A stretch of 32,000 nucleotides of DNA from Syntrophaceae bacterium (GTDB taxonomy: Bacteria; Desulfobacterota; BSN033; UBA1163), in the NCBI GenBank assembly GCA_013388645.1, contig JACAEV010000143.1:1-32000 (forward strand). The letters run 5' to 3'. Shown here in pieces: positions 1 to 32,000 of the stretch. The translations under genes and the position numbers were made by a program. The notes below the pieces were generated by a model. That model saw only the letters and a list, made by a program, of their open reading frames with translations, did not search any database and was not told the DNA's origin. Position 1 is the first letter of the stretch, and each line of letters begins with the position of its first letter.

Positions 1-306
1 GAACTTTCCGGTGGGCAGCAAAAAATCTTAGAATTAGCTCGCATTCTCATGTTTGATCCAAAAATGATTCTTCTTGACGAACCTTTTGCTGGGATTCATC
101 CTCTTCTGAGAACCAAATTTCACGAAATGATTCTGACTCTTCACAGAAAAGGGACGACCTTTATCTTGGTCAGTCATGATCTTCCTTCGCTCTATCTCCT
201 GTCTTCGAGAATCATTGTTCTCGACAATGGGCGGAAAATTGCGGAAGGTTCAGCAAGGGAAATCCAGAAGAATGAGGCTGTTATTGAGGCCTATCTGGGG
301 AGATAA
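1..306 (+). CDS. livG: Branched-chain amino acid-type ABC transporter ATP-binding protein (LivG-like), 5' end cut by the window edge
   Basis: Frame 1 is open from base 1: ELSGGQQKILELARILMFDPKMILLDEPFAG (ABC signature LSGGQ plus Walker B LLDEP), H-loop VSHD, and a C-terminal EAYLG tail typical of LivG. Stop TAA at 304-306. Confidence 0.85.
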   Translation, partial: ELSGGQQKILELARILMFDPKMILLDEPFAGIHPLLRTKFHEMILTLHRKGTTFILVSHDLPSLYLLSSRIIVLDNGRKIAEGSAREIQKNEAVIEAYLGR

Positions 307-307
307 G

Positions 308-1036
308 ATGGTGATCCTTGAAGCCAAAGAGATTGAGGTGAGTTACTACGGAGATATTAGCATCCTTCAGGGAGTAAACCTCTCCGCAGAAGTATCAAAG
401 ATCACCGCTATCATTGGCCCGAATGGTGCAGGAAAATCAACCCTTCTTAAAACACTCTGTGGGTTCTTAAAACCCAAGAAGGGCAAAGTCTTCCTCCGTG
501 GTCGGGAGATTACAGGGGTTCAGCCTCATACGTTGATGAGTATGGGACTCTCTTACATTCCTCAATATAATAGCCTTTTTCCGGACCTTACCGTAAAAGA
601 AAATTTAGAATTGGGTGCTTGGACATTCCGGAAAGATCATAAGCGCATTCGAGATGGGATAGAAAAGGTTTTCCAGAGATACCCTTTTCTGAAAGAGAAA
701 GCCTCCACCAAGACGACGAAGCTAAGTGGAGGACAGCAGCGTATCCTTGAGCTGGGTAGAACCCTCATGGGGTCTCCAGAGGTGCTTCTTCTTGATGAGA
801 TCACTGCAATGATTGCTCCAATCGTTGCAAAAGAGATATATCAGGATATTGAAAATCTTTCAAAAGAGAAAATAACCGTTGTCATGGTTGATCAAAACGT
901 CCGGCAGGTCATTGAGATTTCGGACTATATTTTTATTCTGGAACTCGGGAAGAACAAAGTGAGCGGAACGAAGGAAGAATTTAGCGGACGACTAAAAGAT
1001 GTCATTCAGGATTGGTTAGTATACGAAAATGTGTAG
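308..1036 (+). CDS. livF: Branched-chain amino acid-type ABC transporter ATP-binding protein (LivF-like)
   Basis: ATG at 308 lies 1 nt after the upstream stop. Walker A GPNGAGKST, signature LSGGQQRILELGR, Walker B LLLDE. The ORF-track start at 176 overlaps the upstream gene and is unsupported. Confidence 0.85.
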   Translation: MVILEAKEIEVSYYGDISILQGVNLSAEVSKITAIIGPNGAGKSTLLKTLCGFLKPKKGKVFLRGREITGVQPHTLMSMGLSYIPQYNSLFPDLTVKENLELGAWTFRKDHKRIRDGIEKVFQRYPFLKEKASTKTTKLSGGQQRILELGRTLMGSPEVLLLDEITAMIAPIVAKEIYQDIENLSKEKITVVMVDQNVRQVIEISDYIFILELGKNKVSGTKEEFSGRLKDVIQDWLVYENV

Positions 1037-1106
1037 AGGGAAGGAGGTGAATGTCTAAATCATTTTACAAATTTGATAAGTGACAAATACTCAAAGAAAG
1101 GGGGTC

Positions 1107-2363
1107 ATGATCATGGTTGAAAAAAAGATCTTTTTCTGGGCTATGGTTCTTTTCGTCTCAACACTTGCCTTCTCATCGGTAGATTCCTATTCAAAGGATC
1201 ATATCGTGATAGGAACAACCATCTCAACAACAGGAAGCTTTACTTTTGCCTCCTCTCAAGGTTTCAAGGGCCTCCAGGTCTGGGTGGATGATGTGAATAA
1301 GCGAGGAGGAATCTTTGTCAAGGAGTTTAACAAAAAGCTCCCGGTCAAACTCGTCTATTATGATGATCGAAGTGACAAGGAAACGGTTGTAAAACTTTAT
1401 GAAAAATTAATCACGGAGGACAAGGTTGATATTGCTTTTGCTCCTTTTGGATCCACTCTCACAGGGGCTGCTGCCGCCATCACGGAAAAATTTGGGCGTA
1501 TGTTGATCATCTGGTCTGCCGCAGCCGATGCCGTCTATGAACAGGGTTATAAATACATTGTCTCTGCAACCGAGGTACCGAACTCCCTCATGCCTAAGCC
1601 AGAAGTCGAACACATGGCTGCCCTAGGTGTAAAAAAGATGGCTGTCATCTATTCGGATGAGCCTTTTACGGCCGGTATGGCTCGGTTTGCCAAAAGCATT
1701 GGGGAGAAGTTGGGAATGACTGTTCCCATTTTTGAGAAGTACTCCCCGGGGACAAAAGATTTTACCATCCTGCTCCAAAAGGTTCAGGCTTCAAAACCGG
1801 ATGCATTCTATGCCTCAGCTTATATGGATGACCTCAAGAATATACTTCGCCAAATGCGAGAATTAAACGTTATGTTCAACTATGTGTATATGGTCTATTC
1901 TGGAATGCCCCAATGGTTGGATTTGGGAGACGAAGGCCTTTACATTTTTGGACACACCCTTTTCCATGACGATTTAAAGTGGAAAGTGAACGCGGGGATG
2001 GATCTGACACAATTCGTAGCCCACTTCAAAACCCTTTTCCCCAGATCAGAATATCCACCCGATTTTCAGACCTCATTGGCTTATGGGGCTGGAGTGATTT
2101 TAGAAGAAATGATTAAAAAGGCCGGCACACTGAACGCCAAAGATTTGAAGCAAGCGGCAATTGATTTTTCTGGAAAGTTGACTGTGATGACAGGACCTTA
2201 TGAAATCGATTCAACAGGAAAACAACTCCAGATGCCCTTCACAGTGACTCAGGTACAAAAAGATAAGACCACGGGAAAATTGAAATTTATTCTCCTCTGG
2301 CCTAAGGCAGTGGCAACAGGTGAACCGGTGTATCCGATCCCCTCATGGGATAAAAGAAAATAA
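1107..2363 (+). CDS. ABC transporter substrate-binding protein (type 1 periplasmic binding fold, LivK/Leu-Ile-Val-binding family)
   Basis: ATG at 1107 follows AAAGGGGG. The N-terminus has a hydrophobic signal peptide (IFFWAMVLFVSTLAFSS). The IVIGTTISTTGSF...GFKG pattern is typical of the family, and the gene follows livG/livF. Confidence 0.85.
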   Translation: MIMVEKKIFFWAMVLFVSTLAFSSVDSYSKDHIVIGTTISTTGSFTFASSQGFKGLQVWVDDVNKRGGIFVKEFNKKLPVKLVYYDDRSDKETVVKLYEKLITEDKVDIAFAPFGSTLTGAAAAITEKFGRMLIIWSAAADAVYEQGYKYIVSATEVPNSLMPKPEVEHMAALGVKKMAVIYSDEPFTAGMARFAKSIGEKLGMTVPIFEKYSPGTKDFTILLQKVQASKPDAFYASAYMDDLKNILRQMRELNVMFNYVYMVYSGMPQWLDLGDEGLYIFGHTLFHDDLKWKVNAGMDLTQFVAHFKTLFPRSEYPPDFQTSLAYGAGVILEEMIKKAGTLNAKDLKQAAIDFSGKLTVMTGPYEIDSTGKQLQMPFTVTQVQKDKTTGKLKFILLWPKAVATGEPVYPIPSWDKRK

Positions 2364-2367
2364 GGAA

Positions 2368-2413
2368 ATGCGGATAGGCCGACTGAAAGAGGTTGGTCTA
2401 TCCGCATTATTAT
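2368..2413 (+). terminator. Rho-independent terminator after the ABC binding-protein gene
   Basis: 10-bp stem ATGCGGATAG (2368-2377) / CTATCCGCAT (2398-2407), followed by a T/A-rich tail (TATTATTAAAAAA). Confidence 0.6.
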
Positions 2414-2514
2414 TAAAAAATTTCTAAGATGGCCAATTAAGAAATCTGATTGTTGGTTTTCGACGGAAATAATTTCAGAAGGATATTTTAAAAGCCTTTT
2501 GAGGAGGAAAAGCC

Positions 2515-3015
2515 ATGGCAAATCGAGAACAACTTCTTGATGAAATTTCTGAACTGGCTCTTATGAATGATATGAACTACCTTGGTTGAACGCAAGCGGT
2601 TCTTGCAGCCCTGCAAGAAAAGCTAAATATTGGAAGTAAAGAGGTCTTAAAAGCCGGAAGTGCCCTGGCCGGTGGTGTAGCCAGGCAGGGAGAAACTTGC
2701 GGTACACTTATGGCTGCTATTATGGCGATCGGCTCCTTGGTTGGCAGAGAGAGGTTTGAAGATTTAGACCAATACCGGAAAGCGATAGGGATAGCAACCA
2801 AGGTTTACGAGCTTTTTAAGGAACGGATTGGACATACCCTTTGCTGGGAGATTCATAAAATCCGATATGGGAAGGTTTATCGACTCTTCATTCCAGAGGA
2901 ACATGAAGCTTTCCACAAAATGGGTGGCCATGGCTGCAAGGGGTGTCCAGAGGTATGCGGCATTGCAGCCAAGATCGCCGGTGAGATCATCCTTGATATC
3001 AAAGAAAACCAATAA
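2515..3015 (+). CDS. C_GCAxxG_C_C family putative redox protein with an in-frame TGA (2587-2589) at the first conserved Cys position; candidate selenoprotein
   Basis: ATG at 2515 sits 6 nt after GAGGAGGA. The frame is continuous with ORF 2710..3015 apart from the one TGA. Family blocks present: G-[TGA]-TQAVLAAL, GGVARQGETCGTLMAAIMAIG, LCWEI, GCKGCPEVCGIAAKIAGEII. The internal ATG at 2710 lacks an SD and would remove half the domain. Confidence 0.6.
2595..2624 (+). promoter_or_regulatory. SECIS-like stem-loop downstream of the in-frame UGA
   Basis: AGC/GCT closing pairs, a 2x2 internal loop, an 8-bp stem TTCTTGCA (2600-2607) / TGCAAGAA (2612-2619), and apical loop GCCC (2608-2611) 21-24 nt from the U of UGA. 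Confidence 0.4.
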
Positions 3016-3088
3016 AAAATGAGACTACACGGTAGCCCCGAATTTATAGGTTGTGTTTAATGGAAATTTAATAATGAAAATCTCATTT

Positions 3089-3188
3089 ACCCCGTATAAT
3101 CCCAAAAGCCTCAGCCTTCAGGGCGAAGGCAATTTCAAATCTAAGGGTGAAGACAAGCCCTGTCTTTTAGCACAGGGAAATACGGGGT
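3089..3188. other. About 100-nt three-way-junction fold in a convergent intergenic region (unclassified structured element)
   Basis: Closing 9-bp helix ACCCCGTAT (3089-3097) / ATACGGGGT (3180-3188) encloses hairpin GCCTTC-agggc-GAAGGC (3114-3130) and hairpin CCCTGT-cttttagc-ACAGGG (3158-3177). No T-run follows on either strand. Confidence 0.25.
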
Positions 3189-3866
3189 TCACTTTGTAGC
3201 AGCCATCTCTTTTTTTAACGCTTCGTATTCATCCAGAAAACCCCATTTTTCTATCAACCAATTCGTTCGAGCTTCACTATCCATTCTCTTAAATAAGCTG
3301 GCTTCGGCATCAGAGAGGATTTGAAAAATCTGTTTAATTCCAAAATCGTCAGAGGCTAACGTGCGGGCCACCTCATAAGCAATCATCCCCATATTGGCCA
3401 AACTCTTTTTTTGAAATGACCTCTGGAACAAAACAATCCGGAGGGTAAATTCATCTCCGAGACCGGTTGGTTCCTTCTGATCTCCCCCATGGATGAGATT
3501 CAAAACGGTCCGGGAGATCGGAATGGTTAAATTAGAAGACACCGAATCTTTTGGAAGCTCATAAAACAAGAGGAGATTTTTAAAAAAAATGGAACCGAAG
3601 GGTGAGCTGTAAACTCGGCTCAGAAATGTCAATAAACAGGACCCCAATTCATTCGAGAGGACATGAGAATGGTCAATAATCTGGGCAATCAAATTCTGCT
3701 TCCTCAATTCATCCTGTTCTCTCTTTTCTGCCTCAAGCTGTTTGCTCGTCCGTAAACAATCCCGAATCTCGTCGCAGTTTCGGCATTCGGGCTTGGTCTG
3801 GGTGATGGTTTGTCCGTCCTTTAAGATGATCTCTTTAATTGACCCAAAACAATCTTTTTTTTCCAT
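3189..3866 (-). CDS. Hypothetical protein (225 aa) with an N-terminal Cys cluster
   Basis: Long ORF with no competing frame. The N-terminus carries C-x21-C-x2-C-x5-C (CFGS...CRNCDEIRDC) and is followed by a coiled-coil-like Glu/Lys segment. I recognise no family. Confidence 0.55.
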   Translation of the reverse strand: MEKKDCFGSIKEIILKDGQTITQTKPECRNCDEIRDCLRTSKQLEAEKREQDELRKQNLIAQIIDHSHVLSNELGSCLLTFLSRVYSSPFGSIFFKNLLLFYELPKDSVSSNLTIPISRTVLNLIHGGDQKEPTGLGDEFTLRIVLFQRSFQKKSLANMGMIAYEVARTLASDDFGIKQIFQILSDAEASLFKRMDSEARTNWLIEKWGFLDEYEALKKEMAATK

Positions 3867-3965
3867 CCCGTGCCATCGCTTTTAGATTTGAAATCGGATC
3901 CCCATGCTATTCATAGACCAAAAACTTTCAAACTTGTCAAGTGAAATTTGGTGGATCAAATGAGC

Positions 3966-4508
3966 TTAACCTTCCTTTTTCAACACCAGGTCGATGATCA
4001 GCTCGTTGGCAAGACGGTGGAGTTCTTCTCTAAATCCTGTTTCCGAGATCGACCTGGGGACCTCCACTTCAATTTCCATTTCAAAGAGAGGAGTTCCGCT
4101 CTCTGCGGAAAGCACACGGCGGGTCTCCATATCGATGATATTCACCCTTCGATCAGCCAGGAGTCGGGAAACTTTGAAAACAATCCCTGCATGGTCTATC
4201 CCTGAGGTGGTAATCTTAAACCGATCAGTCTGTTCTTTGAGCTTAGGGTAAGCCTCTTCAAAAGTGATCGGAGAGTAGAAGACGGTCAAATTCTTCTCCC
4301 GTTCGAGTCGCTTCAGGCCAGAAGGAAGCTTTTGATTGACCTCTTCCCTTTCGGTTGAAAAAAGGAGCAACAGTGCAAAATGGTTCCGCAGAAGGCTCAT
4401 GCTCGAATCCTCGATGTTTCCTCCACACTCATAAATCACTTCTGACACATCGGCTACGATTCCTGGCCGATCCTTTCCCACTGCTGATAAAATGAAATAA
4501 GTCTTCAT
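3966..4508 (-). CDS. Tandem ACT-domain protein (GcvR-like / glycine cleavage system regulator family)
   Basis: Two ACT-type repeats: ILSAVGKDRPGIVADVSEVI and ITTSGIDHAGIVFKVSRLLA. About 180 aa, as in GcvR-like proteins. SD AGGGGGAG lies upstream of the ATG. Confidence 0.7.
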   Translation of the reverse strand: MKTYFILSAVGKDRPGIVADVSEVIYECGGNIEDSSMSLLRNHFALLLLFSTEREEVNQKLPSGLKRLEREKNLTVFYSPITFEEAYPKLKEQTDRFKITTSGIDHAGIVFKVSRLLADRRVNIIDMETRRVLSAESGTPLFEMEIEVEVPRSISETGFREELHRLANELIIDLVLKKEG

Positions 4509-4618
4509 GGTCTCCCCCTAAATCACGTGACCCGTGACTTGTGTTTTGTGAATCGACTACTTCTTTCGGTCGCCAACTATTTTACCCTATCACCCTACCA
4601 CTCTATCTCCCAATCTTC

Positions 4619-6856
4619 TTACTCAAGGATTTCCAAATGGGCAGAACAGACTTTCAGTCGTTTGCTGCCGGCGGTTGCAAAAATAATGGTTGCCTTTTGA
4701 TTCTCGTCCATTCCTTCCACCGATTTGACCCTTCCCACACCAAAAATGGGGTGCCTGACGCGCATCCCTGTTTTAAGTGGAAAGAACCCTTCAGGGGTGA
4801 GAACGATCCCATCTCCCTCTGAATAGGAACTCCCTTGTGACAGACTTTCCTGAACTTCCTCTGACTGAAAAACACCATCTCTCCATTGTCTTTGTTGAGA
4901 AAATAAATGATTTATCTTCTCTCTTTTCTCCTCCAATTGAAGCATGTCCATTGGAAGTTCGTCAAGAAAGCGGGAAGGAAGATTAGCCCGTCCCACGCCA
5001 AACGTAGATCGCTCCTCCGCTCGTGAAAGAAAAAGCTTCCGCTTCGCACGGGTCATACCAACATAGAAGAGCCTTCTCTCTTCTTCCATATCTTCAATCT
5101 CTTCACCCCGCCGGTAATGGGGAAGGAGCCCTTCTTCTATTCCGACGATGAAAACGACCGGAAATTCCAGCCCTTTTGCACAATGAAGGGTCATCAAAGA
5201 AACTCGATTTCCTTTATCCTCGTAAAGATCAATGTCGGTCACCAATGACACCTTATCCAAAAAGGCTTCCAATGAAACCCTCTCTCCTCCTTGTTCAAAC
5301 TCCACCATCACATTGATGAGCTCATCAATATTCTCTATCTTTGAAAAAGCCTCCTCTGTCCCTTCCTCTCTTAACCTTTGGAGGTACCCCGTCTTGGACA
5401 AAAGGGTCAAGGTAAGTTGACTGAGGGGAAAAGATTCTGCATCCTTCCGGAACTCTTCTATCGATTGGATGAATTCCTTCATCTTCGCTTTGATGGATGG
5501 AGTCAACCAATCTTCATCGATCGCCTTCCTTAACCCTTCATAAAGGGACCCTCCCCTCTCTCTGGCAAAGGCCTCTATCTTCTCGATCGTCTTTTCTCCG
5601 ATTCCTCTTGATGGGATATTGATGATTCTTTTTAGACTGAGACCATCCGAGGAATTATCAATCACCTTCAAGTAGGCCAGAACATCTTTTATCTCTTTTC
5701 GTTCATAAAACTTCATCCCCCCAACCACTGTATAGGGAATCTTGTTTTTGACTAACTCATCTTCGATCGCACGGGATTGAGCATTGATCCGGTAGAACAC
5801 AGCAATGTCGCGATAAGATCTCACCGAATCCCCGGAGGTTATGTATTCCATAATTTTCTGAACAACGAACTTCGACTCGTCCGTTTCATCCTCGGCCAAA
5901 TAAAAAGTGAGAAGCTCTCCATCAGGATTCTCTGTCCAGAGTTTCTTTTCTTTTCTATATCGATTTTTCTGCACGACATGGTTAGCCGCCTGGAGGATGT
6001 TTTGAGTAGAGCGATAGTTCTGCTCCAAGGTGATGATTTGAGTTTCAGGAAAGTCCCTCTCAAAATTCAGAATGTTCCCCACCTCTGCCCCTCTCCAGCG
6101 ATAGATAGATTGGTCATCATCTCCAACCACACAGACATTTCGATGAGCCTCGACCATCTTTTTGATAAGGTGGTACTGGATTAAGTTGGTATCTTGAAAC
6201 TCATCGACCATCACATAGCGGCAGAGTCCCTGATAATATTTGAGAATCTCTGGAAAGCGATTGAACAAAATTTTCACGAAGGTGAGGAGGTCTCCAAAAT
6301 CGAGGGCATTATTTCGCCGAAGATCTTCTTGATAGCGCTGATAAACCAATGCCAGCCTCTTTTGGAAGATATTATATGGATTTGGAGTATATTGTTCCGG
6401 AGTCACGCCCTCATTTTTTAATTGTTCCATCCCGGACTGTATGGCCCGTGGAGGGAACATCTTGAAATCGAGATTGAGTTCCTTCATCACCTCTTTCAGG
6501 TGTCGTTCCTGATCCTGCTCATCGTAAATGACAAAATTTTTTCGATACCCAAGAGGTTCGATATGCTGTCTTAGTATTCGGGCACAGGCTGAATGAAATG
6601 TGGAGATCCATGTTCCTTTCGCCGATCTACCAAGAAGCCTCTCAACCCTTTCCCGCATCTCATTTGCTGCCTTATTGGTGAAAGTCACCGCAAAAATGTT
6701 CCAAGGTGGAACGCCTTTTTCTTGAATGAGGTAAGCAATCCGGTAGGTCAGGACTCTGGTTTTTCCGCTCCCCGCTCCTGCAAAAACGAGAAGGGGGCCC
6801 TCTGTTTCTAAAACCGCCTTTTGTTGAATAGGATTGAGATCGTTCAATAAAGACAT
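4619..6856 (-). CDS. pcrA: ATP-dependent DNA helicase, UvrD/PcrA family (SF1A)
   Basis: LNPIQQKAV, Walker A AGAGSGKT, TFTNKAANEM, DEFQDTN, NYRS, VGMTRA, and a C-terminal Tudor-like block HPIFGVGRV. Confidence 0.95.
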   Translation of the reverse strand: MSLLNDLNPIQQKAVLETEGPLLVFAGAGSGKTRVLTYRIAYLIQEKGVPPWNIFAVTFTNKAANEMRERVERLLGRSAKGTWISTFHSACARILRQHIEPLGYRKNFVIYDEQDQERHLKEVMKELNLDFKMFPPRAIQSGMEQLKNEGVTPEQYTPNPYNIFQKRLALVYQRYQEDLRRNNALDFGDLLTFVKILFNRFPEILKYYQGLCRYVMVDEFQDTNLIQYHLIKKMVEAHRNVCVVGDDDQSIYRWRGAEVGNILNFERDFPETQIITLEQNYRSTQNILQAANHVVQKNRYRKEKKLWTENPDGELLTFYLAEDETDESKFVVQKIMEYITSGDSVRSYRDIAVFYRINAQSRAIEDELVKNKIPYTVVGGMKFYERKEIKDVLAYLKVIDNSSDGLSLKRIINIPSRGIGEKTIEKIEAFARERGGSLYEGLRKAIDEDWLTPSIKAKMKEFIQSIEEFRKDAESFPLSQLTLTLLSKTGYLQRLREEGTEEAFSKIENIDELINVMVEFEQGGERVSLEAFLDKVSLVTDIDLYEDKGNRVSLMTLHCAKGLEFPVVFIVGIEEGLLPHYRRGEEIEDMEEERRLFYVGMTRAKRKLFLSRAEERSTFGVGRANLPSRFLDELPMDMLQLEEKREKINHLFSQQRQWRDGVFQSEEVQESLSQGSSYSEGDGIVLTPEGFFPLKTGMRVRHPIFGVGRVKSVEGMDENQKATIIFATAGSKRLKVCSAHLEILE

Positions 6857-6859
6857 AGA

Positions 6860-6901
6860 GAGTTATGAGTTATGAGTTATGAGTTATGAGTTACGAGTTA
6901 C
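6860..6901. repeat. Heptanucleotide tandem repeat, (GAGTTAT)x4 then (GAGTTAC)x2
   Basis: Read directly from the sequence. Units at 6860, 6867, 6874, 6881 (GAGTTAT) and at 6888, 6895 (GAGTTAC). The repeat begins 3 nt upstream of the pcrA start codon (6854-6856, minus strand). Confidence 0.95.
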
Positions 6902-6917
6902 GAATCAAACATGATGA

Positions 6918-6947
6918 ATTATAACGTTTGCATTTCTTAATTGACAG
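6918..6947 (-). promoter_or_regulatory. Possible sigma70-type promoter for pcrA
   Basis: On the minus strand there is a perfect TATAAT (6918-6923) with CTGTCA (6942-6947) 18 nt upstream. This would give a leader of about 55 nt made mostly of the heptamer repeat. Confidence 0.3.
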
Positions 6948-6999
6948 TGATTTCCTGGAATATTCGACCGTAGGGCTATAGAACGTCCGAACGATATGA

Positions 7000-8829
7000 C
7001 TATTCCACGGTCACGCTCTTCGCCAGGTTTCTCGGCTGATCCACGTCTGTGCCTTTGAAGTCAGCCATATAATAAGCCAGGAGTTGAAGAGGAATGGTGA
7101 GGAGAATGGGGGTAAGGGAAGGAATCGTCTCGGGGATGAAGATGACATCATCCACCTTATGGACAATCTCTCGATCGGAGGGCGAAGCAAGGGCAATCAC
7201 CATTCCCTCCCTTGCTTTGACTTCTTCAATATTGGAGATCACCTTCTCATAAACCTCGTTCTTAGTGGCAAGGACCACCACCGGCATCTCCCGATCAATC
7301 AAAGCGATAGGACCATGTTTCATTTCTCCAGCCGGATAGCCCTCTGCATGCACATAAGAGATCTCCTTCAATTTCAGCGCTCCTTCCAATGCAATGGGAT
7401 AATTGATCCCTCTCCCGAGATAAAGAAAATCCCTCGCATGCAGATATTTTCTGGCAATTTTTGATACTTGATTCGATGCCTTGAGCATTTCTTCCATGAG
7501 GTGAGGAACTCTCACCAACTCTTCAATCAAGGCCTTTCCCTCTTCTTTGGAGAGAATACCTAATTCTCTTCCCATATGAAGGGCGAGCAGAAAGAGAATT
7601 ACCAATTGGGTCACAAACGTCTTCGTAGACGCTACCCCAATCTCTGGGCCTGCATGGGTATAGATCACCTGATCCGCCTCTCTGGCCAAACTCGATTCCA
7701 CGACATTACAGATGGCTAAGGTCGTTGTCCCTTTACGTTTCGCTTCTCTTAATGCTGCCAAGGTATCAGCCGTTTCCCCGGATTGGGAGATTGCTATAAG
7801 CAAGTTACTTTCTCCAACAATGGGATTTCGATATCGAAACTCGGAGCCGATATCCGGCTCGACTGGAATCCTGCAAAACTCCTCGATGAGAAATTTTCCT
7901 ATCAAGGCAGCATGGTATGACGTGCCACAGGCAATAAGGGAGACTCGTTTCATCTTCTTCAGAAAGGTTGGGGCAAAATGGACATTTTCAAGAACGGCAT
8001 CCCCCTTCTCCTCTGAGAGCCGACCCCGGATGGTATCGATGACAGCCCTGGGCTGTTCAAAGATTTCCTTAAGCATGAAATGTTTATACCCACCCTTCTC
8101 AGCCATTAAGGAATTCCAATTGACTCGCTTGGGCTCTTTTGAAACTTCTTCTCCCTTGACATTAAAGACTTTTACTCCCTCAGCGGAAAGAAGAGCGATT
8201 TCACCGTCCTCCATGAAGATAAAATTCTTGGTGTATGGAAGAACAGCAGGAACATCGGAGGCGATGAAATACTCTCCTTCTCCAATACCGACCACGAGGG
8301 GGCTTTCCTTCTTGGCTGCAAGCAGGGATCGCTCATCTCCTTCAATGAGGATCCCCAATGCATAGGACCCCTTGATTTTATCTAAGGCGATCCTCACTGC
8401 ATCGAGGGAGGAGTTCCCTTCCTGAATGAATTCATCGATCAGATGGGAGATGATCTCCGTATCCGTTTCAGAGGTAAAAATATGGCCTTTGCTCTTGAGG
8501 ATTTCCTTAAGTGACAAATAATTTTCAATGATCCCATTGTGTACGACTGCTACCCTGCCCGCTTTATGAGGATGGGCGTTCTCATCCGACGGCCTCCCAT
8601 GGGTTGCCCATCGAGTATGGCCGATCCCCACCTTCCCATCAAAGGTCTCCTCACCGATCAACTCCTCCAGTTTTATTAATTTCCCCTCTTTTCTTCGAAT
8701 CTCGACCTTGCCTTGATTGAAGATTGCAATGCCCGCGGAGTCATATCCTCTGTATTCCAGTCGTTTGAGGCCTTCAATAAGAACCTTCGCTGTTTCTCTG
8801 GGACCGATATATCCGACAATGCCACACAT
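7000..8829 (-). CDS. glmS: Glutamine--fructose-6-phosphate aminotransferase (isomerizing)
   Basis: Starting at ATG 8829 gives MCGIVGYIG (Cys2 Ntn nucleophile) with GGAGAGG upstream. Two SIS domains are present, and the C-terminus [13 protein letters not shown] is typical. The ORF-track start at 8853 adds 8 unsupported residues. Confidence 0.95.
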
Positions 8830-8862
8830 TTTTAAACCTCTCCAAAACTGCAATTTGCAAAA

Positions 8863-9012
8863 TCAAAAATTTAAGAAAATATTAATTTCTTCAATCTCGT
8901 CACCCATGCGAAACCGGTAATCCTGTTTGCTGACATCGTTCTGGACTCCTGATTCCGTAGAAGTGACAGTCCTTAAACTTTTTACGACTCCACTATAATG
9001 TTTAATTGTCAT
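8863..9012 (-). CDS. Candidate 49-aa small ORF whose ATG overlaps the glmU stop codon (ATGA)
   Basis: Minus-strand ATGACAATT..., where TGA is the glmU stop. Product: MTIKHYSGVVKSLRTVTSTESGVQNDVSKQDYRFRMGDEIEEINIFLNF. Not low-complexity, but no recognisable family. Confidence 0.2.
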   Translation of the reverse strand: MTIKHYSGVVKSLRTVTSTESGVQNDVSKQDYRFRMGDEIEEINIFLNF

Positions 9013-10163
9013 AAATCCTTCTTGCCCCTCGATCTTTTTCGGCGGGGCTCTATTTTTTTACCCCGACCCCGTACTCTGGTCCCTCGACCGGAGCTGAACC
9101 TCTCGACCTCCATGAACTTTCCGACTTTAGCCTTGGCCTTAACCTTGTTTAGGGGTCTCAGGTGAGCAAAAGGACCAATGGAGGTGCGCTCATCAATTGT
9201 GCTCTCGGTGATCACAGAGTTTGCATGGATAGTCACCTCATTGCCGATGATGGAATCTGAAACCTTTGAGTGGGGTTCGATAATGCACCGTTCACCGATC
9301 TTTGTCTTTCCTTGAAGCACACAGAAGGGGTAGATGATCGTATCTCTCCCCACCTGTACTATTTTTTCTACATAGGTGTTTAGGGGATCGATGACCGTTA
9401 CACCGGAGAGCATCAACTTGCTTAATTCTTGCTGTCTCAGCCTTTCATTTGCCATGGCAAGATCGACCCTTGTATTAATCCCCATCACCTCCATAGGATC
9501 TGTCACTTTATGAGCCGAACACCTCAAGTCTTTCTCCCTCGCAATCCCAACCAAGTCGGTCAGATAATATTCCCCCTGAGCATTCTCTTTCCCGATATCT
9601 CTCAACCCCTCCTTTAAGAAGGGAGCTTTGACACAATATATCCCTGTATTGATCTCCCGGATCAGCCTCTCTTCATCTGTAGCATCTTTTTCTTCCACAA
9701 TCTTTTCCAACCAACCCGCTGGGGTTCGGAGGACACGACCGTATCCAAAAGGATTTTCCACAACCGCTGTCAACACAGAGAGAGTGGACTCATTCTCTCT
9801 ATACATATCGATAAAAGAGCGGAGAGTCTCCACTGTCACCAAAGGGACATCTCCGCAGAGGATTAAGACCGAACCATCAAATTCCTGAAGAGAGGGGATG
9901 GTTTGTAAGACCGCATGCCCCGTTCCGAGTTGCTCCTTCTGAATGACAAACTCAATTGGAACTCCTTTAAACATTTCCTGAATGCGATCCGCCTGGTAAC
10001 CCACCACTACAATGGTCTTTTTGGCTTTAATCCCATTCAAGGAGAGATCTATGGAATAAGAGAGCATGGGAAGTCCCAGAAGCGGATGAAGAACTTTTAC
10101 CATTTCCGACTTCATCCGGGTTCCTTTCCCCGCTGCAAGAATAACGGTAACGATATCTTCCAA
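9009..10163 (-). CDS. glmU: GlmU-like UDP-N-acetylglucosamine pyrophosphorylase with a C-terminally truncated acetyltransferase beta-helix
   Basis: TTG start after GAGGGA. Uridyltransferase motifs LAAGKGTRMKS, QLGTGHA and EYYLTD are present. The LbH domain follows but stops at ...VGKFMEVERFSSGRGTRV and is then replaced by a 21-aa Arg/Lys tail. Total length is 384 aa, versus roughly 450-460 for canonical GlmU. Confidence 0.85.
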   Translation of the reverse strand: MEDIVTVILAAGKGTRMKSEMVKVLHPLLGLPMLSYSIDLSLNGIKAKKTIVVVGYQADRIQEMFKGVPIEFVIQKEQLGTGHAVLQTIPSLQEFDGSVLILCGDVPLVTVETLRSFIDMYRENESTLSVLTAVVENPFGYGRVLRTPAGWLEKIVEEKDATDEERLIREINTGIYCVKAPFLKEGLRDIGKENAQGEYYLTDLVGIAREKDLRCSAHKVTDPMEVMGINTRVDLAMANERLRQQELSKLMLSGVTVIDPLNTYVEKIVQVGRDTIIYPFCVLQGKTKIGERCIIEPHSKVSDSIIGNEVTIHANSVITESTIDERTSIGPFAHLRPLNKVKAKAKVGKFMEVERFSSGRGTRVRGRGKKIEPRRKRSRGKKDL

Positions 10164-10607
10164 ACTGTTCCCTCAATCCCGAAAGAAATTATGACTGACT
10201 ACCTGAAGTGGAGACTATTTCACAATCATTTCCAATGGTATGCCCCACACGGCTAAAATTTAATCAGGGTTTATTAATAAATTTGATAATATATACAATA
10301 CCCTATACCTTTAGTCAACCTTGTGAAATATTTGGAGCACCAATTGGTTTATTCTTTTTTATCGAATGATTCCAAAATGGCCAACCCTTCAGACCTCCAG
10401 ATAATAAAAAATATTGATACCCTTTTAATAAGAAGGCAATATTGTGACGTGTTGTAATGATTTAACCAAAATCATTGAGGTTCGGCTGCTTTGGAGAGGT
10501 TTAAAAAAGAAGACCAATTAATTTTAATAAATTATTGAAAAATCTTCGATATTGATTTAAAAATAGAATTTATAAAAATTCTTATCGGCATTTTTGGGGA
10601 GGAAAAA

Positions 10608-11879
10608 GTGGACCTAAAACCGATATCCTATAACAAAATCGAACAACTCATCAGAAAAGGGGTGAATATTCCCACCCCGCTTACCATCGATGTGGGCGAC
10701 GAAGTCAATATTGATCAAATCTCGGGTAAGGGCGTCAAGATCTATCCAGGTTGCCGGATTTATGGGGAAAAGACGGTTATTTCTGAAGGGGTTCAGCTGG
10801 GTTATGAAGCTCCGGTAACCTTAGAAAACTGCCAGCTTGGGCCTAAAGTCGAATTGAAGGGGGGATATTTTAAAAAATCCGTTTTTCTTGAAAAGGCAAA
10901 CATGGGGTTGGGTGGACACGTCCGTGAGGCATGCTTGCTTGAAGAAGAGGCAAACGGCGCTCACTGCGTTGGCCTGAAACATACGATTCTGTTTCCTTTC
11001 GTTACTCTTGGGAGTCTTATCAATTTTTGTGACTGTCTCATGGCCGGAGGCACGAGCCGCAAGGACCATAGCGAAGTGGGGAGTTCCTATATTCACTTTA
11101 ACTTTACCCCAGAGGGAGACAAAACCACTGCCTCCTTGATTGGTGATGTCCCCCGTGGTGTCATGCTCAACAAACCGCCAATTTTCCTTGGGGGACAGGG
11201 TGGCATGGTTGGACCTCTCCGGTTGGGTTATGGTAACGTCGTGGCTGCTGGGTCAATCGTTCGTGAGGATGTGGAAGCGGAGAAACAATTGATTGTAAGC
11301 AAGAGTCCTTCGGGCAAGGTGGTTGACCTCATTCCCAGGGCCTATCCAAGCCTTTCCCGTGTGGTCGAAAACAACATTATTTATATTGCAAATTTGATCG
11401 CTTTGGAGCAGTGGTATCTTCATGTCCGAAGCCTTTTCTTTGAACATCAGGAATTTGGTCATCTGATTTTTAAAGCCATACTTGAAAATCTTAAGATCAC
11501 CAAGGAGGAGAGGCTCAAGCGGCTCAGGGACATGGCCGCCAAAATGCCCGGATCCTCTGATAAAGAAAAAGGTAAAACCAAGATCATCAGAGCGAAACAG
11601 GAGTTTTATGAGAAGGTCAAATTGCTTGAAGAGCTGTTGACCGGTGACGCAGGGAAGTCCGCCGGCGAGAAAAAGCGGGACCAATTCCTCACCGCATTGG
11701 TGAAACACAGGGAAGAACATGGTGGTAATTATATCGAAGTGATTCAGAGTTTACCTCCTTCTGCCTCGACGGGGGGGACGCAATGGCTCGATGTCATCGT
11801 TCATCTTATCTGTGGACAAGCAGGAAAGATATTGCCTTCGTTGAATAGTTTTAAAAAATATCGTTCAAATCTTGTATGA
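10608..11879 (+). CDS. Stand-alone left-handed beta-helix protein resembling the GlmU acetyltransferase domain, with a C-terminal helical extension of about 190 aa
   Basis: GTG start after GGGGAGGA. The N-terminus LIRKGVNIPTPLTIDVGDEV resembles the GlmU linker/LbH entry. DHSEVGSSYIHFNFTPEGDKTTASLIGD...GPLRLGYGNVVAAGSIVREDV parallels E. coli GlmU GHLTYLGD...CNYDGANKFKTIIGD...[21 protein letters not shown] (by eye). Confidence 0.65.
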   Translation: MDLKPISYNKIEQLIRKGVNIPTPLTIDVGDEVNIDQISGKGVKIYPGCRIYGEKTVISEGVQLGYEAPVTLENCQLGPKVELKGGYFKKSVFLEKANMGLGGHVREACLLEEEANGAHCVGLKHTILFPFVTLGSLINFCDCLMAGGTSRKDHSEVGSSYIHFNFTPEGDKTTASLIGDVPRGVMLNKPPIFLGGQGGMVGPLRLGYGNVVAAGSIVREDVEAEKQLIVSKSPSGKVVDLIPRAYPSLSRVVENNIIYIANLIALEQWYLHVRSLFFEHQEFGHLIFKAILENLKITKEERLKRLRDMAAKMPGSSDKEKGKTKIIRAKQEFYEKVKLLEELLTGDAGKSAGEKKRDQFLTALVKHREEHGGNYIEVIQSLPPSASTGGTQWLDVIVHLICGQAGKILPSLNSFKKYRSNLV

Positions 11880-11891
11880 GGAGGAAAATCT

Positions 11892-13241
11892 ATGGGGAAG
11901 CTGTTCGGAACGGATGGGATAAGAGGAGAGGCCAATCGTTATCCTATGGATGCTGGGATCGCCTTTTCAGTGGGGCAAGCGATTGCTTACTTGTTGAAAA
12001 AACCAAATCATAAGACCAGGATCATTATTGGTAAGGACACCCGCATTTCAGGATATATGCTTGAAAGTGCCCTCGAGTCTGGGATTACTTCAATGGGAGG
12101 ATATCCTTACTTAGTGGGGGTGCTTCCCACACCAGGCATCGCATTCATAACCCAGAGCATGCGAGCGGATGCCGGTATTGTGGTCTCCGCTTCCCATAAC
12201 CCTTATCAGGATAATGGAATCAAGATTTTTTCTGGGAACGGCTTTAAACTCTCCGATGAAGAGGAAGAAGAGATCGAAAAGCTCATTCTAAGTAAAAAAC
12301 TGCCCGAGATGGTCCCCCCCGCTAAAGAGATGGGACAGGCTTTCCGAATAGAAGACGTGCACGGTCGGTACATCGTTTTCCTGAAAAATACTTTCCCCCG
12401 CAATTTAACCATGGAGGGTATGAAGATCATCATCGATACAGCAAATGGGGCTACCTACAGAATTGCTCCGGACACATTCTTTGAGCTGGGGGCTAACGTG
12501 GAGGTCATCCACAATACCCCCAATGGTCTCAATATCAATGATCATTGTGGATCCCAGCATACTCAGGATCTCCGGAAACGGGTGGTCGAGGCGAGAGCGG
12601 ATATTGGAATCGCTTTCGATGGCGACGGTGACAGACTGATCGCTGTGGATGAGAACGGACAGGAAATCTCAGGCGATCAGGTCTTGATCATCTGTGCCCG
12701 AAAGCTTAAGGAAAAGGAGAAGCTCAAAAACGATCTGCTGGTTAGCACCGTGATGAGCAATCTCGGGTTGAAAGTGGCTTGTAAAAAGTATGGTATCAAA
12801 CACCATGCCTCCAAGGTGGGAGATCGTTACGTGTTGGAAGATATGGTCCGCTTAGGATCGATCATAGGTGGCGAGGAAGCGGGTCATATGATTTTCCTTG
12901 AACACCACACCACAGGGGATGGGATCATTACGGCCATCCAACTGATAGCGGCGATGGTGGAAACAGGGAAACCTCTATCAGAACTTTCGAAGATGATGGA
13001 GATCTATCCACAGAAACTGATTAATGTAGAGGTAAAGAACAAACCGGAGATTTCCTCATTATCGAAAGTCACGGAGGTGATCAAACAGGTAGAGTTTGAA
13101 CTTGGCGACAACGGCCGTGTATTAGTGCGATATTCGGGCACCCAAAATATGTGCCGCGTCATGGTCGAGGGACCCACTCAGGAACTCACGGAAAAATACT
13201 GCCAGCAGATTGCTGAGATAATCAAGAAGACCATTGGCTAA
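11892..13241 (+). CDS. glmM: Phosphoglucosamine mutase
   Basis: MGKLFGTDGIRG N-terminus, active-site Ser loop SASHNPYQDNGIK, metal loop FDGDGDR, GEEAGH, and RYSGTQN near the C-terminus. SD GAGGAGGA. Confidence 0.95.
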   Translation: MGKLFGTDGIRGEANRYPMDAGIAFSVGQAIAYLLKKPNHKTRIIIGKDTRISGYMLESALESGITSMGGYPYLVGVLPTPGIAFITQSMRADAGIVVSASHNPYQDNGIKIFSGNGFKLSDEEEEEIEKLILSKKLPEMVPPAKEMGQAFRIEDVHGRYIVFLKNTFPRNLTMEGMKIIIDTANGATYRIAPDTFFELGANVEVIHNTPNGLNINDHCGSQHTQDLRKRVVEARADIGIAFDGDGDRLIAVDENGQEISGDQVLIICARKLKEKEKLKNDLLVSTVMSNLGLKVACKKYGIKHHASKVGDRYVLEDMVRLGSIIGGEEAGHMIFLEHHTTGDGIITAIQLIAAMVETGKPLSELSKMMEIYPQKLINVEVKNKPEISSLSKVTEVIKQVEFELGDNGRVLVRYSGTQNMCRVMVEGPTQELTEKYCQQIAEIIKKTIG

Positions 13242-13260
13242 CAGGGGAGGGAGTCATTTG

Positions 13261-14217
13261 ATGCCAATCACAATATGGGTCACTAATGATTTTGAGCAGA
13301 TGAGTGAAGTAGCTGCGGATATCGTCAAAAAAAATATTATTCTGGTCACTCGCAAAAAGAGGGGATTTGTCCTCGGATTAGCCACAGGCAACTCACCTAC
13401 TGGTCTCTATAAGCATTTAGCCAAAGCGGCAAATGAGGGTGAGTTTGACAGTGGGCGGATTAGAAGTTTCAACCTCGATGAATATGTGGGGCTCCCAGGA
13501 GAAAACGTGCAACAACGAGTGATGCATCCGGAGAGCTACTGTTACTTTATGATTCAAGAATTTTTCAGTCTCCTCAAAAAGAAATTCATCGAAACAAGCG
13601 TACCTTACGGAACCCTGATTGAGCAGAAGCAGCTGGTCCAGGAGCTCAGCGCCCATCCAGAAGATTGGGAAGAACTGGGCAAGGACGCTGGAAAATCAAT
13701 CGTCATCAAGGCGAAATCCGTATCCCCGTACCTCGCCTGGATAAAAAGGGTTATCCTCGACGGTTACAGGCGCAAGATCCAGAGAGCCGGAGGCATTGAC
13801 CTTCAGGTCATCGGCGTAGGCGGAAAAGGCCATGTGGCATTTCATGAATCGGGCATCCCTTTCAAAAATAGCCAGGTACTGCTCGTAAAACTGGATGACA
13901 ACACCATTACCAATGCCGTTGCGGATGGCCATTTTACCTCAAAAAAAGAAGCCCCTCATTATGCCATCAGTATGGGAGCAGAGCTTGTGTATCAGGCCGG
14001 AATGGTGGTTTTATTAGCCAATGGGGAAAGAAAGGTTAGACCTGTTGCGGAATCCCTCCTCGGAGAAGTTACTCCGGATATTCCCATCTCATACGGTCAG
14101 GTGTATGCCAAAAAGGGTGGTCATCTGATTTATGTATTAGATCAGATCGCGGCAAGAGAACTGTTAGCATCCAAAGAGAACCTCAAAGAAAAAAAGATTG
14201 ACATCAGAGTCGTATAA
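13261..14217 (+). CDS. nagB: Glucosamine-6-phosphate deaminase/isomerase-like protein (NagB/Pgl superfamily) with an internal insertion
   Basis: ATG at 13261 follows GGAGGGAG. GLATGNSP, FNLDEYVGL and GVGGKGHVAFHES (equivalent to the NagB G-x-DGH-x-AFNEP loop) are present. An extra segment of about 45 aa lies between the DEYVGL block and the GGIDL block. Confidence 0.75.
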   Translation: MPITIWVTNDFEQMSEVAADIVKKNIILVTRKKRGFVLGLATGNSPTGLYKHLAKAANEGEFDSGRIRSFNLDEYVGLPGENVQQRVMHPESYCYFMIQEFFSLLKKKFIETSVPYGTLIEQKQLVQELSAHPEDWEELGKDAGKSIVIKAKSVSPYLAWIKRVILDGYRRKIQRAGGIDLQVIGVGGKGHVAFHESGIPFKNSQVLLVKLDDNTITNAVADGHFTSKKEAPHYAISMGAELVYQAGMVVLLANGERKVRPVAESLLGEVTPDIPISYGQVYAKKGGHLIYVLDQIAARELLASKENLKEKKIDIRVV

Positions 14218-14257
14218 TCGAAAGGGTTTGTAAATCTATTTTCGATTCTAAGGTCTT

Positions 14258-15160
14258 ATGGAAGAAGAGATCATCCACCTCATTAGCACCCGGGGCCCCC
14301 TCACAGGATCCGAGTTAAAAAAAAGTATACCTGGCGATCACCTTCTTCTTTGGCAAACCTGTAAAACTTCGAGCCGCTTGCAAATAAAGTCGGTGGGGGT
14401 CAGATATCTCAGATTCGATCGACAGGTGAACGGTTTCGCCCGTCTATCTCCATCGATCCTCAGGGAATTCCTCACCTACTCCGTTGTAGGATTAGCTGAA
14501 AAACCCACCCTCATAGAAAAAAGGGCAGAAGAAATATTTTCCCATGTCGTGCAAGTGAGTCGATCGAAAAGGAAACTTGCCAGTCATCTGGTTGAGGAGG
14601 TGAAAGCCCTGCTAAGAGAGATCTGGCCAGATGAACAGATCTGTTTCATCTTGGCCGGTGACATTGTATATGAAATGGCTCATGACGTCCCGCGACCGGA
14701 ACGAAGTACGGGAAGGCTCGTCCGGGGATCGGATATCGATCTGGTCGTCATCATGGACGACCATGTGCCTGACGACTTTATCAGCAAACTGGATCGCACC
14801 ATCTATCAGGAGAAATATAAGTACCTCAAAGCACCTTCTATCAATGAGGAGGTGGATTATGTAGTAAAAAAAATGGAACGGGTTCGAGAGCAGGTACGTT
14901 TTAATACGTTTAAAAATATGGTGGCGTGCAAAATCCTGCAGGAAGGGAAATTCATCGATGGGAGTGAGTCCCTTTATCGCGAAGTGATGAGGTTATTAAA
15001 GGACAGCGGTGTCCTGGAGAAACTGGATCGGTTGCAAGAGGCGGCCATCGCATTTCGGAAACAGGAAGAAGAATTTCTAACCCAAACTGATGCCAAAATC
15101 ATTAACCGTGAAAACCTTTACTTCTTCTATCCTGCAGAGGAATCTGAAGAGTTTGAATGA
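14258..15160 (+). CDS. Hypothetical protein, probably a Pol-beta-superfamily nucleotidyltransferase fold with an N-terminal winged-helix-like region
   Basis: LAGD...x20...RGSDIDLVVIMDD resembles the G[SG]-x(n)-D-x-D minimal nucleotidyltransferase signature. Otherwise unrecognised. The C-terminus is acidic. Confidence 0.5.
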   Translation: MEEEIIHLISTRGPLTGSELKKSIPGDHLLLWQTCKTSSRLQIKSVGVRYLRFDRQVNGFARLSPSILREFLTYSVVGLAEKPTLIEKRAEEIFSHVVQVSRSKRKLASHLVEEVKALLREIWPDEQICFILAGDIVYEMAHDVPRPERSTGRLVRGSDIDLVVIMDDHVPDDFISKLDRTIYQEKYKYLKAPSINEEVDYVVKKMERVREQVRFNTFKNMVACKILQEGKFIDGSESLYREVMRLLKDSGVLEKLDRLQEAAIAFRKQEEEFLTQTDAKIINRENLYFFYPAEESEEFE

Positions 15161-15241
15161 GCCAAGACTTATTGGAGAAGGTAAAGTTCCACCAACAAGA
15201 AAACGCCATAGGGTGTGGGGTCATCTAACATCGAATCATCC

Positions 15242-16165
15242 ATGCGATTCAATCTTCCTCTTCAAGATAAACCTTTTGATGTGGTGGGGATGGGCCTCAA
15301 CTCTGTAGACTTCCTCACCGTGGTCCCTAAATTCCCTACTCCGAATTCAAAAATGGAGATGCTTCAGTTTTCCAAACAGGGAGGAGGCCAAGTGGCTACA
15401 GCGATGGTAGCTCTAAGTCGATGGGGTGTGAAAACGAAATATATTGGAAAAGTCGGAGAGGACGAGTTAGGGCAATTCTCCCTCCATTCGATTCGACAAG
15501 AGGGAGTAGATGTTTTTTCGGTCACGATCGAACCGCAGGCGACCAACCAATTTGCCGTGATCATCGTGGATGGTTCCACTGGAGAGCGAACGATTCTCTG
15601 GAATCGAGATCACCGACTGATGTATCGACAAGGAGAACTTCAGAAAGAGATGATTGGCTCTGGGAAAATCCTCCACTTGGACGGACACGATATCCAGGCT
15701 GCCCTTCAATGTGCCAAATGGGCGAAAGAGGAAGGAATTCCAACTATTATTGATCTGGATAAAGTAGAACCTCTTACTTCTGAATTGATCCGGGAGATCG
15801 AGTTTGTCATCACTTCCTCACGATTTCCCTCTCTCTTTACTGGAATCTCAGATAGAAAAAGAGCTCTTCTCGAACTTCAGAAGCACACTTCTGGATTCCT
15901 TTGCGCGACCTTGGGAGAAGAAGGCGCGATGGCTTTCATCAATGGAGAGTTTCTCTATGTAAAAGGATTTAAAGTGAAGACAGTCGATACCACAGGTGCA
16001 GGCGATGTCTTCCATGCAGGGTTCATCTACGGTCTTCTCCAGAATTGGGAATTGGTGAAGATATTGAAATTCGCTAATGCCGCAGCCGCCCTGAAATGCC
16101 AAAATCTCGGTGGAAGGAAAGGAATTCCCTCTTTAGAAGAAGTAGAAAGATTCCTTTTACCATAA
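15242..16165 (+). CDS. PfkB-family carbohydrate kinase (ribokinase-like)
   Basis: FDVVGMGLNSVD N-terminal motif, GG dipeptide (SKQGGGQVA), C-terminal DTTGAGDVFHAGF plus ANAAAALKC signature. The start at ATG 15242 is preferred; GTG 15215 is possible. Confidence 0.85.
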   Translation: MRFNLPLQDKPFDVVGMGLNSVDFLTVVPKFPTPNSKMEMLQFSKQGGGQVATAMVALSRWGVKTKYIGKVGEDELGQFSLHSIRQEGVDVFSVTIEPQATNQFAVIIVDGSTGERTILWNRDHRLMYRQGELQKEMIGSGKILHLDGHDIQAALQCAKWAKEEGIPTIIDLDKVEPLTSELIREIEFVITSSRFPSLFTGISDRKRALLELQKHTSGFLCATLGEEGAMAFINGEFLYVKGFKVKTVDTTGAGDVFHAGFIYGLLQNWELVKILKFANAAAALKCQNLGGRKGIPSLEEVERFLLP

Positions 16166-16245
16166 GAACAAAGGAAGAAATGGGGGTGCTGAAAGAGTAA
16201 TTAAGAAACCGAGCGAATTTTTTTAAGAACATTCAAACAAAAAAC

Positions 16246-16274
16246 TTGACAACCACTGTTTCAATTTGTTAAAT
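16246..16274 (+). promoter_or_regulatory. Putative sigma70-type promoter for the riboswitch/receptor transcript
   Basis: TTGACA (16246-16251), 17-nt spacer, then TTAAAT (16269-16274) with TG immediately upstream. Confidence 0.4.
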
Positions 16275-16289
16275 GGATTTTGTATTTAT

Positions 16290-16470
16290 CGGTGGTATCC
16301 AGGTCAAGGGAACCCCGTAATCTCTGTTTAGATGGAGAGAGTCGGGGACGGACCCGCCGCTGTATTTGGGGACGAAACTTGCAATCAGCCACTGTCCTGT
16401 GCTGAGCGCAGGATGGGAAGGCGCAAGGATTAGGAAGATCCGAAAGTCAGAAAACCTGCCTGGATATTCT
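16290..16470 (+). promoter_or_regulatory. Cobalamin (B12) riboswitch
   Basis: AAGGGAA (16306-16312), ACCCGCCGCTGTA, GCCACTG (16388-16394) and B12-box AGTCAGAAAACCTGCC (16445-16460). P1-like pairing TATCCAGG / CCTGGATA. It lies upstream of a TonB-dependent receptor. Confidence 0.85.
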
Positions 16471-16516
16471 TCACGGAGTAGTCTTCGAGGATAAGACGGT
16501 GAAGGGTGCAAGCGGG

Positions 16517-16558
16517 TAAAATCCCCAGTCTTTCGTGCGAAGGCTGGGGATTTTTTTT
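16517..16558 (+). terminator. Intrinsic terminator (riboswitch expression platform)
   Basis: AAAATCCCCAG-t-CTTTCG-tg-CGAAGG-CTGGGGATTTT, followed by an 8-T run. Confidence 0.75.
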
Positions 16559-16666
16559 AAACCCTTCCTTCGGCCCTGAACCCTATGGGGTTCAGGGTCC
16601 ATTGTGAATCCGAGCGGGTTCACACAAACTATTCATGGACCCCATGATGGGTCGAGGAGGTGTGCT

Positions 16667-18697
16667 ATGAAACGTTTTGTTCTGCTCATCACTTTATTCA
16701 TGCTTCTCATTTCGATCCCTCTCTCACTCCCTGCTCAGGAAAAAGAAGTGACGCTCGAGCCCGTTGTGGTCACGGCTATTCGAGATGTCCAAGAAATCAG
16801 AAAAGTCCCAGCCAATGTCACAATGATCACCAGAGAGGAAATAGAACGATCAAATGCAAAAACGGCAGTGGATTTATTGAGGAGCGAGGTAGGCGTCACG
16901 GTCCGTGATTTTACAGGGAATGGGAAAACGGCATCAGTGGACATCAGAGGTTTTGGCGAAACAGGTCCTCTCAATACCCTTGTTTTAGTCGATGGAAGAC
17001 GGGTCAATGAGATCGATCTCAGTGGAGTGGACTGGACTCAGATCCCTGTTGAACAGATCGAGCGAATTGAGATTCTCCGCGGATCGGGTAGCGTTCTATA
17101 TGGAGATAATGCAGTTGGAGGTGTGATCAATATCATTACTCGAAAACCAGAAAAGCCTCTCTCTTTCAGGACGGAAGTGACAAGGGGAAGCTACCTCTAC
17201 CATAAAGAGAGCGGCTCTGTCTCTGGAAAATGGGGTCCACTCTCGGCAATCTTCTACGGAGGTTACAGCTCCTCCGAAGGGTACCGCGAAAATGGTTTTT
17301 TACGTTATAAGGATGTCGGAGGAAAAATCTTCTATGACCTCAGTGATGCTGTCCAGTTTTCCTTTACTGGAAATTTCCATCGAGATGATAGTGGATTTCC
17401 AGGAGCCCTTTCTAAGTTGCTCTACGAATTGGACAGACGGACCACCACCAAACCAGATGATAAGGCCGAGACCGATGACGGTTTTTTAACATTTGGAGTC
17501 AAAGCCAATTTGGGGAATATGGGCCGGTTTGAAACCGATCTCTCCTGGCGGCATCGGGAGGTCACCAATTCCTTTCTCTCTTCCCTTCCCACCTCCTCTT
17601 TCAAAGACAGGAGAAACCTGACCACCTGGGGATGGGCTCCAAAATATATTCTCGAAAAGACCCTGGTTGGACATTTCAATAAGATCATTTGTGGACTCGA
17701 TTATTATCACTCCGGTTCAAAGATCGACTCGGAATCATATTTCTTCGGTTCAACTACTTATGATGGAATCGAGACGACGAAAAAGTCCTCCGGTCTATAT
17801 CTTTTAGATGAGTTTTCCATTTTTGAAAACCTGATCTTATCTCTTGGCGGACGATGGGAGTGGGTCACCTATGACATTTCTCAAGACTTAACCGGAGTCA
17901 AGGATCGAAAAAGAGATTCAGAGCCTGCTTGGAATGTAGGCCTCAACTACCTCTTTGCCAAAGGGTCTTCTGCCTTTATCTCCATAAAACGAAGTTTTCG
18001 ATTCCCTGTCACGGATGAACTCACTCAGTACGTCTTTCGGCCACCTGATTTTCAACCTGAGATCCAAATCAACCCAGCGATGAAGCCACAGACCGGTTAT
18101 CATTACGAAGCGGGAGTCCGATATCTCTTCAAAGATTGGATGGAGGGAAATCTCACCCTTTTCTGGATTGACCTCAAAAATGAGATTTTCTACAATCCGG
18201 ATACATTTACCAATGAAAATGCAGAAAAAACAAGACGTCAGGGGGTCGAGGTCGGACTCCGAGTGAAACCCTTAGAATGGCTTAACCTATGGGGCAATTA
18301 TGGTTATATCCGTCCCCTCATGCGGGGAGGTGCTTTTTCAGGAAACGATATTCCTAATGTCCCAAGACATAAAGGTTCCATTGGAGCGGATCTGAATTTT
18401 GAAAAGATATTCCTGAATGAATATTTGAAAGGATTTTCGATCAATGGAAGGGCCAATTTTATTGGTTCCCGCCGTTTCATCAGCGATTGGGCCAACCAGG
18501 TGGAGAAACTGGATCCTTACTACACGTTCGACGCAAAACTTTCATATTCCTGGAAAGGACTGAAAGCATTTGTCGGAGTTAATAACATCACTAATCAGAA
18601 ATATGCAGAATACGGCGTGCTCAATTTCTTAAAACAGCCCTATTATTATCCCTCTCCGGAGCGAAATTTCTTCGGAGGGATCTCATATACCTTTTAG
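16667..18697 (+). CDS. TonB-dependent outer-membrane receptor (BtuB-like, cobalamin/corrinoid uptake inferred from the riboswitch)
   Basis: ATG at 16667 follows GAGGAGG. Signal peptide MKRFVLLITLFMLLISIPLSLPAQ. TonB box/plug region EPVVVTA...ERIEILRGSGSVLYGDNAVGGVINIIT. C-terminal beta-barrel ends in ...FGGISYTF (terminal aromatic). Confidence 0.9.
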   Translation: MKRFVLLITLFMLLISIPLSLPAQEKEVTLEPVVVTAIRDVQEIRKVPANVTMITREEIERSNAKTAVDLLRSEVGVTVRDFTGNGKTASVDIRGFGETGPLNTLVLVDGRRVNEIDLSGVDWTQIPVEQIERIEILRGSGSVLYGDNAVGGVINIITRKPEKPLSFRTEVTRGSYLYHKESGSVSGKWGPLSAIFYGGYSSSEGYRENGFLRYKDVGGKIFYDLSDAVQFSFTGNFHRDDSGFPGALSKLLYELDRRTTTKPDDKAETDDGFLTFGVKANLGNMGRFETDLSWRHREVTNSFLSSLPTSSFKDRRNLTTWGWAPKYILEKTLVGHFNKIICGLDYYHSGSKIDSESYFFGSTTYDGIETTKKSSGLYLLDEFSIFENLILSLGGRWEWVTYDISQDLTGVKDRKRDSEPAWNVGLNYLFAKGSSAFISIKRSFRFPVTDELTQYVFRPPDFQPEIQINPAMKPQTGYHYEAGVRYLFKDWMEGNLTLFWIDLKNEIFYNPDTFTNENAEKTRRQGVEVGLRVKPLEWLNLWGNYGYIRPLMRGGAFSGNDIPNVPRHKGSIGADLNFEKIFLNEYLKGFSINGRANFIGSRRFISDWANQVEKLDPYYTFDAKLSYSWKGLKAFVGVNNITNQKYAEYGVLNFLKQPYYYPSPERNFFGGISYTF

Positions 18698-18725
18698 CCC
18701 TTAAGAGGAAAGCAAAAACTTACTC

Positions 18726-18754
18726 TTGACACCTCTGAAGGGTTGTAATATAAA
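18726..18754 (+). promoter_or_regulatory. Putative sigma70-type promoter for tRNA-Phe
   Basis: TTGACA (18726-18731), 17-nt spacer, TATAAA (18749-18754), about 20 nt upstream of the tRNA 5' end. Confidence 0.5.
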
Positions 18755-18773
18755 TTTCTTAATTCCATTGGAT

Positions 18774-18846
<73 letters not shown>

Positions 18847-18858
18847 CTTTAAAAATCC

Positions 18859-18895
18859 AGGGGTTAGGCAATTCAGGCTTAACCCCTTTTTTATT
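18859..18895 (+). terminator. Rho-independent terminator after tRNA-Phe
   Basis: AGGGGTTAGGC (18859-18869) / GCTTAACCCCT (18877-18887) with a 7-nt loop, then TTTTTATT. Confidence 0.6.
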
Positions 18896-19216
18896 GATTG
18901 TGCCCAAGTTGTGACTTAATTTCCTATTCCTCATGGTTGGGGCGCTCAAAGGGGCTATGACTATGGGAGCAGAGGTGAAGGAGTAGGCTTGTAAGTGGAT
19001 GTTCTTGGGGGGAGGTGCTGAACAGAGTTCTCCTTCTTTGGTATCGTCCGAGGTAACCGCCCTATCCACAAATAAAAACGATACAGCACCGATGATGGCA
19101 AAGAATATTCTTAACAAAAGTTCAACAGTTCTTAAACTCATTTTTATTACTTCCATTACATTCCATCGTGCCCTTCACCACGTTTGATTTATTGGTTTTT
19201 CCCCCTCCTCTCCCAT

Positions 19217-19369
19217 TTATTTGCATACTGCTTTGTAGAGGGCATCCATTATTGTATTGGGCTCGATAACTTTCCATTTTGGAAAAAGCCAAACTTGAGG
19301 AGCCGAAATTTCTCCTTCCTTTGAATAATGAAAGGAAACAACCTGTTTATGGTCAACGGGGATTGCCAT
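19217..19369 (-). CDS. Candidate 50-aa small ORF downstream of the flavoprotein gene
   Basis: ATG at 19369 sits 6 nt after GGAGG and 22 nt after the upstream stop. Product: MAIPVDHKQVVSFHYSKEGEISAPQVWLFPKWKVIEPNTIMDALYKAVCK. It falls below the ORF-track length cutoff, and I recognise no family. Confidence 0.3.
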   Translation of the reverse strand: MAIPVDHKQVVSFHYSKEGEISAPQVWLFPKWKVIEPNTIMDALYKAVCK

Positions 19370-19391
19370 GAGGGGCCTCCATCACAACAAC

Positions 19392-19928
19392 CTACTTTAA
19401 TGACATCCCTAATTGATAGGCCCTGTTCAATTCTTTCTGATTCTTCCCAATCTCTCCCTTTTCAAAGGCTGTCACCAAAATCTTACCCACAAATTTCATC
19501 TCTAAATAATCAAATGACAACCGAAACATCTGGACGAGGGGTCTGCAGACTCCGGCTCCTTCTGCTGCTGGAGTGACAAGAATCCATTTCTTTCCCCTGA
19601 GCTTGGAGTTTGCCACAAATGGTCTCATCCTGTCTATGAGAAGTTTCATCACTCCCGTCGGGCCATACCAATAGTTTGGTGTGCCAAAAATGATCAAATC
19701 AGCCGCTACCATTTTGGAATAAATATCTTGCATCCCATCTTTAATGGGGCACAAGTAATCTCCCTTTTTGCATTTTCGGCAATCCACACAGGGAGAGATC
19801 TTATACTTATAGAGGTAAAGTTTTTCTCCTGTGTGCCCCTTCGCTTGAGAGCCTTCAAGGATTCGGTCAACCAATATGTCCGTGTTTCCCCCTTTTCGGG
19901 GACTTCCAATCAATGCCAATATTTTCAC
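19392..19928 (-). CDS. Flavodoxin-fold NADPH-dependent FMN reductase / iron-sulfur flavoprotein-like protein
   Basis: MKILALIGSPRKGGNT N-terminus, Cys cluster C-x2-C-x2-C-x7-C (CVDCRKCKKGDYLC), and FGTPNYWYGP flavin-binding segment. Confidence 0.8.
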   Translation of the reverse strand: MKILALIGSPRKGGNTDILVDRILEGSQAKGHTGEKLYLYKYKISPCVDCRKCKKGDYLCPIKDGMQDIYSKMVAADLIIFGTPNYWYGPTGVMKLLIDRMRPFVANSKLRGKKWILVTPAAEGAGVCRPLVQMFRLSFDYLEMKFVGKILVTAFEKGEIGKNQKELNRAYQLGMSLK

Positions 19929-20064
19929 GGTATCCCCCTCTCTTTTTTAACTGAAGCCAGCCGTTCCAGTAGTCATAATAGGGAAACCAGTATTGACGAG
20001 GGCAGGTCTTCAAGATTTCGTTTTTGGATTTGGGCCAGGGGAATTCATTTTTGAGTTCGGTCAT
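19867..20064 (-). pseudogene. Probable N-terminal remnant of a PD-(D/E)XK (Cas4/RecB-like) nuclease family gene
   Basis: MTELKNEFPWPKSKNEILKTCPRQYWFPYYDYWNGW resembles the conserved N-terminus of PD-(D/E)XK nuclease family proteins (S-x-S...F..CPRKYYF.YY..WGGW). The ORF then runs out of frame into the flavoprotein gene and stops after 65 aa. Confidence 0.3.
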
Positions 20065-20130
20065 GGGGTCTTCAAAAACCTTTCATTAAACTGGAGCGTT
20101 TTAAATCAAATGGAAACCCATTATGATTTT

Positions 20131-20529
20131 TTAAGCAATCTTTTTTGCTGTCATGCCCGGTTTAACAGAGTAGACCTCTCCAATTCTAATCTTTATTACG
20201 TATTGGGGCCGGGGCCTTTTTCTTTGCTCCTGCCTTTTGGCTACTTGTTCAAAGAAATCTCCACTGCTACATATTTCTGCCGTCCCCTTAACCTGATAGC
20301 CATCTGCCTTCTCTCTGTCCGCCACCATTACCGCAACTTTTGGGTTCTCCTGAAGGTTTCTAAGCGTCTTTTCGCTTGTTCCTTCCGAGTAGGCAAGCGT
20401 TTCATCATTGAAGACATACATGGAGCCCTTAGGCCCTACATTAGGTGTTCCATCTTTACTTGCTGTAGCAATAACAGCTAACTGCTGTTCAAACAGAGCC
20501 TTCATTTCGTTGGTCAATTTAGCCATCAC
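20131..20529 (-). CDS. Pyridoxamine 5'-phosphate oxidase family (FMN-binding split-barrel) protein
   Basis: About 130 aa. ATASKDGTPNVGPKGS...LRNLQENPKVAVMV...GYQVKGTAE follows the pattern of the PNPOx-like family. Confidence 0.8.
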   Translation of the reverse strand: MMAKLTNEMKALFEQQLAVIATASKDGTPNVGPKGSMYVFNDETLAYSEGTSEKTLRNLQENPKVAVMVADREKADGYQVKGTAEICSSGDFFEQVAKRQEQRKRPRPQYVIKIRIGEVYSVKPGMTAKKIA

Positions 20530-20704
20530 ATCCTCCTTTCATTCTTCACTTGAAATCTTGGATGATAAGAAGGGAATATGTCTGAACATTTTCAGATCAT
20601 CCAATCAATTTATAGAATCATCTTTAGCCTTTATTTTAAATGAAGTCTATTAAATTAGATACAGGGTGTCAATGAAAATTGGGAGGGCGAAGTTCGGTAA
20701 AAAG

Positions 20705-21217
20705 TTACACATATTTCTCAAAGCAAACTATTTGATCCAGACTCTTTCTGATCTTGTGTGAAGGGGGTTGATTGGGGTATCCCAATGGCGTCATGGCGAC
20801 AACACGCACTTCTTGGGGAATATTTAGAATTTTCTTGACCTCGGTCTCTTCGAATGCTCCGATCCAACACGATCCTAAACCCAGTTCTTGAGCCTGTAGA
20901 ATCATATGGGTAACGGCGATGGATACATCGACCGTATAAGCGGGTTGACCACAGGCCATATGTGTCTTAGGTTCCGGGCCGCAAGCAATAATGACGATAG
21001 GTGCTTCTCCAATAAAAGTCTGTTCAAAGGCAGCCTGAGCCAGTTTCTTCTTTGTTTCCCTGTTTCTGACAATGATAAATTTCCAATCCTGACGGTTGCT
21101 GGCAGAAGGGGAAAGCCTTGCTGCCTCCAATACCTTTCTTAGTTTTTCCTCTTCGACTTCAGTGGTTTTATAGGCTCTTATGCTACTTCTTTGACGAATG
21201 GCGTCAAATACATCCAT
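20705..21217 (-). CDS. Nitroreductase family protein
   Basis: IRQRSSIRAY, PSASNRQDWKFIIV, and LGLGSCWIGAF plus GYP near the C-terminus are classical nitroreductase-fold blocks. Confidence 0.9.
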   Translation of the reverse strand: MDVFDAIRQRSSIRAYKTTEVEEEKLRKVLEAARLSPSASNRQDWKFIIVRNRETKKKLAQAAFEQTFIGEAPIVIIACGPEPKTHMACGQPAYTVDVSIAVTHMILQAQELGLGSCWIGAFEETEVKKILNIPQEVRVVAMTPLGYPNQPPSHKIRKSLDQIVCFEKYV

Positions 21218-21280
21218 TTTTGCGCTTCTCCTTTGTCAACAAAAATAGGGTGGAAGCATTCATCCGGAATTTTTTAATCC

Positions 21281-21463
21281 CTATTTAGGGGCCTGCGGAA
21301 GACCGCGTCGAACCCCTTCGATGCTTTCATCTATTATAATAATCGTCCCACATTGGGGACATTTAACCTTTATTTCTTTGGATGTCCCTGCACATCCTAA
21401 AAAGCAGATCGTCAAAATCATCATTGTTAAAAAAAGGATGAACCACTTTGTCATCACCTTCAC
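21281..21463 (-). CDS. Small lipoprotein with a CxxC motif (60 aa)
   Basis: Signal peptide plus lipobox (FLGCAG), then KCPQCG. SD GAGGAGGTGAAGG is upstream. Confidence 0.55.
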   Translation of the reverse strand: MKVMTKWFILFLTMMILTICFLGCAGTSKEIKVKCPQCGTIIIIDESIEGVRRGLPQAPK

Positions 21464-21555
21464 CTCCTCTTCAAATCCTTAACCGTTTTTAAGTCTGTTC
21501 GTCAAGCCCACCCGCCTTCTGGTTTAGTTCTAAATCATATTGGATAATTAAAAAA

Positions 21556-22023
21556 TCATATTCGTTTGGGCGGTAAGTGCTCTTGTCCCTTTACTTTCAA
21601 GTCAGGGACGATCATCATCGTTGCGGTTCCATGTCCTAAGAGGCCCCCTTCAACATCATAAATAGTGGCATCCCCTAAAGCCAATGTTTTCCCTATCTTG
21701 ATGCACCGACCTTTCGCCACAAGCTTTCCCTTTTGAACCGGTGCAAGGAAATTTACTTTTATTTCTACAGTGGTCAGTCCCATTCCATCCTTTACCTGCG
21801 GGAAGACCGCCCAAAAAGTGGCCGCATCCATGATGGAAGCAATCACCCCTCCGTGAACATATCCAAAGGGTTGGAGGTGTTTTTCATCGAGTTGGATCTC
21901 TAAAACAGAAGCTCCCCACTCCAGATCCTTGATCTTCATGGAGAGGAGTGAGAAATATGGACTCTGGTTGACCACTTTTGATATGGTCTCAACGTATTTT
22001 GGGTTGAATCGAAACTCGGACAT
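21556..22023 (-). CDS. PaaI-family hotdog-fold thioesterase
   Basis: NQSPYF...LEIQLDEKHLQPFGYVHGGVIASIMDAA...TVEIKVNFLAP...G matches the phenylacetic acid degradation PaaI/4HBT pattern. Confidence 0.85.
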   Translation of the reverse strand: MSEFRFNPKYVETISKVVNQSPYFSLLSMKIKDLEWGASVLEIQLDEKHLQPFGYVHGGVIASIMDAATFWAVFPQVKDGMGLTTVEIKVNFLAPVQKGKLVAKGRCIKIGKTLALGDATIYDVEGGLLGHGTATMMIVPDLKVKGQEHLPPKRI

Positions 22024-22058
22024 TAAAAACGCTCCTTTCGAAAATGGAATTCGATGAA

Positions 22059-23225
22059 CTAAATGGCTTGAAGGGCATCCACGATGGTCATGCGGGAGGC
22101 ACGGATGGCCGGAAGCAGTCCGCCCACGAAACCCATGAACAAAGCAAAGCCCATGCCCATTGAGATGATCTGAGAGTTCAGAGAAAAGCTGAAAGCGAGT
22201 TCAGAAAAAGTCTGGAAGTTCATGGTCGATATCGTGATGAGTTGCATGAAAGAGGCGAAGAAGAGCCCAACGACTCCGCCTAGAAAGCCAAGGAATAACG
22301 ACTCCAAGAGAAACGCAACCAGGATGTTCCCTCTCTTAAAACCGAGGGCCCGGAGCGTTCCGATCTCTGCAATCCGATTCGCCACGGCCGAATACATCGT
22401 AATCATCGCCCCGATGATCGCTCCGAGAGAAAAAATGATGGTGAGAGAAATGCCCAAAATTCGAAGAAACTTAGCCATGATCTCAGATTGGTCAGCATAA
22501 TACTTCGTCTCCCGTTTCACGTCTAAGGTTAAACGGGGATCATTTTCAATACGTGATTTTACGCTCTCGAACTCTGACGAATCCCGTAGCTTAAAAATAA
22601 CGGACGAGTAACTATTTCTTCGAAAGGCTTGCATGAACTGGTCCTCATCCCCCCAAATTTCGGAACTGAACCCGGTGCTTCCAGCGTCAAAGATTCCCAC
22701 TATTTTCCAATCGCGCATCCCGCAGCAGAGACGTTCATCAATCCGGACATCCTTGAACCTCCGAACAATATTCGTTCCCGCCATGATTTCCGTAGAACCC
22801 ATCCTTGGAAGTCGTCCCTCTATCAGTCTTATTTGAGGCCTTAGAAAAAGAGAATGCTCACCCGTCCCGCGGAGAACCACATTGGAGGGCTTGTCGCTTC
22901 CCTTCTTGGTCAAGGCAATCAATACCACCACCTCCTTGGAGAGGAGCTTCTGGCCTTTGGGACCAATTGCAATTTCTGGAAAGGCCTCCAAAATGGAAGC
23001 TTGTTGCCTGGTCACCCCGCTTACGACTTCGGAATTCGAACCTTTACGAAGAAACACGACATTGTCATTCGACCCTGTCTCGACCAAGGTCTTTTGAAGT
23101 CCTTCTGCAAGCATCAAGATGGAGGCAAAGACAAAAACGACTAAAGCCATCCCTGAGACGGTCAGAAGGGTGGTCAGCCTTCGAGTCCATAGGTTGCGTA
23201 AGTTGTAAGCCAGGGGAATTGCCAT
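22059..23225 (-). CDS. ABC transporter permease, FtsX/MacB-type (second of two)
   Basis: N-terminal TM, a large periplasmic domain, and a C-terminal FtsX 3-TM block with EIGTLRALGF. The stop/start ATGA-style junction abuts the upstream permease (shared base 23225). Confidence 0.9.
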   Translation of the reverse strand: MAIPLAYNLRNLWTRRLTTLLTVSGMALVVFVFASILMLAEGLQKTLVETGSNDNVVFLRKGSNSEVVSGVTRQQASILEAFPEIAIGPKGQKLLSKEVVVLIALTKKGSDKPSNVVLRGTGEHSLFLRPQIRLIEGRLPRMGSTEIMAGTNIVRRFKDVRIDERLCCGMRDWKIVGIFDAGSTGFSSEIWGDEDQFMQAFRRNSYSSVIFKLRDSSEFESVKSRIENDPRLTLDVKRETKYYADQSEIMAKFLRILGISLTIIFSLGAIIGAMITMYSAVANRIAEIGTLRALGFKRGNILVAFLLESLFLGFLGGVVGLFFASFMQLITISTMNFQTFSELAFSFSLNSQIISMGMGFALFMGFVGGLLPAIRASRMTIVDALQAI

Positions 23226-24382
23226 CAGCCAATCCTCCTAAGGCCATCTGCAATTCGTATGCGGATGGCCCGTCGAGCCGGAATGATGGCTGAGACAAAA
23301 GCAATGACGAAGGCAGCAACCAAATTGAGATAAAGAGTTTCTTTTTCAACGTTGAATACAGGAAAGTAGGTCCCCAATTCATGACTGATGATGTTGGTCG
23401 CAGGGAAAGTGAGGATTAACCCTAAGAGGCAACCCATGATGGTAATGACCAGAGATTCTCCAAAGATGAGAGCCGTAATATGTCTTCCTCCAAACCCAAG
23501 CGTTTTTAAAATGGCGTACTCCCCGATTCTTTCTCGAGTGGTCATCGCCATGGTATTCGCCACCACCGCCATGATGATGAAGATAACGACAAAAGAGACA
23601 ATTTGAATGGCGGCCACAATCGCTCCACTCATGGCGACAAACCCCTGTTGGAAGGCTTTTTCTGTCTCGGTCAGAGTCTCTGCCAGAGAGTTTTTAAAGA
23701 GTTGATCGACGGCCACCGCCACATCTCCAGCCAGCTCCGGTCGGGTGACGCCGATCATATAATAACCCACCTGATCCGTCCATAGAGGAAGAGCCTTCTT
23801 CGAGATTTCGTTAAGGTAATCCCAGTGAAAGAAAAACTGACTTTCATCCGTATCCTTATCTCTCCCTCGATAAATCCCTCGAACCACAAAATCCCAGTTT
23901 CCTAAGAAGATGGTCCCTTTCAGGGTAACGATATCGCCCACCTTCCACATAAACTTGGCTGCCAATTTTTTCCCGATCACACATCCCTTCTGATCTTTTA
24001 AAAAGGACTCCTTCTCATTGAAAGGAATAATCAATTCGGGATAAAGTTCAAGAAAGCTCTTGGGTTCAACAGCAAAGTTAGCAAAGAAGTTTTTCTCCTC
24101 ACCATATACCCCACCAAACCAGGTCCCATAGGAGACCGTCTTCACACCATTGACCTGTTGGATCTTATCCTTATAAAAATGGGGAAGTGGAAAAATGATG
24201 GACACCGAATTTCGAGTGACGAGGCGCGTGGCAGAGGAGGCTTCCACCCCAGCATACCAGGCGCTGATCAGGGTGCGAAGGAGCCCAAACGCCAAGATGG
24301 CGATGGTGATGCCCAGAATGGTAAGGCCAGTTCGGAGTCTATTTCGAAAGGCATTCCTAAAGAGGACTTTGAGAATGAGCAT
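23225..24382 (-). CDS. ABC transporter permease, FtsX/MacB-type (first of two)
   Basis: Same architecture as the second permease: RERIGEYAILKTLGF and a C-terminal ...IPARRAIRIRIADGLR. Confidence 0.9.
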   Translation of the reverse strand: MLILKVLFRNAFRNRLRTGLTILGITIAILAFGLLRTLISAWYAGVEASSATRLVTRNSVSIIFPLPHFYKDKIQQVNGVKTVSYGTWFGGVYGEEKNFFANFAVEPKSFLELYPELIIPFNEKESFLKDQKGCVIGKKLAAKFMWKVGDIVTLKGTIFLGNWDFVVRGIYRGRDKDTDESQFFFHWDYLNEISKKALPLWTDQVGYYMIGVTRPELAGDVAVAVDQLFKNSLAETLTETEKAFQQGFVAMSGAIVAAIQIVSFVVIFIIMAVVANTMAMTTRERIGEYAILKTLGFGGRHITALIFGESLVITIMGCLLGLILTFPATNIISHELGTYFPVFNVEKETLYLNLVAAFVIAFVSAIIPARRAIRIRIADGLRRIG

Positions 24383-25064
24383 TGTTCAAAAAACCTTTTT
24401 CCAGATGCCTGAGCACCCGAGCCCTCTTGGCTGCTCGCGGATCATGGGTCACCAGGATGATGGTCTTTTTCAGTTCGGCATTGAGCCGCTCCATCAGATC
24501 CAAAACCTCCTCGGCAGAAACACGATCGAGATCTCCAGTCGGTTCATCGGCGACCAGTATCGTCGGATCAGTGACAATGGCGCGAGCAATGGCCACCCGC
24601 TGTTGTTCTCCTCCTGAAAGCTCTTTGGGATAATGGTCTAAGCGATGGGAGAGATTAACCAATCGGAGGGCCATCTCCACATGCTCCCCGCGCTCTCTTT
24701 TAGAAAGCCCTGTCAGATTCAAAGGAAGCTCCACATTCTCGAAAGCGGTGAGGACCGGAATCAAATTATAGAACTGGAAGATGAAACCCACGTGAGTGGC
24801 ACGCCACTGGGCAAGCTCTGTTTCAGAAAGCAAAGTAATATCCACCCCCCCTACCCTGATCGTGCCACTGTCTGCCCGATCGATACCCGCAATCAGGTTG
24901 AGGAGCGTGCTCTTTCCCGATCCCGAGGGACCCATGAGTGCCAAAAATTCAACTGCCTTGATATCAAAATTAATGTCATGCAATACGGGAACCACTTGAG
25001 CTCCCCGCCGATAGGACTTATTTAGATTTCTTATTTCCACGATGGATTGATTCGCTTCGATCAT
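24357..25064 (-). CDS. ABC transporter ATP-binding protein (MacB/LolD-like)
   Basis: Walker A GPSGSGKST, Q-loop FIFQFYNL, signature LSGGEQQRVAIARA, Walker B ILVADEPTGDLD, H-loop VTHD. Confidence 0.95.
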   Translation of the reverse strand: MIEANQSIVEIRNLNKSYRRGAQVVPVLHDINFDIKAVEFLALMGPSGSGKSTLLNLIAGIDRADSGTIRVGGVDITLLSETELAQWRATHVGFIFQFYNLIPVLTAFENVELPLNLTGLSKRERGEHVEMALRLVNLSHRLDHYPKELSGGEQQRVAIARAIVTDPTILVADEPTGDLDRVSAEEVLDLMERLNAELKKTIILVTHDPRAAKRARVLRHLEKGFLNNAHSQSPL

Positions 25065-26278
25065 TTTTCCACCACTTTGATCCGAGACCCGTTTCTCAAT
25101 CTTCTGGGAGGTCTGGCCACCACTTTATCCCCCGCTTTCACTCCCCCTAACACCTCCACCATCTCCCCAAACAACTCTCCCAAAGTGATGGATGTCTCTA
25201 TGACCTTATTTCCTTGGATGAGGAAGACGCTTTTCTTACCATTCTCATTGACGACCGCTGACTTCAACACAACGGTCCGCGGCTTCTCCTCTTCTGGATT
25301 CAAATTGCGAGTGAGAAAAGAGACTTTTGCCCTCATTTCAGGCAGAACACGGGAGCTTTTATTTATAAAACGGATTTTCACCATGACCGTAGCTTTCGCC
25401 CGATCGGCTGTTGGAACGATCGCATGAACCTCGCCGCGGAAACGGACATCCGGAAGGGCATCCAGTTGAATCTCGCAAGGCTGTTTGACTTTCACCAGGG
25501 CCAGGTTCGTCTCTGAGACATCCGCCTCGACTTGCAGAGAACTTAAATCAGCAATGGTGACGACGGCTGCTTTTGCATTGGCTGCCGCTCCCAGGGGGGT
25601 CACGATGTCACCGATATCCGCATTTTTGGTGAGGACGACCGCATCAAAAGGAGCTCTGATGAAGGTATAATCCAAGGCAACATTTGCGGCTCGAAGCGCT
25701 GCCATGCTTGCCTTTAAGGATGCCTCTGCCGCAGCGACCGAGGCCTGAGCCCTGGTAAAACGTGCTTCCGAGGTGTCAAATTGGGACCTGGAAATCACTC
25801 CCTTTAAAATAAGTTGTTGGTCTCGATTGAACGTACGGGAGGCCTCCTCCAATTCTGCTTTGGCCCCTTCCAGATTAGCCTGGGCGACCTTCAGATTCGC
25901 CTCTGCTTGATCACGGGCAGCCACCGCATCGTCATTCTCCAAGCGTGCGATCACCTGCCCCTCCTTGACCCGACTTCCCTCCTCTACCATCAGTGAAATG
26001 AGCCGCCCCGTGACCTTAGAGGCTACCGCAGCCTTTCGTTGGGCCACCACATAGCCACTTGCATTCAACTGTGAAATCATCTGGGAGGGATAGATCTGGG
26101 AAATGCTCACGATCTCCACTGGGACGGATGGTGAAATGATTCCATCCAAATAGAGAAAACCCATTGCACCGATCACCCCGATCGCTGCAATGAGATAAAC
26201 AAACTTTTTTCGCTTGGACGAACGAAACGTCCTAACTGATTTATCAATCCTCAATTTCGAGAGGTCTTCCTTTTCCAT
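25061..26278 (-). CDS. Efflux transporter periplasmic adaptor subunit (HlyD/MFP family)
   Basis: N-terminal TM anchor, lipoyl-like G.V..L.V.EG..V..GQV.A.L, a coiled-coil hairpin (AQANLEGAKAELE...) and a beta-barrel. Its stop overlaps the ATPase start (ATGA, 25061-25064). Confidence 0.9.
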   Translation of the reverse strand: MEKEDLSKLRIDKSVRTFRSSKRKKFVYLIAAIGVIGAMGFLYLDGIISPSVPVEIVSISQIYPSQMISQLNASGYVVAQRKAAVASKVTGRLISLMVEEGSRVKEGQVIARLENDDAVAARDQAEANLKVAQANLEGAKAELEEASRTFNRDQQLILKGVISRSQFDTSEARFTRAQASVAAAEASLKASMAALRAANVALDYTFIRAPFDAVVLTKNADIGDIVTPLGAAANAKAAVVTIADLSSLQVEADVSETNLALVKVKQPCEIQLDALPDVRFRGEVHAIVPTADRAKATVMVKIRFINKSSRVLPEMRAKVSFLTRNLNPEEEKPRTVVLKSAVVNENGKKSVFLIQGNKVIETSITLGELFGEMVEVLGGVKAGDKVVARPPRRLRNGSRIKVVEK

Positions 26279-26541
26279 TGGGCTCAGATTCCTCTATATC
26301 CGATGACCATTTTCATAAACCCTACCCTAATTATCATATAATTAACCTCCATTGTAAAATAGAAATCAAAAATGAATGGAAGGGAGCTGAAAAACAGAAA
26401 GGGAGGAGGTGTCTCGACCCCCTTCTTTAATCTTGAAAAGTTGGGAGAACAATCTTATGATGTCAACAAACTGATGAAGACGTTACATTCAGAACGAAAA
26501 GCGGGACCTTACCTTCGGCTCCTCTAAAATTGGAAAAACAG

Positions 26542-27501
26542 ATGAAAAATATTCTTGTCATTGGAGCAGCAGGTCAGATCGGATCTGAATTAACTCCGGA
26601 ACTTCGCAAACGGTATGGCCATACCCGAGTGGTCGCAGGGATTCATAAGACGATACCTCCAAGGGAATTGTTTGAATCAGGTCCTGTTGAAATCATCGAT
26701 GTCACAGACAAAGAGCAACTCGTTCCGGTCATCAGGAAATACAAGATTGACACGATCTACAACCTGGCAGCGCTCCTATCGGTCGTCGGAGAGGCCAACC
26801 CCCTGGAGGCTTGGCGTGTGGGAATGAATGGGCTTCTAAACGTCTTGGAGGTCTCCCGTGAATATCGGTGCGCCGTCTTTACACCGAGCTCCATAGGTGC
26901 TTTTGGACTCTCCACTCCCTTGGACAATACTCCTCAGGATACGATCCAGAGACCTCAAACCATGTATGGGATCACCAAAGTGGCGGGTGAACTCTTGAGT
27001 GACTATTATTTCAAACGATTTGGCGTGGACACGCGAAGTGTGCGCTATCCGGGAATCATCTCAAATGTGACTCCGCCCGGAGGTGGAACAACAGATTATG
27101 CAGTCGAAATTTTCTATGCCGCAGTGAAAGAGAAGAGGTTCACCTGTCCCCTCCATCCCAAAACGTATCTCGACATGATGTATATGCCCGATGCGCTGGA
27201 GGCAGCGGTCCAGCTGATGGAGGTCGATCCCTCCAGATTAAAACATCGTAATGCCTTCAATGTGACAGCGATGAGTTTCTGCCCTGAAATGATCGCAGCG
27301 GAGATTAGAAGACATATCCCTGACTTCGAGATCCATTACCAGATCGATCCGATTAAACAAAGCATTGCTGAATCGTGGCCAAATAAAATGGACGATTCCT
27401 GTGCGCGAGAAGAGTGGGATTGGGATCCAAAATACGACCTGCCAAAGGTGACCGAAGATATGTTGAGGGTGATCAAAAAAAAGGTCAAAGGGGGAGAGTA
27501 A
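26542..27501 (+). CDS. tdh: L-threonine 3-dehydrogenase, NAD-dependent epimerase/dehydratase (extended SDR) type
   Basis: [14 protein letters not shown] Rossmann motif and YGITK (YxxxK). It is immediately followed by kbl. ATG at 26542 is preferred over the TTG at 26530. Confidence 0.8.
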
Positions 27502-27505
27502 GTCG

Positions 27506-28705
27506 ATGCTTGGGAAAAATATAGAAAAGATATCGGCGGAGCTTGCGGAGATTCGAAAAACGGGCCTGTATAAGGAGGAACGCATCATCCTGACCCCCCA
27601 ATCCTCCTATATCAATGTCAAACAAGGGCGTGTGATTAATTTCTGTGCGAACAACTATTTGGGCTTAGCCAATGATCCAAGGCTGATCCGAGCCGCCCAA
27701 GAAGGCTTGGAGCGGTATGGATTTGGGATGGCCAGTGTCCGTTTTATCTGTGGAACCCTCGATATCCATAAAGAACTCGAATCAAAGATCGCCCAATATC
27801 TTGGGATGGAGGATGCCATTCTTTATTCTTCCTGCTTCGATGCCAATGGAGGGCTTTTCGAGACGCTGTTGGGTGAGGAAGATGCGGTCATTTCTGACGC
27901 CCTGAATCATGCCTCCGTCATCGACGGGATAAGACTCTGTAAGGCCAGACGATATCGATATCAGAACAATGATATGAATGACTTGGAGAGTCAACTTCGA
28001 CAAGCCAAGAAAGACGGTGCACGAATAAAAATAATTGCAACGGACGGTGTGTTCTCCATGGATGGGATCATCGCCAATCTCAAAGAGATCTGCGATCTCG
28101 CTCAAAAATATGAAGCCTGGGTCATGGTGGACGATTCCCATGCTACAGGCTTTGTTGGAAAAACGGGAAGAGGCTCTCATGAGTATCATGGAGTCATGGG
28201 GCGAGTCGATATCATTACATCGACACTCGGAAAAGCGATGGGGGGAGCCTCAGGAGGATTTACGGCGGCTCGAAAAGAAATCGTAGAATTATTACGCCAG
28301 CGGAGCCGTCCGTACTTATTCAGCAATAGCCTTGCTCCAGTCATTGTCTATACCAGTTTGAAGGTGCTGGAGATATTGAGCATGAGTACAGAATTACGAG
28401 ATCGTCTCGAAGAGAATTGTGTGTTATTCCGGAAAGAAATAGAAAAGATTGGGTTTAAAACGGTGGGAGCAGGCCATCCTATCATTCCAATCATGCTCGG
28501 AGATGCGAAATTGGCTGCAGATATGGCACGGGCGATGCTGGACGAAGGGGTTTATGTGATTGGTTTCAGCTACCCTGTTGTCCCTAAAGGGCAAGCAAGA
28601 ATTAGGACCCAAATGAGCGCAGCTCACACAAAGAACGATATCCTGAAAGCCATTCAGGCCTTTAAGAAGGTAGGACGTCAATATGAGGTGATCAGCGGAA
28701 AGTGA
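27506..28705 (+). CDS. kbl: Glycine C-acetyltransferase (2-amino-3-ketobutyrate CoA ligase)
   Basis: [28 protein letters not shown], and TLGKA (PLP lysine). About 399 aa, alpha-oxoamine synthase family, adjacent to tdh. Confidence 0.93.
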
Positions 28706-28814
28706 TGTCTCAAGCCCCTGTTGGTCCGATAGGATCAAAAAATGGATATCCCTCCTCTAATCATTTTTAACCGGGAGGCCACTGTCAATGTCAACTTGGA
28801 TATTCATGTTTTCA

Positions 28815-29465
28815 TCAAATAAGATCTTCGCTGAGATAAATTTCGATTCTCTCTTTCCCTTTACCTGGATTTTTACGCCTTAACTCGATTCCTCCAATTT
28901 CGCCCGTCCTTCTTAAGTGGGTTCCTCCACAAGGAACGCGCGCGAACCCCTTGATCTCCCAATATCTTTCCTCCCTCTCTTCGTTGCTAAAAGCGCTGAT
29001 GATTTCATGGTCATCGCCAATCACTCCAAGCGCTTGCTGTTGAATCGCAGGAAGCATGTTTGAAAGGTTCTCACCCCATTCAAAGTCGATTCGTGCCTTA
29101 TCTGAAGCGATATGGGCTCCAATTTTTTTTATAGAATCCCATTTCCGATAGACCAATTGCAATACGATTTCGGCAGCAAAATGCAACCGCATCAACCGAT
29201 AACGTCTTTTCCAGTCAATCCTCATGCTCACCTGGTCTCCGGGCCTGAACCCATGCCCCCCTTCGAGCGTATAGATAATCTCTTGGCCTTTTATCCGAGC
29301 TTGAAGCACACGACGATCTCCAATGGTTCCATCATCGCTTTCTTGTCCTCCCGAAAAAGCGAAGAAGATCGTCTCTTCAACCGTAATGTCTTCACCCTTC
29401 ACATGAGCAAGAGAGGTTTTCAGTTGTGTTAAGTAAGGGTTTTCCCAAAAGATTTTTTGGGTCAT
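28815..29465 (-). CDS. Alanyl-tRNA editing protein (AlaX-like, threonyl/alanyl-tRNA synthetase second additional domain)
   Basis: ATG at 29465 follows GAAGGAGG. The MRLHFAAE (HxxxH-type region) and VPCGGTHLRRTGEIG zinc motif are present. The 33 upstream residues in the ORF track are unsupported. Confidence 0.8.
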   Translation of the reverse strand: MTQKIFWENPYLTQLKTSLAHVKGEDITVEETIFFAFSGGQESDDGTIGDRRVLQARIKGQEIIYTLEGGHGFRPGDQVSMRIDWKRRYRLMRLHFAAEIVLQLVYRKWDSIKKIGAHIASDKARIDFEWGENLSNMLPAIQQQALGVIGDDHEIISAFSNEEREERYWEIKGFARVPCGGTHLRRTGEIGGIELRRKNPGKGKERIEIYLSEDLI

Positions 29466-29568
29466 GGGGACCTCCTTCTGATGGGCCGATTGGCCTGGGG
29501 TGAGGTTCTGAATAAAGGTTTGGGATGGAGATTTGAATCTGGGTTGACCTCTGGAACCCTCCAAGATT

Positions 29569-30213
29569 TTAGATCATACGAAATAGATCAAGATGATCTT
29601 CGATATAAGCATCCTTCACCATATTTTTATTTTTATAGGCGACGAACTGGATGCCGGATGCCTTAGCTGTTTGTTGGTCCACTTCAGAATCACCAACAAA
29701 AACGGCTTCCTCCTCCCTCAAATTGAATTCCCGAAGAATCTTTTGGATGGACTCTGGGTGGGGCTTAGGGTTTTGGACATCGAGAGCGGTCACCACCATT
29801 TCAAAATGGGGCCAAAGGTTGAACCTTTCCATAATATATTTCATCGAGGTGGTACGATTGGTATTAATCGCCCGAAGGATACCCTTCTCCTTCAGCTTTT
29901 CCAATGTCTGGAGCAAATGGGGTTCCATTTTTAAATACATCACATAATTTTTTAAATCGACCTGTTTCTGCTTTAAAATCTCAACCGCCTTCTTCTCTAA
30001 ATCATCTTCTTTCCCAAAAATGAAATGAAGTGCTTCAAAGACGGTATGCATGTGAACGTATTGCATCTCCTCTTCTCTCAAAGGATGTCTCCCGACCAAG
30101 GCACACAGATCATTATATAATTTTGTATTGGCCTCCAGGGAATCGAAGAGGACACCATCACAATCGTAAATCACACAACGGATCTTCCCATCGATCTTTC
30201 GCATGCCCATCAT
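29569..30213 (-). CDS. HAD-superfamily hydrolase (subfamily IA, phosphatase-like)
   Basis: Motif I YDCDGVLFDS, motif II INTNRT, motif III/IV ...K...VGDSEVD. Confidence 0.85.
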   Translation of the reverse strand: MMGMRKIDGKIRCVIYDCDGVLFDSLEANTKLYNDLCALVGRHPLREEEMQYVHMHTVFEALHFIFGKEDDLEKKAVEILKQKQVDLKNYVMYLKMEPHLLQTLEKLKEKGILRAINTNRTTSMKYIMERFNLWPHFEMVVTALDVQNPKPHPESIQKILREFNLREEEAVFVGDSEVDQQTAKASGIQFVAYKNKNMVKDAYIEDHLDLFRMI

Positions 30214-30216
30214 CCT

Positions 30217-30852
30217 TTACAAAATCATCTCCTCGCTAATGGTGACCAATCCTTCTCTCATATTCCCATTGAGATAATGAAACACCTTCGTTTCGTCATT
30301 TTTTTGAATCAGATAAAGACAATCATGAGTTTGTTCAATCTTCAAGACCCGTTCCAGTGGGAATTCCAAAAACATCCCGATCAACAGGCGGTTAACGACC
30401 CGGTGCCCGATGACCAGTACCTCCTCGCCCTGATGACTTTCCAAGACTCTCCCCACAAAGGGTCGAACCCGATTTGCGACATCGGTATAATTTTCTGCCC
30501 CCGGGATGCGGTAGTTGAAACGATCGTCCTTGAACCGTTCCCATTCCTTCTTCGTCACTTCATCAAATTGAAAGAGGTTCCTTCCTTCTAAAATCCCAAA
30601 GGCAATCTCATCGAGTTCAGAAGATTGACGAATGGGTAAACCGAAATGATGGGAAACTGGTTGGGCTGTGAGAATCGATCTCTGAAGGGTACTGGTATAA
30701 ATATTGGTGAGGGGTCGGTCTTTCAGTTGTTCAAGTAGCGCAAGACTCTGTTGTTGACCCTTCGGGCTGAGCCCGGGATCACTTCGACCTTGTATCCTCC
30801 CTTCGACATTCCAGGTCGTCTCCCCATGCCGTGCGATGTAGATCTTAATCAA
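30217..30852 (-). CDS. Histidine phosphatase family protein (phosphoglycerate mutase-like)
   Basis: IYIARHGETTWN (RHG catalytic motif), downstream GHRVVNR His motif, TTG start after AAGGAG. Confidence 0.85.
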   Translation of the reverse strand: MIKIYIARHGETTWNVEGRIQGRSDPGLSPKGQQQSLALLEQLKDRPLTNIYTSTLQRSILTAQPVSHHFGLPIRQSSELDEIAFGILEGRNLFQFDEVTKKEWERFKDDRFNYRIPGAENYTDVANRVRPFVGRVLESHQGEEVLVIGHRVVNRLLIGMFLEFPLERVLKIEQTHDCLYLIQKNDETKVFHYLNGNMREGLVTISEEMIL

Positions 30853-31030
30853 TGAGTATGAGCTCCTTTTTCTTCTTCAGGTAAAACCGTTCGACCCTTT
30901 TGAAGGCCTGTCCCTTTGAAATAAAAATAATCTAAAATGTTTCCATCCCCTTCTGCAAGGGTGAAAAGAAATGACCCTTTAGAATCATCCTTTCATACCC
31001 GTGAGGGTTGGTTTTCTCGAAGCCACTCAG

Positions 31031-32000
31031 TCACTTGGTCATGGTTGAGGAAGAAGGGTTTTGGATTTGCTCCATGACCGTCGATAAATTCAGAGCGATC
31101 CGCTCTGAAAAAATCGTGGCCCCTTTGTGATTCAGATGGTCAGCATCAACAAAAAGATGGTGATCTTTTGCATAAAAGTCCAAGTAATCCAAATGCTTGG
31201 TGATGTAGGGGCTGAATCTTGGATGGGTGAGTATCTTTTCATAGAATGCCGATTTCGTCACATATTTTTCCGCATGCTTGATATAATAATCGGTGGTGGG
31301 GATCATCAGCGTCACCACCTTCACCCCCCGTTGATGGCATAAGATCAATATCCTCTCAAAATAAGACAATAAATCCTTATCGAAATCATTTTTGTGACTC
31401 TCATCAAAATGACCTTGGATCCGTTGCATGGCTTGTTCCTCTATCACCGCACTTCCAGGGACTTTGATATATCCGTCCTCCATGACCGTCTTTTGAATCG
31501 GTTGGCCCCGAATCCACTTTTTTATATTTCTCCAAAAAAATCTAAACTGCGCTTTATCCAGAAGCGGAGAAAAGCTTGATATTTTTTGACTGACCACGAT
31601 GGGACCCTTTGTTTTATATAATTCTTTAAAATCCTGGTAAGGGATATACCCGTAAGAAAAGTAGTTGAACATGGAAAAGTGACGCCTCTCAGCCCAATTC
31701 AAACGGGTCGATGAAAAGCTGGGTAAAGAAATGCCTAAGACAACAATTTTTAAATTGGGCATTTGATCAATATAGTACTTCAATTTTAAATAATTTCCGA
31801 TATAATTCTCTCCGAGCTCAGCAAAATTGTAAGTCTTGTACGGCATGACTTTTGGGATGATCGCATATTTCATATCCGATTGTCCCATAAATAAAATTTG
31901 AATCTGATCCTTCTGCTCCTCAAAACCCCTCACCGTCCTCGCAAAAACACTCTCCGGCCTGAATAAAATTCGATCCACCCATCTCGCCGCCAAAAGGATG
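31031..32000 (-). CDS. Hypothetical protein, possibly SGNH/DltD-like fold; N-terminus probably beyond the window edge
   Basis: FMGQSD near the N-terminus and DADHLNHKGA near the C-terminus resemble SGNH block I and the DxxH block V. The frame stays open through base 32000. Confidence 0.45.
   Translation of the reverse strand, partial: ILLAARWVDRILFRPESVFARTVRGFEEQKDQIQILFMGQSDMKYAIIPKVMPYKTYNFAELGENYIGNYLKLKYYIDQMPNLKIVVLGISLPSFSSTRLNWAERRHFSMFNYFSYGYIPYQDFKELYKTKGPIVVSQKISSFSPLLDKAQFRFFWRNIKKWIRGQPIQKTVMEDGYIKVPGSAVIEEQAMQRIQGHFDESHKNDFDKDLLSYFERILILCHQRGVKVVTLMIPTTDYYIKHAEKYVTKSAFYEKILTHPRFSPYITKHLDYLDFYAKDHHLFVDADHLNHKGATIFSERIALNLSTVMEQIQNPSSSTMTK

Follow-up and report, generated by a model that had tools for sequence, protein, structure and literature searches.

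The gene at positions 2515-3015 of the window, by which we mean the whole 32,000-nucleotide stretch of DNA analysed here, very probably encodes a 166-residue selenoprotein of the PF09719/TIGR01909 family, with the UGA codon at 2587-2589 decoded as selenocysteine (Sec) at residue 25. By direct reading, the frame begins at ATG 2515-2517 and ends at a TAA stop (3013-3015); it translates as MANREQLLDEISELALMNDMNYLG*TQAVLAALQEKL... and is interrupted by one internal stop only. The coordinates that the initial annotation had given for the Shine-Dalgarno (SD) sequence, the ATG, the TGA, the TAA and the frame are all exact, base for base. From this interval, the program-made list of open reading frames contains only 2710..3015, a product of 101 aa that is also present in a public protein set as P0043. 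No SD is seen ahead of ATG 2710 by direct reading, as had already been remarked of this alternative start, and its truncated product is missing Cys62 and scores below the Pfam cutoff. The features of the locus are collected in Table 1.

Table 1. Features of the predicted selenoprotein locus and its immediate surroundings, in window coordinates.
Feature	Position	Strand	Basis or remark
LivF-like ABC ATPase	176-1036	+	upstream, same strand
Periplasmic binding protein	1080-2363	+	upstream, same strand
Shine-Dalgarno GAGGAGGA	2501-2508	+	direct reading; 6-nt spacer to ATG
Selenoprotein CDS (very probable)	2515-3015	+	166 codons, Sec = codon 25; PF09719/TIGR01909 scores; full-length orthologs
UGA, very probably read as selenocysteine, residue 25	2587-2589	+	family's first conserved Cys
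Predicted bSECIS hairpin	2595-2624	+	MFE fold; pairing conserved in Sec forms
Cys62 codon, GETCG motif	2698-2700	+	invariant column, alignments A1 and A3
101-aa ORF of automatic callers	2710-3015	+	truncation artefact; without Sec25 and Cys62
Cys110 codon, GHTLCWEIH	2842-2844	+	invariant column, alignments A1 and A3
Cys144-x3-Cys148, GCPEVCG	2944-2958	+	both columns invariant within subfamily
GC-rich hairpin between convergent genes	3021-3039	.	terminator-like on - strand; 6 nt past selenoprotein TAA

Family membership and predicted structure

With Cys put at residue 25, PF09719 gives the 166-residue protein 70.3 bits (cutoff 27), in an alignment that begins at residue 25 (profile position 3). 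The full-length protein likewise scores 50.0 bits against TIGR01909 (cutoff 47.4), for which the curated NCBIfam name is "C-GCAxxG-C-C family (seleno)protein". Both scores uphold the C_GCAxxG_C_C family originally proposed for this gene; the 2710 ORF alone reaches 24.8 bits on PF09719, which is below the same cutoff of 27. The four conserved Cys positions of the family are all filled (U25, C62, C110 and C144), the last three being the later conserved blocks recognised from the outset, all of which are present. Distant family members keep Cys144 only and not Cys148, and the subfamily described here differs from these distant PF09719 members both in this second Cys of the last motif and in an extra N-terminal helix of ~24 residues.

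Within the subfamily, the window protein has several residues of its own. Its glycine-rich CGAxxG motif is a variant, CGTLMA, versus the ortholog consensus CGALTG, and a Thr (2704-2706) stands at Ala64, a position that is invariant in 36/36 compared orthologs. An extra Cys141 (2935-2937) is found where most orthologs have Arg (GHGCKGC versus GHSRKGC). Membership in two other families was rejected, namely the DVU_1555 family (NF045669; 35.8 bits against a cutoff of 103) and the HUGP/GUXX-star fusion selenoprotein (NF045501; 30.2 bits against a cutoff of 325).

An AlphaFold2 model (m5ace892f1ac8) was built on the Cys ortholog P0003, which is 77% identical; it is of high confidence (pLDDT 94.9, pTM 0.91) and consists of eight helices. 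In this model, residues 25, 62, 110 and 144 each lie at the N-terminus of a helix, a predicted placement compatible with a redox centre of the selenol/thiol type or with a centre that binds metal. Foldseek returned no fold relative of the model among 350,542 PDB chains (best E = 1.2, TM < 0.35), and no PDB relative was found by sequence, so that structure offers no functional lead. For the family as a whole there is no solved structure.

Orthologous codons and the downstream hairpin

A protein search over 5.8 billion proteins gave 519 matches, which fall into two length classes. One class spans the whole query (~166 residues) and comprises full-length orthologs that are 62-86% identical, and the other (128-135 residues) begins just past the Sec position. 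Among the full-length proteins, the 24 N-terminal residues are conserved and the Sec column is either C or W. The W in P0001 is an artefact, as its DNA has TGA followed by the same hairpin. Entries with Trp at the Sec site (P0001, P0002, P0005 and others) derive from short contigs in which TGA was translated with an alternative code, while those truncated to 128-135 residues and beginning after the TGA include P0014, P0022, P0029 and P0030, among others. In all, ~4/5 of the members of the ortholog group in public collections are wrong, being either truncated to 128-135 aa or given Trp at the Sec site, and two conserved redox/metal-ligand positions are thereby hidden.

A scan of the GTDB representatives, a single genome for each species, found 80 loci from phyla that include Thermodesulfobacteriota (with Syntrophales), Methylomirabilota/NC10, Nitrospinota, Tectomicrobia and Omnitrophota. 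For the 63 loci that cover the position, the aligned codon is TGA in 49, TGT in 10 and TGC in 4. Every non-TGA ortholog has Cys as the aligned residue, with no case of Trp or Gly, and this includes all the archaeal members. The initial annotation had located the TGA at the family's first conserved Cys, which these counts bear out (TGY in 14/63 loci, TGA in 49/63), with both codon types occurring at the aligned site across related genomes.

Conservation also extends upstream of the TGA. The 5' 24 codons, to which the initial annotation had tied its reading of the gene, are conserved in the orthologs, all of which have an SD and an ATG of their own: GGAG or AGGAG is found at the matching place before an aligned ATG that lies ~24 codons upstream of the TGA. 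In 48 sequences, the first, second and third positions of the 20 codons before the TGA have entropies of 0.80, 0.56 and 1.40 bits, respectively, and stop codons occur in this stretch in 0/48. This third-position variability shows the upstream 24 codons to have the pattern of coding sequence.

Two further observations concern the distribution of the UGA. A distant family member from a Dehalococcoidaceae MAG (L070:~10001-10423, 28% identity) has TGA at the first Cys (YGSUAQSTVL), and Sec at the first Cys thus recurs beyond the subfamily studied. Separately, L053:2875-2922 (binned as Tectomicrobia) and L057:9-56 (binned as Omnitrophota) have almost identical nucleotides over the UGA and the hairpin, which could be the result of horizontal transfer or of mis-binning.

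The hairpin that follows the UGA has outer pairs AGC/GCT (2595-2597/2622-2624), a stem of 8 bp (2600-2607/2612-2619) and the loop GCCC (2608-2611), and in each of these parts it is as first described. It is the minimum-free-energy (MFE) structure of 2587-2640, at -14.3 kcal/mol. The region after the TGA agrees with the published criteria for bacterial SECIS (bSECIS) elements (PMC13188914) in its apical loop (4 nt, with 3-9 nt in the model), its upper stem (8 bp; 4-16 bp), the presence of G within the first two loop positions (here the first), the UGA-to-loop spacing (18 nt; 16-37 nt) and the MFE of the hairpin alone, 2595-2624 (-13.3 kcal/mol; <= -7.5 kcal/mol). On its own, the hairpin is weak evidence and stands out only modestly: the z-score is -1.86, 13/200 shuffles fold as well, and a model-fitting hairpin follows 31 of the 1378 TGA trinucleotides in the window (2.2%). 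A permissive Rfam scan gave no match to a SECIS family, only chance snoRNA matches.

Covariation was assessed in 47 Sec-form sequences in a gap-free alignment. Standard pairs make up 91.1% of cells, a share that falls to 40-49% once the 3' partners are displaced by 1-3 columns. At pair 15-32, 36 sequences have U-A and 9 have G-C, a compensatory change that also replaces Glu with Ala; G-C is found chiefly within the NC10 clade, and the number of independent compensatory events is therefore possibly small. Pairs 17-30 and 21-26 display only Watson-Crick/G-U alternation. The covariation score is 0.202 versus 0.157 when shuffled, a value reached by 0/500 shuffles, which ignore relatedness.

The wobble sites distinguish the two forms of the gene. 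In the Sec forms, those in the stem and loop are 78-100% conserved (sites 18 and 27 at 100%, site 24 at 94%), with the exception of site 30, where G or A stands opposite an invariant U and the pair is kept. Wobble sites outside the hairpin in the same Sec-form sequences are mostly 46-58% conserved, and in the Cys forms, the same wobble sites as in the hairpin are 29-64% conserved. The mean MFE is -10.2 kcal/mol in the Cys forms versus -14.9 kcal/mol in the Sec forms, and most Cys forms that encode VLAALQE have lost the hairpin via synonymous changes. Judged from these alignments, the hairpin is under nucleotide-level constraint in the TGA forms only. Two Cys forms, L027:354-401 and L035:1910-1957 (TGT and TGC), retain a complete SECIS-type hairpin, as would be expected if Sec was recently converted to Cys and a 'fossil SECIS' remained.

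Alternative readings, decoding and gene neighbourhood

A recent nonsense mutation would likewise leave a lone in-frame stop in a gene that is intact elsewhere, and the window copy does have unusual substitutions (A64T and R141C). That the gene is a nonsense-mutated pseudogene, or that TGT or TGC was turned into TGA by an error of sequencing or assembly, is nevertheless extremely improbable given that 49 species-level genomes, spread over several phyla, have TGA at this very codon, that the frame is conserved on both sides of it, and that the hairpin is constrained only in the TGA forms. An error had been expected to reveal itself as TGT or TGC in the reads; L081, a Logan assembly of run SRR10095362, matches window 1-3267 at 100% identity, TGA included, although it may share reads with the window. 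We also consider it very unlikely that UGA 2587 is a true stop, in which case the locus would encode a 24-residue leader peptide and a shortened protein from an internal start, such as ATG 2710. Automatic callers report just such products, of 101-135 aa, here and for most orthologs, but their internal starts vary between orthologs and the SD is absent before 2710. Moreover, the segment between the TGA and the callers' starts, TQxVLAALQEKL, is conserved as protein and is contiguous in the Cys forms, and the 2710 product would be without two conserved Sec/Cys positions and below the Pfam cutoff.

The remaining alternative is that TGA has been reassigned to Trp or Gly (code 4 or 25), or that it is passed by near-cognate read-through without Sec machinery. 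Several database entries do have W at the TGA codon, but these are short metagenomic contigs in which the DNA reads TGA, and the non-TGA orthologs have neither Trp nor Gly at this site. Within the window, TGA serves as the stop of 10 of the 28 genes, which contain 81 TGG codons and a single in-frame TGA, that at 2587-2589. Simple read-through, moreover, would need no conserved hairpin at SECIS distance. Neither version of this alternative has more than a minute chance of being correct, and decoding of the UGA as Sec is the reading that we adopt. No other TGA-interrupted gene in the window was convincing; the candidate at 20131-20604 (-) proved to be an ordinary gene with its start after the TGA.

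By analogy with the established bacterial pathway, from which these steps are borrowed, the hairpin at 2595-2624 would recruit SelB-GTP-Sec-tRNA(Sec) as the ribosome nears the UGA, through a loop that has G first and lies 18 nt past the UGA. SelB would then deliver Sec in competition with release factor 2, and the mature product would be an all-helical protein of ~18 kDa. None of selA, selB, selC and selD is found within the 32-kb window, where the only tRNA is tRNA-Phe, and 40 related loci contain no tRNA-Sec. Both Thermodesulfobacteriota and Methylomirabilota have been described as rich in selenoproteins. Because the source organism is found only as fragments of SRR10095362, it is from the conservation pattern and the lineage that we infer its genome to be Sec-competent.

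The two genes at 176..2363, upstream of the selenoprotein gene, are the final two of a cluster that reaches back beyond the start of the window. L081, which reaches 5.2 kb further upstream, has the order partial M20 peptidase, glutamine-synthetase (GlnA)-like gene, MR_MLE enzyme, two permeases, two ATPases, binding protein and selenoprotein gene, with all genes on one strand. No promoter-like site was found on the + strand in the 151-nt gap at 2364-2514, which makes co-transcription with the upstream genes likely, and the selenoprotein gene is probably the last to be transcribed with this Liv-type ABC transporter cluster. Gene context varies among the orthologous loci, and neither Liv-type genes nor DUF169 is universal: Liv-type transporter genes recur in ~6 loci, DUF169 (PF02596, COG2043) adjoins the gene in 9 loci, archaeal Cys forms included (L004, L005, L007, L013, L015, L060, L062, L063 and L064), and the closest ortholog, L001, has 0 neighbours in common with the window. 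The pairing of DUF169 with the C-GCAxxG-C-C gene is nonetheless recurrent, and both families are uncharacterised. The largest neighbour cluster (27 loci) was discarded, as its members are false antisense ORFs that overlap the gene where the genome is GC-rich.

Elsewhere in the window, a cobalamin riboswitch at 16284-16477 (+) (Rfam RF00174, 84.6 bits) immediately precedes the ORF of a TonB-dependent outer-membrane receptor at 16604-18697 (+), an ordinary BtuB-type arrangement. A GlmU-like ORF at 9009-10163 (-), part of a glmS-glmU / glmM-nagB-like amino-sugar cluster, stops at just 384 residues, with a Lys/Arg-rich tail (...GRGTRVRGRGKKIEPRRKRSRGKKDL) in place of the expected remainder of the acetyltransferase domain, which may be due to a frameshift or a truncation.

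Relation to catalogued selenoproteins

PF09719 is listed among the prokaryotic selenoprotein families in a 2022 review (PMC9312934) and is given two entries, 'form 1' and 'form 2', in a 2026 review (PMC13188914), which trace to Zhang & Gladyshev 2007 (PMC1976440; 'putative redox protein', Olavius delta-1 symbiont) and 2008. Form 1 is represented by MGD8741185.1 and form 2 by WP_012158890.1. The texts of those papers do not state which Cys bears Sec in either form, and the family is absent from the Haft 'eight selenoprotein families' preprint and from the BSepDB paper. Sec-containing members of PF09719 are already catalogued, since 2007/2008, which lowers the novelty of the finding and leaves its correctness unaffected. 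The finding is correct, well supported and ordinary, as one instance of a catalogued selenoprotein family, and it raises no new biological question since the family has been listed for so long.

Like the catalogued C-GCAxxG-C-C selenoproteins, the window gene belongs to the same Pfam/NCBIfam family, would have Sec in place of a conserved Cys with a SECIS just downstream, and comes from a selenoprotein-rich host lineage, Thermodesulfobacteriota. Orthologs are also found in Desulfobacterales/Desulfobacteraceae MAGs (L038, L042, L052 and L054), the group to which the Olavius delta-1 symbiont presumably belongs. The hairpin resembles E. coli fdhF-type and consensus bSECIS elements in being in frame, right 3' of the UGA, with a small loop that has G first, and it agrees with the consensus in spacing (18 nt), stem (8 bp) and energy (< -7.5 kcal/mol). 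The E. coli fdhF SECIS has a bulged U in the upper stem, whereas the hairpin here has none. The loop is also unlike that of the consensus, as its pattern is GCYY (GCCC in the window) rather than the commoner G[G/U] (bSECISearch; Fig. 2A of PMC13188914).

The Cys orthologs, L023 and L037 among them, offer a further close comparison to the window gene. The bacterial Cys forms P0003-P0061 (e.g. P0003 and P0004) are 62-77% identical, and those from archaea (L055-L064) are 38-44% identical. Both have the same length and conserved residues as the window gene and VLAALQE over the hairpin region, but they have TGT or TGC for TGA, and the hairpin is mostly lost.

We think it unlikely that these sequences form a Sec-position subfamily of their own within PF09719, a third one beside the two catalogued forms, with the Liv/DUF169 placement hinting at an undescribed selenium-dependent step. 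The features of such a candidate subfamily are Sec in place of the first Cys (G-U-[TS]-Q), the extra N-terminal helix and a fold for which no relative has been solved, and a near-identical SECIS is common to Thermodesulfobacteriota, Methylomirabilota, Nitrospinota and other phyla. The main value of the finding is in correcting the annotation, in that the true product would be a protein of 166 residues with Sec25 and not the 101-residue ORF, and the locus makes it probable that its host uses selenium.
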